Shown: positions 1-63,282 of the stretch, piece after piece | Position numbering within the stretch: position 1 is the first letter of the stretch | How the letters are laid out: each line of letters starts with the position of its first letter | Assembly (NCBI GenBank): GCA_017881185.1 | Contig: JADGRE010000004.1 | Span: forward strand, 1-63,282 | Length of the DNA: 63,282 nt | Origin: Pseudomonadota bacterium | GTDB lineage: Bacteria > Myxococcota_A > Polyangia > Polyangiales > JAFGIB01 | Direction: 5' to 3' | Position numbers and translations under genes: made by a program | Notes under the pieces: model-generated | Told to the model about the DNA's origin: nothing | Databases searched by the model: none | Seen by the model: the letters and a program-made list of their open reading frames with translations, nothing else

Positions 1-219
1 AACGCCAACATCCACATTCAACTGGTCGACAACCGCGTCATCCTGGTCGTCATCTTCGACAAGAAGACCAGCCTGGGCTTGGTACGGCTGCGCGTGAAGA
101 AAGCCAGCGAACAGCTCGGCGAGATCTTCAAGGCGCTGGCGGTCAAGGCACAGGACTCGGGCCAAACACCCTTCGCCGAGATCACCGACGACGACATCGA
201 CAATCTCTTTAACGACTGA
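1..219 (+). CDS. mglB: MglB (roadblock/LC7 GTPase-activating protein), 3' part only; runs off the window start
   Basis: Frame 1 reads [36 protein letters not shown]...[16 protein letters not shown], matching the MglB core and acidic C-terminal helix. It sits directly upstream of mglA. Confidence 0.93.
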
Positions 220-229
220 GTAACCACCG

Positions 230-255
230 CGCGAAGCAGCCTTCGGCGCTTCGCG
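230..255 (+). promoter_or_regulatory. Intercistronic stem-loop between mglB and mglA
   Basis: CGCGAAGC (230-237) pairs with GCTTCGCG (248-255), with an inner GCC/GGC stem. Confidence 0.5.
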
Positions 256-272
256 GATCGGGCAGAGGCCGC

Positions 273-863
<591 letters not shown>

Positions 864-898
864 AGCGCGCTTCGTCCGCCACTTGCCGCGCCACACGC

Positions 899-1687
899 CT
901 ACAGCGGCGTAATCGGGCGCGCGCCGGAGCTCAGCTGTGCTTGCAGGTCCGAGCGCAAGGCGTCGGCCGTGGGCCCGGTCGCGGCATCGGCTGCCGCCAG
1001 CAGCGCTTGGGCTTCGGCCTTGTCACCGAGCTTGGCGTGGGCCAGTGCGCGCACGAGCTTGAGCTCCAGTGCGCGAACGGGGTCGTGATTCTCGCGCTCG
1101 GCGCGCAGCAACATGGGCAGGGTGTCGGGGAGGTCTTCGCCGAGTCGGACGAGCGCGTGCGCCAAGTTGCGTTCCACGCCCGGCAGCGTGCCGGCGGTGT
1201 CGAGGAGCTTCCTGTACATCGGCACGGCGGCGACATCGTCCCGCAGCGCGAAGCTGGCGTGCGCGTAGCCCAGCATCACGCGCAGCGGCGCAGCCTTGCC
1301 GTATTCGTCGAGCGCTTCTTGGTAGGCGCTGCGCGCAGCGGCGGTGCGACCGAGCTCGGCGAGCACCATGGCGAGACGCTCGGCACGCACGGCCGGCGGC
1401 GAAAACAGACGCATGCCGACGGCCGTGCGATAGCGCGTGAGCAACGCGCCGGTCTTGCCCGCCGCCAAGAAGCGCACCGCGTCGTGGTCGAAGCTGACCG
1501 CAGAGCTCGCGCCCCAACGCGGCGCGAAGGCGTAGAGCAGCAACATGGGCGCCGCGCAGGCGAGCACCACGCCAAAGGGTTGGTGCCCGGCGTAGTAGAG
1601 CGCGAAGCAGCCCAAGACGGTCGCGGGCAGCAGCAGCTCGCGCGTGGCGCCGAGCGTGAGACCTGGCTTGGCGGGGGGTGCTTCCAC
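899..1687 (-). CDS. Membrane-anchored TPR-like helical repeat protein
   Basis: Two N-terminal hydrophobic segments are followed by Ala/Leu-rich TPR-like helices. The start was trimmed to an in-frame GTG at 1687 and is uncertain. Confidence 0.6.
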   Translation of the reverse strand: MEAPPAKPGLTLGATRELLLPATVLGCFALYYAGHQPFGVVLACAAPMLLLYAFAPRWGASSAVSFDHDAVRFLAAGKTGALLTRYRTAVGMRLFSPPAVRAERLAMVLAELGRTAAARSAYQEALDEYGKAAPLRVMLGYAHASFALRDDVAAVPMYRKLLDTAGTLPGVERNLAHALVRLGEDLPDTLPMLLRAERENHDPVRALELKLVRALAHAKLGDKAEAQALLAAADAATGPTADALRSDLQAQLSSGARPITPL

Positions 1688-1777
1688 TGCCCGGTCATCG
1701 TACGTTCCACAAAAGGCAGCGGCAACCGCGGTTGAGGTGGTGACGCTGCATCGACTATCTTCCGGCAGGTGGTGAGC

Positions 1778-2158
1778 ATGAATCGGTACAGCGGGTGCGC
1801 CGTGATCGCTGGCTCGCTGGTCGGCGTGGCGGCCTTGCTGTGCGCGTGTGGCAGCAAGACCGAGCAGGCCCAGCTGTCCGAATACACGGTATCGGGCGTT
1901 GTGACCGACGACCTCACCGGCGCAGCGATCGACGGCGCACAGGTGATCTTCGAAGCCGACACGCTCGAGCAAACGGACGCGCACAGCGACGGCAAAGGCC
2001 ACTACAGCATGCTCGTGCAGGTCACGGAGGGCGAACGCTTCGGCACGCTGCATGCGAGCGCCCATGGCTACCAAGATTCCACGCCGCAGACCGTGTACTT
2101 CGATGGCACCGAGCGCGTGGTGGATCTGCGCCTGCGCGCCGGCGCCAAGGCCAACTGA
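1778..2158 (+). CDS. Lipoprotein with a carboxypeptidase-regulatory-like (prealbumin-fold) domain
   Basis: Signal peptide with lipobox LCAC, then VSGVVTDDLTGAAIDGAQV...SDGKGHYS...ASAHGY. Its stop overlaps the next ATG. Confidence 0.75.
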   Translation: MNRYSGCAVIAGSLVGVAALLCACGSKTEQAQLSEYTVSGVVTDDLTGAAIDGAQVIFEADTLEQTDAHSDGKGHYSMLVQVTEGERFGTLHASAHGYQDSTPQTVYFDGTERVVDLRLRAGAKAN

Positions 2159-3348
2159 TGCGGCCCGTGCAGCAAGGCGCCGCGGCTCGCGCGACGGGCG
2201 GGCGGTGGCTGGCAGTCGTGACGGCGCTGCTGCTCTGCGTAACCGCCGCGCGCGGGCATGCAGCCGACCACTCGATCGCCCTGCCGCCCGTCGGCCCTGC
2301 GATTCGCGGCATCACGGTCGGGCCGATCGAGTCGTCGCAGCAGCCAGGTCGAGGCTACGGAACGCCGTACAGCGCGGAGCTACTCGATCATGTGGTCGCG
2401 CTCGGCGCCAATGCGATTTCCATCACGCCCTTCGGGCGACTGTGGAGCCTGCGCAGCACCGAGATCATGCTCGACTTCGAGGCACCCTATGCCGACAACC
2501 GGCGCGCCGTGCGCAGCATGATCGCGCAGGCCAAGGCGCGCGGGCTGAGCGTGCTGGTGATTCCGCATCTGTGGATCGAGACCGACGGCTGGCGCGGTGA
2601 AGTCGACCCGGGCACGGACGAGGGCTGGCGACGCTACCAGGCTTCGTACCGACAGTTCGTGCTGGCGTGGGCGAGCGACGCCCAAGCTGCGGGCGCCGAC
2701 GCGTTCTCCATCGGCGTGGAGTGCAAGTCGTGGTCCGGGCGCTTCGGTCCGTACTGGGCGCAGTTGATCCGCGACGTGCGAGCGGTGTTCCACGGCAAGC
2801 TCACCTACTCAGCCAACTGGGACGAGGCCGAGAACGTGCTGTTCTGGGATCAACTCGACTACGTGGGCGTCAACGCGTTCTACCCACTCGCGGACCACGA
2901 CGACGCAGGCTACGACCGCTACGTGGAGGGTGCGCAGGCCGCGCTGGCCAAAGTTGGTGCGCTGGGCGCGGCCGTGCACAAGCCGGTGCTGTTCGTGGAG
3001 ATGGGCTACACCACGCGGCGCAACGCGGCAGTTCAGCCCTGGCTGTGGCCCGACGGCATGCGCGACGTGGCCATCGACGAGTGGGAGCAGGCGCGCGCTC
3101 TCTCCGCGCTGATCGGCGCGGCCGCGCCGAACCCGTGGCTCGTCGGTTTCTACGTGTGGCGCTACTACGCGAACCTCGACGACGTCTCGCAGGAGGCACG
3201 CTGGGGGTTCTCGCCCCACGCGAAGCTCGCCGAGCAGCTGTTGTCCAACGTGTTCGCCACGCCCTGGGGTGCCGACCCCCAACGCTCGCCTTGGGAGCCG
3301 CTGCCAGTCTCGCCCCGAGCGCAGGTCGGGCACCTGCCTGCGCGCTGA
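2158..3348 (+). CDS. Secreted glycoside hydrolase family 113-like (GTA TIM-barrel) protein
   Basis: Signal peptide; GLSVLVIPHLW, WRGEVDP, IGVE (acid/base), LTYSANWDE, DYVGVNAFYPL, KPVLFVEMGY (nucleophile). TGATG overlap with the upstream gene. Confidence 0.8.
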   Translation: MRPVQQGAAARATGGRWLAVVTALLLCVTAARGHAADHSIALPPVGPAIRGITVGPIESSQQPGRGYGTPYSAELLDHVVALGANAISITPFGRLWSLRSTEIMLDFEAPYADNRRAVRSMIAQAKARGLSVLVIPHLWIETDGWRGEVDPGTDEGWRRYQASYRQFVLAWASDAQAAGADAFSIGVECKSWSGRFGPYWAQLIRDVRAVFHGKLTYSANWDEAENVLFWDQLDYVGVNAFYPLADHDDAGYDRYVEGAQAALAKVGALGAAVHKPVLFVEMGYTTRRNAAVQPWLWPDGMRDVAIDEWEQARALSALIGAAAPNPWLVGFYVWRYYANLDDVSQEARWGFSPHAKLAEQLLSNVFATPWGADPQRSPWEPLPVSPRAQVGHLPAR

Positions 3349-3407
3349 GCCAGCCCCCACTTTGCCGGTTTTTTGGCTGGCTGCGCGAAGCCTGTTAACT
3401 CTCTGGC

Positions 3408-4211
3408 ATGGCGAACCCTGGCTCGGGGCGTAAAGGCAACGTCGTGCGGCCGTCGGTATTCCGCGGCAAGCACCGCGACGACGCGCCCAAGCCGATCCTG
3501 GTGATGGAGGAAGTCTACAAGTACTTCCGGCGCGACGTTCCGACGCTGCGCAACGTCAACCTGACGGTGGAACGCGGCGAGTTCGTGTTCGTGACCGGGC
3601 CGAGCGGCTCGGGCAAGAGCACCCTATTACAACTGGTTTACCGCCAGCATACGGTCGACAGCGGGCGCATCCTGTTCAGCGGCCGCGACGTCTCGCGCCT
3701 GACCGACAGCTCCATCCCGTTCCTGCGGCGCAACCTGGGCATCGTGTTCCAGGACTTCAAGGTCGTCCCGCACTGGACGGTCTACGAGAACGTGGCCGTT
3801 TCCCTCGAGATTCTGGGCACCAACGCTCGCTTGGCGCGCTCGCGCGTGGCCGAAGCGCTGGAGCGCGTAGGCCTCGCCGGTCGCGGCAACGAGCGCACCG
3901 AGACTCTCTCCGGCGGCGAGCAACAGCGCGTGGCCATCGCGCGCGCCATCGTCACCGAACCGGCCCTGCTCTTGGCCGACGAGCCCACGGGCAATCTCGA
4001 TCCGCAGCTCGCGATCGACATTCTCACGCTCTTCGAAGAGATCCACGAGGCAGGCACCACGGTGCTCTTCGCCACGCACGACCATTCACTCCTGGCCACC
4101 TCGCCGCACCGGCTGGTGGTGATCGACGACGGCCGCTTGATCGAAGCCAGCCAAGGGCTGCGTGCTTGGTCGGCGCGCATGCAGAGTCTGGGCGCCTCGC
4201 ACGCGTCCTAG
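3408..4211 (+). CDS. ftsE: Cell division ATP-binding protein FtsE
   Basis: Walker A GPSGSGKST, IVFQDFK, LSGGEQQRVAIARA and LLADEPTGNLD; lies directly upstream of ftsX. Confidence 0.93.
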   Translation: MANPGSGRKGNVVRPSVFRGKHRDDAPKPILVMEEVYKYFRRDVPTLRNVNLTVERGEFVFVTGPSGSGKSTLLQLVYRQHTVDSGRILFSGRDVSRLTDSSIPFLRRNLGIVFQDFKVVPHWTVYENVAVSLEILGTNARLARSRVAEALERVGLAGRGNERTETLSGGEQQRVAIARAIVTEPALLLADEPTGNLDPQLAIDILTLFEEIHEAGTTVLFATHDHSLLATSPHRLVVIDDGRLIEASQGLRAWSARMQSLGASHAS

Positions 4212-4224
4212 AAAGGGAAGCCGC

Positions 4225-5109
4225 ATGGAGATCTGGTCTGCGCTTTCGCGAGCGAAACGCGGCTTCCGTGACGACTTGCGCCTGCACGTCGTGGCGATTG
4301 CGAGCCTGGTGGTGGCGTTTCTGTGCCTGGGCACCGCGCTCTTGAGCGTGGAGAACCTGACGCGCATCGCCAGCCGCTGGAGTCAGACCCAGCACATGAC
4401 GGTGTACCTGCGCGATCAGGCCAAGGAAGCCGACGTGGCGCAGCTGCGCCTGGTGCTCGAAAGCCTGGGCGAGATCTCCAAGGTCGAGCACATCAGCGCA
4501 GTGCGTGCTCGCGAGCTCTTCGCCGAACAGACCAACATGAGCAGCGCCGACCTCGCGCAGCTGCCGACCGACGCCTTCCCCGCCTCGCTCGAGCTCGACT
4601 TGGCCGACGGCGTGCCCAGCGCACGCATCGAGAAGATTGCGGCGCGCGTGCAGCGCTTTGCGGGCGTCGAAGAGGTCGAAACCTACCGTTCGTTCTTCGG
4701 TCAGCTGCGCTCGCTGATCGACGCGGGCCGTTCGGGCGCCCTGCTCTTGTCGCTCTTGGTCGTGGTGTGCGTGCTCGCGGTGATCGGCAACACGATTCGC
4801 CTCGCCGTGGCCAATCGCCGCCGCGAGATCGAAGTGCTCAAGCTCTGCGGCGCCACCGACTCGTTCGTGCGCGGTCCGTTCGTGCTCGAAGGCGTGATCC
4901 AGGCCGTGACCGCCTCCACGCTGGCGATGCTTCTTTTGTTCGTGGCGTACGCCGCGCTGCATGGACACGTGGAGAGCACGCTGACCGCGCTGACCGGCGT
5001 GCGTACGGTGTTCCTGAACCCGCTCACCGTGCTGGGCACCATCGCCGCAGCGGCGTTCGTGGGGGCGATCGGTAGCGCCCTGTCGCTGCGTCGCTACTTG
5101 CAGGTCTAA
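4225..5109 (+). CDS. ftsX: Cell division permease FtsX
   Basis: N-terminal TM, periplasmic loop, VIGNTIRLAVANRRREIEVLKLCGATDSFVRGPFVLEG and C-terminal LRRYL. Confidence 0.93.
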   Translation: MEIWSALSRAKRGFRDDLRLHVVAIASLVVAFLCLGTALLSVENLTRIASRWSQTQHMTVYLRDQAKEADVAQLRLVLESLGEISKVEHISAVRARELFAEQTNMSSADLAQLPTDAFPASLELDLADGVPSARIEKIAARVQRFAGVEEVETYRSFFGQLRSLIDAGRSGALLLSLLVVVCVLAVIGNTIRLAVANRRREIEVLKLCGATDSFVRGPFVLEGVIQAVTASTLAMLLLFVAYAALHGHVESTLTALTGVRTVFLNPLTVLGTIAAAAFVGAIGSALSLRRYLQV

Positions 5110-5112
5110 GCC

Positions 5113-6096
5113 ATGCGTCCCCGTGGTGTTCACACGGCTCTGTGGCTCGCTTGCTTGCTCGCGTTGGGCACGCCCGCGGTGCGCGCGGAGCCTGCAGCTG
5201 TTGGCGGCATCGCCAACGACGTGGAAATCGCGCATCTGCTCGACGAAATCGAGGCTCAGACCGCCCGCCAGAGCCACGTCACCGAGGAGCTCTCGCAGCT
5301 CGACGAACGCAAGGCGCAAGCCAACAAGGCGCTGCGCATGCGCGTGCGGGCCCTCTACCGCATCACCCGCGCCGGCATGGCTCCGGTCGCCGGTGGCTTC
5401 GATGCCGTTCGCAAGCACGTGGCGCGTGCGCGCCGGCTGAGCAGCTTGATCCGCAACGATGCCGGGCAGCTGCAAGCGCTCGGCACGCGCAGCGTAACGC
5501 TTCACGCAGAGGCGAGCCTCGGCAGCTCGGCGCTCGGTCGCGCGCGCGAACAGCTCGCCGCGCTGCAACAACAGAAGGCGGCCCCGCCTGCGCTCGGCGG
5601 CGGCGGTGACGGCTTTGGGCAAGTGCTCGCCGACACCGGCTCTGCGCCGCGCAGCAACGCGAGCAGTGGCGCGTTCTACGGCTTGCGCCTGGCCGACGAC
5701 GCGCCCGCGCAAGACGGCTTCGAAGCGCTGCGCGGCCGGCTGGCCTCGCCAGTGTCGGGCGAGACGCGCGTTCACGATGCACGCCGCGAAGAATCCGACG
5801 GCCCAGGGCTCGAGTTCGAGGCGCCTTCCGGTACGCCGGTGCGCGCTGCGGCCGCAGGTCGGGTCGCGTTCTGCGACCGATACGGCAGCTACGGGCGCCT
5901 CGTGATCGTCGACCACGGCAACGGCTACTACACGGCCTATGGCGGCCTCGGTGTCATCGAAGTGCGGGTGGGCGACGACCTATCTGCGCAAGCCCGGATC
6001 GGCAGCATCGGTTCGGAGAGCGCGCGACCCGCGCTGTTCTTCGAGGTGCGCAAGGGCACGCGTACCCTGTCACCGCGCGTCTGGCTCGGGTTGTAG
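5113..6096 (+). CDS. EnvC-like murein hydrolase activator (coiled coil plus degenerate M23/LytM domain)
   Basis: Signal peptide, coiled coil, PVRAAAAGRV...YGRLVIVDHGNGYYTAY and LFFEVR. The Zn ligands are absent. Follows ftsEX. Confidence 0.85.
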   Translation: MRPRGVHTALWLACLLALGTPAVRAEPAAVGGIANDVEIAHLLDEIEAQTARQSHVTEELSQLDERKAQANKALRMRVRALYRITRAGMAPVAGGFDAVRKHVARARRLSSLIRNDAGQLQALGTRSVTLHAEASLGSSALGRAREQLAALQQQKAAPPALGGGGDGFGQVLADTGSAPRSNASSGAFYGLRLADDAPAQDGFEALRGRLASPVSGETRVHDARREESDGPGLEFEAPSGTPVRAAAAGRVAFCDRYGSYGRLVIVDHGNGYYTAYGGLGVIEVRVGDDLSAQARIGSIGSESARPALFFEVRKGTRTLSPRVWLGL

Positions 6097-6114
6097 CCGC
6101 TCGCGCCCGCCGTC

Positions 6115-8334
6115 TCACTTGGCCGTGACGGTGACGTCGAACAAGTAGCTGCCGCCCGGCGCGCCCTTGAAGCCGTCGACCACGTAGTAATACGTGCCTG
6201 CGTCCAGCATCTCGCTGAGCTCGGCTTGGGTGCCGCCAGCCGAGTCGTCGTCGCAAGCCTCCGGCGCTGCGCCGTCGCACACGGCGCTGCCCCCGCCCGA
6301 ATCAGTGAAGCGGTACAGCACGCTGTCGAACACAGCGTCGATGCGCGCCGCCACGTGCATGGGCATGGTCAACTTGAGCCGGTACACCGCATCGGCCGCA
6401 ACCGAGCCGGCACCGCAGTCTGCGTGGTAGTCGTCGTGCAGCGCGGCCGTGTTGCCGCTCCACAGACCGCCTTGGGGGTCGATGTCGAACGCTTTGGCGC
6501 AGGTGTCGTTGCCCTTCACGGCCACCGGATGCGTGGGCGGCAGCGTCATCACCTGCAACCCGACCGAGGGTGCGGCCGGAGCTTCCACGACGACGAAATA
6601 GCGGCCCGCCGCAAGGTTGCGCACGCGCGCCTTCACGGGCTGGCCGACCTCGCAGCGCAGCTCGGAGCTGCTCTGACCGCAGGTCTTCTGCAGGGCCAGC
6701 ACCGCCGTGGAATTGCCCGCGTCCAGCTGCACGGAGAGATCGCTCGCGTTGCTCAGGTCCAGCACGAACACGGCGTCGTGACCACCGAGCTGGCAGCTCG
6801 TGTCAACGGAGTCACGCAAGTCGCCGAGGTTGACGCTGACAGCCGTGCCTGCGGTCAGTGGCAACGGGTTGTTGCAGTCGTCACCCGCCGGCGGCGGCGT
6901 GGGCGGCAAGAAGGCCACGTTGAGCACGAACGACACCTCGCTCGAGACGGGCCCTTCCAGCACGAGCAGGTACTGCCCTGCCGGCAGCTGATGCAGCCGG
7001 GTCTGCGCGGGATCCGACGACTCGCATGCAAGCTCGGCCGCGCCGGATTGACAGCTGGAACGGACGCTGAACGTGAGCCGACCACCTTCCTGGCTGAGCG
7101 CGGCGATCTCCACGTCTTGCGTCTTGCCGAGGGTGAACGCGTAGAACAGATCCGGCTGGCCCTTGTCGGCGCACGTGCTCTGGGTGACGTCGGTCAAGTC
7201 GACGAAGTCTCCCGTGAACGTGCCGCCCGCGCTGACGTCGCGCGGCGCCGTGCAGCGCGTGTTGGTTGGAGCATTGGTGGGCGCCGCGAAGGTCGCGCGC
7301 AGGACCATGGTCCTGGCGGCAGAGGCCGAGGCCACGACGAAGTAGCGACCCGCCGGCAGCGCGCGCCTACGCAGATCTGCGGGGAAGCCTTGCTTGCACT
7401 CGAGCTCGCTGCCGCGGTCTCCACAGGTCTTCTGCAGGGTCAAGACGGCAGTCTCGGCGCTGCCGTCGGAGAGCATGCCGTTGGCAACGAGCGTCACGTC
7501 TTTGGGCCTCTTCAGCTGGAAGCTGAACACGACGTCGGGCGAGGCCTGCGGGTTGCATGACACCGCGTAGTCGGAGCTCGCGCCTTGCAGTTGCACTTCG
7601 AAGCTGCCGCCGGCGCTCACGTCGAGCGCGTCGCTGCAGGCGTCGTGGGCCGGCCTGCCGCAGGGCTGCTCGTCGACCTGATCGTCGCAGTCATTGTCGA
7701 TCTGGTCGGCACACAGCTCCGGCTTGCGAAGGCCGCGGGTCGGGTCGAAGTCGTCGCAGTCGGTACCCCCTGCGCAGTGAAAGTCGACCTCGCCGTCGTG
7801 GTCGAAGTCGCGCGGCGCGTGGATGCACGCACGCTGCGCCTCGTTGCAGCTGTCGATCGAGCAGGCGTCCTGGTCGTCGCAGGTCTGCGACGGACCCGCA
7901 CGGCAGCCGGTGCGGAAATCACACAGCTCGAAGCCGTTGCAGAACACGCCGTCGTCGCAGGCACGGTTGTCGGTATAGTGGACGCAGTAGCCGGGCTTGC
8001 GACAGCTGTCCGTAGTGCAGGCGATGCCGTCGTCGCAGTCTTGCTTGGTCGCGCAGTGGACCGATCCGTCGGGCGGCGAGCTACCGGCGTCGTCTCCCGT
8101 CACCGCGCCGTCCGTGCGCTCGGGCAGCGCTGGTAGCTCGATGTGCGGCTCGCGTGGTGGCGCACAGGCCGACAGGTGGCACACCGCGAGCACCGACCAC
8201 AAGAGCCCACCCAGCCAGCGGCCCGCGCGCGAAGGCGCGCACGACGGCATGCGCGACGGCGCGTGCGACGCCGACCGACCGACGAGCGACGAGGCTGGGC
8301 GCAATGCAGCTGGCACCCCGGCACTATTTGCCAT
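6115..8334 (-). CDS. Large Cys-rich myxobacterial surface lipoprotein with a MopE-like metal-binding motif and four PPC-like repeats
   Basis: Lipobox-like HLSAC; CDDGIACTTDSC-type repeats; DCDDFDP...ELCADQIDNDCDDQVDE; four repeats of about 100 aa each starting (H/N/D)xC. The start is ATG 8334 or 8250; the track ORF is over-extended. Confidence 0.8.
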   Translation of the reverse strand: MANSAGVPAALRPASSLVGRSASHAPSRMPSCAPSRAGRWLGGLLWSVLAVCHLSACAPPREPHIELPALPERTDGAVTGDDAGSSPPDGSVHCATKQDCDDGIACTTDSCRKPGYCVHYTDNRACDDGVFCNGFELCDFRTGCRAGPSQTCDDQDACSIDSCNEAQRACIHAPRDFDHDGEVDFHCAGGTDCDDFDPTRGLRKPELCADQIDNDCDDQVDEQPCGRPAHDACSDALDVSAGGSFEVQLQGASSDYAVSCNPQASPDVVFSFQLKRPKDVTLVANGMLSDGSAETAVLTLQKTCGDRGSELECKQGFPADLRRRALPAGRYFVVASASAARTMVLRATFAAPTNAPTNTRCTAPRDVSAGGTFTGDFVDLTDVTQSTCADKGQPDLFYAFTLGKTQDVEIAALSQEGGRLTFSVRSSCQSGAAELACESSDPAQTRLHQLPAGQYLLVLEGPVSSEVSFVLNVAFLPPTPPPAGDDCNNPLPLTAGTAVSVNLGDLRDSVDTSCQLGGHDAVFVLDLSNASDLSVQLDAGNSTAVLALQKTCGQSSSELRCEVGQPVKARVRNLAAGRYFVVVEAPAAPSVGLQVMTLPPTHPVAVKGNDTCAKAFDIDPQGGLWSGNTAALHDDYHADCGAGSVAADAVYRLKLTMPMHVAARIDAVFDSVLYRFTDSGGGSAVCDGAAPEACDDDSAGGTQAELSEMLDAGTYYYVVDGFKGAPGGSYLFDVTVTAK

Positions 8335-8424
8335 CACACCGCCTTTTGCCAGCCAGGAAGGCGTACCCAAAGCACAGTCGAACGAGTAACCTGGCGGTGC
8401 AGCGCCTCGCTGCATCGCTTGCTC

Positions 8425-9540
8425 ATGGAGACCGCTCCTCAGCTTCCGCTGCCCCTCGAGCAACTGCCGGCGGCCATCCAGCGCTTCTGCGACCCGAAGG
8501 GCCCCACGCCTGCGCGCATGATGGCGGCGAAGGGCCTCGTGCCCGTCAAGGGCCACGACCAGATCACCATGCTGGCGCAGCTGAGCGCCGATGCCGAAGA
8601 GTCGGTGCGCAATACCGCGCTCGAGTCGATCCGCAAGCTGCCCGACAACCTGATCGGCCCGGCCTGCGACGCCCCGCTCTTGCCTGCAGTGCTGCACCTG
8701 CTGGCACGCACGCTCAAGAACGAAGACCTGCTCGGCCGCCTGGTGGCGAACCCCGCGACGAGCGACGCCAGTATCGCCGACGTCGCGCACCTGTGCTCGG
8801 AGCGCATCTCCGAGCGCATCGCCGTCAACGAAGAGCGCCTGTTGCGTGAGCCGGGCATCATCGAGGCTCTGTACAAGAACCGCAACACGCGCATGTCCAC
8901 GGCCGACCGCCTCATCGAGCTGGCTGCACGCAACCGCGTGAACCTTCCCGGCATCCCGGGCTTCGAAGCCCACGTCGAAGCCCTCGCCGGGCAGCTCATC
9001 CCAGAGCCGAGCGACGAGCCATTGCCACAAGACATGGCGTTCCAGCAGACGCTCGCCCACGACAAGGACGAGAACGCCTTCACCGAGGACAAAGTCGCCG
9101 GCCTCGAGGCGATGAAGGATCAGTACCGCCCGCTCAGTATGCAGATCATGGAGATGAACAAGGCAGAGAAGCTGCGCCTCGCCCTGGTCGGCAACATGGC
9201 GGCACGCGCCATCCTCGTGCGCGATCACTCGAAGCAGGTCGCCATGGCGGCCGTGCAGTCGCCGCAGATGAGCGTCGGGGAAGCAGCCGAAATCGCCAAG
9301 AGCAAAGAGGTGAGCGAGGAGATCCTGCGCTACGTGGGCAACAAGAAGGAGTGGGTGAAGAGCGCCGAGGTGAAGCACAACCTGGTGTTCAACCCCAAGT
9401 GCCCGGTAGGTGTCTCCATGCGCTACATCTCTCACCTGCGCATGGAAGAGCTGAAGATGCTGGCCAAGAACCGCAACGTGCCGGCGCAAATCAAGTCGTT
9501 CGCCCAGCAGTGGGTGACGCGCAAGGAAGGCAAGGAGTAA
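8425..9540 (+). CDS. Conserved hypothetical alpha-helical (HEAT/LRV-like) protein
   Basis: Strong GC3 codon bias. The C-terminal KLRLALVGNMAARAILVRD...VKHNLVFNPKCP block resembles a conserved deltaproteobacterial hypothetical family (recognised by eye). Confidence 0.75.
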   Translation: METAPQLPLPLEQLPAAIQRFCDPKGPTPARMMAAKGLVPVKGHDQITMLAQLSADAEESVRNTALESIRKLPDNLIGPACDAPLLPAVLHLLARTLKNEDLLGRLVANPATSDASIADVAHLCSERISERIAVNEERLLREPGIIEALYKNRNTRMSTADRLIELAARNRVNLPGIPGFEAHVEALAGQLIPEPSDEPLPQDMAFQQTLAHDKDENAFTEDKVAGLEAMKDQYRPLSMQIMEMNKAEKLRLALVGNMAARAILVRDHSKQVAMAAVQSPQMSVGEAAEIAKSKEVSEEILRYVGNKKEWVKSAEVKHNLVFNPKCPVGVSMRYISHLRMEELKMLAKNRNVPAQIKSFAQQWVTRKEGKE

Positions 9541-9549
9541 CAAGGCGCA

Positions 9550-10551
9550 ATGTCGTTCTTGCGTAAGCTACTGGGTGGCCGCTCCGACCAGGCCGATCAA
9601 GAGCGTCAGGCCGTGCTCGATCGCATCGAGCGCGAGGTCGCGGCCGAGCAGAGCGGCGAAGGCGACGAGAGCTCGCCCGACGATCGCTTCGAGCTGCTCG
9701 CAGCCAACTTCGAAGACGACCAATACGCCGAGTACCAGGCGCACGGACAGCAGGTCTCCGACGCACTGATCATGCTGCACGAGGGCCAGGCGAAAGAGGC
9801 GCGTGCGCTGCTCGAGACCGTCATGGAACACGCCGACGGCCCGCGCTACCTGCTCTTCGAGCTCGGGCGCGCGCGCTTGCTCGACGGCGACCTCGATCGC
9901 GCCGAGCAGGCCTTCGAAGCCTTCCTCGCGAAGCTGCAACACGACGAAGGTGGCGAGGCCCGCCTCGCAGCCCACCTCGATCTCGCCGCGCTGCGCAGCG
10001 ACCGAGGCGACTTCGACGCCGCCACAGAGCAATACGAAGCAGCGCTCGAGGCACGGCCCGACGACCCACGCCCCTACCTGGCGATGGCCTTCTTCTTTCG
10101 CAACCAACAGCTGTGGGACGAAGCGATCGAAGTGCTCGACGCAGGTCTACAGGTGGTCGGCGAGCACGGGCCGAAGTGGCGGCTGTGGATCGAGCAGGGC
10201 CTGGCGCACGCTGGCGCCGGCCGCGACGAGCCGGCGCGCGCGCTGCTGGGGCGCGCGCTCAATCACCTCGTGGCGCACCGCGAACGCGACCTGCCGGCCG
10301 AAGCCGCAGTGCGTCTGGCGCAGCTGCACGAGAAAGCCGGCGAGCCGGCACGCGCGCTCGCGCTCTTGCTACTGCTGTGCGAAGGCAGCGACGAGGCCAA
10401 CTGGTTTGCGTACCACGTCGAAGCGGCGCGGCTGATGACCGCGCAAGGGCAACGCAGCGACGCGCGTCGCATGCTCGAGCGCGCGCTGGAGCTCGCACCC
10501 GAAGACGAACCGACGCGCGCCGCGATCACGCAGAAGCTCGCAGAGCTCTAG
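9550..10551 (+). CDS. Tetratricopeptide repeat protein
   Basis: Multiple TPR-like helix pairs such as LFELGRARLLDGDLDRAEQAFEAFL and YEAALEARPDD; 9 bp after the upstream stop. Confidence 0.8.
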   Translation: MSFLRKLLGGRSDQADQERQAVLDRIEREVAAEQSGEGDESSPDDRFELLAANFEDDQYAEYQAHGQQVSDALIMLHEGQAKEARALLETVMEHADGPRYLLFELGRARLLDGDLDRAEQAFEAFLAKLQHDEGGEARLAAHLDLAALRSDRGDFDAATEQYEAALEARPDDPRPYLAMAFFFRNQQLWDEAIEVLDAGLQVVGEHGPKWRLWIEQGLAHAGAGRDEPARALLGRALNHLVAHRERDLPAEAAVRLAQLHEKAGEPARALALLLLLCEGSDEANWFAYHVEAARLMTAQGQRSDARRMLERALELAPEDEPTRAAITQKLAEL

Positions 10552-10555
10552 ACGC

Positions 10556-10984
10556 TCACTGGCCGCCAAAAGCGCGCACGATCTTCACGAGGCCGTCGAG
10601 CGACGCGGGTTGGCTCTCGAGATCCGGGCTCGCTGGCATCGCGGGGCTCTTACCCACTGCGGCACCGCCGTACAAGATCGTCTTCTTGATCTGCTCGTCG
10701 GTAACGCTCTTCTGCCACGCCGCGTCGGTGTAGTTGCGGGGCTTGGGGTTGAGCGCGGCAGATGCGGCGCCATTGCCCTGGCCCGTGTCGCCGTGACACG
10801 GCACGCAGCGCATCTTGAAGAGCTCCTTCGGGTCGACGGCCGCAGCGGCGGGTGCCGCGGGCGCGGCCGGCGCACTTGGCGCGGGTGCCGCTGCGGGTGC
10901 GCTAGGCGCGGCAGCCTCGGGTTTCGAGCACGCGCTTGCAACCAAGCCAGTCAACGCGATGAGCAGCAACAGATTTCTCTTCAT
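10556..10984 (-). CDS. Monoheme cytochrome c lipoprotein, last gene of the nos operon
   Basis: Lipobox ASAC, Ala/Pro linker, CVPCH heme motif, LNPKPRNYT and a candidate distal Met in AMPA. Confidence 0.9.
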   Translation of the reverse strand: MKRNLLLLIALTGLVASACSKPEAAAPSAPAAAPAPSAPAAPAAPAAAAVDPKELFKMRCVPCHGDTGQGNGAASAALNPKPRNYTDAAWQKSVTDEQIKKTILYGGAAVGKSPAMPASPDLESQPASLDGLVKIVRAFGGQ

Positions 10985-11048
10985 AGTCCGACAATCCTTC
11001 CACGGTGAAACGAACCCACGGTCCAAACCAGCCGAGCAGACCCGGCGT

Positions 11049-11903
11049 CTAACTCACCAAGTCCATGCGCGACAAGCGCCGCGCCGCGAGGGTCGCACAC
11101 GCGGCTCCGAGGAGCAGCGGCCAGCCCACGCCGACCGCGAGCATTAAGCGCGACCCGAGCGTGTTGGCAAGCCAGAAGCCCACCGGCCCGAGCACCGATA
11201 GCTCAGGATCAATGCCGCTCAGAATCGCCAGGCGCGCCGACTCCACCGGATTCGCTGCCGCCAGGGCGAACACTGCCTGCGGCGCCAGGCGCAGCTTCAG
11301 CAGCACGCCGATCAGCGCGAAGTCGTGCAGCGCTGTCGCGGCGAGCCACGCGAGCAGCGCATAGACCGTGGCGCGCTCGGTCGTGGGCGCCACGGCCGAA
11401 AGCCAGAAGCCCAGGCCGATGAACGCGCAGGTCAAGGTGAAGGTCACCGCTGCGCTGCGCAGCACCAGAGGCAGAAGCTGCGCCTCGCCCCGCGCCACCC
11501 CGACGCCCAGCACCACGAGCAAGAGCAACATGAGCGGACCTGCGATCACCAGCAGGCGCGAGAGCACGATCGCCGAGAACCAATCGCCACGCCGGCACGG
11601 CTGCGACAAGAAGAGCTCGAAGAAGCCGTTGCTGCGTGCGCGCACCACGGTTTGGCTCGTGGCGACGAGCGACACCAGCGGCAACACCACCGCCACTGCG
11701 TTGGCCAGGTTGAGCACGACCCGCGACAAGCCGGTGAAGCCGAGCACGGAGGACTCCCGCAGCCCCACCCAGACGAACGCGCCGAATACCAAGCAGTACA
11801 CGCCGGCCGTGAACACGAGCCAGCGCGAGCGCATGGCGTCGGCAAGCTCGAGCCGCAGGAAGGCGGCGCGCGCGGAAACCGGAGCTGCGAGCGCATGGTT
11901 CAT
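11049..11903 (-). CDS. nosY: NosY ABC transporter permease
   Basis: Multi-TM protein with ELFLSQPCRR and ANPVESARLAIL motifs, inside the nos operon; 4-bp overlap with nosL. Confidence 0.88.
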   Translation of the reverse strand: MNHALAAPVSARAAFLRLELADAMRSRWLVFTAGVYCLVFGAFVWVGLRESSVLGFTGLSRVVLNLANAVAVVLPLVSLVATSQTVVRARSNGFFELFLSQPCRRGDWFSAIVLSRLLVIAGPLMLLLLVVLGVGVARGEAQLLPLVLRSAAVTFTLTCAFIGLGFWLSAVAPTTERATVYALLAWLAATALHDFALIGVLLKLRLAPQAVFALAAANPVESARLAILSGIDPELSVLGPVGFWLANTLGSRLMLAVGVGWPLLLGAACATLAARRLSRMDLVS

Positions 11904-12310
11904 GGAGCCCTCATCGCCGGTGCACTGGCAGCGACGGCGCGCTGCATGGCGGTGAAGTCGAGCTTGCCGCTGTCGGCGGCGGCGACGCCATAGCCCATCG
12001 GCGTCTGAAAGCCCGTGGCGTAGTGGGCTCGCCGCGCGTCGACCCAGCTGCCGGCAGCCGTGCGCACCCAGGCGTGCGCGATCTGCGGGTGACGCTCTGC
12101 CACGTAGGCGGCGAGGCAACCGACGTCGTCGAAGTGCAGGCGATCGCCGGCTTGCGTGACCAGCTGCGCCGCGAAGCGTTTGTCACTGACCAACATGTGG
12201 CAGTGGTCGCAAGCTTGCTTGCCCCACACGGGGTCTTGGGCCACCTCGAGCTTGTCGCAGCCCCAGAGGCTCGCACCCAGGGCGAGCACTGCGAGTGTGC
12301 GCGCGCTCAT
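11900..12310 (-). CDS. nosL: NosL copper chaperone lipoprotein
   Basis: Lipobox LWGC, CDHCHM (CxxCxM), FDDVGCL and TPMGYG. Confidence 0.88.
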   Translation of the reverse strand: MSARTLAVLALGASLWGCDKLEVAQDPVWGKQACDHCHMLVSDKRFAAQLVTQAGDRLHFDDVGCLAAYVAERHPQIAHAWVRTAAGSWVDARRAHYATGFQTPMGYGVAAADSGKLDFTAMQRAVAASAPAMRAP

Positions 12311-13218
12311 CGCACCACCCGCAGCTCGGGTTTGTCGTGGGCCGGCGGCACAGCGCTCGCCAGCTCGTCGGTCTGGTACACGGACAGATCGCTGATCGCC
12401 TCTTTGTGATCGCGCAAGAGCCGCGCCACCACGCTCATCTTCTCGTCCTGCGTGAAGGTCGCCTGCAGGCGCCCGGGACCGGCCGTGACGAAGCCGTGCG
12501 CGCGCAGAAAGAGCTCCGCGGCCTGGGCCGGCTCGTGCAGCACGACTTCGACCTTGAAGGCGCGCAGATCCACGAGCAGCTCCGCGAGCGTCGCGTCGCG
12601 CTCCACGGCGCCGTCGCGCAGCTCGACCACGCGATCCACCAGCTGCCGAACTTCCTCGACGCGATGCGAGCACAGCACGACCACACTGCCCTTCTGGCGC
12701 TCGTCGAGCAGCTGGAAGAACGCGGTGCGCGCGGCGGCGTCGAGGTTCGCGGTGGGCTCGTCGCAGACCAACACTTCGGCGTGGGTGGCGAGTGCCATGG
12801 CGGCCAAGAGCTTCTGCTTCATGCCACCGGAGAGATCTCGAAAGCGCGTGCGCGACACCACAGCCAGATCGAGGCCTATGCGGGTGCAGTGTTCCGCGAC
12901 GCTCTCGCCGCGCAGACCACGCAGCCGAGCAAACGCCGTCACTACCTCGCGCACCGGCGCATCGAGCGGCGGAGAGATCTGTGGAATGTACGCCACCGAG
13001 CGCAGCGCCCGCTCGGGATGCTCCGCCACGTCGACGCCGCCGATGGTGACATGCCCCTGCACGCGCAACAGGCCCAAGATGGCGCGCATCAGCGTGGTCT
13101 TGCCCGAGCCATTGCTGCCGACGAACGCGACACGCTCGGAGCGCTCGATGTGCAGCGAGACGTCGTTCAGCGCCACGACCGGACCAAACGACTTGGAGAC
13201 GTGTTCGATGGAGATCAC
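12307..13218 (-). CDS. nosF: NosF ABC transporter ATPase
   Basis: GSNGSGKTT, LSGGMKQK and DEPTANLD; lies between nosD and nosL with 4-bp overlaps. Confidence 0.88.
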   Translation of the reverse strand: MISIEHVSKSFGPVVALNDVSLHIERSERVAFVGSNGSGKTTLMRAILGLLRVQGHVTIGGVDVAEHPERALRSVAYIPQISPPLDAPVREVVTAFARLRGLRGESVAEHCTRIGLDLAVVSRTRFRDLSGGMKQKLLAAMALATHAEVLVCDEPTANLDAAARTAFFQLLDERQKGSVVVLCSHRVEEVRQLVDRVVELRDGAVERDATLAELLVDLRAFKVEVVLHEPAQAAELFLRAHGFVTAGPGRLQATFTQDEKMSVVARLLRDHKEAISDLSVYQTDELASAVPPAHDKPELRVVR

Positions 13219-14570
13219 AATGCCTCAGCTGCCCGCAGCTTCGGTGCGCTGTCGACCAGGAGCAAGCGGCTCGAGAACACTGGCATGGCACGGGCGATGG
13301 CGTCGACCAAGCCCATGGCAACCGTGCCTGAAAACAGCTTCAGCGACGGATGCGCATCGGTGAGCTCGCCCGACAACCGCTTGATCTGGTAAGCCACATC
13401 GCCGACACCGTTGCCGTCGAGATCGTAGCCCACGTAGTCCGAGAAGTAGTTTCCACGGAAGCTCGCCGCAAGCGCGTCGCCGCCACCTTCGACCTCGGCG
13501 ACCACGGTGTCTTCGTGGAAGTCGTTGCCCGCAAAGAACAAGCCTTCACTCGGCCCATGGAAGCGCAGCGCGACATCGTTCAGCGCGAACAGGTTGTTGG
13601 CGAAGTGCACGGGGAACTTGGGGGAACGCGGCGTGCCGTCGAGATAGGTGCCCACGGTGTTGGCGACAATCCAGTTGCCGCTCACTTGCACGCCATCGCT
13701 TTCCTTGAAGCCGATACCCACGCCCGCTGCACCGTGCGAACCCGCGAGCACGTTGCGCTCCACGTGCAGGCGTGAGCTGTACATGACGAAGATGCCGACC
13801 ACGTCGTCGGTGATGCGGCTGTCGCGGACGATGGAATCGTGCGCATACATGAAGTGCGAGCCGTAGCGGCTGTGCCGCACGCTGTTGCCCTCGAGCAGCA
13901 CACGGCGCGAATACCACACCACCACATCGCGCACGTGGTCGACGGTGCAGTGCCGGATCACTGCGTCGTTCGACTCCCACAGCTTAATGCCGTCGCCACG
14001 CAGCTCGCGCTCGTCATCCAGCCCCTGCACGTGGCTGTGTTCCACGACGCAACTCGGGCACGGCCCGAGCGTGATGCCGAAGAGCGTGTCTTCCACGCGC
14101 AGGTTGCGCAGCTGCGTGCGCGCGCCCTTGGAGCGGATGCCGGCGTCTTCCGAGGTGCTGCGCCGACCGGAGTGCCGCACGACCACGTTGTCGACGGTCA
14201 CGTCGTCTGCCTCGATGGCGAGCACGGTGCCCGTGCCGGTGCCTTGCAGCACGGCGCCCTGCGCTGCCCGCAGCGCGACCTTGCGACGAACGACGAAATC
14301 ACCGTCGTAGCGCCGTGCACGCAGCCAGATCTCTTGCGGTCCGGACGGATCCTGGAGCATGCGCGTCAACGCAGCGCCGTCGCTTGCGACCACGGCGCCC
14401 GCTGGAATCGCCTGCGCGACCGGACCTGCTCGCGTCCAGGCGCGGCGGGCGGCGGAGATCACTTGGGTCGTGGCCGGCACCGGGCGTGCGTGCGTCGTGC
14501 GCCCGAGCAGCACGCCAACTGCCAACGTGCTCACCGCCAGCACCGCGGCAGAGACGCGCAACTGCCACAT
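13215..14570 (-). CDS. nosD: NosD periplasmic beta-helix maturation protein
   Basis: GDGIKLW, RYGSHFMY, VGIFVMYS beta-helix repeats and GNYFSDYVGYDLDGNGVGD. Confidence 0.93.
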   Translation of the reverse strand: MWQLRVSAAVLAVSTLAVGVLLGRTTHARPVPATTQVISAARRAWTRAGPVAQAIPAGAVVASDGAALTRMLQDPSGPQEIWLRARRYDGDFVVRRKVALRAAQGAVLQGTGTGTVLAIEADDVTVDNVVVRHSGRRSTSEDAGIRSKGARTQLRNLRVEDTLFGITLGPCPSCVVEHSHVQGLDDERELRGDGIKLWESNDAVIRHCTVDHVRDVVVWYSRRVLLEGNSVRHSRYGSHFMYAHDSIVRDSRITDDVVGIFVMYSSRLHVERNVLAGSHGAAGVGIGFKESDGVQVSGNWIVANTVGTYLDGTPRSPKFPVHFANNLFALNDVALRFHGPSEGLFFAGNDFHEDTVVAEVEGGGDALAASFRGNYFSDYVGYDLDGNGVGDVAYQIKRLSGELTDAHPSLKLFSGTVAMGLVDAIARAMPVFSSRLLLVDSAPKLRAAEAL

Positions 14571-15352
14571 CAGGCCCCGCCTCCAGCTTGCCCGGCAGCC
14601 GACTTCGGGGGTGGAACCACGAACGCGGTCTTGCACACCGCGCCACACGTACCAGCACGGCTACAGGTCGCGCACACGCGGCCCCTCACGAACACGGCGA
14701 CGGCCGACACGGCGACACCTGCAACGGCCATCCAGAAGCCATGCAGCGGAACCGCGAAGGTCATGAACTGGCCAATCTCGCCATTGCCGAAGAGCTGCGG
14801 TGTGAACGGCGGAATGCGCAGTGGCGCGTGTGGATCGAGGTTGTGACCGTACTTGGCCATCCAGTACAGACTGTCGACGATGAAACCCGCGGGAAGGAGC
14901 AGCCCGGGCAAGAGCAGCAACTTCCCGAGCTTGCGCCCCGCGAGCAAGGTGAGACCCACGACCAGCACGCAGATGATCGCGATGCCCGCGCCGGCCATAC
15001 GTCGCTCGAAGGAGGCTGCGTCATCGAGATGGCCCATGCCGATGTAGTGGTTGAGCTCGTTGAGCTCGGCGACGTCGCCCGTGACGCCGGTGAGTGAGAT
15101 GACGATCTGCAGCCCGTGAGGGTACTGCGGTGCGTAGAGCTTCAGGCTCCACCACGGCTGCGAGAACGAAGCAATGAGCAGGCCGATGGAGGCAAGCGAC
15201 ATGGAGACCACCAACATGCGGCGCCAGTCGTAGGCCGAACGCGGCGTGACCACGTGCAAGTGTCGATGCGCATTGGTGTCGCTTGGCGCTTCTTCTGCTT
15301 GCGCTGGCGTGTGCTTGTGCGTGCCGACCGACGCTGGGTTTTGACCGGACAT
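14570..15352 (-). CDS. nosB: NosB-like four-TM protein of clade II nos clusters, with a C-terminal four-Cys tail
   Basis: WSLKLYAPQYPHGL...NELNHYIGM and YGHNLDPHAP motifs; sits between nosZ and nosD. Confidence 0.82.
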   Translation of the reverse strand: MSGQNPASVGTHKHTPAQAEEAPSDTNAHRHLHVVTPRSAYDWRRMLVVSMSLASIGLLIASFSQPWWSLKLYAPQYPHGLQIVISLTGVTGDVAELNELNHYIGMGHLDDAASFERRMAGAGIAIICVLVVGLTLLAGRKLGKLLLLPGLLLPAGFIVDSLYWMAKYGHNLDPHAPLRIPPFTPQLFGNGEIGQFMTFAVPLHGFWMAVAGVAVSAVAVFVRGRVCATCSRAGTCGAVCKTAFVVPPPKSAAGQAGGGA

Positions 15353-15448
15353 GGCTGCTCCTTCAGACGTGGACATCGTACTGCTAGCTGGTCCGCGCAC
15401 TACAGCCGCGCACACCCCGCGCACAGCGCGCGAACCAGCGAACCGAGC

Positions 15449-17443
15449 TCAGCTGCCCTTGGGCTTGACCAGGAAGAAGCCGGCCATCTCGAGATGCAGC
15501 GCCGAGCAGAACTCGGTGCAGTACATCGGGAACACGCCGGCGACATCGGCCTTGAAGGTCACGTTCTCGTGCTTGCCGGGCTCGAGGCTCAAGTCGATGT
15601 TGTACATGTTGATGGCGAAGCCGTGCGTTACGTCCTCGGCTTGCTCGAGGCTCGTGATGTGCAGGTTCACGGTGTCGCCCTCGTTCACCTCGATCTGGTC
15701 GGGTGTGAAGTGCGAGCGCACCGCCGTCATGTACACGTCCACCACGTTGCCGTTGCGAACGATCTTCTCCTTGCCGCCTTCCACCGCTTGCGGGTCTTTC
15801 GAGTCGGTGTAGGGGTTGGTGCCCGGCTCGTAGATCTTGATCGGATGGAGCTTGTCGGCCTTGATCATCTGCGAGTAGTGCGGCTCGCCGATACCAATGG
15901 GCATGTCCGCCAGGATGCGCATCTTCTCGCTGTCGAGATCGACCAGCTGGAAGTTCTGCGGATACAGCGGACCGACCTGGTTGAAGCGGTCGATGGACAT
16001 CTTGTTCATCGCCACCACGTAGTGGCCATCGGGGCTCACGGTGTCACCCTCGGCCGCCATGATGTGGCCGATGTTGTAGTGCACGGAGAGCTTCTCGACG
16101 AGCTTCATCTCCTTGACGTTCCACTTGGCGACCTTGCTCTCCAAGAACACCGACGTATAAGCGTTGCCCTTGTTGTCGAACACGGTGTGCAGCGGCCCGA
16201 GACCAATCTCGACCTGACCGCGGATCGCATCCTTGAACGCCAAGATGGGAATGCCGTAGGCATCCTTGCCCTCGTACTGCTTCTTCTCGATCAAGTCCTT
16301 GATCTTGCTGAACTCGTAGAGCGTCGCGTGCGTGTCGAGCTTGCCGCCGACCACGATCGCGGTGCCGTCGGGCGTGACGTCGCAACCGTGCGGGCTCTTG
16401 GGCTCGCCCACCAAGGTGAGCACCCCCTCCGCGGCCGTAACGGCGATGGGCAACACGCGTATGCCCTTGATGGTCGTGGCCTTGCCCGCCGCCACCAGCT
16501 GCTCGGCCTTCTTCCAGTTGATGATGTGCATGTAGTCCATGTCGTTCTGCGAGGCACCGGATTCGATGGCCGGCTTGCCCTGCAGCGTGCCGCCAATCGC
16601 CATCTCGGTGTTGAACGAGTTGATGAACGCCCAGCCATCGCTCACGAGCTTGCCCGCATCCGCGAGATCCTGTGTGTACGGCGGCAGCTCCACGCCCCAG
16701 CTCTGCGCCACGTCGATGCGGCCCTTCTTGCGATCGAACTTCCAGAACATCGCGAGGCCGCGGTACTTCTCTTTGTACGTGTCGAGCGGCTGGTACTCGC
16801 GGCCGAGCGGCGTCGGGTACTGGCTGGTCTCGATGACGTAGTTGGTGTTCGGGTCGACGAACGCGCCACCGTGGTCGCTACCCACGAGCGGGTTCGCCAC
16901 GATCTGCTTGGTCATGAAGTCTTTGAGATCGATGACGGCGACGCGGCCATTGGCCTTGTCGTTGACGAACAAGAACTGCCCGTCGTAGTCGCCCGCGGTC
17001 TCGGACAAGTTCGGGTGATGCATGTCACCCCAGGTGAGGCGATGGCCACTCTGCGCACCGTCGGCAAGGACCTTCATGCCGCCCGCGCCACCGTAGCCAT
17101 AGCCCTGCCACGACTCGGGCGTGAACACGCCGATCACCTTGAGCAGGCGCATCGAAGGCACGCCAATCACCAGCACTTGCCCAGCCTGACCGCCCGACGC
17201 GAAGATCATGTATTCGTCGTGCTTGCCGCTCGGCGTGTAGGTCTTCAACGCGGCTTCGACGTCGGCCTCGCTGAGACCGCGGGCTGCCATGAGGTCTTTG
17301 ATCGAGCCCGAGGCACCGAGTGCGCCAGTCGCAGCTGGCGGTGCTTGCTGCGCCTGCTCTGCCTTGTTCTCACACGCGAGCGCGGTGAGCGTGCACAGCG
17401 CACTGAGGTAACGCGCCAGCCGACGCGATGTGATGTTGCCCAT
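15449..17443 (-). CDS. nosZ: Clade II nitrous oxide reductase NosZ (lipoprotein-type N-terminus)
   Basis: FASGGQAGQV, GDMHHP, KSPHG, LGPLHT, HYNIGH, EPHY, and the CuA motif CTEFCSALHLEM. RBS CAGGAG precedes ATG 17443. Confidence 0.97.
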   Translation of the reverse strand: MGNITSRRLARYLSALCTLTALACENKAEQAQQAPPAATGALGASGSIKDLMAARGLSEADVEAALKTYTPSGKHDEYMIFASGGQAGQVLVIGVPSMRLLKVIGVFTPESWQGYGYGGAGGMKVLADGAQSGHRLTWGDMHHPNLSETAGDYDGQFLFVNDKANGRVAVIDLKDFMTKQIVANPLVGSDHGGAFVDPNTNYVIETSQYPTPLGREYQPLDTYKEKYRGLAMFWKFDRKKGRIDVAQSWGVELPPYTQDLADAGKLVSDGWAFINSFNTEMAIGGTLQGKPAIESGASQNDMDYMHIINWKKAEQLVAAGKATTIKGIRVLPIAVTAAEGVLTLVGEPKSPHGCDVTPDGTAIVVGGKLDTHATLYEFSKIKDLIEKKQYEGKDAYGIPILAFKDAIRGQVEIGLGPLHTVFDNKGNAYTSVFLESKVAKWNVKEMKLVEKLSVHYNIGHIMAAEGDTVSPDGHYVVAMNKMSIDRFNQVGPLYPQNFQLVDLDSEKMRILADMPIGIGEPHYSQMIKADKLHPIKIYEPGTNPYTDSKDPQAVEGGKEKIVRNGNVVDVYMTAVRSHFTPDQIEVNEGDTVNLHITSLEQAEDVTHGFAINMYNIDLSLEPGKHENVTFKADVAGVFPMYCTEFCSALHLEMAGFFLVKPKGS

Positions 17444-17544
17444 GATGATCTCCTGAGTGCCTGCGTTGGGTCCGCTGCGGCACGTCCACCGTCGGGTGCG
17501 CGCGCTGCCGGGACGACTCCACCCACGTTTCCGAACAGCCCAGG

Positions 17545-17560
17545 AGCAACGGGCATGCCA
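17545..17560 (-). promoter_or_regulatory. Sigma54 (-24/-12) promoter of the nos operon
   Basis: Minus strand reads TGGCATGCCCGTTGCT, matching TGGCAC-N5-TTGC with exact GG/GC spacing, about 100 bp upstream of nosZ. Confidence 0.75.
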
Positions 17561-17771
17561 CGGGCTGGCTGCCACCAACAGCCCAAGAAACCGCCCGGAA
17601 ACGGCAGCATCTGACGAAAGTTCTGCGTCGGGAGAGCGGCAGACGCAGGGCTTGCGCGGAACCGTCCCGCCCGATGGGTCACAAATGCGCTCGCCCAAAC
17701 GCAACACGGCCAGCGTTGCGCACGTCCGAGACGCACGCGGCGCTGGCCGCCACTACCACCCGCAGGCCCGG

Positions 17772-18344
17772 CTACTTGGCCGGAGGCAACAGCACGCCGT
17801 CGATCACGTGGATGATCCCGTTCGAGGCAGGGATCGACGCAATCACGTTGGCGTCGTTGATCGAGAACTTGCCGTCCTTCACGTGGATGGTTGCCTTGGC
17901 GCCGTTGGCCATGCCGAGCACCATGCCGTCCTTCAGCATCGTCGTCGGATAGGCAGAGGTCGTGCAGTGGTACTTGAGCACGTTCTGCAAGGCGCTCAGC
18001 TGATCGGGCTTGAGCAAGCCCTCGACCGTGCCGGCCGGCAGCTTGGCAAAGGCGTCGTTCGTGGGCGCGAAGACCGTTAGCGGGCCGGGGTTCGAGACCG
18101 CAGTCACGTAGTCCGCGGCCTTGAGCGCGGCCACCAGGGTCGTGTGGTCCTTGGACCCGACTGCAATGCTCACGATATTCTTGGGGTCGAGTGGCGGCGT
18201 GTCATCGTGCGGCGGCGCGGGTGCAGCCGCTGGCGGCGCCTCGGGAGCTGCCACCGGCGCGGCAGGCGCGGAGGCCGCGCCTCCGGAGTTGCAGGCAGCG
18301 AGCGTGAGTAGCGCGAGCACGGTGGCGTATCGAACGTTCGTCAT
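17772..18344 (-). CDS. Fasciclin (FAS1) domain lipoprotein
   Basis: Lipobox LAAC, Ala/Pro linker, GPLTVFAPTNDAF and ASNGIIHVIDGVLLP. Confidence 0.92.
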   Translation of the reverse strand: MTNVRYATVLALLTLAACNSGGAASAPAAPVAAPEAPPAAAPAPPHDDTPPLDPKNIVSIAVGSKDHTTLVAALKAADYVTAVSNPGPLTVFAPTNDAFAKLPAGTVEGLLKPDQLSALQNVLKYHCTTSAYPTTMLKDGMVLGMANGAKATIHVKDGKFSINDANVIASIPASNGIIHVIDGVLLPPAK

Positions 18345-18511
18345 GTGTGTGGCTCCTGTGGAGGAAGACCTCTGCCGGCACGGCTGTACCTCGGCGCCGA
18401 GGCGGGCGCACCCACGCACGCCGACGCTGCCGCCACGTACACACGGTGTGGCCGCTGCCAAGCCGGCCGTCCGTCTGCGCCCGGCGCCCAGCTGGAGTAC
18501 GCTACACGGCC

Positions 18512-19033
18512 ATGCTCACATCGATCGGTCGCAAGCCCGCCTCCCCCGAGCTGCTCGATCTACTGCTCGAGTGCCACGGGCGCATTCGCGCGTTCACGAC
18601 CCTGGCCGTGCGCCTGAGCGAAGCGCGAGACGTGCCCGCAGCCGAGATTGCCGACAGCGCAGAGCGCGTGGCCCAGTACTTCGGCCGGGCCCTGCCGCTG
18701 CACGCGCAAGACGAGGAGCTCTCGCTCGTGCCGAGGCTGCGCGGTCACGACGAGCAGCTCGACGACGAGCTCGCCGAGATGTGCGAGGAGCACGAAGCTC
18801 ACGAGGAGTCCGTCGCCGAGCTGGTCGCGTTGTGCTCGGCGCTGCGCGACGAGCCAGACCGACACCTCGAGCTCGCACCGACGCTCGGCGAGACCGCGCG
18901 CGAGCTGCAGGCGCACTTCGGGCCGCACCTCGCTCGCGAGGAGCAGCACATCTTCCCTGCCCTCGCGACCCAGCTCGACGCCAACACGCGCGCAGAGATC
19001 GTGAAGGAGATGCGCGCCCGGCGCAGTGCTTGA
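18512..19033 (+). CDS. Hemerythrin/HHE cation-binding domain protein
   Basis: ECHGRI, HAQDEE, EHEAHEE and HLAREEQHIFP His/Glu ligand pattern. Confidence 0.85.
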   Translation: MLTSIGRKPASPELLDLLLECHGRIRAFTTLAVRLSEARDVPAAEIADSAERVAQYFGRALPLHAQDEELSLVPRLRGHDEQLDDELAEMCEEHEAHEESVAELVALCSALRDEPDRHLELAPTLGETARELQAHFGPHLAREEQHIFPALATQLDANTRAEIVKEMRARRSA

Positions 19034-19225
19034 GCGCGCGCAGGAGCGCACTCGCCGCCCAACGACAAGTCGAGCTTCGAAGCATATATTATTGTTATTG
19101 CTTGTATTTTTCACGCAACATCGACTCCGGATCAAGTCCCGCCAAGCCTGTGCTAACGTGTGGGTATCGCGAGAGCGTGGACCGGGATTGAACCTGGCCG
19201 CGACTTGGGCGAGCAGGGTTGTCCG

Positions 19226-20137
19226 GTGTCCAAACACTCAACGGCTGTGACCTCACGCGTCACGCTGAACACGCTGCGCACGCTGGCTGCGCGCGGCGAG
19301 CGCATCGTCATGACCACGGCGTACGACGCGAGCTTCGCGCGCATGCTCGATGAAGGCGGCGCCGATGTGCTGCTGGTCGGCGACTCGCTCGGCATGGTGG
19401 TCCAAGGCCTCGACACCACCCTGCCCGTCACGCTCGACGAAATGATCTACCACGCACGCGCGGTGTCGCGCGGCAGCAAGCGCGCGCACCTGGTCGGCGA
19501 CATGCCGTTCATGAGCTACCAGGTCTCGGCCGAGCAGGCGCTGACGAACGCCGGCCGCTTCCTGGCGGAAGGCAACATGCACGCGGTCAAGCTCGAGGGT
19601 GGCGTCGAGATGGCGTCCACCATTCGCCGGCTGGTTGCGACCGGCATTCCGGTGATGGGTCACGTGGGGCTCAAGCCGCAGAGCGTGCACGCGATGGGCG
19701 GCTTCAAGCTGCAGGGCAAAGACCCCGACGAGGCCGAGGCCGTGCTGCGCGACGCGATGGCCGTGGCCGATGCGGGTGCCTACGCGCTGGTGCTCGAAGG
19801 CATCCCGGCGCCGCTGGCCGCGCGCATCACCAAGCAGCTGCCGATCCCGACCATCGGCATCGGCGCCGGTGCCGGCTGCGATGGCCAGGTGTTGGTCTGC
19901 TACGACCTGCTCGGTCTCACGCCTGATCATCTGCCGCGCTTCGTGAAGCGCTACGAGACCTTCTACGAGCGCGGGGTCACCGCGGTGCGTGCCTATGCCA
20001 GCGAAGTGCGGGCCGGCAGCTTCCCGGCCGCCGAGCACAGCTTCGGCTCGGGCGCGAGCACCAGCACCGGCGGCAGCCAGCCGGCCACCAACGACAACGA
20101 ACCGTTGCAGGCCGAGAGCAGCGAGCCCATTCACTGA
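19226..20137 (+). CDS. panB: 3-methyl-2-oxobutanoate hydroxymethyltransferase
   Basis: [23 protein letters not shown] and PTIGIGAG...CDGQVLV. The GTG start at 19226 was chosen by eye. Confidence 0.96.
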
Positions 20138-21000
20138 TGCTCGCAGTGGTGCATGCGCCGCGCGAGCTCGCAGCCACGACCGAGGCCTTGCGTGCGGGCG
20201 GACAGCGCGTGGGCCTGGTGCCCACGATGGGTGCACTGCACGCCGGGCACATGTCGCTCGTGCAAGCCGTGCGCGACGCCGGCGCAACGCGCGTGGTGCT
20301 CAGCGTGTTCGTGAACCCGCTGCAGTTCGGGCCCAAGGAAGACTTTTCGAAATACCCGCGCACCTTGCCCGACGACCTCGAGCTCTGCCGTGCCCACGGC
20401 GTGGACGTGGTGTACGCACCCGCCGCCGAGCAGATGTACCCACCGGGCTTTCAGACCCACGTCGAGGTGGAGCAACTCACCCAAGCGCTTGAAGGCGCGG
20501 CGCGGCCCACGCACTTTCGCGGCGTCACCACGGTGGTGGCCAAGCTGTTCAACGCCACGGGGCCGTGCGTGGCCGCGTTCGGTCGCAAGGACTACCAACA
20601 GTGGCGCACGCTCGAACGCATGGCGGCCGATCTCGACATGCCGGTGCAGGTGCTGGGCTGCCCCATCCTGCGCGAGCCCGATGGGCTGGCGATGTCGTCG
20701 CGTAACCGCTACCTGCAGCCTGAGCACCGAACGCGCGCCACGGCGATCTACGCCGGCTTGCGCGGGGCGAGTGCGGCCTTCGCCGCCGGCGAACGTCGCG
20801 TTGCGCGGCTGGAAGAGCTGGCGCGCGCAGGCGTAGCAGCCGCGTTCGACAGCATCGATTACGTGACGGTTGCGGGCGCGCAAGACTTGGCAGCGCCCGG
20901 CGAGCAAGCCGCCGAGCACAGCGTGATGCTGGTGGCGGCGCGCATCGGCGGCACCCGCCTCATCGACAACGCGATCCTGGGGCAGGATTGCCTGGTCTGA
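20137..21000 (+). CDS. panC: Pantoate--beta-alanine ligase
   Basis: VPTMGALHAGH, SVFVNPLQFGP, RPTHFRGV, FGRKDYQQ, REPDGLAMSSRN and RLIDN. Confidence 0.97.
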   Translation: MLAVVHAPRELAATTEALRAGGQRVGLVPTMGALHAGHMSLVQAVRDAGATRVVLSVFVNPLQFGPKEDFSKYPRTLPDDLELCRAHGVDVVYAPAAEQMYPPGFQTHVEVEQLTQALEGAARPTHFRGVTTVVAKLFNATGPCVAAFGRKDYQQWRTLERMAADLDMPVQVLGCPILREPDGLAMSSRNRYLQPEHRTRATAIYAGLRGASAAFAAGERRVARLEELARAGVAAAFDSIDYVTVAGAQDLAAPGEQAAEHSVMLVAARIGGTRLIDNAILGQDCLV

Positions 21001-21055
21001 GGCCTACGCTTCGCGGGCGCATTTGCTAGACTCGCGGCTGGGGCGAGAACTGCCA

Positions 21056-21598
21056 ATGAGCGAGCACAGAGGCCACCTACCCAAGGTCACCGCAGCCATG
21101 CTGCGCAATAACCGTCTGTTCCACGACTTCGACGAGTCCGTGCTGCAGGCCTTGGTGCGCGAGCTCCCCCCGAAGGTCGTGAACCCGGGCGACGTGCTCA
21201 TCGCCGAAGGCGAGCTCGCGCCGCACATGTTCGTGGTCGTCAACGGCGAGCTGGAAGTGCTGACACACGGCGTGGGCGAAAGCGCCGACGTGCGCTTGGC
21301 GCTGCTGGGCCCCGGCGACTGGGTGGGCGAGATGGCCATCCTCGACGTGCAGCCGCGCTCGGCCACCGTGCGCGCACTGGCGCCGAGCCTGCTCTTGTGC
21401 CTGACCACGCACGACGTGGCGCGGCTCATCCAGGGGCACGACGCCAAGCACTACGGGCTCTTGTTGGTGAACATCGCGCGCGAGCTGGGCCGCCGGTTAC
21501 GCGTGGCCGACCGCATCATCGCGCAGTCGAGCGCCGCGCTCGCGAAGCAGTACGTGCTGGAAAGCATGCGACCGCCGGCACCGCCCAAAGGCCAGTAG
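21056..21598 (+). CDS. Stand-alone cyclic nucleotide-binding domain protein
   Basis: MFVVVNGELEV, LGPGDWVGEMAIL...RSATVRA; no HTH follows. Confidence 0.85.
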   Translation: MSEHRGHLPKVTAAMLRNNRLFHDFDESVLQALVRELPPKVVNPGDVLIAEGELAPHMFVVVNGELEVLTHGVGESADVRLALLGPGDWVGEMAILDVQPRSATVRALAPSLLLCLTTHDVARLIQGHDAKHYGLLLVNIARELGRRLRVADRIIAQSSAALAKQYVLESMRPPAPPKGQ

Positions 21599-21604
21599 GC
21601 GGCG

Positions 21605-21623
21605 GTCGGGGGCTGGCCCCGAC
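21605..21623. terminator. GC-rich hairpin between convergent genes
   Basis: GTCGGGG-gctgg-CCCCGAC; no clear U tract. Confidence 0.4.
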
Positions 21624-21632
21624 GTTCGCGTG

Positions 21633-21779
21633 CTAGCGCGTCTTCGAACGGCGCAAGCCCTGGCTGCGACCGGCCATGCGGTTGATACGACGGCGGTTCT
21701 TGGCCTTGAGCTTGGCGCGCAAGCGCGTGGAGCGGCGGCGATTCTTGATGCGAGACGAGCGAGTGGACCACAGGTACAT
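21633..21779 (-). CDS. Unannotated 48-aa Arg/Lys-rich small protein
   Basis: MYLWSTRSSRIKNRRRSTRLRAKLKAKNRRRINRMAGRSQGLRRSKTR*. RBS AAGGAG sits 5 nt before the ATG, and the ORF fills an otherwise empty gap. It is below the ORF track length cut-off. Confidence 0.7.
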   Translation of the reverse strand: MYLWSTRSSRIKNRRRSTRLRAKLKAKNRRRINRMAGRSQGLRRSKTR

Positions 21780-21803
21780 GGCGGCTCCTTGAATGGGCCC
21801 GCC

Positions 21804-21832
21804 TTCTTACCCGCCCCCGCCCAGGGTTGCAA
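21804..21832 (-). promoter_or_regulatory. Candidate sigma70-type promoter for the small basic protein
   Basis: Minus strand reads TTGCAA-17 nt-TAAGAA; the -10 lacks the conserved last T. Confidence 0.35.
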
Positions 21833-21882
21833 CTCCCAGATGCACTGCCCGTGACGCACTGCAGGCGTCGGTCGCCCTGCCC

Positions 21883-23304
21883 CTAGAGCTTCAGGCACTC
21901 GCCGCTGGTCTGGCCGCTCGTGACGACGCAGTGCTCTTTGCCCTTCAGGCACTCTGCGTCGTTGGTGCAGGCCGGGTAGCAGATGGTCGTGGTCGTGGGG
22001 TCGCCGTCGTCGTCCGCGCAGGCATAGCCGGCCGCGCAATCGGCGGCGGTGGTGCAGTCGTGCACGCAGAAGGTCAGGTCGCCGCTGAGCCCCATGCACT
22101 CGTTCTTGGCACCGCACACGCCCTTGGGCAGGCCGGGCGCGAGGCAGTCGAGGATCGAGCAACTGCCTCCGGGGCCGGTCACGTTGCCGACCGCCAACGT
22201 CAAGCAGCGCCCGAAGCCGTACGGCGAGTAACATTCGTCGTCGGTCGTGCAGGCCACGCCGACGTTGTTCTTGGTGACGGCGTTGTAGTTGCCACCGACG
22301 CACACGCCGTCGCTCGCGTCCTTGCCGCCGTTGTAATGACAGCGGTAGCCGTCGCGACAGCCCATGCCGTGTCCGCCCACACCGAGTTGCTCGGCCGTGG
22401 GCTCGGCACCCACGCGACAACTTGTCAGACACGCCGGCGCGCTGGTGCTGCCCGAGGTCCACGGCCGCAGCGGCTCGCACACGGTGTTGTCGCCTGCACA
22501 CCCGCGACCCGTGACGTCGCAGCCGAACTTGGTGCAGTAGCCGCCAGGGAAATGCAGGCCTGCCAGCGTGGAGAGCGGACCCACGCAGTTGCCTTCCGTT
22601 TCGCAGTCATCCTGACGCTTGCACGCGGTGCCGGTGCTGCCAGCAGTGCCCGGATGAGCGCAGCGGCCCGTCTTGCTGCTGCACGTGGACTTGGACGCCG
22701 TGTCGTACGAGAGCGCGTCGACGTGACCGTCCGCATTGCTGTCGAGTGGTTGCAAGCGACACTCCGCATCGGAGTGACAGGCCTCGACGCAGGCGTGAAT
22801 GCCGAAATCGCAGGTGTAGCCCACGCGCGCGCAGCCGCTGGCCTTGACGCTCGGCGTGCAGGTTGCACGGCAGTCGACGAGCGTGTTGCCGCCGACGTTG
22901 TCGACGACGCAGCTGCCGTTGTCACCGCAGCCCGACTGCGCGGCCGGCTGCAACGGATCGCACGAGGTCCCGCCGTCTGGATCGTACGGAGCGATCGGTC
23001 GCGGCGTGCACGAGCCACCGGGGAACAAGCCGAAGTCCACCTCGCCACCGGGCGCGCCCATGACGGGAACCACGTTGGGAATGGGCAAGTCGCACTTGGT
23101 GCCCTTGGGGCAATCCGTGTCCTTCTTGCAGGCGCCGCCGACAGCGGCATGGATCGCGGCGTCGCTGAGCACACCGCCGTCGAGACGGCTGGCCGGCTTG
23201 CCGGCGAACCTGTCGCTCGTGGAGCAGGCAGCGAGGCTGCAGCACAACAACCCCAAGGAGATGCCGGCAGCAGCCGCTCGAGCAACCAGATGCCGCGTTG
23301 TCAT
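21883..23304 (-). CDS. Cys-rich myxobacterial lipoprotein
   Basis: Lipobox LAAC, repeated CxxDxDC/CxxDxEC and (F)PGG(S/Y)C motifs; 3 bp downstream of the SCP2 gene. Confidence 0.8.
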   Translation of the reverse strand: MTTRHLVARAAAAGISLGLLCCSLAACSTSDRFAGKPASRLDGGVLSDAAIHAAVGGACKKDTDCPKGTKCDLPIPNVVPVMGAPGGEVDFGLFPGGSCTPRPIAPYDPDGGTSCDPLQPAAQSGCGDNGSCVVDNVGGNTLVDCRATCTPSVKASGCARVGYTCDFGIHACVEACHSDAECRLQPLDSNADGHVDALSYDTASKSTCSSKTGRCAHPGTAGSTGTACKRQDDCETEGNCVGPLSTLAGLHFPGGYCTKFGCDVTGRGCAGDNTVCEPLRPWTSGSTSAPACLTSCRVGAEPTAEQLGVGGHGMGCRDGYRCHYNGGKDASDGVCVGGNYNAVTKNNVGVACTTDDECYSPYGFGRCLTLAVGNVTGPGGSCSILDCLAPGLPKGVCGAKNECMGLSGDLTFCVHDCTTAADCAAGYACADDDGDPTTTTICYPACTNDAECLKGKEHCVVTSGQTSGECLKL

Positions 23305-23307
23305 GGA

Positions 23308-23727
23308 TCAGTGAGTCTCCTGGAACCACTCGGTGAGTGCGCGAGCCAGCGCGAGATCGCCGGTGACGCGTAGCTTGCCCGCCTCGTAGGCCTGCAAGCC
23401 ATCGAGGCCGCCGGTAACCAGGCGCAGGAAGTCGGGAAGTTGCATGGCCAGCGCCACGCGCGCGTCGCCGTGTGCGCCACGACTGACGGTGCACTCGCCG
23501 TCGGCGACCTCGACTTCGTAGGTGCTGAGGTCGCCCTCGGGGGTGGTGATGTCCCAGCGGATCAGCGCGCTCTGGCCCTGCGCGCGATCGGCATGGAAGG
23601 CTTCTTTCATTCCCAAAAACGCTTGCTCGAGCAGAGCAGCCGACCCACCCACGCTGCGCACCCACGCGATGATCTCATCGTCGCTTCGACCGAGCAGGAC
23701 GTGGCGAATCTCGTTTGTCTGGGACAT
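23308..23727 (-). CDS. SCP2 sterol/lipid-binding domain protein
   Basis: DFLRLVTGGLDGLQAYEAGKLRVTGDLALA is the SCP2 signature; the start was trimmed to ATG 23727. Confidence 0.85.
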   Translation of the reverse strand: MSQTNEIRHVLLGRSDDEIIAWVRSVGGSAALLEQAFLGMKEAFHADRAQGQSALIRWDITTPEGDLSTYEVEVADGECTVSRGAHGDARVALAMQLPDFLRLVTGGLDGLQAYEAGKLRVTGDLALARALTEWFQETH

Positions 23728-23887
23728 CCAGCCCTGTTTCTCCGACCCCGCGGGGGGCTGCGGTCGGCAGGCAGCTTCAGCAGACACATAGGCGGGCTGG
23801 GTGAGGCCTGTCAACGGGCCGAACCAGGGGCGCAACCCGGTCCGCCGCGGTTGCAGCGCTGGGCTGCGTGCGCTAACAGGCTGAGCC

Positions 23888-24271
23888 ATGGCTTGTGCGG
23901 TTACGCACGGTATCCGCGTCGAAGTGACGAGCGAGTTCTTGCCCCAGCACTCGAGCGCGAGCGCCAAGCGCTACGTGTTCTCCTACACGGTGCAGATCTC
24001 GAACGAGTCCGAGTCCACGGTTCAGCTCAAGAGCCGCCACTGGCACATCCTGCACGGCAGCGGCCGGCGCGAAGAAGTGCGCGGGCCTGGCGTCGTCGGC
24101 GAACAGCCGGTGATTCGCCCCGGCGAAGGCTTCGAGTACTCCAGCGGCTGCGTGCTGTCGGCGCCGCATGGAACCATGCACGGCAGCTACGAGATGCTCG
24201 GCGACGACGGCGACCCGTTCGAAGTGGAGATCCCAGCCTTCGTGTTGGCGATTCCGCACGCGCTCAACTGA
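23888..24271 (+). CDS. apaG: ApaG (Co2+/Mg2+ efflux-associated, DUF525)
   Basis: YVFSYTVQISNE...VQLKSRHW...VRGPGVVGEQP...FEYSSG...GTMHGSY. Confidence 0.95.
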   Translation: MACAVTHGIRVEVTSEFLPQHSSASAKRYVFSYTVQISNESESTVQLKSRHWHILHGSGRREEVRGPGVVGEQPVIRPGEGFEYSSGCVLSAPHGTMHGSYEMLGDDGDPFEVEIPAFVLAIPHALN

Positions 24272-24457
24272 ACACGCGTCGCCCTGTTGGCGGCGTCGAT
24301 CCAGCGTTTTCGCAGGCCCCTGGAAGCAGCGGTTCTCACCGCATTCCCTGGACAATTCGTCCACTGGTGGCATGCTGGGCCGCACCTGTCGGGCAAGCGA
24401 GATCTCGCGGCACCTTCGCGGGCCGTATGCCGCATGCCGCAGGCGAGGTCAGCCCTG

Positions 24458-26299
24458 ATGGACGGTCACAAGATGCATATGAAGAGCGGCGCCAGCGACT
24501 CGGGCGCCACGCGCGGCGCGTCGGGCCACCCCAAAGCCCCGGCCAGCTCGCGTGTCACGCGCCGCGCGGCCAAGCCCAAGCTGCCCGCCAAGCTGCCCAC
24601 CGGCGCCGAGCGCCTGGTGCAGTGCATGGAGGCGCACGGCGTCGAGTACATCTTCGGTCTCTCGGGCGGCGCCGCCATGCCCATCTTCGATGCGCTGGTC
24701 GACTCCAAGATCAAGCTCATCCTCACGCGCCACGAGCAAGGCGCGACCCACATGGCCGACGGTTACGCGCGCGCCACTGGCAAGCCCGGCGTGGTGCTCG
24801 TCACCTCCGGCCCCGGCGCGACCAACACGGTCACCGGCTTGCTCACGGCCATGATGGACTCGGTGCCGATGATCGTGCTCACGGGCCAGACCGTCACTTC
24901 CAGCCTCGGCAAAGACGCCTTTCAAGAAGCCGACGTCACGGGCATCACCTACCCCGTCGTCAAGCACAGCTACCTCGTCACGCGCACCAACGACATCCCG
25001 CGCATCGTGCACGAGGCCTTCTACCTCGCGACCAGCGGTCGCCCCGGACCGATCCTCATCGATCTGCCCAAAGACATCACCTCCGCCGCATGCAGCGCAG
25101 GCGATCCCGATCGCGTGCGCATTCCTGGTTACTCGGTGCCCAGTCGCGCCACACCCGAAGCGCTCGAGGCCACCGCAGCGGCGCTCGCGAAGTCCAAGCG
25201 CCCGGTGCTGTACGTCGGCCACGGAGCGGTCATCGCCGGTGCGGGCGAAGCCATCACCAAGCTCTCCGAGAAGCTGCAGGCCCCCGTGGTCAATACGCTG
25301 CTCGGCAAGGGCGCAGTCGATGAAACCTTGCCACAGCACCTGGGCATGCTCGGCATGCACGGCACCGCTTACGCGAACAAGGCCGTGCAGGGCTGCGATC
25401 TCATCATGGCGATCGGTGCACGCTGGGACGACCGCATCACCGGTCGCGTCTCGGAGTTCTGCGCGGATGCCATGCGCATCCACGTCGATGTCGACCCTTC
25501 GGAGTTCAACAAGACGGTCACCAGCCACGTGCAGTTGCTCGGCGATGCGCGCCTGGTCATCGAAGACCTGCTGCCGATGGTCGGCAAGCTCGACACCGAC
25601 GCCTGGATGGCGCAGTGCGCGCAGTGGCGCAAGGCGTTCCCGCTCAAGTACCCCACGCGCGGCAAAGCCTTGCGTGCGCAGCACGTGCTCGATCGCTTGA
25701 ACGAGCTGACCCAGGGCGCGGCGCTCGTCACCACCGACGTCGGCCAACACCAGATGTGGGCCGCACAGTTCCTGCGCACGCGCGGGCATCGCATGTGGTT
25801 GTCGTCCGGCGGTGCCGGCACCATGGGCTACGGCTTTCCGGCCGCCATCGGCGCCCAGTTCGGCAAGCGCAAGACCCCGGTGTGGACGGTCGTCGGCGAC
25901 GGCGGTTTCCAGATGACGATGTGTGAGCTCGCCACCGCAGCCATTCACAAGCTGCCGGTGAAGGTGCTCATCATCAACAACAACTACCTCGGCATGGTCC
26001 GCCAGTGGCAGGAGCTCTTCTTCGACAACCGCTTGAGCGGCGTCGACCTCGAGGGCAACCCCGACTTCGTCAAGCTCGCGGGCGCCTATGGCGTGAAGGG
26101 CTTCTACATCCGCAAGCCGACCGACGTCGACCGCGTGCTCAAGCAAGCCATCAAGTACAACGCTGGCCCGTGCGTGATCGAAGCGGTGGTCGTGAAGGAA
26201 GACAACGTCTTCCCCATGATCCCGGCGGGCGCGGCCTACCGAGACATGATCATCGAGCGCCCCAAAGGCAAGCTCGAAAAACCCGAGGGCAGCACCTGA
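24458..26299 (+). CDS. ilvB: Acetolactate synthase large subunit
   Basis: [45 protein letters not shown]...[12 protein letters not shown]. The start may be 24458 or a few codons later. Confidence 0.96.
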
Positions 26300-26826
26300 T
26301 GAGCGCGGCAGCAGGCACCTTGCATACGGTCTCCATCGTCACGAGCGACCACCCCGGCGTGCTGGTGCGCATCGCCCTGGTGTTCTCGCGGCGCGGCTAC
26401 AACATCGAGAGCTTGGCGGTGAGCCCTGGCGCGAAGGAAGGCTTCGCGCGCATGACCATCACCAGCCGCGGCGACGCGCAGAACGTCGACCAGATCTTGA
26501 AGCAGCTCGGCAAGCTCATCGACGTGGTCTACGTCACCGACCACCGCGACAAGGCGCCCATCGAAGTGGAGATCGCGCTCGTGAAGCTACGCGCCGATCG
26601 CGAGCAGCGCAGCGACATCCTGCGCATCGCGGAGAACTTCGAGTCGCAGGTGGTCGACGACGCCGAGGACACCTTGATCCTGCGCCTGACGGGCACCACT
26701 GCCGAGCTCGACGACTGCTTGGCCGCACTCAAGCCCTACGCCATCGACGAGCTGATCCGCTCCGGCAAGATCGTGCTCGACAGCGGCGTCTCGCAGTTCG
26801 CACCCCTCTTGAACGAAGCCAGCTGA
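26299..26826 (+). CDS. ilvN: Acetolactate synthase small (regulatory) subunit
   Basis: ACT domain PGVLVRIALVFSRRGYNIESL, QILKQLGKLIDV and ELIRSG; TGATG coupling to ilvB. Confidence 0.93.
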   Translation: MSAAAGTLHTVSIVTSDHPGVLVRIALVFSRRGYNIESLAVSPGAKEGFARMTITSRGDAQNVDQILKQLGKLIDVVYVTDHRDKAPIEVEIALVKLRADREQRSDILRIAENFESQVVDDAEDTLILRLTGTTAELDDCLAALKPYAIDELIRSGKIVLDSGVSQFAPLLNEAS

Positions 26827-26837
26827 GCCGCCCGCTG

Positions 26838-27461
26838 GTGCCAGCCAACCGGCCGAGCCTGAACGACCGCAACTGTCGCCCCACGGCAGCCTACGCCGCG
26901 CTCTCATGGGCGCTGCTCACGACGGTCGCTGTGCCCGCGTGCAAGAGCGCCGAAGACAAGTGCACGCTGGCGCAGAATGCTGCCGAGCAAGCCTGGCAGA
27001 TGCAGCTGACGGACTTGCAGGCGCAAGCCAAGCAAGCACGCGCGGCGCAGGCGTCGTCGGAGACCAAGCTGATCAAGGAGATCGAGCCGCGGCTGGCGCA
27101 GGCCGCGGAGAAGGCGGCCAGCGCGCGCTACAACCGCGACGACGACGCCTGGATGCGCGCCTACAAGGCGAACCAGAATGCCGCTTGCGCACGCGACCCC
27201 GAGTGCGCGCGCACGAAGCAAACCAACGCCGAGGCCAAGGACAAGCAACAAAACCTGGTGCCCAAGCTCATGGCCGTGCAAGCCGCGCTGGCCACGGTGC
27301 GCGGCGCTGCAGACAAGGCGTGGCAGGCCGCACAAGCCGTCATGCCCGAGCTCGGCAACCAGCTGCTCGACACGGCCAAGCAACACAGCGCTGCGGCGTA
27401 TGCCGCCTGCAAAGACCTGAAGCCGAAGGCCGACCCGAGCCTACCGGCCGAGCGACGCTAG
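26838..27461 (+). CDS. Hypothetical helical lipoprotein
   Basis: Hydrophobic segment ending VPAC, then Ala/Gln/Lys-rich helices; strong GC3 bias. The start is uncertain. Confidence 0.65.
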   Translation: MPANRPSLNDRNCRPTAAYAALSWALLTTVAVPACKSAEDKCTLAQNAAEQAWQMQLTDLQAQAKQARAAQASSETKLIKEIEPRLAQAAEKAASARYNRDDDAWMRAYKANQNAACARDPECARTKQTNAEAKDKQQNLVPKLMAVQAALATVRGAADKAWQAAQAVMPELGNQLLDTAKQHSAAAYAACKDLKPKADPSLPAERR

Positions 27462-28073
27462 ACCAAGCAACGCGCCCAGCTCCTCGAGCGCGATGCGGTA
27501 GTCGCCGACCTTGATCGTCGCCATGCCCATCTCGCGCGCCGGCTTCAGGTTCAGGCCGATGTCGTCGAGGAACGCGGCCTGATTCGGCTGCACGCGCAGC
27601 TGCTGACAAGCCAGCGTGTAGATGCGCGGGTCGGGCTTGCGCAAACCCTCGCGCGCCGACTCGATGAACACATCGAACTCGGCGCGCAGCAGCGCCATCT
27701 TGTGGACCTGGTCTTCGGACACCCAGTTGTTGGTCAGCGCCGCCGTCTTGAGCCCCGCAGCGCGGATGGTGCGGATGGCGTTGACCACGGCCGGACGCAC
27801 TTGGGTGTTTTCGGCGACCCTGGCCATGAGCGCGCGCGCCGAGATCGTGGCTCCGCGCGCGCGGTTTTCGGCGTCGAATTCGCTGAAGAACTGCTCCATG
27901 GTGAGCTCGCCGCGCTCCAGACGCGCCCAGGCGCCCGCGGCGCCGGCTTCGACGACCGCCCGGCTGAGCGCGTGCGGCGGCAGGCCCAGCTCGGCCTCGT
28001 ACTCGGCAAACGCCGCCAGCGGCGAGTCGAGCACCACGCCGCCCAGGTCGAAGATGACCGCCTCGATGCGCAT
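27441..28073 (-). CDS. HAD-superfamily phosphatase (Acad10/epoxide hydrolase N-terminal-like)
   Basis: VIFDLGGVV, LTNNW, LRKPDPRIY and FLDDIGLNL. Confidence 0.9.
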   Translation of the reverse strand: MRIEAVIFDLGGVVLDSPLAAFAEYEAELGLPPHALSRAVVEAGAAGAWARLERGELTMEQFFSEFDAENRARGATISARALMARVAENTQVRPAVVNAIRTIRAAGLKTAALTNNWVSEDQVHKMALLRAEFDVFIESAREGLRKPDPRIYTLACQQLRVQPNQAAFLDDIGLNLKPAREMGMATIKVGDYRIALEELGALLGLASLGR

Positions 28074-28124
28074 GCGAGACCTGTAGCCGATGTGACGGCC
28101 GGCCTCAATGCGCGCTTTTTGTCT

Positions 28125-31100
28125 ATGCTTGGCGCGCACGTGCCCAGCCAGCCACCCATCCGGACCGCGGCGCCGAGCCGGCGCCCACTTCGTGCCGTTC
28201 CGGTCGCGACACTCGCCATCGTGTGCAGTGCGGCGCTCGCCGGGTGTCCGTCGCGCGATCGCGCACCGGCACCGGCGGGCAGCGCCACAGCCACGAGCGC
28301 GACCAGCGGCAACGCGAGTGCGAGCTGTCCGGCACGCGTTGCCTCGGCTGCACTGCTGCCGGGCACGAGTGCCGCGCAAGCCGCGCTGGCGTACTGGCTC
28401 GCGCGCTACAGCCCGAGCGAGCTCGACGCCGCGCTCTTGGACGAAGCTGCCGTCGCCGACTACAACGCGACGATCGGCAAGCGACCCGGGCACGCGGTCT
28501 ACAGCCAGCAAGATCTTTCGGTGGCCGTCGACCCGCTGGTGCTGGCCAACGACGTGCGCGAGCGCCTGCGCCAGTTGCTGCCGCAGCTGACACGCGGCGA
28601 GCTGGTCGATCGTTCCGGTCATGCCCTGCCCCAAACGGCGCTCGCGGCGTTCAGCGAGCCACTGCCTGCGCTCTCACCCAGCCTGCGCGTGGTGCTCGCG
28701 CCGGTGACCTTGCGTTGCGGGCCGTACGAGGCGGCGTTGTTCAAGCCACCCATCGAGCCGAGCTACGACAAGAACGCTTGCGGCACGCTGCACGACCAAG
28801 AGCTGATTGAGTTACTCGGTCGCACGTCGGGCGGCATGCTGCTGGCGCGCTCGCGCTACTCGCTGGGTTGGCTCGACGGCAACGCAGCGTTGTCGCCAGC
28901 AGTGCCGGCGACACTCGTGGAGAGTTTCGTGCACGGGCCGCGGCTGCGCCTGTTGCACGCCCAGCAGCTGGGCGTGCGCAGCCCGCTGCAACTGCCCAAG
29001 CACACCACGCTGCCGGTGCCAGCAGATGGCGGCGTGCTCTTGGCCAGCGCAGCCGGCTTCGAGCACGCGCCCAGGCCCACTGACAGTCAGCCCACCGCGC
29101 GCACGCTCACGCGACGCGCGCTGCTCGAGGTGGCGTTCAGCCTGGCAGACTCTGCCTACGGCCTCGGCGGCGCCAACGCCGGCCGCGATTGCTCCGGCTT
29201 GCTGCTAGACGTCTTCGACGCATTCGACATCGCGCTGCCACGCTACAGCGGCTGGCAAGCCGAAACCGGTAGCTACACGGTCGACCTCAGCGGCGCGTCA
29301 GAACAAGAGAAGCTGCGCGCGCTCGTGCTCGCCGGACGAGCGGGCGCCGTGCTGATCTACTTCCCCGGGCACATCATGCTCTACCTCGGGCAGAACGAAC
29401 GCGGCACGCCCATGGCGCTACACGCGCTCGGCGAATATGCCACGCCCTGCCCCGGTGGCGGTGAGAGCGTAGTCGATGTGCAACGCACCGTTGTAAGCGA
29501 TCTCGAGCCAGGTCGCGGCAGCTCACGCAAGTCGTTCGTGGAGCGCATGACGCGCCTGGTGGTATTCGGCGCGCAACCGCCAGAGGCGCTACGCCCAGCG
29601 CTGGGCGGGCGCCCGGCGCCGCCACCTGTTGCACCGCTCGCAGGCACAGCATGCAACGACGGCGACGACGCACGTCTCTTCGTCTCGCCGCAGATCGCGC
29701 TGCGTGACGGCATGGTCCGCGCGATCGCCGTCAGTAGCCGGCCACTCGGAACGGCAACGCTGCGCATCTTCGACAGCGAGCACGCCGTGGTGCCCATCGA
29801 TCTGCAGCAGCTCGGCGGCAGCGGCCCACCGCAGGCCCTGGTCGCACGCATGGATCACCCGCGCGCCGGCCGCTACACCGCAGTGCTCGGCAGTGGCAGC
29901 GAGCTGGTCGCGTGCAAGCGTTTCACCGTGCACGACGCTCCACTCGCCATGCCCACCAGCGCGCCCGACGCGCTCATCTGGGAGCCGCACTGGCGCTGGC
30001 AGCGCGACACGGAAGGCCTGTGGTCGGCATTCATCGAGCAGCTGTTCGCTGGGCCGCCCGACGACGAGCAGACCTGGACCAACCTGCACGCGCTGCTCGC
30101 AGACCCCGCGCGCAACCTGCTCTACGACTACCTCGGACTGCATGAAGACGACGCGCTCAGCATCGCGCCCGACTGCGCCGACCTGCCCTACGCCTTGCGG
30201 GCGTACTTTTCGTGGAAGCTGAAGCTGCCCTTCGGCTTCCGCTCCTGCTCGCGTGGACGCGACCACGAGCCACCGACCTGTGGCGACCTGCGCACCACGC
30301 TGGAGCCGCGCCAGAAAGCGAACGAGGTCGACAACTTCGCGGACTACGTCAATCGCGTCGTGCGCAATGGCGTGCATTCGGCGACCGGCCGTACCGCACC
30401 CGACGACTCGGCCACTGATCTCTACCCGGTGGCCCTGGAGCGAGCGTCGCTGCCACCGGGCAGCGTGTACGCCGACCCGTACGGGCACGTGATGATGCTC
30501 TCGAAATGGTTTGCGCAGCGCACTGCGGGCGACGCCCACTACGGCGTGCTGATGGCGGCCGAAGCACAGCCCGACGGGACCATTGGCCGCCGACGCTTCT
30601 GGCAGGGCTCGTTCCTGTTCGACCCGAGCACCGAGAACGTGGGCGCGGGCTTCAAGCACTTTCGCCCACTCGAGTACGATCGCAAGACGCACACACTGCT
30701 TGCACCCGACAACGCAGCGTTGCATTCCGGCGCGGAGCTACCGGCGTGGAGCACGCAGCAATACCGCGGCAGCCGCGAAGACTTCTACGACCGCATGGAC
30801 GAGCTGATCAACCCGCAGCCGCTCGACCCCACCGAACGCCTGCACAGCCTGATCGATGCGCTCGAGGAGGCCGTGCGCCGACGCGTGTTGGCCGTGGACA
30901 ACGGCGAGCGCTACGCACACGACCACCCGCGAGGCGCGATCGAGATGCCGGTCGGGCGGACCATCTTCGAGACGGAAGGCGCGTGGGAAGACTACGCCAC
31001 GCCCTCGCGCGACATGCGCTTGCTCATCGCGATCGACACGGTGATCGAGCTGCCGGCGCGGGTCGCGCGCAAGCCCGAGCGCTTCGCCTTGCCACCCGGA

Positions 31101-31409
31101 ACCAACCCCGAGCAGGCCAGCACTGCCCTCGCGGCCGAGCAGGACCGCGAGCTGCGCGCGCGCTCCGTGACCTACACGCGCAGCGACGGTCAGCCGCAGA
31201 CGCTCAGCTTGCGCCAGGTCGTGGACCGCGCCGCCGCGCTCGAGCTCGCGTACAACCCGAACGACTGCGTCGAGCGGCGCTGGGGCGCGCCCGCGGCAAG
31301 CGCGGAAGCCGGCAGCTGCAAGCGCAATGCCCCGCCCGAGCAGCGCACCCGCATGCAGAGCTATCGCGTCTGGTTCCACACGCGTCAGCGACCCACCCGC
31401 GGACCATGA
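28125..31409 (+). CDS. Large lipoprotein: SH3b-type/NlpC-P60 peptidase plus a second papain-like Cys-His domain
   Basis: Lipobox LAGC; YGLGG...RDCSG...LPRYS, PGHIMLYLG, ALHA; later PDCADLPYALRAYF and YGHVMML. The start is uncertain (ATG 28125). Confidence 0.8.
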   Translation: MLGAHVPSQPPIRTAAPSRRPLRAVPVATLAIVCSAALAGCPSRDRAPAPAGSATATSATSGNASASCPARVASAALLPGTSAAQAALAYWLARYSPSELDAALLDEAAVADYNATIGKRPGHAVYSQQDLSVAVDPLVLANDVRERLRQLLPQLTRGELVDRSGHALPQTALAAFSEPLPALSPSLRVVLAPVTLRCGPYEAALFKPPIEPSYDKNACGTLHDQELIELLGRTSGGMLLARSRYSLGWLDGNAALSPAVPATLVESFVHGPRLRLLHAQQLGVRSPLQLPKHTTLPVPADGGVLLASAAGFEHAPRPTDSQPTARTLTRRALLEVAFSLADSAYGLGGANAGRDCSGLLLDVFDAFDIALPRYSGWQAETGSYTVDLSGASEQEKLRALVLAGRAGAVLIYFPGHIMLYLGQNERGTPMALHALGEYATPCPGGGESVVDVQRTVVSDLEPGRGSSRKSFVERMTRLVVFGAQPPEALRPALGGRPAPPPVAPLAGTACNDGDDARLFVSPQIALRDGMVRAIAVSSRPLGTATLRIFDSEHAVVPIDLQQLGGSGPPQALVARMDHPRAGRYTAVLGSGSELVACKRFTVHDAPLAMPTSAPDALIWEPHWRWQRDTEGLWSAFIEQLFAGPPDDEQTWTNLHALLADPARNLLYDYLGLHEDDALSIAPDCADLPYALRAYFSWKLKLPFGFRSCSRGRDHEPPTCGDLRTTLEPRQKANEVDNFADYVNRVVRNGVHSATGRTAPDDSATDLYPVALERASLPPGSVYADPYGHVMMLSKWFAQRTAGDAHYGVLMAAEAQPDGTIGRRRFWQGSFLFDPSTENVGAGFKHFRPLEYDRKTHTLLAPDNAALHSGAELPAWSTQQYRGSREDFYDRMDELINPQPLDPTERLHSLIDALEEAVRRRVLAVDNGERYAHDHPRGAIEMPVGRTIFETEGAWEDYATPSRDMRLLIAIDTVIELPARVARKPERFALPPGTNPEQASTALAAEQDRELRARSVTYTRSDGQPQTLSLRQVVDRAAALELAYNPNDCVERRWGAPAASAEAGSCKRNAPPEQRTRMQSYRVWFHTRQRPTRGP

Positions 31410-31454
31410 CCCCCCGCGTGGAGAGCGCTCGCGCTTTGAGCCAGCCACGCTAAG

Positions 31455-32888
31455 ATGCGCTGTCCAATGAGCTCTCTCGGTCGACGCGGGTTTCTGCAAG
31501 CCGGCGCAGCACTCACGCTGCTGCAGGCAAGCGACGCTCGCGCGCAGAGCACGCAACGCCGCAAGCTCGTACCTGATCCGAACGGCATCCTGGATCTGCC
31601 CCCAGGCTTCTCGTACCGGGTGCTGACGCATGCCGGCGAGCGCATGAGCGATGGCTACAGAACACCGGGCAATCCCGATGCGATGGGCGTGTTCTCTGGA
31701 CCGCACGGCGAGCTTGCGCTGATGCGCAACCACGAGGTCATGCCCGGCGATCGAGACAACGGGCCCCTGTCGCCCGGGCAAGCACCACCTCCCGAAGCCT
31801 ACGACCCGGACGGCGCAGGCGGCGTGACGCGCGTGCTGCTCGACCCGAACACGCTCGAGATCCGTCGCACCAACCTGGTGCTTGCTGGCACGCACTGGAA
31901 CTGCGCCGGTGGGTTGTCGCCGTGGGGCTGGCTCTCTTGCGAGGAGATCTTCTTTCCGCACCACGGCTACGTGTTCTTGTGCCCGACCGACGCCGATCAC
32001 GTCGTGCCTGCCAAGCCCATCAAACCCTATGGCCGCTTCCGCCACGAGGCCGCCACCGTCGACCCTCAGACACTCATCGCCTATCTCACTGAAGACATGG
32101 GCGACGCCGCATTCTACCGCTTCGTGCCGAACGACCGCGCGCAGCCCTTCGTGGGTAAGCTGCAAGCGCTGGCAGCGAAAGGGACCGACCGCTTCGACAC
32201 CGGCTACATGCAGCCGGGGCAACGCGTCGCGGTGCACTGGGTCGACGTACCCGAGAGCGATCCCGAAGACGACAACGTACGGTTGCAGGCCCACGAGCGC
32301 GGTGCAGCGCGCTTCTGGCGCACGGAAGGTCTGTGGTTGGCCGGTGGCGACGCCTACCTGTGCGCGACTGCCGGTGGCCCGATCGGTCGCGGCCAGGTCT
32401 TCCGGCTCCATCACAGTCCGCAAAGCGAGGCGTATCTCGAGCTCGTCACCCAAGCCACCGACACCGCCGTCCTCGACATGCCCGACAACATCACCGTGTC
32501 GCCGCACGGCCACGTCTACGTCGCCGAGGACGGACTCGAAGGCAATTTCCTGCGCCGCATCACGCTGGACGGCGGCGTGATCGACTTCGCGCGCAATGCC
32601 CTGAGCCTGAGCGAATTCGCGGGCCCGTGCTTTTCGCCCGACGGCAGGCACATGTTCGTGAACATCCAGCACGACGGCCTCACACTCGCCATCACCGGCC
32701 CGTTCGCCGACGAACCCGGCTTGCTCCCCGCTGGCGCGTCCCACGCGCGACATGCCGCAACTGCTCGGGGCGCTGGCCTGGCAGGCATCGGCGGCGGTCT
32801 GGCGGTGTTGGCGCTCGCCGCGCTCGCCCGCCGCAGACGCGCGCAGCGCGCAGCGCACCCACCTGAAGCGCGCAGCGCACCCACCTGA
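31455..32888 (+). CDS. phoX: PhoX-family alkaline phosphatase (DUF839), Tat-exported, with a C-terminal TM anchor
   Basis: GRRGFL Tat motif, RNHE, NCAGGLSPWGWLSCEE, GRFRHEA, MPDNITV and SEFAGPCFSPDG...FVNIQ. Confidence 0.88.
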   Translation: MRCPMSSLGRRGFLQAGAALTLLQASDARAQSTQRRKLVPDPNGILDLPPGFSYRVLTHAGERMSDGYRTPGNPDAMGVFSGPHGELALMRNHEVMPGDRDNGPLSPGQAPPPEAYDPDGAGGVTRVLLDPNTLEIRRTNLVLAGTHWNCAGGLSPWGWLSCEEIFFPHHGYVFLCPTDADHVVPAKPIKPYGRFRHEAATVDPQTLIAYLTEDMGDAAFYRFVPNDRAQPFVGKLQALAAKGTDRFDTGYMQPGQRVAVHWVDVPESDPEDDNVRLQAHERGAARFWRTEGLWLAGGDAYLCATAGGPIGRGQVFRLHHSPQSEAYLELVTQATDTAVLDMPDNITVSPHGHVYVAEDGLEGNFLRRITLDGGVIDFARNALSLSEFAGPCFSPDGRHMFVNIQHDGLTLAITGPFADEPGLLPAGASHARHAATARGAGLAGIGGGLAVLALAALARRRRAQRAAHPPEARSAPT

Positions 32889-32922
32889 AGCGCGCAGCGC
32901 ACCCACCTGAGGCGCGCAGCGC
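32846..32922 (+). repeat. 22-bp tandem repeat, about 3.5 copies
   Basis: GCGCGCAGCGCACCCACCTGAA at 32846, 32868 and 32890 (last base G), plus a partial copy at 32912. Confidence 0.95.
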
Positions 32923-32927
32923 CGAGC

Positions 32928-33668
32928 CTACCCGCCGAGCACTTGCAGATACTCGCGCACGGCCGTCGGCAAGCCCACGAAGATCGCGCGCGCGATCAGG
33001 GCGTGTCCGATGGAGACTTCTGCAAGCCCGGGCAGTGTGCGGAACAACGCGAGGTTGTCGAGGTCGAGGTCGTGTCCCGCGTTGATACCCAAACCCAAGC
33101 GCGTCGCAAGCTCGGCGGCAGCTGCGTAGCCCTCGAAGCTCTCGCGCGCGGCCGTATGCCCGCGCTCGAACGCGCGCGCATAGGGCTCGGTGTAAAGCTC
33201 CACGCGATCGGCGCCCAGGCGCTGCGCCCAGCTCACCGCCTGCGGCACGGGATCCACGAACACACTCACGCGAATGCCCTTGGCTCGTAGCGCGCTAACC
33301 TGCTGTTGCAACACGCTCGGGTCGGTGTCCGGGCTCCAGCCCGCTTCGCTCGTCAGCTCGAACGGACGCACCGGCACGAGTGTGGCCTGGTGCGGACGTA
33401 GTTCGTGCACCAGCTCGAGCCAGTCCGGCCGCGGGTCGCCTTCGATGTTCAGCTCGGCGGGCGCACCTTGCCAGTGCGCGATCAAGCGGGCGATATCGCG
33501 CACGTCGGCAGCGGTGATGTGTCGTGCGTCGGCGCGCGGATGCACGGTGATGCCGGCCGCACCCGCCTCGAGACTCGCGCGGGCGGCGTGCACCACGCTG
33601 GGCACCGCACCCCCGCGCGAGTTGCGCACGGTGGCCACCTTGTTCACGTTGACGCTGAGCAGAACCAC
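32928..33668 (-). CDS. pdxJ: Pyridoxine 5'-phosphate synthase
   Basis: LSVNVNKVATVRN, GITVHPRADARHI, LNIEG, INAGHDL and EVSIGHALI. Confidence 0.96.
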   Translation of the reverse strand: MVLLSVNVNKVATVRNSRGGAVPSVVHAARASLEAGAAGITVHPRADARHITAADVRDIARLIAHWQGAPAELNIEGDPRPDWLELVHELRPHQATLVPVRPFELTSEAGWSPDTDPSVLQQQVSALRAKGIRVSVFVDPVPQAVSWAQRLGADRVELYTEPYARAFERGHTAARESFEGYAAAAELATRLGLGINAGHDLDLDNLALFRTLPGLAEVSIGHALIARAIFVGLPTAVREYLQVLGG

Positions 33669-33709
33669 GGCGCTGGTCTACAACGCGCGGGCTGCGCGCG
33701 CTACTGGCT

Positions 33710-34127
33710 CTAACGGGTCTGCAAGGCCCGCCACAGCGCCTGCGGGTCGCAGACCACGGCCTCCACCGAGCCAAAGCGCAACACGTCACCGGAAGCCAGG
33801 CATGGAACTTCGAAACCGACTGATGGCGCGACACGATGTCTTGGTTACGCGCACGCCCGATCGAAATGCGATCGGTATACGTGCTGTCGTGAACGCGCTT
33901 GTCGAGCGTGGTGGCGTAGTGCGCCGCCTGCGCAATGCGCCGCCGCAACTCGGCCGCACCCGCGCCACCTGCGCGCTGCGCAACGCGAAGAGCCCGGCTT
34001 CGAGTTCGCCGCTCGGGTCGTCGAGCTTCACCAGCAGAAACGCGGTGCCCGCGTAGGCAGTGAGAAAGTCCGGGAGCGCTTGCCGCGTCGCAAGCGCCAC
34101 CAGATCTTCGGGGAGCAGGTGCAGCAT
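33710..34127 (-). pseudogene. FHA-domain protein pseudogene split across all three frames
   Basis: Frame A gives MLHLLPEDL...ELEAGL. Frame B gives AELRRRI...DRISIGRARNQDIVSRHQSVSKFHAW. Frame C gives SGDVLRFGSVEAVVCDPQALWRALQTR*. The FHA centre (xSxNGT) is missing. Confidence 0.8.
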
Positions 34128-34142
34128 GTCGATGCCGGAAGG

Positions 34143-34910
34143 CTAGCTCGATTGCGCCGCGACGTGACCCACGAAGAACGGACCCATCTGCTGCATGAAC
34201 TCCGCCGTCTGCCGTGTGCGCCGCATGGACTCCACGACGTGCGACAGCGGATGCAGCTCTTTGCCGACCAGGCCGATGACGAACTCATTGTCGTTGGCAT
34301 CGAGGCCGTAGCAGGCGAGGCGAACGTCGTGCGCGAGATCTTGCTCGCCGTACGCGCGGCCGATCTTCCCGTGCTCGGCCATGATCGCACCGCGCTCCTG
34401 CGGCGCCAGGCGCCCGAACGCGCCGATGCGCCGCAGCGGGTACCAGATGGCCCATGGCCACGCAGGGTTCACCACCGTCTGTCGCGGTCGATCGAGCAAC
34501 CAGAAGCGCAGGTCAGTCTCGAAGCCGGTCGCGTAGGTGCGACCGAGCATCGACAGCTCCGGCCGTGGGCGCAGACCGGACAAACCATCGGCCAGCACCG
34601 CTGGACGCGCGCGCGTCACGATGTCGGATGGGTCTTCGCTCCAGGTGAGGAGCGCGATGCCGCGAGGGTCGCTCAGGTCCTCGTAGAGCGTGAACGGGCT
34701 CTGGCGCGCGCGCAGCTCGGTCTCCAAACGGCGCAGCGCCACGGCAGGTGACAGCTCCGGCTCGCAGCTGAACGCCCACAGTTGCATGAACAGGCGCGTG
34801 TGCAGCACCTGCGGGTTGCCCGTGCGCTCGCCCGCGCGCTCCGACACGTCTACGGTCGGCAAGGCTTCAGGTGCGTGCGCATGCGCCGAGTCTTTGGGTC
34901 GCTCGCTCAT
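34143..34910 (-). CDS. Chlorite dismutase/coproheme decarboxylase (ChdC/HemQ) family protein
   Basis: YPLRR...ERGAIMAEHGKIG...YGLDANDNEFVIG...MR...TA; two ferredoxin-like halves. Confidence 0.82.
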   Translation of the reverse strand: MSERPKDSAHAHAPEALPTVDVSERAGERTGNPQVLHTRLFMQLWAFSCEPELSPAVALRRLETELRARQSPFTLYEDLSDPRGIALLTWSEDPSDIVTRARPAVLADGLSGLRPRPELSMLGRTYATGFETDLRFWLLDRPRQTVVNPAWPWAIWYPLRRIGAFGRLAPQERGAIMAEHGKIGRAYGEQDLAHDVRLACYGLDANDNEFVIGLVGKELHPLSHVVESMRRTRQTAEFMQQMGPFFVGHVAAQSS

Positions 34911-34941
34911 CCGCTCTCGATACCGCGCGCGGCCGCGTCTA

Positions 34942-35868
34942 TCAAGCCAGCTTGCGCTTGGTCGTCCGTTCTACTTTGTCGCGGGCCTTGCGCGGGCCCT
35001 TGAGCGTGCGCGCGGGTGTCGGCTCGGCTTCTGCAGCCGGAGCCGCTGGCGCGTTCAGCGCGCTGGCTGCCGCAGGCTTCACTTTGGCAGGCTCGCGCTT
35101 GGCATCGCGCAGGCTCTGCTTGAGCGCCTCGAACAAGTCGATGATCTGCGCTGCCGGCTGCTCCGGGGCGACCGTGATCTGGCTGCCGGCCGCCTTCTCG
35201 TCGGCGGCCTTGCGCACGCGCTCGGCATATTCGTCGTGGAACTGCTCGGGCGCGAACGCATCGGCCGACAGCTGCTCGATCAAGCGCGCTGCCAGGTCTT
35301 CCTCGCCCTGACTGAAGCGCTGGTCGGCGCCGAGCTCTACGTCGTCGTACGGACGCACTTCGTTCGCGTAGTAGACTTGGTGCAACACCAGGCCCTTCTT
35401 GTACGGCCGCAGCAGCACCAGCTGCACCTTGCCTCGCGACCAGTAGCGACCCACGGCGATGCGCTCCATGCGTCGCATCGCCTTGGTGAGCAGATTGAAC
35501 GCCTTGTCCCCGCCCTTGTCGGGACCGAGGTACTGGCTCTTCTCGATGTAGATGAAGTCGACGGTGCTCTCGGGCACGAACTGCACGAGGTCCAGGGTGG
35601 GGAAGCGCTCGGCGTCCAACGCGCGCAGCTCTTCCTCCGCGAACTGCACGTACTGGTTCTTCGCGATTTCGTAGCCCTTCACAATGTCGGTGCGCTCGAC
35701 GTACTCGTCGTCGACCGGACAGTAGAGCTTCTGTTTCAAGCGGCCGCCGCACTTCTTGTGCAGCTGATTGAAGTGCACGTCTTGAGCGCTCGTAGCGGTG
35801 TAGATCTTGACGGGAATCGAGACCAAACCGAACGAAATCGTCGTGGAACTGGTAGGGCGCGCGACCAT
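34942..35868 (-). CDS. ku: Non-homologous end-joining protein Ku
   Basis: ISFGLVSIPVKIYTA, FNQLH, IVKGYE and YL.PDKG; basic Ala/Pro/Lys C-terminal tail. Confidence 0.96.
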   Translation of the reverse strand: MVARPTSSTTISFGLVSIPVKIYTATSAQDVHFNQLHKKCGGRLKQKLYCPVDDEYVERTDIVKGYEIAKNQYVQFAEEELRALDAERFPTLDLVQFVPESTVDFIYIEKSQYLGPDKGGDKAFNLLTKAMRRMERIAVGRYWSRGKVQLVLLRPYKKGLVLHQVYYANEVRPYDDVELGADQRFSQGEEDLAARLIEQLSADAFAPEQFHDEYAERVRKAADEKAAGSQITVAPEQPAAQIIDLFEALKQSLRDAKREPAKVKPAAASALNAPAAPAAEAEPTPARTLKGPRKARDKVERTTKRKLA

Positions 35869-35900
35869 GCTCGTGCAAGGATAGCCGAGGGCCTGGGCCG

Positions 35901-38465
35901 ATGGCGAATAAGCTCGAACGCTACCGCGGCAAGCGTAATCCAGCGCGCACCAACGAACCGTTCGGCGCTGAACCTCTGCGCAGCGGGCCCCGCACCCGAA
36001 ACGGTCGTTACGTGGTGCACCTGCACGATGCCACGCGGCAGCACTACGACCTGCGCATCGAAGTCGGCGGCGTGCTCAAAAGCTTTGCGATTCCGAAGGG
36101 GCCGAGCCTACGCGTGGCCGACAAACGTCTGGCCGTACACACCGAAGATCACCCCATCGACTACCTCGACTTCGAGGCCGTGATCCCCGAAGGCAACTAC
36201 GGCGCAGGCCCCATGATCCTCTGGGACCTCGGTGTGATTCACTACCTCGAGACCGACGCCGAGACGGGCTTCGACAAGGGCAAGCTCGACTTCACGCTGC
36301 AGGGTTTCAAGCTGCGCGGTCGCTTCGCGTTGGTCGAGACCGGACGCCGCCGCGGCAAGAGCGACGGCAAACGCCAGTGGCTGCTGCTGAAGAAGCCGGA
36401 TGCGTACGCGAGCGACGAGCGCGACCTGCTGCGTGACGAAGCGCGCAGCGTGCTGTCGGGACTGCGCGTGGACGAGCTCCCGCATGCTGCAGCGCTCGCC
36501 GCCGAGGTCGAAGCGCACGCGCGTGCGCTCGGTGTGCGCGCCGCCGCTCCCAACGCCAAAGACATCACGCCGATGCGCTGCACCGAGCGCGACGGCAAGC
36601 TCGACGACCCGCGCTGCCTGTACGAGTTGAAGCTCGACGGCGTGCGCATCGTCGCCGAGCGCAGCGGCCAGCACGTGGCGCTGCGGTACCGGACCGGTCG
36701 CAACGCCACCACCAGCTACCCCGAGATCGCCCGCGCCTTGCGCGCGTTGGCAGCGCAGCAGGTCATCCTCGACGGCGAGATCGTCGCGTTCGACGACAGT
36801 GGTCGGCCAAGCTTTGCGCGCCTGGGCCAACGCATTCACGCGCACGGTGCAGCTGACGTCCGTGCAGCCGCGCGGCAGGCTCCGGTGGCGTACCTGGCAT
36901 TCGATCTGCTGGCCGTCGGCGGCCTCGACCTGCGCGCGCTGCCGCTACACGCGCGCAAGGTGCTGCTTGGCGAGCTCTTGCGCGGCAAGGGCTTCATTCG
37001 CTTGCTCGATCACGTCGAGGGCGATGGCAAAGCGCTACTTGCGTTCTGCGAAGCGCAGGGTCTCGAAGGCGTCATCGGCAAGCGAGCCGATTCTCGCTAC
37101 GTGGCCGGCCCGGAGCGTTCAGCCCACTGGTTCAAGGTCAAGCGCGTGTTACACGACGACTTCGTGGTCGTGGGCTACACCCTGGGTAGCGGCAACCGCA
37201 AGGCACTCGGCGCGCTGGAGCTCGGCAGCTACGTCGAAGGCGAGCTACGCACGCGTGGTCGCGTTGGCAGTGGGTTCGACGCGACCGCGCTACATGCGCT
37301 GCGCCGGGAGCTGGACGCCCGCGTGCAACCGCAGTGTGCTGCACGGGGCGAGCTGCAACCGGCAGCGCATGGCCGTGTATTCGTGGCGCCCGAGCTGGTG
37401 GTGAGCGTGGAGCACGCGGGCTTCACACCCGACGGTCGCTTGCGCCATCCGGTCTTCCGCTCGCTGCGCGACGACGTCACGCCCGATCAATGCACCGCTG
37501 CACCCCACGACGAACGCGAAGCCGCGTTGGTCGAAGCACCGCCTCCAGCCGGCGCGGCCGGCAGCGCTCGCAGCGCGCGCGCCGGCGTGCACATCACGAA
37601 TCCGGACAAGATCTTCTGGCCAAACGAAGGCATCACCAAGGGCGAGCTGTGCGAGTACTACGCGAACATCGCCGATGTGCTGTTGCCGTATCTGCACAAC
37701 CGCCCGGTGCTGATGGTGCGCTATCCCGATGGCATCGAAGGCAAGCATTTCTTCCAGTGGAATGCGCCGGCAGGCACGCCAGATTGGATTCGCACGCGCA
37801 CCATGCGGTCCGACGATCACGCCCGCGAGCTGGTGTTCTTCCAGGTCGACGACCTCGACACACTGCTCTACATCGCGAATCTCGGCTGCATCCCCCTGCA
37901 CGTGCTGGCCGCGCGTTTCCAAGATCTCGAGCGCTGTGACTTCCTGACCGTCGACTTCGACCTTGGCGAAGCACCGCTCGGGCACGCCATCACGCTCGCG
38001 CGCAGCCTGCACGAGCTGCTCGACGAGCTCGGGCTGCCCAGCTTCCCCAAGACCTCGGGCCAGACCGGCTTGCACGTGCTGGTGCCCATGGCCGGCGCGC
38101 CCTTCGAGCTTGCCAAGACCTTCGCGACCTTGCTCGGTCGCATGCTGCAAAGACGCCATCCCGACATCTCCACGATGGAACGCCTGCGTCAAAACCGGCC
38201 CAACGCGGTGTACATCGACACCGGGCAGACCGGTCGCTCGCGCGCGATCGTGGCACCCTACTCCGTGCGCGCGTACCCCGGAGCCACGGTGTCCACGCCA
38301 CTGCGCTGGGACGAGGTCGGCGCGGGCCTGTCACCCGCACGCTTCGACCTGGCCAGCGTGCCCGACCGCGTGGCCGAGCACGGCGACCCGATGCGCGAAT
38401 TGCTCTCGGCGCGCCCCGACTTGGACCATGCAATCGCCAAGCTCGGCAGCATGCTCGAGCGCTGA
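35901..38465 (+). CDS. ligD: DNA ligase D (phosphoesterase-ligase-polymerase)
   Basis: PE: HYDLRIE, TEDHPIDY. Ligase: ELKLDG, EGVIGK, WFKVK. Polymerase: RYPDG, VDFD, KTSG..GLHV, APYSVRA. Confidence 0.96.
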   Translation: MANKLERYRGKRNPARTNEPFGAEPLRSGPRTRNGRYVVHLHDATRQHYDLRIEVGGVLKSFAIPKGPSLRVADKRLAVHTEDHPIDYLDFEAVIPEGNYGAGPMILWDLGVIHYLETDAETGFDKGKLDFTLQGFKLRGRFALVETGRRRGKSDGKRQWLLLKKPDAYASDERDLLRDEARSVLSGLRVDELPHAAALAAEVEAHARALGVRAAAPNAKDITPMRCTERDGKLDDPRCLYELKLDGVRIVAERSGQHVALRYRTGRNATTSYPEIARALRALAAQQVILDGEIVAFDDSGRPSFARLGQRIHAHGAADVRAAARQAPVAYLAFDLLAVGGLDLRALPLHARKVLLGELLRGKGFIRLLDHVEGDGKALLAFCEAQGLEGVIGKRADSRYVAGPERSAHWFKVKRVLHDDFVVVGYTLGSGNRKALGALELGSYVEGELRTRGRVGSGFDATALHALRRELDARVQPQCAARGELQPAAHGRVFVAPELVVSVEHAGFTPDGRLRHPVFRSLRDDVTPDQCTAAPHDEREAALVEAPPPAGAAGSARSARAGVHITNPDKIFWPNEGITKGELCEYYANIADVLLPYLHNRPVLMVRYPDGIEGKHFFQWNAPAGTPDWIRTRTMRSDDHARELVFFQVDDLDTLLYIANLGCIPLHVLAARFQDLERCDFLTVDFDLGEAPLGHAITLARSLHELLDELGLPSFPKTSGQTGLHVLVPMAGAPFELAKTFATLLGRMLQRRHPDISTMERLRQNRPNAVYIDTGQTGRSRAIVAPYSVRAYPGATVSTPLRWDEVGAGLSPARFDLASVPDRVAEHGDPMRELLSARPDLDHAIAKLGSMLER

Positions 38466-38525
38466 GCGCTTGCCGAGACCCTAGCCCTGCCCTACACCAG
38501 AACGGCAGGCTCGCCCGGCATCACG

Positions 38526-39623
38526 ATGCACGATTCGCACCCGACGGCCACTACCGCAAGCGCGCGCACCGCAAGCGCACGCACCGCAAGCGCGCGCGCC
38601 GCCAGCCCATCGCTCGTCGATCAGCTTGGCCGACCGCTGCGCGACCTGCGCGTGTCGGTCACCGACCGCTGCAATTTCCGCTGCGGCTACTGCATGCCCG
38701 CCGCGGTCTACGCGGACGAGACCAAGTTCCTGCCATCGTCGCACCTGCTGTCGTTCGCGGAGATCGAGCGCGTCGTGCGTCTCGCCGTCACGCAGCTGGG
38801 TGTCGAGAAGGTGCGGCTCACGGGTGGCGAGCCCCTGCTGCGTCCCGACCTCCCGCAGCTGGTGGCGGCGCTTGCCCGCATTCCCGGTCTCGCAGACCTC
38901 ACCCTCACCACCAACGGCTACCTGCTCGCAGAGCATGCGCGCGCGTTCGCCGACGCCGGGCTCAACCGACTCACCGTCAGTCTCGACAGCCTCGACGCCG
39001 CTGAATTCGCCGCCATGAGCGGCGCACAGCGCAAGCTGGAGCGGGTGCTCGCGGGCCTCGATGCAGCTGTCGCATCCGGACTCTCACCCCTCAAGCTCAA
39101 CTGCGTCGTGATTCGTGGGCAAAACGACAGCAGCGTGGTCGCGCTCGCCGAGCGCTTTCGAGGCACGCCTCACGTGCTGCGCTTCATCGAATACATGGAC
39201 GTCGGCACGGTCAACGGCTGGCAAGCGAGCGCGGTGGTACCTGCGCGCGAGATCCTCGACCAGCTCGCGCAACGCTGGCCGGTGCATCCGCTGTCACCCA
39301 CCTACGCGGGCGAGGTCGCCCAACGCTACGCCTACGACGACGGCCAGGGCGAGATCGGGATGATCGCGTCGGTCACCGCGCCGTTCTGCGGCGACTGCCA
39401 CCGCGCACGCCTCTCGGCCGATGGACGCCTCTTGACCTGCCTGTTCGCCACCGGCGGATTCAGCATGCGCGACGCACTGCGCGCCGGTGCGAGCGACGCC
39501 AGCTTGCTGGCTCGGGTACGCGAGCTGTGGCAAGCGCGTACCGATCGCTACTCCGAGCAGCGCGCGGCGCCGCGTACGGGCACTGGCAGGCGCCGACTGG
39601 AGATGTACCAAATCGGCGGGTAG
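38526..39623 (+). CDS. moaA: GTP 3',8-cyclase MoaA
   Basis: LRVSVTDRCNFRCGYCMP, RLTGGEPLLR, FCGDCHRARL and C-terminal IGG. Confidence 0.97.
   Translation: MHDSHPTATTASARTASARTASARAASPSLVDQLGRPLRDLRVSVTDRCNFRCGYCMPAAVYADETKFLPSSHLLSFAEIERVVRLAVTQLGVEKVRLTGGEPLLRPDLPQLVAALARIPGLADLTLTTNGYLLAEHARAFADAGLNRLTVSLDSLDAAEFAAMSGAQRKLERVLAGLDAAVASGLSPLKLNCVVIRGQNDSSVVALAERFRGTPHVLRFIEYMDVGTVNGWQASAVVPAREILDQLAQRWPVHPLSPTYAGEVAQRYAYDDGQGEIGMIASVTAPFCGDCHRARLSADGRLLTCLFATGGFSMRDALRAGASDASLLARVRELWQARTDRYSEQRAAPRTGTGRRRLEMYQIGG
38553..38597 (+). repeat. 15-bp in-frame tandem repeat x3 (TASAR) in the moaA 5' end
   Basis: ACCGCAAGCGC(G/A)CGC at 38553, 38568 and 38583. Confidence 0.9.
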
Positions 39624-39638
39624 ACTGGCCTTCGCCAC

Positions 39639-40565
39639 ATGCGCAAGCTCGCCAGCTTCGACGACCCAGCGCTCGCGCAACGCGTACGTGACGTGCTGCA
39701 CGGCGAGCACATCCCCACCGAGGCACGTCGCACCGACGAAGGCCAGCATGCAGTGTGGATCGTCGTCGAGGAAGACCTCGACCGAGCTCGCGCATTTCTG
39801 CACGACTTCCTGGCCGACCCCAACGCACTGCGCTACGCACCCGCGCTACGCGCTGGTCAGGCCAAGCGCGTCGTGGTCACCCGCATGGCGGAGCGGCGCA
39901 CACCACCGCGCGCCGAGCTGCGGCGGGCGCTCAGCAGCGGCGCGCGGCGCACTCCTGTCACGCTGGCGCTGCTCGTGATCTGCGGCGCGGTGGCCGTTGT
40001 CACCCAGCTCGGCCAACGCACCGAGCGCGTGCAGTGGCTCACCGCGGCGGTCTTTCGACGAACGGCCAAGAGCGTTTCGTGGAACGTCGGCGTCGATCTA
40101 TGGCGACACGGCCAGCTGTGGCGCGTGTGGACGCCGAGCTTCTTGCACTTCGGCATCTTTCACCTGCTGTTCAATGCCTGGTGTCTGCTCGAGTACGGCG
40201 TGCGCAGCGAGCGCGTACAAGGCTCTGCGCGCTTCGCCGGGCTCGTGGCGTGGAGTGCCGCCATCAGCAACATCACGCAGGTGTACTTCGCCGGACCGAA
40301 TTTCGGAGGCATGTCTGGTGTGGTGTACGCGTTCGTCGGCTACCACTGGATACGCCAGAGGCTGAGTCCCGACGCCGAGCCCGTGCTGCGTCGCGACGAG
40401 CTCGCGTTCTTCGGCATCTGGCTGCTGCTCGGCTTCACGGGCGCGCTGGACGGCCTCGTAGGTGCCATGGCGAACTACTGCCACCTCGCTGGCGTCGCTG
40501 CTGGTGCGCTCTACGCTTACGCCGGGTCGCTCACGCCCGCACCGGTGCGCCGCTCACGGCCCTGA
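39639..40565 (+). CDS. glpG: Rhomboid intramembrane serine protease (GlpG-like, with N-terminal soluble domain)
   Basis: QLWRVWTPSFLHFGIFHLLFN, GGMSGVVY (GxSG) and NYCHLAG. Confidence 0.88.
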   Translation: MRKLASFDDPALAQRVRDVLHGEHIPTEARRTDEGQHAVWIVVEEDLDRARAFLHDFLADPNALRYAPALRAGQAKRVVVTRMAERRTPPRAELRRALSSGARRTPVTLALLVICGAVAVVTQLGQRTERVQWLTAAVFRRTAKSVSWNVGVDLWRHGQLWRVWTPSFLHFGIFHLLFNAWCLLEYGVRSERVQGSARFAGLVAWSAAISNITQVYFAGPNFGGMSGVVYAFVGYHWIRQRLSPDAEPVLRRDELAFFGIWLLLGFTGALDGLVGAMANYCHLAGVAAGALYAYAGSLTPAPVRRSRP

Positions 40566-40586
40566 TCGTCGCACGCCGAGCTCCAC

Positions 40587-40614
40587 CACTCACTCGCGCA
40601 CTCACTCGCGCACT
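40587..40614 (+). repeat. 12-bp tandem duplication downstream of the rhomboid gene
   Basis: CACTCACTCGCG twice, plus CACT. Confidence 0.7.
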
Positions 40615-40728
40615 AGACAGTGTCGCATCGGGTGTGAGACTCGCGACGTGGATCGCGCCCCATGCGATGCTGTTTAAGCCGCGCGCGCCGCTTGCGCGCC
40701 TGGCGGCTTCGTTGGAAGGTTGCGCCCC

Positions 40729-40977
40729 ATGGCCGCGTTGTTGCTCGTGCTGCTCAAGCTGCTGAAGCTAATCGTGTTCGGCGACATCCTCCTCAGCTGG
40801 GTGATGCCCAACAAGGAAGCGTTCCCGCGCTCGTTCACCTCGCAAGTCACCGATCCACTCTACGCGCCCATTCGCGCGCTGATCCGCCCCGAGATGCTCG
40901 GCGGCATCGACATCTCGCCTTTGCCCGTCCTGTTTCTGCTCGACCTCATGGAACGCATGCTGGCGCGGGCCTTCTGA
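40729..40977 (+). CDS. yggT: YggT family membrane protein
   Basis: ILLSWV...TDPLYAPIRALI...GGIDISP. Confidence 0.9.
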   Translation: MAALLLVLLKLLKLIVFGDILLSWVMPNKEAFPRSFTSQVTDPLYAPIRALIRPEMLGGIDISPLPVLFLLDLMERMLARAF

Positions 40978-41065
40978 GCCAGCGCAAGCTCAGCTGAGTG
41001 GAGTCACGCCGTCGGCGATCAGCCAGCGCTCGCCCAGGCCATGAAACGCTGCAGCCCTGGGAACC

Positions 41066-42934
41066 TCAGTTCAGGTCGAAGGTCGTGGGGGCGAGCGCAT
41101 CTTCACCGGGCGTCAGCGCGATGAGTTGATCGCTGCCGTAGCTCAGCCAGCTCAGCGTCATCGCGAAGCCCGGCGTATCCAGCGGTGCACCGCAGTCGAT
41201 TCTGAACACGTAGCGATTGAACTGCGGAAAGAGCGCGCGCAGACCGAGGCCGGCCGCATGGTGCCCGTGAGCGCGAGACAGCTGCGTGTACACGCTGCCA
41301 GCATCGTAGAACGCGACCAGACCAAGGTGGACCGACGAGAGCACCCAGGGCTGCGTGCGGTACTCTAGATTCGCTTGCAGGTAGCTCGCACCGAAATCAT
41401 AGAAGTATTGGCTAGCGTAGCCGCGCAGCCCATTGTCACCGCCGAGCGCGACCAGCGTGCGCTGGGAGTCCCGCCGGCGTTCGTCCCAGACGCCGCGAAA
41501 CACCATGCGGCCGAGTAACCACGCGTAGCTCGGTGTCGCGCCGCGGATGCGCAGCTGACCGTGCTCGTCTTGAACCTGCGAAGCATCCAAGCGCGCCGCG
41601 CTGCTCGCGAGCACATCGAAGAGCGCATCGTGCTTCGCCCAAACGTAGCCAGCAGACGCCCGCGTGACGAAGCCGTCGCTCGAAGAACCAAATGCCGACA
41701 ACGGCAGCTCGAAGCGCGCATCGAGCCGCGGCCCCGTGTGCAAGCTCTCGCTCTGCCCGAAGGTGCCGAGATTCGTGAACACGGCGTAAGTCGGCAGATC
41801 CAGCCGGTAGCGCACGAACGGATACACCGAACGGCGCACACGCGGCAGCACTTCGCGATCGAACACTGCGAGCTGCGCGCCCGAGACCCCTGTCTCCGCG
41901 TTTGCCGCCACGTTCCGATCCTGAAAGCCCGCGCCCGCGGTCCAGGTCTGCGTGTAGCGCTCACCAAAGCGTCGAGACGCCGCAGCTTCGAGCTTCACGC
42001 TGAAATCGTCCCACACGCGCGGCAAGCACCCCGCCTGGCCCGGTCGGCAGGTCTTCCCGTGCACAAGCCCCGGGTTGGCATTGAACCCCACCACCCGCCC
42101 GCCGGAAGTGTCGCGAGATACCAGATCCGCATACTGCGCAAGCAGGTCGTAGGCGACGCGCTGTGCGAGATCGTGAAACGGCCGCCCGAAGAGCAGCGTG
42201 CCCGCAGTGCCTTCGGCCCGGTCGGAGCCACGGTTGAGAATCACGGAGAAGTCCTCGTACAAACGCAGCTCACCACCCAACACGCGCGGATCGAGATAGC
42301 TCTGACCCAGGGTGTAGGTCAGCGGGTCGAGCGTGAAGCTGCCGGCGAGCGACTTGTTGCGGCCTAGGAAGTTGCGCTCGATGAGCTGCAACCCCAGCGA
42401 GTACGTGGTGCCCACGCCAGCGAGCTGCTCCTCGAGCCGCAAGCTCCACAGGTCGCGCGTGTAGACGACGACACCCACCCGCCGCGGATCGTGGGTGCGC
42501 ACCGCGACGATGCGCACCAGCGAGAACGCGCCCATGTCGCGCAGGTTGCGCATGCTCTCCTCCGCCAGCGCCACCGTGAACGGCTCGCCCTCGTGCAACA
42601 GAACGTCGCGACGCACGGTCGCGTCTTCGGTCAGCCAGTGGAAATGGTTGGGCCAGGTCGGTGCAAAGTGTGGCAACACGATCGGCACCGAAAGATCGTC
42701 GGGCTCGAGCACCTCGCGCCGAACCACGCGCAGGTATGCGATGCGCTTGCCTTCTGGCGCAGGGTCCTCGTCCAAGCGCTCGTTGCGCAGGAAGCGCTGC
42801 AAGCGCTGGGTCTCGTAGGTCGGCTCCCTAGCCGCCGGGGCTTGCGCGTGGGCACCCGAGGCATAGACCACCGCCCAGAGCGCAAGCAGCCCCACCCCGA
42901 GGCTTCGCCAGCGCCATCCGAGCATGAGGCTCAA
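41066..42934 (-). CDS. Omp85/BamA-TamA family outer membrane protein (POTRA plus beta-barrel)
   Basis: Signal peptide; LAEESMRNLRDMG.F POTRA-like segment; ERNFLGRNK; LGGDNGLRGY (VRGY-like loop); amphipathic strands. Confidence 0.82.
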   Translation of the reverse strand: MSLMLGWRWRSLGVGLLALWAVVYASGAHAQAPAAREPTYETQRLQRFLRNERLDEDPAPEGKRIAYLRVVRREVLEPDDLSVPIVLPHFAPTWPNHFHWLTEDATVRRDVLLHEGEPFTVALAEESMRNLRDMGAFSLVRIVAVRTHDPRRVGVVVYTRDLWSLRLEEQLAGVGTTYSLGLQLIERNFLGRNKSLAGSFTLDPLTYTLGQSYLDPRVLGGELRLYEDFSVILNRGSDRAEGTAGTLLFGRPFHDLAQRVAYDLLAQYADLVSRDTSGGRVVGFNANPGLVHGKTCRPGQAGCLPRVWDDFSVKLEAAASRRFGERYTQTWTAGAGFQDRNVAANAETGVSGAQLAVFDREVLPRVRRSVYPFVRYRLDLPTYAVFTNLGTFGQSESLHTGPRLDARFELPLSAFGSSSDGFVTRASAGYVWAKHDALFDVLASSAARLDASQVQDEHGQLRIRGATPSYAWLLGRMVFRGVWDERRRDSQRTLVALGGDNGLRGYASQYFYDFGASYLQANLEYRTQPWVLSSVHLGLVAFYDAGSVYTQLSRAHGHHAAGLGLRALFPQFNRYVFRIDCGAPLDTPGFAMTLSWLSYGSDQLIALTPGEDALAPTTFDLN

Positions 42935-43053
42935 TGTATGGAAATCAATGAAATAATACCAGTCGACCGGGCGTCGGACGGGGCGAGTTGGCCAGCTTAA
43001 ACCACTGGATTCGGCCTGCGCTTTCCGTTACAGCTCCGCACCGGCTCTCGCAG

Positions 43054-43068
43054 GCGTAGCGGGTGCCA
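43054..43068 (-). promoter_or_regulatory. Weak sigma54-like element facing the Omp85-family gene
   Basis: Minus strand reads TGGCACCCGCTACGC: correct GG/GC spacing, but the TT before GC is missing. Confidence 0.25.
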
Positions 43069-43185
43069 GACTCCCCTGAATAGCCCCCTGCCACGCGCGT
43101 CCAAAACGCGGGTATCTCACTAAACAAAGCGCAACACGAGGGCGGCGTGTCAGCTCTCGCTCCGTACCTCGAAGGTGACAAGACC

Positions 43186-44196
43186 ATGATTCGCAAACTC
43201 ATCGCGTCCGCCCTCATCGCAGCGCTAATGCTCGCGCTGCCGGGTAGCTCCAAAGTCGCCACCGCAGCGGAGACTCAGTTCATCCGCATCGCCACCCTGG
43301 CGCCGCGCGACTCCGACCTCGCCAAGAGTTTCTTGAAGATCGACAAGGGTCTGCGTGCGACCTCGAACAACGCCTGGGGCGTGCGCTTGTATCCGAGCGG
43401 CGTGGCAGGCGACGAGATCGACGTCATCCGCAAGATGAAGGTCGGCCAGATGGACGCTTCGATCATCACCGCGACGGGTCTCTCCCAGATCGTGCGTGAG
43501 GTCAGCGTGCTCGACGCGCCGGGCGTCATCAACAACTACAAGCAGCTCGAGGCCGTGCAGGCCGCGATGAGCAAAGAGTGGGAAGGCAGCTTCGACAAGG
43601 CTGGCTTCAAGCTCTTGGCGTGGGGCGAGACGGGGCAGTACCGCTGGTTCGCGAAGAACCCCATGACGCGCCCGGCCGATCTCAAGAACATGCGTCCGTG
43701 GGTGTGGCCCGCGAACAACGTCATGAAGGAAATCTACCACGTCATCGGTGCCAACGGCGTTCCGCTGGGCGTGCCCGAGGTGTACGGCGCGCTGCAGACC
43801 AGCATGATCGACATGATCATCGCGACGGCCGTCGCAGTCGTGTCGCTGCAGTGGCACGCGAACCTCAAGCACGTCACCAAGCGCACCACCGGCGTGCTCT
43901 TGGGCGCCATGATCATGAACAAGGAGAAATGGGGCACGCTGCCTCCCGAGGTTCAGAAGCAGGTGCAGGACGAAGTGAAGAAGGGCACCGAGGGCGACAA
44001 GGAAGACATGCGCAAGTCGGATGACCGCGCCTACAACAACCTCGTCAAGCGCGGCTACACGGCCGACGAGTTCACTGCCGAGGGCGAGAAGGAATACATG
44101 GTGATGGCCGAGACCGTGCGCAAGCACTTGGTGGGCCGCATCTACCCGGCCGAGCTGCTCGACCGCGTGATGAAGATCGCCGGCAGCGCCAAGTAA
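43186..44196 (+). CDS. dctP: TRAP transporter substrate-binding protein (DctP/TatP-like)
   Basis: Signal peptide, IRIATLAP, LYPSGVAGDE.DVIRKMKVGQMDA and EVYGALQT. Confidence 0.85.
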   Translation: MIRKLIASALIAALMLALPGSSKVATAAETQFIRIATLAPRDSDLAKSFLKIDKGLRATSNNAWGVRLYPSGVAGDEIDVIRKMKVGQMDASIITATGLSQIVREVSVLDAPGVINNYKQLEAVQAAMSKEWEGSFDKAGFKLLAWGETGQYRWFAKNPMTRPADLKNMRPWVWPANNVMKEIYHVIGANGVPLGVPEVYGALQTSMIDMIIATAVAVVSLQWHANLKHVTKRTTGVLLGAMIMNKEKWGTLPPEVQKQVQDEVKKGTEGDKEDMRKSDDRAYNNLVKRGYTADEFTAEGEKEYMVMAETVRKHLVGRIYPAELLDRVMKIAGSAK

Positions 44197-44219
44197 CCCT
44201 GGACTCGCCAGACTGAGCA

Positions 44220-44254
44220 AACGCCGAGGCCGCAAGGTCTCGGCGTTCTGCTTT
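44220..44254. terminator. Intrinsic terminator hairpin between convergent dctP and thiC
   Basis: AACGCCGAGGCC-GCAA-GGTCTCGGCGTT: a 12-bp stem with one G-U pair and a GNRA loop, followed by CTGCTTT. Confidence 0.8.
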
Positions 44255-44348
44255 AAGCCTGCGTTCCAAGCGCAAGCACGGGGTCAGTTGGGCCCCGTCG
44301 GGTTGTCGTTGTAACGCCCGGACATGCGCATCGTCTAGCAGGCCGCGC

Positions 44349-46080
<1,732 letters not shown>

Positions 46081-46131
46081 ACGGGACTATAGGGCATCGC
46101 CGCCGCGGTGACACCCCGTGCATGCGGGGGG

Positions 46132-46159
46132 TTGACTCGGGGCGTGGCGACCTTACGTT
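46132..46159 (+). promoter_or_regulatory. Candidate sigma70-type promoter of groES-groEL
   Basis: TTGACT-16 nt-TACGTT, about 100 bp upstream of groES. Confidence 0.5.
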
Positions 46160-46258
46160 GCGGCCCCGGCTGCCCCGAGCTCGCGCGGCTAGCCCCGATT
46201 TGCACCCGCCATTACCCGCCCCTGCAGACGCTGGGGCTGCACACGGAGGACTGTCACG

Positions 46259-46549
46259 ATGTCGATTCGCCCATTACAGGACCGCATTCTCGTCAAGCGC
46301 GTGCGCGAAGAAGAGAAGACCAAAGGCGGAATTATCATCCCCGATACTGCCAAGGAAAAGCCCCAAGAGGGCAAGGTCGTGGCAGTGGGCAACGGAGCGA
46401 TTCTCAAGAACGGTCAAGTTCGCCCGCTGACCGTGAAGAAGGGCGACACCGTGCTCTTCGCCAAGTACGGCGGCAACGACATCAAGATCGACGGCGAAGA
46501 CCACCTCATCATGCGCGAGGAAGACATCCTCGCCATCATCGAGCGCTGA
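46259..46549 (+). CDS. groES: Co-chaperonin GroES
   Basis: [12 protein letters not shown]...[18 protein letters not shown]; RBS GGAGG. Confidence 0.98.
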
Positions 46550-46618
46550 GCTCAGCGCGGCTCTGCAGCTGCGCGTACACCTCCTCATTCAAACTTTCAG
46601 ACTCAAAGCAGGACATAA

Positions 46619-48262
<1,644 letters not shown>

Positions 48263-48285
48263 CCAACGCGTCTGCGACGTACGGC

Positions 48286-48333
48286 AAAGCGCCGGACGAC
48301 ACCTTCGCGGGTGTCTCCGGCGCTTTCGTTTGT
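48286..48333 (+). terminator. Intrinsic terminator after groEL
   Basis: AAAGCGCCGGA-c-GACACC-ttcgcg-GGTGTC-TCCGGCGCTTT followed by CGTTTGT. Confidence 0.85.
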
Positions 48334-48374
48334 AACGCGTTGCAGGCTACGGCGACGATCCCAAGGTGGCTGAC

Positions 48375-49568
48375 ATGACACAAGCCGAGGTGGCGACCGA
48401 GCAGGTGGCGCAGCGCGCGCGACGCCCGTCGATCGCCGCGCTGGCGATGTTCCTGAGCATCGCCTTCGGCGTCCTCGGCGCGATCCACCACTACCTCGAG
48501 ATGCGCCTGGTGCTCGACCCACAGTGGCCGGCGCCGTGGCAGAGCGTCGGGCGCTGGGCGGTCTGGTGCGCCGCGCTCTCGCTCGTGCTCATGCCCATCG
48601 CGGAACGTACACTGCGACCACGACAGACCTGGATGCTCGCATGGCCTGCGTCGCTGTGGATGGGCGCCATGTTCTATCTGCTCGTGGGTGCCGGCTTCTC
48701 GGATGCGTGCCTTTCGCTACTGGGCTGGTCCGGCCTGGCTGTCGCACGCGCACGCGCCGAGCTCGTCGTGGCTGCGACGCTCGCGCTGGTCGCGCTCGGC
48801 ATGCGTTCGGTGAGCCGAGGACCGCACACCAAGGAGATCCACGTGCAGCTGCCGCGCTGGCCCAAGGCGCTCGACGGCTATCGCATCGTGCAGATCAGCG
48901 ACATCCACATCGGCCCGTTGCTGCATCGCGAGTTTGCACAACGCATCGTGGACCTCGTGTATGCCGCCAAACCCGATCTGGTCGCAGTGACCGGCGACCT
49001 AGTCGACGGCGGCGTGCGACAGCTGGAAGCCGAGGTCGCGCCCTTCGCGCAGCTGCGGGCGCGCCACGGAGTGTACTTCGTCGCCGGCAACCACGACTTC
49101 TTCTCCGGGGCGTCGCACTGGACGCGCAAGGTCGTCGAGCTGGGCATGCGGCCGCTGCGCAACACGCATGTCGTGGTGCAAGACGCCGCGACCGGCGCCG
49201 CGTTCGTGTTGGCTGGCGTCGACGACCCCACCGGCAAACGCATGGGCGACGGCCGCGGGGACGACGTTGGTGCAGCGCTCGGAGGCGTCGCGCAGGACCG
49301 CGCAGTGATCCTGCTCGCGCACGATCCTCGCACCTTCGACAAAGCAGCTGCGGCGGGCGTGGACCTGCAGCTGTCGGGACACACGCACGGCGGACAGCTG
49401 TGGCCCTTCAACTTCGCGGTGCGGCTCACCACACGCTTCGTGGCCGGACTGTACCGCGTGGCGGCCTCGCAGATCTACGTCAGCCGTGGCACGGGCTATT
49501 GGGGGCCGCCGATGCGCGTGCTCGCGCCCGCCGAGGTCAGCGTGCTGGTGCTTCACCCGCAGCCGTAG
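48375..49568 (+). CDS. Membrane-anchored metallophosphoesterase (YkuE-like)
   Basis: N-terminal TMs; QISDIH, TGDLVD, GNHD, LAHDP, LSGHTHGGQ and SRGTG. Confidence 0.92.
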   Translation: MTQAEVATEQVAQRARRPSIAALAMFLSIAFGVLGAIHHYLEMRLVLDPQWPAPWQSVGRWAVWCAALSLVLMPIAERTLRPRQTWMLAWPASLWMGAMFYLLVGAGFSDACLSLLGWSGLAVARARAELVVAATLALVALGMRSVSRGPHTKEIHVQLPRWPKALDGYRIVQISDIHIGPLLHREFAQRIVDLVYAAKPDLVAVTGDLVDGGVRQLEAEVAPFAQLRARHGVYFVAGNHDFFSGASHWTRKVVELGMRPLRNTHVVVQDAATGAAFVLAGVDDPTGKRMGDGRGDDVGAALGGVAQDRAVILLAHDPRTFDKAAAAGVDLQLSGHTHGGQLWPFNFAVRLTTRFVAGLYRVAASQIYVSRGTGYWGPPMRVLAPAEVSVLVLHPQP

Positions 49569-51447
49569 CGGCCAGTCGATCTTGGCGCAGCAGCTCCAGC
49601 GAATCTCCGTTCGGATACACGGGGCGTGGCAAGCGCAGCCGCTCGCCGACCTTCGGTAGGTCGATGCGCCGCAGGCCGCGCTCCCCCGGGAACAGGAACA
49701 GGTAGTGCCCATCGTCGAGTGAGCTCGGGAAGGTGAAGCGCACGCGTTGCGGCTGCCCGCGCAGCGTGGCCAGCACGCGCACCGCGAACGCTGGCAAGCG
49801 CACCGTGTCACCCACGTGAAATGGTCGATCTGCCGCGCGGTAGTTGGAGCCGACAGCCATGTCATCCACGCTGGTGGTGATGACCGTCAGGTCGATGGCG
49901 TCGTCGGCCACGCGCTCCAGATCGTGCGGTTGACCTGCGCCACTGAGCAACCACGCGGCACGCGGCATCGGCCGGCCAGCCATGCGCAGGATGTACGGGA
50001 TGTACCAGGCCGTCGCCAGATCGCTCGCAGCGACGATGGCGATCGACTGACCGCGGATCTTGGTGTCGTCGATATCGGCTAGCAGCACCCAGGCCTGCTC
50101 GACTCGGGCGCGGAAACGCAGCGCGTAGGCGTCGATCTGCGAACGCTCCGCGGCCTGATACCCGTGCAGATACAGCAGCACGAACACGCCGCATAGGCCG
50201 CCGGCGCGCTGCAGAACGCGCCCATGAAGCAAGCGATCCCAGGCCGCCACCAGCAACACGGCGAAGAGCACGTCGAAGCCGAGCGACGCGGGCACCATGA
50301 GCCGCGCCGATGCCATGCCCCCGGACGCCGGCACGAGCGACAGCAGTGCGCCCACGAACAGCCAGCGCGCGACGGCAGCGTTGCTCGCCCCCGTCAGCTG
50401 CGGCAGTTTGCGCACCAGCAAGATGGCCACACCGAGACATGCGATGCCGATGCTCACTTGCCAGAAGTGCCAGTCGGGCAAGGCACGCCACTGTTGTGGC
50501 GTGAACCACTGCGTACGCAAGAAGGCCGCGCGCCACGGGGAACCTGCGGTGTACCAGTCGGCAACGACACCCAACATCAGGTCACCGACGAGCACGGGTA
50601 CGCGCCACAGCACTGCACCCACGAAGGCGACGGGCGAGGCTGTAGGGCTGATGTAGTAGCCGGAGCCGGCGATGCCGTAGCCGAGCGCGCCGCGCAGCAC
50701 GAGGTATGCGAGTGCCGCGCCGGCGACCGGACCGAGCGCCCGCGCCCGAACGCGCCAGGCATCGCGCGATACCAAGAGCTCGAACGCCGCGAAGTATGCG
50801 AGGGCAGCCAAGGCGTACTCGCCGCTTGCTAGCGCCAGCACCACGAACACGATGGAGCGCGCGCGAGCAAGCGGCGCTGCACTGCGCCGCCATACGACAT
50901 GATCGCGCAGCGCAAGGAACGCGAAGGTGGTGGCCACCAGCGTGCTGCGATTGGCCAACCAGCCCACCGGGTAGCTGTGCGCCTCCTCGAGCGCGAAGAA
51001 GACCAGCGCGATCGCGGCGATCGATCCCGGCAAGAGCTCGGCGAGCAAGAGCCCGCAGGCGACGACCAAGAGCGCCCACCAACACAGCGAATGCAAATGG
51101 AAGTACTGCGCGTCGAGCCCGAACGCGGCGAAGTCGAACGCGATGAGCGCACTGCTCAACGGGCGGAACATCGACAGGTGGATGCGCGGATCGCTCCACC
51201 ACGGAAAGTGACCGCTCTGCATGAGCGCGCGGTTCTCGGTTGCGCTGCCGTTGCCGAAATTGAACATGTCGAAGCGCGCGCGCGGCACCGGATACGCGCC
51301 CACCTGCATGGCGTGGTGATCGAAGTCGTCGGCGTAGAACCCGGAGCTCAAGATCGGCCAGCGCAGCACAGCGCCGAGCGCGATCGCCCCGATCAGCAAA
51401 GCCGGGTACGCGAGGCGACGCAGTGGGGTGCTCGCAGAACTCTGCAC
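49537..51447 (-). CDS. Polytopic membrane protein, GT-C glycosyltransferase-like
   Basis: First TM followed by GFYADDF (acidic pair), RPLSS...FHLHSL, FALEEAH and LASGE, roughly 10 TMs, and a soluble C-terminal domain. The start is uncertain (GTG 51447). Confidence 0.62.
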   Translation of the reverse strand: MQSSASTPLRRLAYPALLIGAIALGAVLRWPILSSGFYADDFDHHAMQVGAYPVPRARFDMFNFGNGSATENRALMQSGHFPWWSDPRIHLSMFRPLSSALIAFDFAAFGLDAQYFHLHSLCWWALLVVACGLLLAELLPGSIAAIALVFFALEEAHSYPVGWLANRSTLVATTFAFLALRDHVVWRRSAAPLARARSIVFVVLALASGEYALAALAYFAAFELLVSRDAWRVRARALGPVAGAALAYLVLRGALGYGIAGSGYYISPTASPVAFVGAVLWRVPVLVGDLMLGVVADWYTAGSPWRAAFLRTQWFTPQQWRALPDWHFWQVSIGIACLGVAILLVRKLPQLTGASNAAVARWLFVGALLSLVPASGGMASARLMVPASLGFDVLFAVLLVAAWDRLLHGRVLQRAGGLCGVFVLLYLHGYQAAERSQIDAYALRFRARVEQAWVLLADIDDTKIRGQSIAIVAASDLATAWYIPYILRMAGRPMPRAAWLLSGAGQPHDLERVADDAIDLTVITTSVDDMAVGSNYRAADRPFHVGDTVRLPAFAVRVLATLRGQPQRVRFTFPSSLDDGHYLFLFPGERGLRRIDLPKVGERLRLPRPVYPNGDSLELLRQDRLAATAAGEAPAR

Positions 51448-51646
51448 GAAGCTCCAGATCGGGCCGCGACCGGCATGCCGGGACCCTGTCCTTGGTAACA
51501 CGAAACGAGGCGTGTGATCGTGCGCAAGAACAGTCGCATGTGCGCGAAATGGCGTCACAAATTGGCCCGAACTGCCGCTGTGTCAGAGGCCAATAGTGAG
51601 CGCTGGCTCTTGACTGAACAGAGGTGATGTGCGAATTCAGCACACC

Positions 51647-52108
51647 ATGAGAGTGTCAGGGTTGTCAGGGTTGATGGTAGTCGTGGCTGCCTTGGCGGCC
51701 TTGGTCAGCTGCTCGAGCAACACGAACGCTGGCGGCGGTTCGGTGGCGTGCACTCCCGGACAGGCGAGCATGCCGAACGCGCCAGGCGACCCCTGCCCGC
51801 AGGTCAAGACGGAATGTGCGGGCGTAGGCCGGCTCGCGATCTCCATGTGCCAAGCAGACGGCACCTGGGCGACCTGCCTGTGCCAACAAGGCAATGCGCT
51901 GTCAGCGAGCATGTGCGGCAACAACGTCAAGGACCCGGGCACACAGGAGCAGTGCGACGGACCCGACTTGGCGAACGCCACCTGTGCAAGCCTGCTCGGT
52001 GCGTCTTACGGCGGATCGCTGTTCTGCACACCAGGCTGCATCTTGGACACCAGCATGTGCATCCCTGGCACGGCAGGCACCGGCGGCAGCGCCGGGACTG
52101 GCGGCTGA
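51647..52108 (+). CDS. Small Cys-rich myxobacterial lipoprotein
   Basis: Lipobox LVSC, CGNNVKD...EQCDG (Myxococcus Cys-rich-repeat-like) and a Gly/Thr tail. Confidence 0.75.
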   Translation: MRVSGLSGLMVVVAALAALVSCSSNTNAGGGSVACTPGQASMPNAPGDPCPQVKTECAGVGRLAISMCQADGTWATCLCQQGNALSASMCGNNVKDPGTQEQCDGPDLANATCASLLGASYGGSLFCTPGCILDTSMCIPGTAGTGGSAGTGG

Positions 52109-52158
52109 ACGCGCGGCTGAACGCACGGCTGAGCGCACGGCTGAACGCACGCCTGCAC
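52103..52158 (+). repeat. 12-bp tandem repeat, about 4.5 copies, starting at the lipoprotein stop codon
   Basis: GGCTGAACGCGC / GGCTGAACGCAC / GGCTGAGCGCAC / GGCTGAACGCAC / GCCTGCAC. Confidence 0.92.
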
Positions 52159-52265
52159 CCACGCTTGATGGCGGTCATGGCGCTGCGCGCATGGCTGCCC
52201 ACGGTCGCGGACGCGTGCTGCTTTGCGCGCGTGCGTGCGGCAGTTTGAGGTAGGCTGCCGGGCTC

Positions 52266-54707
52266 ATGCGACGAGCATCGACTTACGCGGGCGTGTTTCT
52301 GGTCGCAATGGCGACCCTGATGCTGGAAGTGCTGCTGACGCGCATCACCAGCGTCAGCGCCTGGTACCACCTGGCATTCTTCGTGATCTCGCTCGGCATG
52401 CTCGGCATGACCGCGGGCGCAACGCTCGTATTCGTGTTCCCCGCGGCCTTCACGCGCGAGGCGGTGCCCACGCGCATGGCGCACTCGGCGCTGGGCTTCG
52501 CGCTGTCCACGCCGCTGTGCATCGGGCTCACCATGGCGGTGCCGATGTCGCCGGTTACCGACCTGATGAGCTTCTTCGCGTTGCTCGAGGCGGGCGGCGC
52601 ACTCGCGCTGCCGTTCATTCTGGCGGGCATCACGTTGACGCTGGCCCTGACGCGCGCGGGTCTGCCGGCCAGCGTCGCGTATGCAGTCGATCTGGCAGGA
52701 GCCGCACTCGGCTGCGTGATCATCATCCCGCTCCTTTCGGTGGTGGACGCCGCGAGCGCCGCGTTGGCAGCCAGCGTGGTCGCGGCCTTGGCCGCCGTCA
52801 GCTTCACTGCCGCCATCTCTGCGCGCCGGCTGGCCTGGCCACTGCTTGCACTGCTGTTGCTCGGCGGGTTCACGGTCGGCAACGCCCGCAGCGTGCCGCA
52901 GCCGTTGCGACCGGTCTGGGTCAAGGGCATCCGGGAGCTACCGGAGTGGTTCAGCTACCTCGACTGGAACACCTACTCGCGCGTGACCGTAAACCAGACC
53001 TTCGTCAGCCCGCCCACGTTCTGGGCCCGCGGCCGTAACACGCCGTTGCAGGTGCTCACTCCGCTCGAACAGCGCACCGTGCTGATCGACGGCGCCGCCG
53101 GCACGGTCATGGCGAAGCTGGGCAAGAGCGCCGCCGACCACGAATACCTCGACTGGGACATCACCGCGTTCGCGCACCGCTTGCGCCCGCACGGGCCAGC
53201 TGCGGTCATCGGCGTGGGCGGTGGACGCGACGTGCTCGAGGCCGCGCGCGTGGGCCACAAGCCGGTCATCGGCGTGGAGATCAACAACCTGATCGTGGGG
53301 TTGCACACGCACAAGATGGCGGACTTCTCGGGGCTCACGAGGCTGCCCGGCGTGGAGCTCGTCACCGACGAAGCCCGTTCGTACATGGCACGTGAGCACA
53401 GGCGCTTCTCGGTCATCACGATGTCGCTCATCGACACCTGGGCGTCCACCGGCGCAGGTGCGTACAGCTTGTCCGAGAACGGACTGTACACCCGCGAAGC
53501 CTGGACGATCTTCCTCGAACACCTCGCCCCGGATGGCGTGTTCACGGTGTCGCGCTGGTACCTTGCCAGCTCGCCTGGTGAGACAGCACGCATCATCGCG
53601 CTCGCCATGGAGACGCTGTGGTCGATGGGAGTCGCACAGCCGTTCAAGCACATAGTGGTGCTGCAGACCGATCAGGTCGCGACGCTGATCATCTCGCGCC
53701 GGCCGCTGTCCGAGGCCGACATCGATCTCGTGCAGAGCGAGTCGGTGCGCATGGGCTTCAACATGATCGTCACGCCGCGCAAGCTGCCCGTGCACCCGAT
53801 GCTGCGGGAGCTCTCGCAACAGCGCACCCGCGATGGCATGTGGGCGTGGAGCGCGAACCAGAGCCTCGACATCACTCCGCCGACCGACACGCGACCCTTC
53901 TTCTTCTCCATGCTCAAGCCGCGCACCTGGTTCGTGAGTCGCGGCAGCGTCGACCAGATGGACCTGAGCTTCCTCGGCAACCTGCAAGCCACGCAGACCT
54001 TGGTATACGCCACACTCGTGAGCCTGCTGCTCACGCTGGTAACGGTGGTCTGGCCGATGTCGTTGCGACGACACGCGTTCCCCACGCTGTCTCGCGCAGA
54101 TGTGCTCGCAGCCTCCGGTTACTTCGCGCTGATTGGCCTCGGCTTCATGTATGTCGAGATGGGCCTGCTGTCGCGGCTGAACGTGTTCCTGGGCCGGCCC
54201 ACGCTGGCGCTCGCGGTGCTTCTGGCGGGCATGATCTTCTTCACCGGTGTGGGGTCGCTGTTGTCGGCGCGGCTGTCACTTGCCAACCCGCGGACCGCCA
54301 CGCTCTACCCACTGGTGCCCGCCGCGCTGATCGTGGTCGCAGGACAACTGCTGCCCGGCGCAGTGCACGCGTTCCAGGCGGCCGATACGGGCACGCGCAT
54401 CTTCATCAGCTTGCTGCTGGTGGCTCCGCCGGCGGTCGGTCTCGGCTTCGGCTTCCCCGTCGGACTGCGGCTGGTGGAGCGCATGGAGCGCAAGACCAAA
54501 GGCGCGGCGGCGGGCGCAAGCGAAAGCGACGGCGCCGAGCTTGGCCCGTGGCTGTGGGGCATCAACGGCGCCTGCGGCGTGTGCGCGAGCGGTCTTGCGC
54601 TCGGAACGTCGATGGTGCTCGGCATCCATATCACCTTGCTGATCGGCGCGGCGTGCTACGCGGTGTTACCGCTGGCAACCTCGCGCCTCTACCGCTCGGG
54701 GTCGTAG
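52266..54707 (+). CDS. Polytopic membrane protein with a central spermidine-synthase-like SAM-binding domain (paralog 1)
   Basis: About 7 N-terminal TMs; WNTYSRVTV, VIGVGGGRDV, GVEINN, DEARSY, SENGLYTREA, PTDTRPFFF; about 6 C-terminal TMs ending WLWGING. Confidence 0.8.
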   Translation: MRRASTYAGVFLVAMATLMLEVLLTRITSVSAWYHLAFFVISLGMLGMTAGATLVFVFPAAFTREAVPTRMAHSALGFALSTPLCIGLTMAVPMSPVTDLMSFFALLEAGGALALPFILAGITLTLALTRAGLPASVAYAVDLAGAALGCVIIIPLLSVVDAASAALAASVVAALAAVSFTAAISARRLAWPLLALLLLGGFTVGNARSVPQPLRPVWVKGIRELPEWFSYLDWNTYSRVTVNQTFVSPPTFWARGRNTPLQVLTPLEQRTVLIDGAAGTVMAKLGKSAADHEYLDWDITAFAHRLRPHGPAAVIGVGGGRDVLEAARVGHKPVIGVEINNLIVGLHTHKMADFSGLTRLPGVELVTDEARSYMAREHRRFSVITMSLIDTWASTGAGAYSLSENGLYTREAWTIFLEHLAPDGVFTVSRWYLASSPGETARIIALAMETLWSMGVAQPFKHIVVLQTDQVATLIISRRPLSEADIDLVQSESVRMGFNMIVTPRKLPVHPMLRELSQQRTRDGMWAWSANQSLDITPPTDTRPFFFSMLKPRTWFVSRGSVDQMDLSFLGNLQATQTLVYATLVSLLLTLVTVVWPMSLRRHAFPTLSRADVLAASGYFALIGLGFMYVEMGLLSRLNVFLGRPTLALAVLLAGMIFFTGVGSLLSARLSLANPRTATLYPLVPAALIVVAGQLLPGAVHAFQAADTGTRIFISLLLVAPPAVGLGFGFPVGLRLVERMERKTKGAAAGASESDGAELGPWLWGINGACGVCASGLALGTSMVLGIHITLLIGAACYAVLPLATSRLYRSGS

Positions 54708-54737
54708 CCCGATCACGAGCGCCGAGATCGACCGCGT

Positions 54738-55595
54738 TCACGACGCGCTGAACCGCGCACGTTTGGCTGCCAGCAGCTGCACACCCTGACGGGCCACGGC
54801 CTGCACGAGCTGGCCCATCTTCGGGTGCACAGGCACCAGATCGACGGCGAGCCCGTGCTCCTGCAAGCTCTCACTGGTCACTGGACCGATGGAGACGACG
54901 AGCACGGTCTGCGACAACGCGCGCCGCAGTTGCTGCTGCTGCCCCTGCTCGGCCGCGATCTGAAGCAGGTGGTCGACCTGGCGGCGACTGGTGAACAAGA
55001 TCGCGTCGGCCTCGCCGCCGCACAGCAGCGCAATGGCCGTGCGCAACGGCCCGGTGTCTTGCGGCAACGCCCAGCCATAGAGCGGCAGGGGATTCACCTT
55101 CGCCCCGCGCTGCGCCAGTGCGGCGCACAGCTCGAGGCTCGGCTGGCCGTATTCTTGGACGACAACCGTCTTGCCCGCGACCGGGACGCGCGTGTCGAAG
55201 ACCGCGAGCAGGTCTTTCCAGGTGTTGGGTTCGTCGGCCACGGCGGCGGCGCGCAGGCCCATGCTCTTGAGCACGGCCACGGGCTTGGGGCCACGGCACA
55301 CGAGCTGCGTCTTGTCCAACGCCTCGGTCAGCTGCGCTGCGGTCCAGTGTGCGTTGAGCACGTCGAGCAACAAACGCGCGCCGACGCCAGTGAGCAGAAC
55401 GAGCACATCGCACTTTGCAGCCATCAGCTGCTGCCCGAACTTAGCCGCTGCCGTTTGATCGCTCAGCGGGACCTCGCGCATGGACGGCGCGTTGATGGCC
55501 GTGCAGCCGTGGCGCTCCAGCAAGCGCACCATCTCCGGGGCTTGGCGGCTCTCGAGCGTGACGACGCGCAGCGGCTGTGGCGGGTCGGTGGTCAT
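54738..55595 (-). CDS. hemD: Uroporphyrinogen-III synthase
   Basis: VTLESRQ, LLTGVGA, RGPKP, QEYG, LYGWALP, FTSRRQV and SIGPVTSESL; ATGA overlap with the upstream gene. Confidence 0.88.
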   Translation of the reverse strand: MTTDPPQPLRVVTLESRQAPEMVRLLERHGCTAINAPSMREVPLSDQTAAAKFGQQLMAAKCDVLVLLTGVGARLLLDVLNAHWTAAQLTEALDKTQLVCRGPKPVAVLKSMGLRAAAVADEPNTWKDLLAVFDTRVPVAGKTVVVQEYGQPSLELCAALAQRGAKVNPLPLYGWALPQDTGPLRTAIALLCGGEADAILFTSRRQVDHLLQIAAEQGQQQQLRRALSQTVLVVSIGPVTSESLQEHGLAVDLVPVHPKMGQLVQAVARQGVQLLAAKRARFSAS

Positions 55596-58045
55596 AGGGG
55601 GCGGGCCTTTTGGGTCTCGGGCTTCGCGAGTCGCGCAGCGGTCCACGGCAGTGCCGCGAGCACGTACAACCCGGCACCACACCATAGCGCGGCATGGGTG
55701 CCGGCGTGGAGGGACACCAGGGTCGCGATGATCGAGCCGAGCACCGAGGCTGCGCCGTTGACGCCCCACAGCCAGGCCACGCGCGCCGAATCACCACGGG
55801 CACTGCGCGCCAAGCCTGCAGGCAACGGCACGCCGAGCAACACGCCCAGCGGCGCGATCAACACCACGACTGCAAGCACGCGACCAGGCAGAGCCGCGCC
55901 TCGGGCCGCGCCGAACACGAGCTCCAACACCGCGGGCAGGCCCGCAATCACGAGCCCGACACCGAGCAGCCACACGCCGGTGCGCCAGCCTGCCGCGCGC
56001 GCGGCGAACGCGCGGCTGCCGACACCGCCTGCGAGCAGCAACACGCACAACACGGCGACCAGCGTGTAGGTCGGCTGCCCGAGAAAGAGCGTGACGCGGT
56101 GCACGAGCGCAATCTCGACGCACATGAAGCCCACACCCAAGCTCGCGACGTACGCCAGATCGGCGCCGAGCCCACGCGCGTCACCGAGCTTCACGCGGCG
56201 CATCCACGCCAGCGGCAAGAGCGAGCACGCCACCAGCATGCCGAGCGCCAGCGCCAGCACCTTCGCCAGCACGGCGAGGCCGTTGCCGAACAGGTGCGTG
56301 GTCTTGCCGGGGCGCAACGCGCGCGCGAAGTCGGAAAAACGATTCTGGTAGAAGAAGAACGGGCGTTCGTCGTGGACCGCGCTCACGTCGACCGGCCAGC
56401 GCTCGAGCTGTGCCTCCAGGCGCGCTTCGTCGTGCTCGACGAGCAAGGTCTGCACGAAGCTGTCTTCGGCGCTCAGCGGGCTGAAGGCGCGACCCGGCAC
56501 GAAGCCTGGCTCGAAGCCGAGCGACACCAACGCGTGCTGCATGGCCCGTGTCTGCTGCTCGCTGAAGCCGTCCGGCTTGATCATCACGTCGTACAGCACG
56601 GAGTCAGGGCGCGGGACCCAGCGCGTGTGGGCCACGGCCACGGCGCGAGAGGGATCGCCACCGCGACCCCGCACGGCAGCACGCGCGATGGCAGCCAGGC
56701 GCGCGCCGACCGCGAGCCCAGGCAAGCTCACCGTGGAGACCGTCAGCACTCCACCGGGATTGAGGCGCTCCAGGAACTCGTCGAACGCTTCCGTGGTGTA
56801 CAAGCCGTTCTCGGTCAGCGCATACGCGCCAGCGGCCGTCGCGGCGGAGGTGTCGACCATGCTGATCAGAATCACGTCGTAGCGCTGCTTGCTGCGCCGC
56901 AGGAAGGTGCGACCGTCTTCGACGTGCACGTCGACGTCGGGTCGCGTGTAGAGCCCACCGGAGAACTCGCGGTAGCGGCCGCGCATCACGTCGTCGACGA
57001 TGAGCGGGTTGATCTCCACGCCGGTCACGTGCTTCGCACCTGCCGCCAGCGCCGACAGCACGTCTTTGCCGCCGCCGGCGCCCACCACACACACGCTGCC
57101 CGGCTTGGGCACGAGCTGGTAGACGAACGCGCTCATGTCGGACAGCACGTACGCCACCTTCGCGAGGTCGCCGTCGAAGCGCGCGATGGGCGTGAGCGCG
57201 TTCATGTCGATGACCAAGCTCTTCTGCTCGGGCAGCGCGCCCTGGTAGCGCGGCGACAGACCCCAGCCGCGGAAACCGGGAGCGTCGAACACCGACACGA
57301 GCGAGAACGAATTCCAGAGCGTGAGCTCCGGGCGCGTGCGCGTGAGATCCACACCCTTGGCCGCGCGCAGCGCAAGCGCGTCGGAAGCGATGACCACGAG
57401 CGTGGCGGCGAGCAGAGCCGCTGCAACGACCAGCGGCGCGCGACGCGAAGGCACACGCGGGTCGACGCTGCGCATGACCAGCGCCGCGAGCGTCGCAAAG
57501 CACGCACAGCTCGCCAGCGCACGCGGCCCGCCCAGCCAGGAGATCAGTGGAATGGTGACGATGCAGCCGACTGCTGCACCCACCAGATCGGCGAAGTACA
57601 CGCGATGGACTTGCGCCGCATAGCGCGCAGTGGCCAGCGAGAGCACGAAGCCGCCGCCGACAAACGGCAACATCGTCAATGAGAACACGAGCGCAAGCTT
57701 CCATGTGAAGAGCGTGAACGCGCCCGACAGACCGCCGAACCAGTCCGGCCGCACCCGCGAAAGCGCAAGCGCAACCGCGAGCGTCGCGCCGCCTTGCAGT
57801 AGCGCAAAGCCACAGGCCAGCGCGCCCAGCGAGCGCTCCTGCCAGCGACGCTGCAGCATGTGCACCACCAGCGCCGACACGCTGGTTCCCAAGAGCGCGA
57901 CCGAGATCGCGAAGAAGGCGAAGTGGTACCAGACAGTCACCGACAACACGCGCGTCAGCGTGATCTCGGTCGCCATGAGCGAGGCACTGGTCAGGCCCAC
58001 GCCCCAGAGCGCACGCCGGGTCAATGCTGCCGTTGGCTGCGACAT
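55592..58045 (-). CDS. Polytopic membrane protein with a central spermidine-synthase-like SAM-binding domain (paralog 2)
   Basis: Same architecture as paralog 1: WNSFSLVSV, VVGAGGGKDV, GVEINP, EDGRTF, TENGLYTTEA, DERPFFF and WLWGVNG. Confidence 0.8.
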   Translation of the reverse strand: MSQPTAALTRRALWGVGLTSASLMATEITLTRVLSVTVWYHFAFFAISVALLGTSVSALVVHMLQRRWQERSLGALACGFALLQGGATLAVALALSRVRPDWFGGLSGAFTLFTWKLALVFSLTMLPFVGGGFVLSLATARYAAQVHRVYFADLVGAAVGCIVTIPLISWLGGPRALASCACFATLAALVMRSVDPRVPSRRAPLVVAAALLAATLVVIASDALALRAAKGVDLTRTRPELTLWNSFSLVSVFDAPGFRGWGLSPRYQGALPEQKSLVIDMNALTPIARFDGDLAKVAYVLSDMSAFVYQLVPKPGSVCVVGAGGGKDVLSALAAGAKHVTGVEINPLIVDDVMRGRYREFSGGLYTRPDVDVHVEDGRTFLRRSKQRYDVILISMVDTSAATAAGAYALTENGLYTTEAFDEFLERLNPGGVLTVSTVSLPGLAVGARLAAIARAAVRGRGGDPSRAVAVAHTRWVPRPDSVLYDVMIKPDGFSEQQTRAMQHALVSLGFEPGFVPGRAFSPLSAEDSFVQTLLVEHDEARLEAQLERWPVDVSAVHDERPFFFYQNRFSDFARALRPGKTTHLFGNGLAVLAKVLALALGMLVACSLLPLAWMRRVKLGDARGLGADLAYVASLGVGFMCVEIALVHRVTLFLGQPTYTLVAVLCVLLLAGGVGSRAFAARAAGWRTGVWLLGVGLVIAGLPAVLELVFGAARGAALPGRVLAVVVLIAPLGVLLGVPLPAGLARSARGDSARVAWLWGVNGAASVLGSIIATLVSLHAGTHAALWCGAGLYVLAALPWTAARLAKPETQKARPL

Positions 58046-58216
58046 GGACGAGCTGCACCCAAGCAGAGTGCGCGCGCCGCGGTCAAGTACGGGACGCACA
58101 ATTCGCCGGCCGACAAGCGGCTCTACACACAGGTTGCCCAGCAGTGCCACGCGCAGTGCCTTCCCCGATTGGTGTGGAGTGGGCTATCACTGCGCCTGGC
58201 CCCCGTGAACGCGACA

Positions 58217-60142
58217 ATGCCCCGCCCGTCACCCGTCCGTGGCCCCTGGCCAGGCTGGCTGTCGTTCGCGCTGCTCGCCTTCGCGCTGGTCGGCGTGCAC
58301 GTCGCGCTCACCTTCTACTTCGACCCGCCTGCCCTGCTCTTCGGCCCTCAGCCGGTGTCCGGCAGCGACTACGACACGCACATCGAACAGACCTGGCGCG
58401 TGTTGGAAGGCCTGGAGACTTGGGGCAAGAGCTGGGTCTACGACGTGCATCTGCTCGCCGGCAGTCCCAACGGCGTGATCTTCGACGCCGACAACAAAGG
58501 CTGGGAGTGGCTCACCTACGGCTTGGTGAAGCTGGGTCTGCGACGCGCGGTCGCATTCAACGCGTTCCTGCTGCTCGCACACTTGTTGGTGGTGCCGGTC
58601 ATGTTCTGGTCGGCGTGCTTGTTCGGCCTGCGTCGCGGCGGCGCGTTGCTGGCCGCTGCGCTCGGCTCCGCACTGTGGTTCTTCGATTCCTATCTGCACT
58701 GGATCTGGTGGGTCGGCACGCTCGCATTCGCGTTCGCGTCGTATTTCTACCTGTTGCCGCTGGCGCTCTTCTATCGCTTCTGTGAAGAGCGTCGCGCGCA
58801 TCATGCCGCGCTGTGCGCGCTCACGCTCGGCATCGCGCACCTCATTCATCCGTACACGTTCTTCCTGCTCGTCGTGCCCATGGCGATCTGTTACATGCGC
58901 GCGGGCCGACAGCTGCGCACCCGCGACCAAGCATGGGTGGCGGCCATCATCGTGTTCGTGATCGCGTCCAACGGCGAGTGGCTGCTGGAGTCGCTGCGAC
59001 AGTGGCACTACGTGCTCGACTCCGGTTACTTCGGACGCGGCGACATCGCACAGCTCGCCGCCGACTTCTCGGGCGTGCTACTCGACACCTCCACGACCGG
59101 CATCATCTTCACGCACACGGGCTTGCGTTTCGCCTGTTTCGGCGGGGCGCTGATCGCGCTTGCCGGCTACGTCAAACATGCGGACCGGCGCGCGCTACCG
59201 CTGGGTGTGGGTAGCGTGTTGCTGATCTTGCTCAGCTACCTCGGCGCCTACTCGCACTGGATCGCGCAGGTGCAGCCCTACCGTTTCGTCGGCGGCGCTG
59301 TATTCCTGTGCGCCATACTCACGGCCGACGCCTGCACGCAGAGCGAGCTGCGCGCGAGCTTTGCCGCGCTCAGCTTCCCCGGCAGAGCGCTGACTTGGGT
59401 GCTCTTGGTGCTGCTCGCCAAGCAACTGGTCACCGAATCAGTCTCGTACTTCCCGACCGCGCTACCCGAGGTGCCGCCACTGCTCGATGGCGTGCCTGCA
59501 CCGATCACCGCTACCGGCTACCCGAGCTTCGTCGACTACCGGCATTTCCCGGATCAACCGTTTGTGTGGGAGGTCTCCACGTGGGTCGACGCGCACGACG
59601 ACGGGCGCGGTCGCTTTCTCGTGCAGACCGGTGCGGTCGGTGAGCAGCTCGCGTGGAAGACCGATGCCGAGATCATCGGCGGCTTCACGCTACGCAACCT
59701 CGAGCACGCGCACGCCAACTTGTTCCGCCGACACCTGGAACACTCGATGACCCCCCAGCAAGTTCGCGCCTACCTCGAGGCCTACGCCATCGAGTGGGTG
59801 GTGCTGACCTTCCCCGACCGCTGGCTCGAGACCATGCCTGAACTGTTCGAGCTGCATGCGAACGTCGCAGGCACGGTGATGCTGAAGACCAAGGTGCCGA
59901 TCTCGCGCTTCGAGCAGGGCACCGGTGACGTGATCGCGAGCACCAATCGCATCGCCGTCACGCGCAGCGATCCGAACCAGGACGTGGTGCTGCGCTATCA
60001 CTTCCACGAGATGCTCGAATGTGCGCCGCGCTGCCGGATCGAAGCCCACCGCAATCCGGTCGGGGGCGTGCCGTTCATTCGCATTCCCGCGCCTCATCCC
60101 TCGAGCTTCGTGATCCGCAACATGTACGGCGCGGCCCACTGA
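58217..60142 (+). CDS. Polytopic membrane protein, GT-C/YfhO-like
   Basis: First TM followed by GSDYDTH, then many TMs (HLIHPY, QPYRF) and a soluble C-terminal domain. Confidence 0.6.
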   Translation: MPRPSPVRGPWPGWLSFALLAFALVGVHVALTFYFDPPALLFGPQPVSGSDYDTHIEQTWRVLEGLETWGKSWVYDVHLLAGSPNGVIFDADNKGWEWLTYGLVKLGLRRAVAFNAFLLLAHLLVVPVMFWSACLFGLRRGGALLAAALGSALWFFDSYLHWIWWVGTLAFAFASYFYLLPLALFYRFCEERRAHHAALCALTLGIAHLIHPYTFFLLVVPMAICYMRAGRQLRTRDQAWVAAIIVFVIASNGEWLLESLRQWHYVLDSGYFGRGDIAQLAADFSGVLLDTSTTGIIFTHTGLRFACFGGALIALAGYVKHADRRALPLGVGSVLLILLSYLGAYSHWIAQVQPYRFVGGAVFLCAILTADACTQSELRASFAALSFPGRALTWVLLVLLAKQLVTESVSYFPTALPEVPPLLDGVPAPITATGYPSFVDYRHFPDQPFVWEVSTWVDAHDDGRGRFLVQTGAVGEQLAWKTDAEIIGGFTLRNLEHAHANLFRRHLEHSMTPQQVRAYLEAYAIEWVVLTFPDRWLETMPELFELHANVAGTVMLKTKVPISRFEQGTGDVIASTNRIAVTRSDPNQDVVLRYHFHEMLECAPRCRIEAHRNPVGGVPFIRIPAPHPSSFVIRNMYGAAH

Positions 60143-60202
60143 GGGTCGGCCCGCCCTCGTTCGGACTTGACGCCGGGTGGGGCTGCGGGTAGGTACTGGC
60201 CG

Positions 60203-61675
60203 ATGTTGACTTTCATTTTCAATAAGAAGCCGGGCACCCTGCCCTCTTGCGTGGCTGGGGTTGGCCTAGTGTTGGCCTGCTCCCTGGAGACCGGGGCCGT
60301 CAGCGCGCAACCCGCACCCACCGACGCACCCCCGAGCGCTGCGGTCGCCACGGCAAACGCGCCTCCCGCCACGGACGCACCCGGCGCTGCCACACAGCAG
60401 CCGCGCCCCGCCACCCCCGCCGCTGCGCCGCCAGCAGCCGCGCCCGCGACGGGCCCAGTGGTGTCGCTACCTGAGGCGCTGCCCGAACCGAACGAGGCGA
60501 CCAATGCCTCCCCCGCTACAGCCGTGGCACCCGTGCCAGCTGCGATGGGCGACGTCCCCGTGCTGCGCGCCGGTCACACCAGCGTGGGCGGCTACGCGGA
60601 GCTGCACTTGAACGTAGCTCACGTCACCGGGCCTGGCGCGCGCGACGCACAAATCGACCTCCACCGCTTCGTGCTGTTCCTGGCGCACGACTTCAACGAA
60701 CGACTGCGCTTCTATTCTGAGCTCGAGGTCGAGCACGCGGTCGCGTCGTCCACGGATCCGGGCGAAGTGGAGGTGGAGCAGGCGTACGTCGACTACCGCG
60801 CCATCGGAGACCAACTGGGCGTACGCGCGGGCCTTGTGCTCGTGCCCATGGGCATCATCAACCAGTGGCACGAGCCTCCGATGTTCCACGGCGTCGAGCG
60901 CCCCATGGTGGACACGTTGATCATTCCCACCACTTGGCGTGAAGCAGCCGTTGGTGTGTTCGGCGAACCGCTGCCGGGTCTACGCTATCAGCTCTACCTG
61001 ATGACCGCCCTCAACGCCTCGGGCTTCTCAGTCGGCCAGGGTTTGCGCGAAGGCATGGGCGAAACCGCGCTCGCACGCGCGAATGGGGCAGCGCTGAGCG
61101 CACGCATCGAATACGAACCCGTGCTCGGCGTGCTCGCCGGGCTGTCCGGTTACTACGGCAAGGCCGGCCCCAACGCCGACCTGCGAGACTCGGGCGGCAC
61201 GCCGCTACATCTGGGCGTGCCCGTGGCAGGCGTTGCAGCTGACATTCGCGCCCGCAGCCACGGCGTGGAGGCGCGCGCCGAGCTCGCGTATTTTCACGTG
61301 GGTAATACCGCTGCATTGCGCGCGGCAGCGGACAGCGACGGCAAGAGCCTCGGACTCGACGTGGGCGCGGCGCTGCTGGGGTACTACGGCGAGCTGGCCT
61401 ATGACGTGTTGTACAGCGCCAGAATCGAGCCCGCGTTGCTGCCGTTCGTGCGCCTCGAGCGCTACGACACACTGGCCAGCGTGGTCGGACGCGCGCGCAC
61501 TGCCGCGGATGCCAAAGCCGCGGCGACCGATGTGGTTGTCGGGCTCACCTTTCGCCCTGTCAGCCAGGTGGCGTTCAAGGCCGACTACCGGTGGAGCAAC
61601 CCCGACGGAGCCGACGCCAGCGGCCACTCCGACGCCACCGGCCAGGCCGACTTCGGGCTGGGCGTGATGTTTTGA
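60203..61675 (+). CDS. Outer membrane porin-like beta-barrel with Pro/Ala-rich N-terminal linker
   Basis: Signal peptide; GGYAELH, RFVLFLAHDF, YSELEVEH, EQAYVDY, HEPPMFHGVERP, IIPTTWRE; ends in terminal Phe (GLGVMF). The start may instead be GTG 60251. Confidence 0.8.
   Translation: MLTFIFNKKPGTLPSCVAGVGLVLACSLETGAVSAQPAPTDAPPSAAVATANAPPATDAPGAATQQPRPATPAAAPPAAAPATGPVVSLPEALPEPNEATNASPATAVAPVPAAMGDVPVLRAGHTSVGGYAELHLNVAHVTGPGARDAQIDLHRFVLFLAHDFNERLRFYSELEVEHAVASSTDPGEVEVEQAYVDYRAIGDQLGVRAGLVLVPMGIINQWHEPPMFHGVERPMVDTLIIPTTWREAAVGVFGEPLPGLRYQLYLMTALNASGFSVGQGLREGMGETALARANGAALSARIEYEPVLGVLAGLSGYYGKAGPNADLRDSGGTPLHLGVPVAGVAADIRARSHGVEARAELAYFHVGNTAALRAAADSDGKSLGLDVGAALLGYYGELAYDVLYSARIEPALLPFVRLERYDTLASVVGRARTAADAKAAATDVVVGLTFRPVSQVAFKADYRWSNPDGADASGHSDATGQADFGLGVMF
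60206..60222. promoter_or_regulatory. Fur-box-like palindrome at the porin 5' end
   Basis: TTGACTTTCATTTTCAA (reverse strand TTGAAAATGAAAGTCAA): AT-rich and similar to Fur-type TGAAAATGA/TCATTTTCA sites. Confidence 0.55.
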
Positions 61676-61703
61676 GAATGACCCATTAACCACATGTTTT
61701 CAA
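61672..61703. promoter_or_regulatory. Inverted Fur-like half-sites in the AT-rich porin/FMN-gene spacer
   Basis: TTGAGAATGA (61672-61681) and TGTTTTCAA (61695-61703). Confidence 0.35.
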
Positions 61704-61799
61704 TGACATACAGACTCGCCATCGACGCCGTTGGTGGCCAAACCTACGGAAACGGTTGATCTCCCTGTGCCCGGGGTTTATGTAACGGACGCGGTCTTG

Positions 61800-61816
61800 A
61801 TGAAAACGAAGTTCAA
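61800..61816 (+). promoter_or_regulatory. Third Fur-like box overlapping the FMN-gene ATG
   Basis: ATGAAAACGAAGTTCAA matches 13/17 positions of the reverse complement of the 60206 box. Confidence 0.35.
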
Positions 61817-62420
61817 CAGCATTTTCATTTGGCGCAGATCAAGCAGGCCCCTCTTGGCCCTGCTGGCGTTGGCAATCGGCGCCGGCTGCCTCTGCGGACG
61901 CGCCGCACCGGCCCGAGCCGAAGAGCTGTGGACTGCGCGTGACTTGCTGTCGCAGCACTTCAAGAGCTCCGAGCGCGTCGGCTACGTTCGCGTCGAGCTG
62001 AGCGCCGAGCAACGCAAGCACATCGAAGCCCGCATCGGGCGAGCGTTGCCCAAGGCCAGCTACACCTTCTTCGTGGCCACGACACACGGTCGCGTCGATG
62101 GCTACGCGCTCTTCGACGAGCAGGTCGGACAACACGAGCCCATCTCGTTCGCCACCTTCTTCGACGTCGATGGCCACGTCACACGCGTCGAAGTGGTCGC
62201 GTACCGCGAGCCCTACGGCGATGGCATCCGTTCGCCGCGCTTCCGCAAACAGTTCGTGGGGCGCTCGGCCCACAGCCAGTTCCAGCCCGGCGCCGACATC
62301 GACGCCGTCTCAGGCGCCACGATCTCGTCGCGATCGATGTGCGTCGGCGTCGAGCGCGCTGCCGCACTGCTGGACGAGACGCTGCTAAAGCAAACGCCGG
62401 CAGTGCTCGCCGCGCGATGA
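61800..62420 (+). CDS. Exported FMN-binding (RnfG/NqrC-like FMN_bind) protein
   Basis: Signal peptide, GQHEPISF, AYREPYG, F.KQFVG and the flavinylation motif IDAVSGATISS. Confidence 0.88.
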   Translation: MKTKFNSIFIWRRSSRPLLALLALAIGAGCLCGRAAPARAEELWTARDLLSQHFKSSERVGYVRVELSAEQRKHIEARIGRALPKASYTFFVATTHGRVDGYALFDEQVGQHEPISFATFFDVDGHVTRVEVVAYREPYGDGIRSPRFRKQFVGRSAHSQFQPGADIDAVSGATISSRSMCVGVERAAALLDETLLKQTPAVLAAR

Positions 62421-63010
62421 GAGCGTTCGCGCGCTCCGGCGGGCGCCTGCGCACACTGCCCATGCAGGCGCGGGTCGTCTACACGATATTCCTCGTGTTC
62501 ACGTTGGCCGCCTTGGCACTGACCGCCTGGCTCGGCGCTGCCATGGTGGGCCCGGATCTCGGACGAGTCGGCGAGTACTACGCCGGCACACCGACGCCGC
62601 AACCAGCTGCGAGCGGCGTGCAGGCAGGCAATGGCCCCAAGCTCGACCTCCCGGACGATGCGCTCCCGACGACTGCCGACCACGACCCGATGCCCACGCG
62701 CAAGCTGCTCGAGGTCACGCACTTCCATCTGTTCTCGATGCCCGTGTACCTCGTGATCCTCTCGCACCTGTTCATGCTGAGCACGCTGCGCGCGCGCACC
62801 AAGCTCTTGTGGATCGGCGGCGGCTCGCTGGCGGTGGCGCTACACATCGCTGCGCCGTGGATCGCGCGCAGCGGTGCGGCGGGCTCCGCGCTGATCTACG
62901 GCGTTTCGGGCAGCCTGCTGGCGCTGAGCTTCCTCGTGATGAGCGTGGTGCCGCTACTGGAGATGTGGCGGCAGCGCAGCGACGAAGCAGCAGCAGCCGC
63001 GGCGCACTGA
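62417..63010 (+). CDS. Four-TM membrane protein with intramembrane histidines (possible b-type heme binding)
   Basis: KLLEVTHFHLFSM, ILSHLFM and ALHIAAP; ATGA-coupled to the FMN-binding gene. Confidence 0.65.
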   Translation: MRAFARSGGRLRTLPMQARVVYTIFLVFTLAALALTAWLGAAMVGPDLGRVGEYYAGTPTPQPAASGVQAGNGPKLDLPDDALPTTADHDPMPTRKLLEVTHFHLFSMPVYLVILSHLFMLSTLRARTKLLWIGGGSLAVALHIAAPWIARSGAAGSALIYGVSGSLLALSFLVMSVVPLLEMWRQRSDEAAAAAAH

Positions 63011-63128
63011 CCAGGTGGCAGCGCGCGTGAGCGCTGCACGCGCGTGCGCCCCAAACACAACCGCCGGATGCAACTCGCGTGGCAGCGGGCGGCCAGCCAC
63101 AGCCTGAAACGCGAGGCCCACCGGCGCG

Positions 63129-63282
63129 CTACCCGTGCAGCGCGGCTTCGATCTCGGCCAGCATCGCCGCTTCTTCGGGCGCAATGCGGTCGTCGGCGAG
63201 CACGATGGTCTTCACTGCCGCGAGCACTGCGCGCGTGTTCTGACGCAAGAGATGCATGTCCGGCGTGGGCGCAGGGTGCTCG
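63129..63282 (-). CDS. TerB-like protein, 3' end only; runs off the window end
   Basis: ...RAVLAAVKTIVLADDRIAPEEAAMLAEIEAALHG* matches the TerB ADGxIxxxE pattern. Confidence 0.6.
   Translation of the reverse strand, partial: EHPAPTPDMHLLRQNTRAVLAAVKTIVLADDRIAPEEAAMLAEIEAALHG

What the first reader, a model, noticed from the sequence alone, without database searches (positions are those of the whole stretch)
10556..17443. Minimal clade II nos operon with no obvious quinol-oxidising module
Seen: nosZ-nosB-nosD-nosF-nosL-nosY-cytochrome c with 1-4 bp overlaps from nosB to nosY, and no nosR, nosX, nosG/nosH, Rieske or cytochrome b gene. No nir or nor genes are in the window. Established: clade II clusters carry nosB and often NosG/H-type Fe-S proteins and cytochromes c. 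Inference: electrons probably come from a general bc/alternative complex III via the single lipoprotein cytochrome c. The organism may be an N2O-consuming myxobacterium, possibly a non-denitrifying sink.
Basis: partly seen in the sequence, partly recalled or inferred. Interest (0 to 1): 0.58.

Follow-up and report, generated by a model that had tools for sequence, protein, structure and literature searches.

The report
Ordinary compact myxobacterial N2O-reductase operon
This is an intact gene cluster for the enzyme that turns the greenhouse gas N2O into N2, in an uncultured permafrost/soil myxobacterium; its stripped-down layout is the normal one for this lineage, and the genome also has a nitrite reductase, so it is not a pure N2O sink.

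Summary
On the minus strand lie nosZ (Sec-type, clade II), nosB, nosD, nosF, nosL, nosY and a one-haem lipoprotein cytochrome c. Overlaps from nosB to nosY are 1, 4, 4 and 4 bp. No NosR, NosG/H, Rieske or cytochrome b gene lies in the window.

The layout is not unusual. All 66 complete related loci, mostly Myxococcota MAGs, lack such redox genes next to nos, and 60 carry a one-haem cytochrome c. Clusters of this kind without nosGH have been described since 2012 (Bacillus, Flavobacterium), with the same proposed electron route.

Elsewhere the 94%-complete genome encodes alternative complex III, a Rieske/cytochrome b complex, cbb3 and aa3 oxidases, and a NirK-cytochrome c fusion. No Nar, Nap, NrfA, NirS or Nor was found. 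It is therefore a truncated denitrifier (NirK plus NosZ), not a non-denitrifier.

Three leads came up:
- A fasciclin lipoprotein gene directly upstream of nosZ tracks clade II nosZ in this order: 37 of 38 genomes with it have nosZ. This scan had already seen the link in Bacteroidota, and no searched paper mentions it.
- NosB has a claudin-like four-helix model.
- NosB appears fused to NosD/F/Y/L in databases, which points to enzyme assembly rather than quinol oxidation.

The parts
17772..18344 (-). Fasciclin (FAS1) domain lipoprotein, first gene of the cluster, 328 nt upstream of nosZ
   Evidence: PF02469 106 bits; lipobox LTLAAC then an Ala/Pro linker. It is the only copy in the genome at E<1e-5. 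Orthologue-level copies occur in 38 of 201 genomes of the order. Of these, 37 have clade II NosZ and 28 lie within 6 kb of it.
17545..17560 (-). Sigma-54-like -24/-12 element TGGCAT-N5-TTGCT, about 100 nt upstream of the nosZ start
   Evidence: Read. Kept as TGGCAC-N5-TTGCG at the aligned place in same-genus genome G089, in an otherwise poorly conserved spacer. Only 7 of 80 relatives have such a motif within 1.2 kb upstream, against 1.4 expected. A lead, not shown to be a promoter.
15449..17443 (-). nosZ, clade II (Sec-type) nitrous-oxide reductase, predicted lipoprotein
   Evidence: TIGR04246 846.5 bits, cut-off 625. The seven CuZ histidines and the CuA motif C-x3-C-x2-H-x2-M are readable in the sequence. 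Best solved relative is 9f8x at 333 bits. A Cys at residue 24 follows a hydrophobic stretch.
14570..15352 (-). nosB, four-helix membrane protein with a periplasmic beta domain and a C-terminal Cys4 tail
   Evidence: Motifs LNHYIGM and YGHN. 23 invariant positions across 70 homologues, including APQYP, NHYIGM and GH. AlphaFold2 mean pLDDT 87.6. Claudin/TARP-like fold, VIA Z 9-10.7. The tail C-x2-C-x5-C-x3-C occurs in 119 of the 120 closest homologues.
13215..14570 (-). nosD, periplasmic beta-helix maturation protein; its start overlaps the nosB stop by 1 bp
   Evidence: TIGR04247 325.9 bits, cut-off 300; PF05048 94.5 bits.
12307..13218 (-). nosF, ABC ATPase; 4-bp overlap with nosD
   Evidence: PF00005 85.9 bits. 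Position conserved in relatives.
11900..12310 (-). nosL, lipoprotein copper chaperone; 4-bp overlaps on both sides
   Evidence: PF05573 21 bits, below the 24-bit cut-off. Lipobox and a C-x2-C-x-M motif. tblastn finds it at the same position between nosF and nosY in the related loci.
11049..11903 (-). nosY, ABC-2 type permease
   Evidence: PF12679 39.4 bits. 37-71% identical at the same position in relatives.
10556..10984 (-). One-haem class I cytochrome c lipoprotein (NosC-like), 64 nt after nosY; candidate electron donor to NosZ
   Evidence: PF13442 and PF00034 hits, one CxxCH, lipobox plus Ala/Pro linker. Homologues lie after nosY (layout A) or before nosZ (layout C) in 43 of 66 complete loci. 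A second cytochrome c family fills the role in 17 more.
18512..19033 (+). Hemerythrin-HHE domain protein, divergent from the fasciclin gene; possible accessory or sensor gene
   Evidence: PF01814 47.7 bits. The start at 18512 is inferred from the reading. Hemerythrin-domain genes of other subfamilies neighbour nosZ in 14 of 66 related loci.

Best explanation
This is a functional-looking, ordinary compact clade II nos operon of a Polyangiales-type myxobacterium from permafrost or soil.

**Shown**
- NosZ has all its copper ligands.
- nosB, nosD, nosF, nosL and nosY are linked by 1-4 bp overlaps.
- A one-haem lipoprotein cytochrome c closes the operon, and a fasciclin lipoprotein gene opens it.
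- The cluster holds no quinol-oxidising module.
- The genome encodes alternative complex III and a Rieske/cytochrome b complex elsewhere.

**Inferred**
- Quinol is oxidised by one of those two general complexes. Electrons then pass to the membrane-tethered cytochrome c, to CuA of the lipid-anchored NosZ, and on to CuZ, where N2O is reduced to N2.
- NosB, together with NosDFY and NosL, forms the membrane assembly and maintenance machine for the copper sites. It is not the electron entry point.
- The fasciclin lipoprotein is a further periplasmic helper of unknown action.
- With NirK but no Nor, Nar or Nap, the organism is a truncated denitrifier that can also consume external N2O.
For: - Gene identities and overlaps.
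- No NapH/NosH-like protein: best 27.8 bits against a 213-bit cut-off.
- Upstream complexes and oxidases: ACIII ActB-C-D-E-F on C383 and cbb3 on C87; Rieske, cytochrome b and heptahaem c on C55; aa3 oxidase on C3.
- Other nitrogen enzymes: NirK-cytochrome c at 361 bits. No NirS, NarG, NapA above cut-off, NrfA or NorB.
- Relatives: all 66 complete loci have nosB, 60 have a one-haem cytochrome c, and only 2 have any ferredoxin-motif ORF within 10 kb.
- NosB: claudin-like four-helix model, with every invariant residue on the side of the beta domain.
- NosB fusions: among the 150 best NosB representatives, 53 exceed 290 aa. Of 10 scanned, 5 are fusions to NosD (3 also to NosF, 1 also to NosY) and 1 is a fusion to NosL.
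- Literature: the same cluster type and electron route are proposed for Bacillus and Geobacillus (PMC3475470) and for Schinkia, with QcrABC (PMC13274427).
Against: - There is no expression or activity data. No RNA run holds the locus and the organism is uncultured.
- Which complex feeds the cytochrome c is not resolved. ActA of ACIII was not identified.
- The genome is 94% complete, so a missing Nor, Nar or NosGH could lie in unassembled DNA.
- The NosB fusions are database gene calls that I did not verify on DNA. Because nosB and nosD overlap, a single-base error could merge them.
- In Wolinella, NosB is needed for N2O respiration, but its role there is unresolved (Hein et al. 2017, as cited).
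- Bacillus azotoformans N2O reductase is reported to accept menaquinol as well as cytochrome c.
Confidence: 0.7

Rival explanations
1. NosB is itself the missing membrane electron-entry module. It would take electrons from quinol or from the cytoplasm through its conserved histidines and, in this lineage, its C-terminal Cys4 site, and pass them to NosZ.
For: - NosB is present in all 66 complete loci.
- It is essential in Wolinella (cited).
- Heylen and Keltjens raised this idea, because B. azotoformans N2O reductase uses menaquinol.
- Two histidines are invariant.
- The tail C-x2-C-x5-C-x3-C(P) occurs in 119 of the 120 closest homologues, and its end recalls the CX3CP motifs of NapH.
Against: - The model is a claudin/TARP-like tetraspan with no pair of in-membrane histidines for haem. 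No redox enzyme stands among its top structural matches.
- The invariant residues sit on the periplasmic face.
- The Cys4 tail is absent from layouts B and C, which equally lack Fe-S genes. Only 9 of the 150 diverse NosB representatives have it.
- Apparent fusions join NosB to NosD/F/Y/L, not to redox proteins.
Confidence: 0.12
2. The physiological electron donor to NosZ is not the operon's cytochrome c but another periplasmic carrier. Candidates are the paralogous cytochrome c on C298, ActE of ACIII or the heptahaem cytochrome of the C55 complex. The operon's cytochrome would then serve another purpose.
For: - A 46%-identical paralogue lies on C298, among other haem-motif ORFs.
- Two unrelated cytochrome c families occupy the nos-linked position in relatives, so the role is replaceable.
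- My scan found no cytochrome c in 6 of the 66 complete loci.
Against: - 60 of 66 complete loci keep a one-haem cytochrome c inside or next to the operon, whatever the layout.
- Lipoprotein NosC is likewise linked to each nosZ copy in Bacillus.
Confidence: 0.13
3. The organism really is a non-denitrifying N2O sink, and the nirK contig is a binning contaminant.
For: - C182 is a short contig (9.8 kb) in a 410-contig MAG with 1.16% estimated contamination.
- Three same-genus genomes with nosZ (G089, G095, G100) show no nirK.
Against: - C182 has GC 0.659 against a genome mean of 0.667 (sd 0.011). Its tetranucleotide correlation is 0.977, above the median of 0.972 for contigs of that size.
- NirK genes in similarly long reading frames occur in a same-genus genome (G068), a same-family genome (G105) and a same-order genome (G007).
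Confidence: 0.1

Closest known systems
Atypical nos clusters of Gram-positives (Bacillus azotoformans, Geobacillus thermodenitrificans: nosC-nosZ-ORF(4TM)-nosD-Y-F), Heylen and Keltjens 2012, PMC3475470
   Same: - Sec-type NosZ followed by a four-helix membrane protein (NosB).
- A one-haem lipoprotein cytochrome c linked to nosZ.
- No nosG/H, nosR or nosX.
- Electrons proposed to come from a bc/b6f-type complex through NosC.
   Different: - Here the cytochrome c is the last gene rather than the first, and the order is D-F-L-Y.
- A fasciclin lipoprotein gene is present.
- NosB has a Cys4 tail.
- The host is a Gram-negative myxobacterium, and both ACIII and a Rieske/cytochrome b complex are available.
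Bacteroidota clade II clusters (e.g. Flavobacterium azooxidireducens nosZ-nosB/L-nosD-F-Y), PMC9697520
   Same: - Compact cluster without nosGH or a Rieske/cytochrome b module.
- NosB carries the LNHYIGM and YGHN motifs.
- Earlier notes of this scan also report a fasciclin lipoprotein gene in these clusters.
   Different: - In many flavobacteria NosB is fused to NosL. Here they are separate genes, and nosL lies between nosF and nosY.
- Whether the fasciclin proteins of the two phyla are orthologous was not tested here.
Wolinella succinogenes nosZ-B-D-G-C1-C2-H-F-Y-L (Simon 2004; Hein, Witt and Simon 2017, as cited)
   Same: - Clade II NosZ with nosB next to it.
- nosDFYL present.
- Dependence on a general Rieske/cytochrome bc complex is documented there and inferred here.
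   Different: - There is no NosG/H quinol dehydrogenase module.
- There is one cytochrome c rather than NosC1 and NosC2.
- NosZ has no C-terminal cytochrome c domain.
Clade I nosRZDFYLX (Pseudomonas stutzeri, Paracoccus denitrificans)
   Same: - The same catalytic copper sites.
- The same NosDFY-NosL maturation set.
   Different: - The Tat-type NosZ model scores only 421 bits against 846 for the Sec type.
- There is no NosR or NosX; nosB is present instead.

Membership tests
Clade II (Sec-type) NosZ | Scores above the curated cut-off of the Sec-type model, and higher than on the Tat-type and clade III models | tested here: met
   TIGR04246 846.5 bits (cut-off 625); TIGR04244 420.8; NF052460 198.8.
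Clade II (Sec-type) NosZ | Complete CuA and CuZ ligand sets | tested here: met
   The seven histidines (HH, DHG, PHG, LHT, IGH, EPH contexts) and the CuA motif C-x3-C-x2-H-x2-M are readable and align with solved NosZ.
Clade II (Sec-type) NosZ | Sec rather than twin-arginine signal peptide | tested here: inconclusive
   The N-terminus reads ...TSRRLARYL..., followed by a hydrophobic stretch and a lipobox Cys. The RR is not followed by the Tat consensus. Of the 14 relatives with a recognisable lipoprotein signal, only 1 has an RR. No signal-peptide predictor was available.
Clade II nos cluster | nosB next to nosZ, with four helices and the LNHYIGM and YGHN motifs | tested here: met
   The gene starts 96 nt after nosZ. 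Both motifs are present. The model has four helices. The motifs are as given in PMC9697520.
Clade II nos cluster | nosD, nosF, nosY and nosL present; nosR and nosX absent from the cluster | tested here: met
   for D, F, L and Y. No further gene lies between 10556 and 18344. The NapH model, which is related to NosR, finds nothing on C208. ApbE/NosX was not searched genome-wide.
Wolinella-type NosG-C1-C2-H electron module | NapH-like membrane Fe-S protein and NapG-like ferredoxin encoded in or near the cluster | tested here: not met
   Best NapH-model hit in the genome is 27.8 bits against a 213-bit cut-off, and it is not on C208. A ferredoxin-motif ORF occurs in only 2 of 66 related loci.
NosC-type nos-linked cytochrome c | One-haem class I cytochrome c with a lipoprotein signal, encoded in the nos cluster | tested here: met
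   One CxxCH, PF13442 and PF00034 hits, and a lipobox. The linkage is conserved. Orthology to Bacillus NosC or Wolinella NosC1/C2 was not tested.
Alternative complex III (elsewhere in the genome) | Adjacent ActB (molybdopterin-like plus Fe-S), ActC and ActF (NrfD family), ActD and ActE (one-haem c) | tested here: met
   C383: PF00384 with Fer4, PF03916 twice, PF11821 (ActD) and a cytochrome c in a row. The pentahaem ActA was not identified.
Complete denitrifier | Nar or Nap, plus NirK or NirS, plus Nor, plus NosZ | tested here: not met
   NirK and NosZ are present. No NarG was found, NapA was not above its cut-off, and no NirS was found. The only two haem-copper oxidases are aa3 and cbb3. Completeness is 94%.
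Non-denitrifying N2O reducer | nosZ without nirK or nirS | tested here: not met
   NirK scores 361-363 bits against a 296-bit cut-off on C182. The contig's composition fits the genome.
Fasciclin (FAS1) domain protein | Match to PF02469 above its cut-off | tested here: met
   106 bits, cut-off 22, covering the full domain.

The most novel reading that the evidence does not exclude
Two linked readings remain open.

1. The fasciclin lipoprotein is a dedicated, undescribed accessory factor of clade II N2O reductase systems. It would be shared by Myxococcota (shown here by co-occurrence and linkage) and Bacteroidota (earlier notes of this scan).
2. NosB is a membrane subunit of the NosDFY-NosL copper-site assembly machine rather than an electron-transfer protein. 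In this lineage its cytoplasmic Cys4 tail would add a metal or redox-sensing site.
Probability: 0.4. Interest if true: 0.6.

Novelty: new member of a known kind. Interest (0 to 1): 0.3.

Why it matters
Clade II NosZ organisms are regarded as the main biological N2O sinks in soils. How electrons reach the enzyme when NosGH is absent is still unsettled, and so is the role of NosB.

This locus does not change that picture. It shows that a whole myxobacterial NosZ clade uses the compact layout, and that this permafrost/soil organism combines NirK with NosZ but lacks Nor.

The useful leads are three:
- A fasciclin lipoprotein that is gained and lost together with nosZ.
- A claudin-like NosB model.
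- Apparent NosB-NosD/F/Y/L fusions.

Together they give testable hypotheses about how clade II enzymes are assembled and tethered.

Tried and rejected
- **Redox genes in the window or near relatives' clusters.** I looked for nosG/H, nosR-like, Rieske and cytochrome b genes. None recurred.
- **NosB as a known redox fold.** Foldseek and VIA-align returned claudin, TARP, MP20 and DUOXA1 tetraspans (E 2e-4; Z up to 10.7) and generic helical bundles. For helical bundles a Z of this size is only suggestive.
- **Sigma-54-like motif as a general nos promoter.** It is conserved only in the same genus and in a few other loci, 7 of 80. The sigma-70 and terminator scans gave nothing above the shuffled background.
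- **The Cys4 tail as a substitute for missing Fe-S genes.** Rejected, because layouts B and C lack both the tail and Fe-S genes.
- **Similarity between neighbouring gene families.** The two nos-linked cytochrome c families show no detectable similarity. The window's hemerythrin is only faintly similar to the recurrent hemerythrin family.
- **Expression.** No RNA holder is listed for the locus. The DNA holders are permafrost, soil and peat metagenomes.
- **Tools and papers not available.** Sanford et al. 2012 and Hein et al. 2017 are not held and are cited only through other papers.
- **Literature on fasciclin.** Two searches for fasciclin together with nosZ or N2O reductase found no relevant paper.

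Full report
**1. Observation**

The window is contig C208 of a 5.99-Mb MAG in 410 contigs, 94% complete with 1.2% contamination. Near-identical DNA occurs in permafrost and soil metagenomes.

On the minus strand between 10556 and 17443 lie seven intact genes.
- nosZ (15449-17443, 664 aa) scores 846.5 bits on the Sec-type NosZ model TIGR04246 (cut-off 625). It scores 420.8 on the Tat-type model and 198.8 on the clade III model.
- Its seven CuZ histidines and its CuA motif are readable.
- nosD, nosF and nosY have clear family matches.
- nosL is below the Pfam cut-off (21 against 24 bits). It has a lipobox, a C-x2-C-x-M motif and a conserved position.
- The last gene is a one-haem class I cytochrome c with a lipoprotein signal and an Ala/Pro-rich linker.

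Overlaps are nosB/D 1 bp, D/F 4, F/L 4 and L/Y 4. The nosZ-nosB gap is 96 nt, with a GAAGGAG ribosome-binding site before the ATG at 15352. The nosY-cytochrome c gap is 64 nt.

**2. nosB**

No family library has a model for this gene. It carries the two motifs published for NosB, LNHYIGM and YGHN (PMC9697520; sequence). An alignment of 70 homologues has 23 invariant positions, including APQYP, NHYIGM and GH.

**3. What is missing from the cluster, and what the genome holds elsewhere**

No family search put a hit on C208.

| Function | Result |
|---|---|
| NapH/NosH-type protein | best 27.8 bits against a 213-bit cut-off |
| Haem-copper oxidases (includes NorB) | only two: aa3 on C3, and CcoNO-CcoP-CcoG (cbb3) on C87; no NorB |
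| NirS, NarG, NrfA | none found |
| NapA | best 140 bits against 930; looks like an assimilatory enzyme next to a NirB/D-like frame on C102 |
| Alternative complex III | ActB-C-D-E-F on C383 |
| Rieske/cytochrome b complex | ferredoxin-Rieske-cytochrome b-heptahaem c on the 3.9-kb contig C55 |
| NirK | fusion with a C-terminal cytochrome c domain, 361 bits against 296, on C182, followed by a NirV-like gene |

C182 matches the bin in GC content and tetranucleotide use. NirK genes in similarly long reading frames occur in relatives.

The organism is therefore a truncated denitrifier with NirK and NosZ but no Nor, Nar or Nap in the assembled 94%. Within the genus the two genes are patchy. G068 has nirK without nosZ; G089, G095 and G100 have nosZ without nirK.

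**4. Comparison with relatives**

Eighty loci encoding NosZ 62-84% identical were fetched, nearly all from Myxococcota MAGs. Gene order falls into three layouts that follow the NosZ tree:
- A: nosZ-(cytochrome c)-nosB-D-F-L-Y-(cytochrome c)-(fasciclin). This is the window's type; the window sits in a 14-row clade with SH-aLRT support 96.
- B: nosB divergent from nosZ-cytochrome c-D-F-L-Y (Archangium type).
- C: cytochrome c-nosZ-D-F-L-Y-nosB.

Among the 66 loci holding Z, D, F and Y:
- all have nosB;
- 60 have a one-haem cytochrome c, from one of two unrelated families;
- 2 have any ferredoxin-motif ORF within 10 kb, 2 a Rieske-like motif and 2 a multihaem protein.

'Minimal' is thus the norm for the whole clade.

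**5. Literature**

- Compact atypical clusters (nosC-Z-ORF-DYF) with a lipoprotein NosC and no nosGH were described for Bacillus and Geobacillus in 2012. The same two hypotheses were offered then: electrons through bc/b6f and NosC, or the four-helix ORF acting as a quinol oxidase (PMC3475470).
- Flavobacteria have nosZ-nosB/L-D-F-Y (PMC9697520).
- A Schinkia model routes electrons through QcrABC (PMC13274427).
- Reviews list cytochromes and Fe-S, Rieske or cytochrome b genes as frequent clade II companions, but not universal ones (PMC11096178; PMC13685413).

**6. NosB in more depth**

The AlphaFold2 model (mean pLDDT 87.6, pTM 0.80) has four helices and a beta domain built from loops 1 and 3. 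By my count of Lys and Arg residues in the sequence, the positive-inside rule puts the N-terminus, loop 2 and the C-terminus in the cytoplasm. The beta domain and all invariant residues then face the periplasm.

The best structural matches are claudins, TARPs, MP20 and DUOXA1, which are adaptor-type tetraspans (Foldseek E 2e-4, TM 0.3-0.5; VIA Z 9.2-10.7). These values are only suggestive for helical proteins.

A profile search of 1.84 billion representatives finds 1,002 NosB clusters at E<=1e-10. Of the best 150, 53 are longer than 290 aa. Ten of these were scanned:
- five are NosB-NosD; three of them continue into NosF and one into NosY;
- one is NosB-NosL.

After helix 4 the fusions continue into a hydrophobic segment that looks like the NosD signal peptide. 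This is topologically consistent with a real fusion, but it does not exclude merged gene calls. Together with the 1-4 bp overlaps in the window, this favours NosB as a partner of the NosDFY-NosL assembly machine.

The C-terminal tail C-x2-C-x5-C-x3-C (window 14633-14674) occurs in 119 of the 120 closest homologues and is often followed by Pro. Among my loci it is present in 17 layout-A loci plus the window, and absent from two layout-A loci and from all layout-B and layout-C NosB. Only 9 of the 150 diverse representatives have it.

**7. The fasciclin gene**

Directly upstream of nosZ, on the same strand, lies a FAS1-domain lipoprotein gene (PF02469, 106 bits). It is the only copy in this genome at E<1e-5. 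It lies within the fetched flanks in 34 of 66 complete related loci.

In a sample of 201 genomes of the order, matches are bimodal, at >=148 bits or <=111.5 bits (cross-tabulated by hand).
- 38 genomes have the high-scoring form, and 37 of those have clade II NosZ.
- 54 genomes have clade II NosZ.
- In 28 of the 37 genomes that have both, the two genes lie within 6 kb on one contig. The other 9 are fragmented assemblies.
- Within one genus (g14), all 21 NosZ-positive genomes have the high-scoring form. Of the 6 NosZ-negative genomes, only one does (88% complete).

Related genomes are not independent, so these are counts and not statistics.

Two literature searches found no paper linking fasciclin and nos. 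Earlier notes of this scan report the same association in Bacteroidota. I did not test whether the two phyla share one subfamily.

**8. Other neighbours and regulation**

- A hemerythrin-HHE gene is divergent from the fasciclin gene.
- In relatives, hemerythrin (14 of 66), NnrS (9 of 66), and CopD-like, YtkA-like and P-type ATPase genes recur near nos.
- TGGCAT-N5-TTGCT lies about 100 nt upstream of the nosZ start. It is kept in the same-genus genome G089 but in few other relatives.

**9. Mechanism**

Most likely, quinol is oxidised by ACIII or by the Rieske/cytochrome b complex. Electrons then pass to the tethered cytochrome c, to CuA, and to CuZ. NosB, NosDFY and NosL build and maintain the copper sites, and the fasciclin protein is an unknown helper.

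Gene identities, linkage and genome content are shown. The electron route and the roles of NosB and the fasciclin protein are inferred.

**10. Verdict**

The finding is real but ordinary: a new member of a known kind of cluster. The 'non-denitrifier' reading is not supported. The side leads on the fasciclin protein and on NosB architecture deserve follow-up.

Noticed in passing
window 14633-14674 (minus strand): NosB ends in a C-x2-C-x5-C-x3-C tail after helix 4, on the predicted cytoplasmic side. It occurs in 119 of the 120 closest homologues. It is absent from layout B and C NosB, and only 9 of the 150 diverse NosB representatives have it.
   Followed up: partly
protein representatives P0243, P0247, P0268, P0281, P0334, P0342: Database proteins join NosB at the N-terminus to NosD, NosD-NosF, NosD-NosF-NosY or NosL. 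I know of published NosB-NosL and NosB-NosC2 fusions only. These could be merged gene calls and were not checked on DNA.
   Followed up: partly
window 17545-17560 (minus strand): A sigma-54-like TGGCAT-N5-TTGCT lies about 100 nt upstream of nosZ. It is conserved in same-genus genome G089 but in few other relatives. No enhancer-binding protein gene was seen in the annotated neighbours.
   Followed up: partly
window 15449-17443, N-terminus of NosZ: NosZ has a lipoprotein-type signal (Cys24) followed by a low-complexity linker. So do most relatives whose N-termini I could read, 14 of 17. The enzyme, its cytochrome c, NosL and the fasciclin protein would then all be lipid-anchored.
   Followed up: partly
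G000 contig C182:7392-9053 (locus L014): NirK is fused to a C-terminal cytochrome c domain and followed by a NirV-like (FGE/EgtB-type) gene. No nor gene is on the contig. nirK and nosZ are patchily distributed within the genus.
   Followed up: partly
G000 contig C55:1-3880 (locus L013): A short contig encodes a 2x[4Fe-4S] ferredoxin, a Rieske protein, a cytochrome b6-like protein fused to a subunit IV-like part, and a cytochrome c with seven CxxCH motifs.
   Followed up: partly
window 18512-19033 (plus strand): A hemerythrin-HHE domain gene is divergent from the fasciclin gene. Hemerythrin genes of other subfamilies sit next to nosZ in 14 of 66 related loci. It may be an O2/NO sensor or an iron-centre repair protein.
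   Followed up: partly
window 6115-9543 (minus strand): A 1142-aa protein has one MopE-type putative copper-binding motif (PF11617, 28 bits). It lies beyond a TPR gene downstream of the nos operon and did not cluster with neighbours of the related loci.
   Followed up: no
window 21023-21598 (plus strand): A 191-aa protein has a cyclic-nucleotide-binding domain but no detected DNA-binding domain. It lies 2.7 kb from the cluster, after panB and panC.
   Followed up: no

Follow-up and report, generated by a model that had tools for sequence, protein, structure and literature searches.

A conserved porin, flavoprotein and membrane protein gene module with a predicted role in reductive iron acquisition

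Three plus-strand genes at positions 60203-63010 of the window, the whole 63,282-nucleotide stretch of Myxococcota DNA that was analysed, encode in this order a porin, an FMN_bind flavoprotein and a four-helix membrane (TM) protein, and they are conserved as a unit across phyla. We predict that they constitute a Fur-repressed envelope module that acquires iron by reduction and operates without TonB or a siderophore receptor, a reading whose chances we rate as roughly even. In a broader proposal, the three proteins represent a widespread, undescribed siderophore- and TonB-free reductive iron-uptake pathway of diderm bacteria, and the TM protein belongs to a new class of transmembrane electron carriers, in which only three invariant histidines serve to hold a cofactor between identical helices of an oligomer. 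This proposal is advanced tentatively, being somewhat more likely to be wrong than right. Electron transfer based on extracytoplasmic flavinylation has been recognised only recently, with membrane partners known for about six classes. If the proposal is correct, then the module would add a further flavinylation-associated membrane class together with a dedicated porin, and would point to siderophore- and TonB-free reductive iron uptake in Myxococcota, Nitrospirota, Binatia and further phyla that are little studied. The Pfam family PF27139, to which no function is assigned at present, would gain one. No published description of the three-gene module was found.

The initial annotation had described a porin, an SGAT-bearing FMN_bind protein and a four-TM protein coupled through ATGA, and all of these sequence features were found (Table 1), with the ATGA overlap of the FMN_bind and TM genes at positions 62417-62420. 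The start of the FMN_bind gene was corrected to the ATG at 61800 from the TTG at 61731. The unit had also been described as lacking apbE, TonB, feoB and FTR1 and as ending at a convergent gene. Both points are borne out: none of the four occurs within the three-gene unit, and a convergent ORF begins after position 63129, past the TM gene. Likewise, the unit encodes no iron importer and no obvious electron donor. The upstream PTPS_related and spermidine-synthase-like membrane genes were considered as members of the unit and left out because they are syntenic in just the two closest relatives. Rfam and promoter/terminator scans of the region gave nothing useful.

Table 1. Coordinates of the module genes and of their predicted sites and motifs in the window.
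Feature	Position	Strand	Remark
Outer-membrane porin, 490 aa	60203..61675	+	Signal peptide, 16-strand barrel, terminal Phe
Predicted Fur-type 7-1-7 box TGACTTTCATTTTCA	60207..60221	+	Overlaps first porin codons; rank 14 genome-wide
NQWHEPPMFHGVERP, porin residues 220-234	60860..60904	+	Most conserved porin stretch
Sec-exported FMN_bind protein, 206 aa, predicted ApbE substrate	61800..62420	+	PF04205
Two overlapping predicted Fur-type boxes TGAAAACGAAGTTCA, TCAACAGCATTTTCA	61801..61827	+	Cover FMN_bind start codon and first codons
SGAT flavinylation motif, Ser171-Gly-Ala-Thr174	62310..62321	+	Conserved in 79-82/82 orthologues
Four-helix inner-membrane protein, 197 aa, PF27139 Aq_1264_TM	62417..63010	+	Precomputed Pfam label
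H102-F-H104 of THFH, periplasmic end of TM2	62720..62728	+	Invariant in 66/66 diverse members
H117 (SH), near cytoplasmic end of TM2	62765..62767	+	His in 64/66 members
H143 (LH) on TM3, periplasmic side	62843..62845	+	Always polar, not always His

The linkage of the three genes is far beyond chance. In 78 of 80 genome loci the TM gene is immediately preceded by the FMN_bind gene, the remaining two being cut by a contig end. In a phylum sample of 201 genomes, strong matches to the TM protein were found in 52 and to the porin in 57, with both present in 50; the porin and TM genes lie within about 3 kb of each other in 38 genomes of this sample and share a contig at a distance of 11-15 kb in 5. 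Gene order varies (porin-FMN_bind-TM, FMN_bind-porin-TM or FMN_bind-TM-porin) and proximity is kept. The initial annotation had made its reading depend on conserved linkage, and these counts (78/80 loci; 50/52 genomes) support a conserved functional unit across phyla. In Nitrospirota and Binatia, the three genes are joined by an adjoining ApbE gene, often near fur, bfd and bfr, with FUR, Bfd and ferritin genes on either side of or beside the module in Nitrospirota loci. Fusions of ApbE to FMN_bind were also found.

The FMN_bind protein matches the Pfam model with 37.5 bits (cut-off 22; E 3.9e-9). As annotated at the outset, it is an exported protein with an intact DAVSGAT: Thr174 (nt 62319-62321), within DIDAVSGAT, is the predicted FMN attachment site of a [S/T]GA[S/T]-type flavinylation motif (defined in PMC8238504). 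We predict a soluble periplasmic protein, not a lipoprotein, because the signal peptide ends in an AXA cleavage site (ARA, followed by EE) and no Cys is conserved in orthologues. An apbE gene had been expected elsewhere in the genome, and it was found once (contig C398:14809-16197, minus strand, 262 bits); the window protein is the only FMN_bind protein in the genome. With one apbE and one potential client, flavinylation of this protein by ApbE is plausible on sequence grounds. The FMN_bind domain and the motif for threonine-linked FMN (predicted here) are shared with RnfG and NqrC, and NCBIfam returned weak RnfG-like matches below cut-off (E 2e-11 to 6e-9). Unlike RnfG and NqrC, the window protein scores far under the family cut-offs (44 vs 205 bits), has a cleavable signal peptide in place of their membrane anchor, and is encoded beside no RnfD/NqrB-type gene.

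The PF27139 label of the TM protein, taken from a precomputed table, is shared with at least 120 homologues. The family is uncharacterised, and no papers on aq_1264 were found. The AF2 model (pLDDT 89.8) comprises helices at residues 16-44, 94-120, 126-152 and 157-184, and the distribution of charge among the loops indicates an N-in/C-in topology. The THFH, SH and LH histidines singled out by the initial annotation are all present in the window protein (H102, H104, H117, H143), but LH is not family-wide: across 66 members, position 143 is occupied by H in 34, D in 11, E in 7, Y in 4, N in 4 and Q in 2. This range of residues suits a metal or hydrogen-bond ligand more than a haem axial ligand. 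The family-wide histidines are H102, H104 and H117 only, all on TM2, with H117 located 13 residues past H104 and 15 past H102. Two hallmarks of di-haem cytochromes b can be compared with this pattern: a membrane-spanning His pair about 13 residues apart on one helix is found (H104/H117, helix 94-120), and axial His pairs on different helices of one subunit are not. Because the invariant histidines lie on one helix, the bis-His geometry that had been proposed for inspection cannot arise in a monomer, and an oligomer would be required.

On what is reduced, which way the electrons flow and what the TM protein does, we infer the following scheme. The single genomic ApbE would attach FMN to Thr174, and the TM protein would act as a homo-oligomer with a redox cofactor (haem b or a metal) held between TM2 copies, supplying the FMN with electrons drawn from the membrane or the cytoplasm. 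Fe(III) species would enter through the porin and be reduced by the flavin, and the resulting Fe(II) would be imported by separately encoded transporters. Flavinylated proteins paired with membrane cytochromes have been implicated in iron reduction, and the small cytochrome FezC has been predicted to form haem sites by homodimerising (PMC8238504; bioRxiv 10.1101/2024.03.13.584918).

Sequence and structure searches with the TM protein revealed no relation to known membrane cytochromes, and scans of it against NCBIfam and against a Pfam set lacking the PF27139 model gave no match. An hmmscan of the 66 diverse members at E up to 10 matched 47 families, each by at most two members; PepSY_TM, MsrQ/Ferric_reduct, DUF4405, cytochrome b561, NapH, DsbD and NqrB/RnfD were absent from the 25 most often matched of these 47, and no similarity to a metal transporter family was found. 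Foldseek against the PDB returned nothing at E ≤0.001, the best matches being MAPEG proteins (E 0.6), and no fold relation to FoxB or cytochrome b561. These searches bear on an alternative in which the TM protein is an oligomeric inner-membrane permease for Fe(II) or another metal, the porin admitting Fe(III) and the flavoprotein reducing it. If so, then the three genes would provide a full route across outer membrane, periplasm and inner membrane. The positions of the conserved residues resemble metal entry and exit sites, with E99, H102, H104 and position 143 grouped at the periplasmic end and H117 close to the opposite, cytoplasmic one, and the His-to-Asp/Glu exchange at position 143 is typical of metal ligands. 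However, conserved polar residues suited to lining a pathway are nearly absent from TM1, TM3 and TM4, the periplasmic flavin would be left without an electron source, and the TM protein has no detected likeness to known metal transporter families. We regard a permease function as unlikely.

The association with ApbE raises another possibility, namely that the TM protein serves in flavin hand-off or assembly, either by delivering FAD to ApbE in the periplasm or by tethering ApbE to its client at the membrane, the flavoprotein drawing its electrons from another source. A natural TM::ApbE fusion (P0368), the linker of which resembles ApbE's own signal peptide serving as a fifth helix, would fit such a role, as would the ApbE genes that adjoin the TM gene in many lineages. 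We also know of no explanation for how FAD gets to the periplasm in most bacteria, a gap that such a factor could fill. ApbE is present in 59 of 60 TM-positive genomes, but at least 107 genomes of the phylum sample encode ApbE without the TM protein, which is therefore not a general ApbE helper. Moreover, the TM protein is linked to a single FMN_bind subfamily, it is small, with four helices and no energy-coupling partner, and its invariant intramembrane histidines suit a bound cofactor more than a transported flavin. An assembly function appears improbable.

Among described systems, the PepSY-like (FoxB-type) and MsrQ-like systems (PMC8238504) likewise combine an ApbE-flavinylated periplasmic protein (predicted here) with a small histidine-bearing inner-membrane protein, and are connected with iron assimilation and with a way in across the outer membrane. 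The window module differs from them in its membrane protein, which belongs to PF27139, has no detectable relation to theirs and carries its conserved histidines on one helix, and in its outer-membrane partner, a diffusion porin where theirs is a TonB-dependent receptor. The DUF4405 and FezC cytochromes, for which haem binding has been shown experimentally, are also small membrane proteins from apbE neighbourhoods with histidines as their most conserved residues (bioRxiv 10.1101/2024.03.13.584918). The haem sites of FezC are predicted to form by homodimerising (bioRxiv 10.1101/2024.03.13.584918), and the PF27139 protein would need to do likewise. In contrast, PF27139 has no detected sequence similarity to DUF4405 or FezC, and the number of helices and the histidine pattern differ.

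The porin consists of a signal peptide, a disordered Ala/Pro-rich linker (residues ~25-117) and a barrel (residues 126-489) that has 16 strands by DSSP in the AF2 model (pLDDT >90), and its C-terminus is ...GLGVMF. The barrel fold, signal peptide and C-terminal aromatic residue of general 16-strand porins are thus all present. Neither Porin_O_P (PF07396) nor any other Pfam model matched it, NCBIfam gave no match, and PDB searches with the porin sequence and with a porin profile were likewise negative; it has 460 homologues, and some relatives give faint or sub-threshold Porin_O_P matches. Foldseek against the PDB matched it to PorB, Omp32, OmpU and OprP (E ~1e-12) with target-normalised TM-scores of 0.59-0.70 for these four. 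The conserved HEPP.FHGVERP loop and terminal Phe noted initially were both recognised, the loop being NQWHEPPMFHGVERP. It sits between strands 5 and 6 (DSSP on the AF2 model), which is the position of the L3 constriction loop. In an alignment of 44 sequences, N220, H223, R233 and P234 of this loop are invariant, and E224, P225, P226, F228, G230 and V231 are at least 90% conserved. The window porin resembles PorB, Omp32, OmpU and OprP in its fold, in ending with Phe and in having a loop that folds inward after strand 5. Unlike these four, it has no Pfam porin match, its long N-terminal linker is disordered, its constriction loop has a His and an Arg that are invariant and a Glu that is nearly so, and its gene is inherited together with those of the flavoprotein and the TM protein.

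Iron regulation, as proposed by the initial annotation, is backed by predicted Fur-type boxes at two gene starts and by the fur, bfd and bfr neighbours in distant relatives. The Fur-type palindrome TGAAAATnATTTTCA lies over the start of the porin gene and again over that of the FMN_bind gene, and TGAAAATNATTTTCA has three matches in the window at ≤3 mismatches against 0.2 expected, all at these two starts. We derived a matrix from the orthologues and applied it to the 6-Mb genome, in which TGAAAACGAAGTTCA and TCAACAGCATTTTCA rank third and fifth; the top-ranked site separates a Fur-family gene from a cytochrome c::FTR1 gene, and rank 2 is upstream of bfd-bfr. At ≤2 mismatches, 44 of 78 orthologous loci have an equivalent box where the FMN_bind gene begins. 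Across 1.0 Mb of orthologous loci there are 53 box matches, of which script tags place 47 at FMN_bind starts and 4 at porin starts; the last two, read from coordinates, also fall at the module, one next to an FMN_bind gene and the other at the start of a porin gene on the minus strand. As the boxes extend into coding sequence, the signal-peptide N-terminus could account for some of their conservation. The box, which we take to resemble actinobacterial Zur boxes, was also considered as a Zur site; this reading was rejected because the best copies in the genome adjoin iron genes (fur/cytochrome c-FTR1 and bfd-bfr) and not zinc genes. A box scan of three other genomes at ≤2 mismatches yielded mostly chance coding matches (e.g. 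Rossmann N-termini) and no regulon.

The best candidate for the separately encoded Fe(II) importer is the cytochrome c-FTR1 permease, whose gene has the highest-scoring copy of the module's predicted operator. This links the module to the P19/FTR1 and FtrABCD systems, in which, as predicted here, periplasmic redox proteins (flavinylated protein, cupredoxin) are paired with iron import under iron control. The differences are that FTR1 and P19 lie outside the three-gene unit and that REXXE motifs, as found in FTR1-family proteins, are absent from the TM protein.

In several Nitrospirota loci the TM gene is followed by a translationally coupled Cupredoxin_1 gene, and the physiological acceptor may therefore not be iron itself. 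Cupredoxins serve as Fe(II) oxidants in FtrABCD-type systems, and the module could have another metal-controlled redox task, such as passing electrons to periplasmic cupredoxins, copper handling, or Fe(II) oxidation with inward electron flow. HMA, NikR and ABC-3 genes close to the module in locus L088 would also suit such a task. The Myxococcota modules, that of the window included, have no cupredoxin, and the regulatory sites and neighbouring genes indicate iron starvation over copper, which leaves this alternative with only a slim chance. Locus L088, together with L004, also has matches to the Fur consensus (15-16/19) in non-coding DNA upstream of the porin gene.

At the 3′ end of the window contig, three genes in the same direction encode a porin, an FMN_bind flavoprotein and a membrane protein labeled Aq_1264_TM, and the start of the third gene overlaps the stop of the second (ATGA). 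The sequence features reported for these genes in the initial annotation were confirmed. Its interpretation held in part: the genes form a conserved, linked unit with a predicted connection to iron, but the conserved histidines of the TM protein do not allow a monomeric bis-His site, and H143 is not conserved family-wide. The genome is roughly 6 Mb, with 68% G+C and 94% completeness, and its nearest relatives are Polyangiales MAGs. Two large membrane proteins are encoded 5′ of the module; they were rejected as members, as their synteny is found only in the two closest relatives.

Coordinates of the module and related features (C, contigs of the same genome, C208 being the window; L, homologous loci from other genomes)
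Feature	Location	Strand	Length (aa)	Remark
Porin, gene 1	C208:60203-61675	+	490	
Ala/Pro-rich porin segment	C208:60275-60553			residues ~25-117
FMN_bind flavoprotein, gene 2	C208:61800-62420	+	206	
Aq_1264_TM membrane protein, gene 3	C208:62417-63010	+	197	
Membrane protein with spermidine-synthase-like domain	within C208:55592-60142	-	852	
Membrane protein with PTPS_related domain	within C208:55592-60142	+	641	
Fur-family gene, rank 1 box, cytochrome c::FTR1 gene	C389:4866-7456			in this order; Fur gene and box on same strand
bfd-bfr	C153:1092-1831			
Protein between porin and flavoprotein genes	L087:4836-5300		~150	weak DUF3576 and NlpB-like matches
Protein between porin and flavoprotein genes	L089:4816-5310		~150	weak DUF3576 and NlpB-like matches
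Protein between porin and flavoprotein genes	L090:4785-5228		~150	weak DUF3576 and NlpB-like matches
FMN_bind::porin fusion	L103:5001-6773		590	single sequence

The linkage of the porin, flavoprotein and TM genes is real. Among species-representative genomes, the FMN_bind gene lies directly 5′ of the TM gene in 78 of 80 loci, the other two ending at a contig edge. The 80-locus set over-represents one clade with the porin 11-15 kb distant, and linkage was also assessed in an evenly drawn set of 201 genomes from the phylum. Strong matches to the TM protein were found in 52 of these genomes and to the porin in 57, with both present in 50. The two genes are separated by ~3 kb or less in 38 genomes, a spacing consistent with an intervening flavoprotein gene, and by 11-15 kb on one contig in five. 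Gene order varies (porin-flavoprotein-TM, flavoprotein-porin-TM or flavoprotein-TM-porin), with closeness retained.

The porin sequence comprises a signal peptide, ~90 Ala/Pro-rich linker residues and a barrel domain ending in ...GVMF; searches of Pfam, NCBIfam and PDB sequences gave no match to it. The AlphaFold2 model, with 44 homologues as input, is a confident 16-strand barrel (barrel pLDDT >90), and a Foldseek search of the PDB matched it to PorB, Omp32, OmpU, OmpC and OprP (E ~1e-12). The conserved loop motif noticed earlier, NQWHEPPMFHGVERP (residues 220-234), proved to be the best-conserved stretch of the family. It is located between strands 5 and 6, where the pore-narrowing L3 loop lies in the 16-strand porin fold. 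The Ala/Pro-rich segment, predicted to be disordered, separates the signal peptide from the barrel, differs in length between homologues and might be a periplasmic tether.

The gene 2 product matches FMN_bind above the Pfam threshold and the NCBIfam RnfG models weakly. The correct start codon is the ATG at 61800; the TTG at 61731 was rejected. A cleavable signal peptide and the lack of any Cys conserved among orthologues make the flavoprotein a soluble periplasmic one. The intact SGAT flavinylation motif described earlier is retained in 79-82 of 82 orthologues. The single apbE gene of the genome is on contig C398 with no related genes adjoining, and the gene 2 product is the only FMN_bind protein encoded. 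ApbE, the transferase attaching FMN to the SGAT Thr, is present in 59 of the 60 TM-positive genomes of the phylum sample; it is likewise widespread where the TM protein is missing, being present in 166 of the 201 genomes overall.

The gene 3 protein, labeled PF27139 (Aq_1264_TM), belongs to a small family (262 clusters at 50% identity among 1.8 billion representatives), for which a literature search returned no papers. Its AF2 model has four transmembrane helices (pLDDT 89.8), and the charge distribution predicts cytoplasmic N- and C-termini and a periplasmic position for the long acidic loop 1. Among the 25 most-matched families listed, members gave no match to models of PepSY_TM, Ferric_reduct, DUF4405, cytochrome b561, NapH, DsbD or NqrB/RnfD, and Foldseek found nothing significant in the PDB. 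Across 66 diverse members, H102 and H104 are the only invariant histidines and H117 is conserved in 64; all three are on TM2. By helical-wheel arithmetic, E99, F106, P109 and L113 would share the face of H102 and H117, with H104 facing the opposite way. H104 and H117 are spaced as in di-haem cytochromes b, 13 residues apart. Outside TM2, none of the helices carries a conserved ligand, and at H143, one of the histidines counted initially, roughly half of the family has Asp, Glu, Tyr, Asn or Gln instead; a bis-His site within a monomer is therefore impossible. A haem reading would require an oligomer pairing identical histidines, as proposed for FezC (bioRxiv 10.1101/2024.03.13.584918). The His/Asp/Glu pattern would also suit an Fe(II) permease, an assignment we consider unlikely. 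Weaker matches to the family (E 1e-13 to 1e-17), covering helices 2-4 only, occur in genomes G010, G055, G085, G105, G112, G170, G180 and G200, two of them side by side in G105, and may represent a divergent paralogue class.

The proposed iron regulation is backed by predicted Fur-type boxes and by neighboring genes. The palindrome TGAAAATnATTTTCA, the most AT-rich stretch near the flavoprotein start in orthologues, follows the 7-1-7 arrangement typical of Fur-family boxes. In the 63-kb window it has three matches with up to three mismatches (0.2 expected), one at the porin start and two overlapping at the flavoprotein start. In 1.0 Mb of orthologous loci, 53 matches with up to two mismatches were found; script tags placed 47 at flavoprotein starts and four at porin starts, and, read from the coordinates, the last two also belong to the module, one adjoining a flavoprotein gene and the other at the start of a porin gene on the minus strand. 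When a matrix built from orthologues only was run over the window's own genome, rank 1 fell between a Fur-family gene (assigned by HHDH and CxxC signatures) and a gene encoding a periplasmic cytochrome c domain fused to an FTR1 iron permease (659 aa), and rank 2 ~50 nt upstream of bfd in bfd-bfr (BFD-like ferredoxin and bacterioferritin). Ranks 3 and 5 are at the flavoprotein start and rank 14 at the porin start. This ranking argues for Fur over Zur, which is disfavored as the regulator. In two homologous loci (L004 and L088), non-coding DNA upstream of the porin matches 15-16 positions of the classical 19-bp Fur consensus. Independently of the box scans, several Nitrospirota loci have FUR, Bfd and ferritin genes on the flanks of the module.

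All characterized extracytosolic FMN_bind proteins work with a membrane electron-transfer partner (PMC8238504), and no membrane protein other than the TM protein constantly accompanies this flavoprotein subfamily; for these reasons we favor an electron-transfer chain. A TM oligomer would receive membrane electrons and hand them to the covalently bound FMN, which would reduce an Fe(III) species entering via the porin; Fe(II) would then be imported by a separate transporter, the best candidate being cytochrome c::FTR1. We give this complete chain about an even chance of being correct. Which cofactor the Aq_1264_TM protein carries, if any, and what it does are central here and directly testable. 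Catalogued flavinylation partners are NapH-like, MsrQ-like, PepSY-like, DsbD, NQR/RNF-like and DUF4405 proteins (PMC8238504; bioRxiv 10.1101/2024.03.13.584918). Neither paper mentions a porin or contains the phrase "four transmembrane", and wider literature searches for the module found nothing. The window's three genes, with apbE unlinked, typify a conserved, iron-linked flavoprotein module that is apparently undescribed in the literature.

Relatives show several variants. In Nitrospirota and Binatia, distant short forms comprise the porin, a ~150-aa protein that the window's module lacks, FMN_bind and TM, and ApbE is adjacent. In a TM::ApbE fusion, the linker resembles a fifth, export-directing helix, in agreement with the predicted TM topology; the fusion would fit a role of the TM protein in flavin hand-off or assembly, which seems improbable to us. 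The FMN_bind::porin protein has no second signal peptide; its gene has no Fur-type box, and the ~7 kb of contig retrieved with it contain no TM gene. The fusion could be genuine or could result from a sequencing artefact. Other relatives encode a porin, an ApbE::FMN_bind fusion, TM and a cupredoxin. In some Nitrospirota (L086, L088, L101 and L102), the TM gene is followed by one or two translationally coupled Cupredoxin_1 genes, which suggests that the next redox partner in these relatives is a copper protein; for the module itself, a role in Fe(II) oxidation or one involving copper or a cupredoxin is very unlikely.
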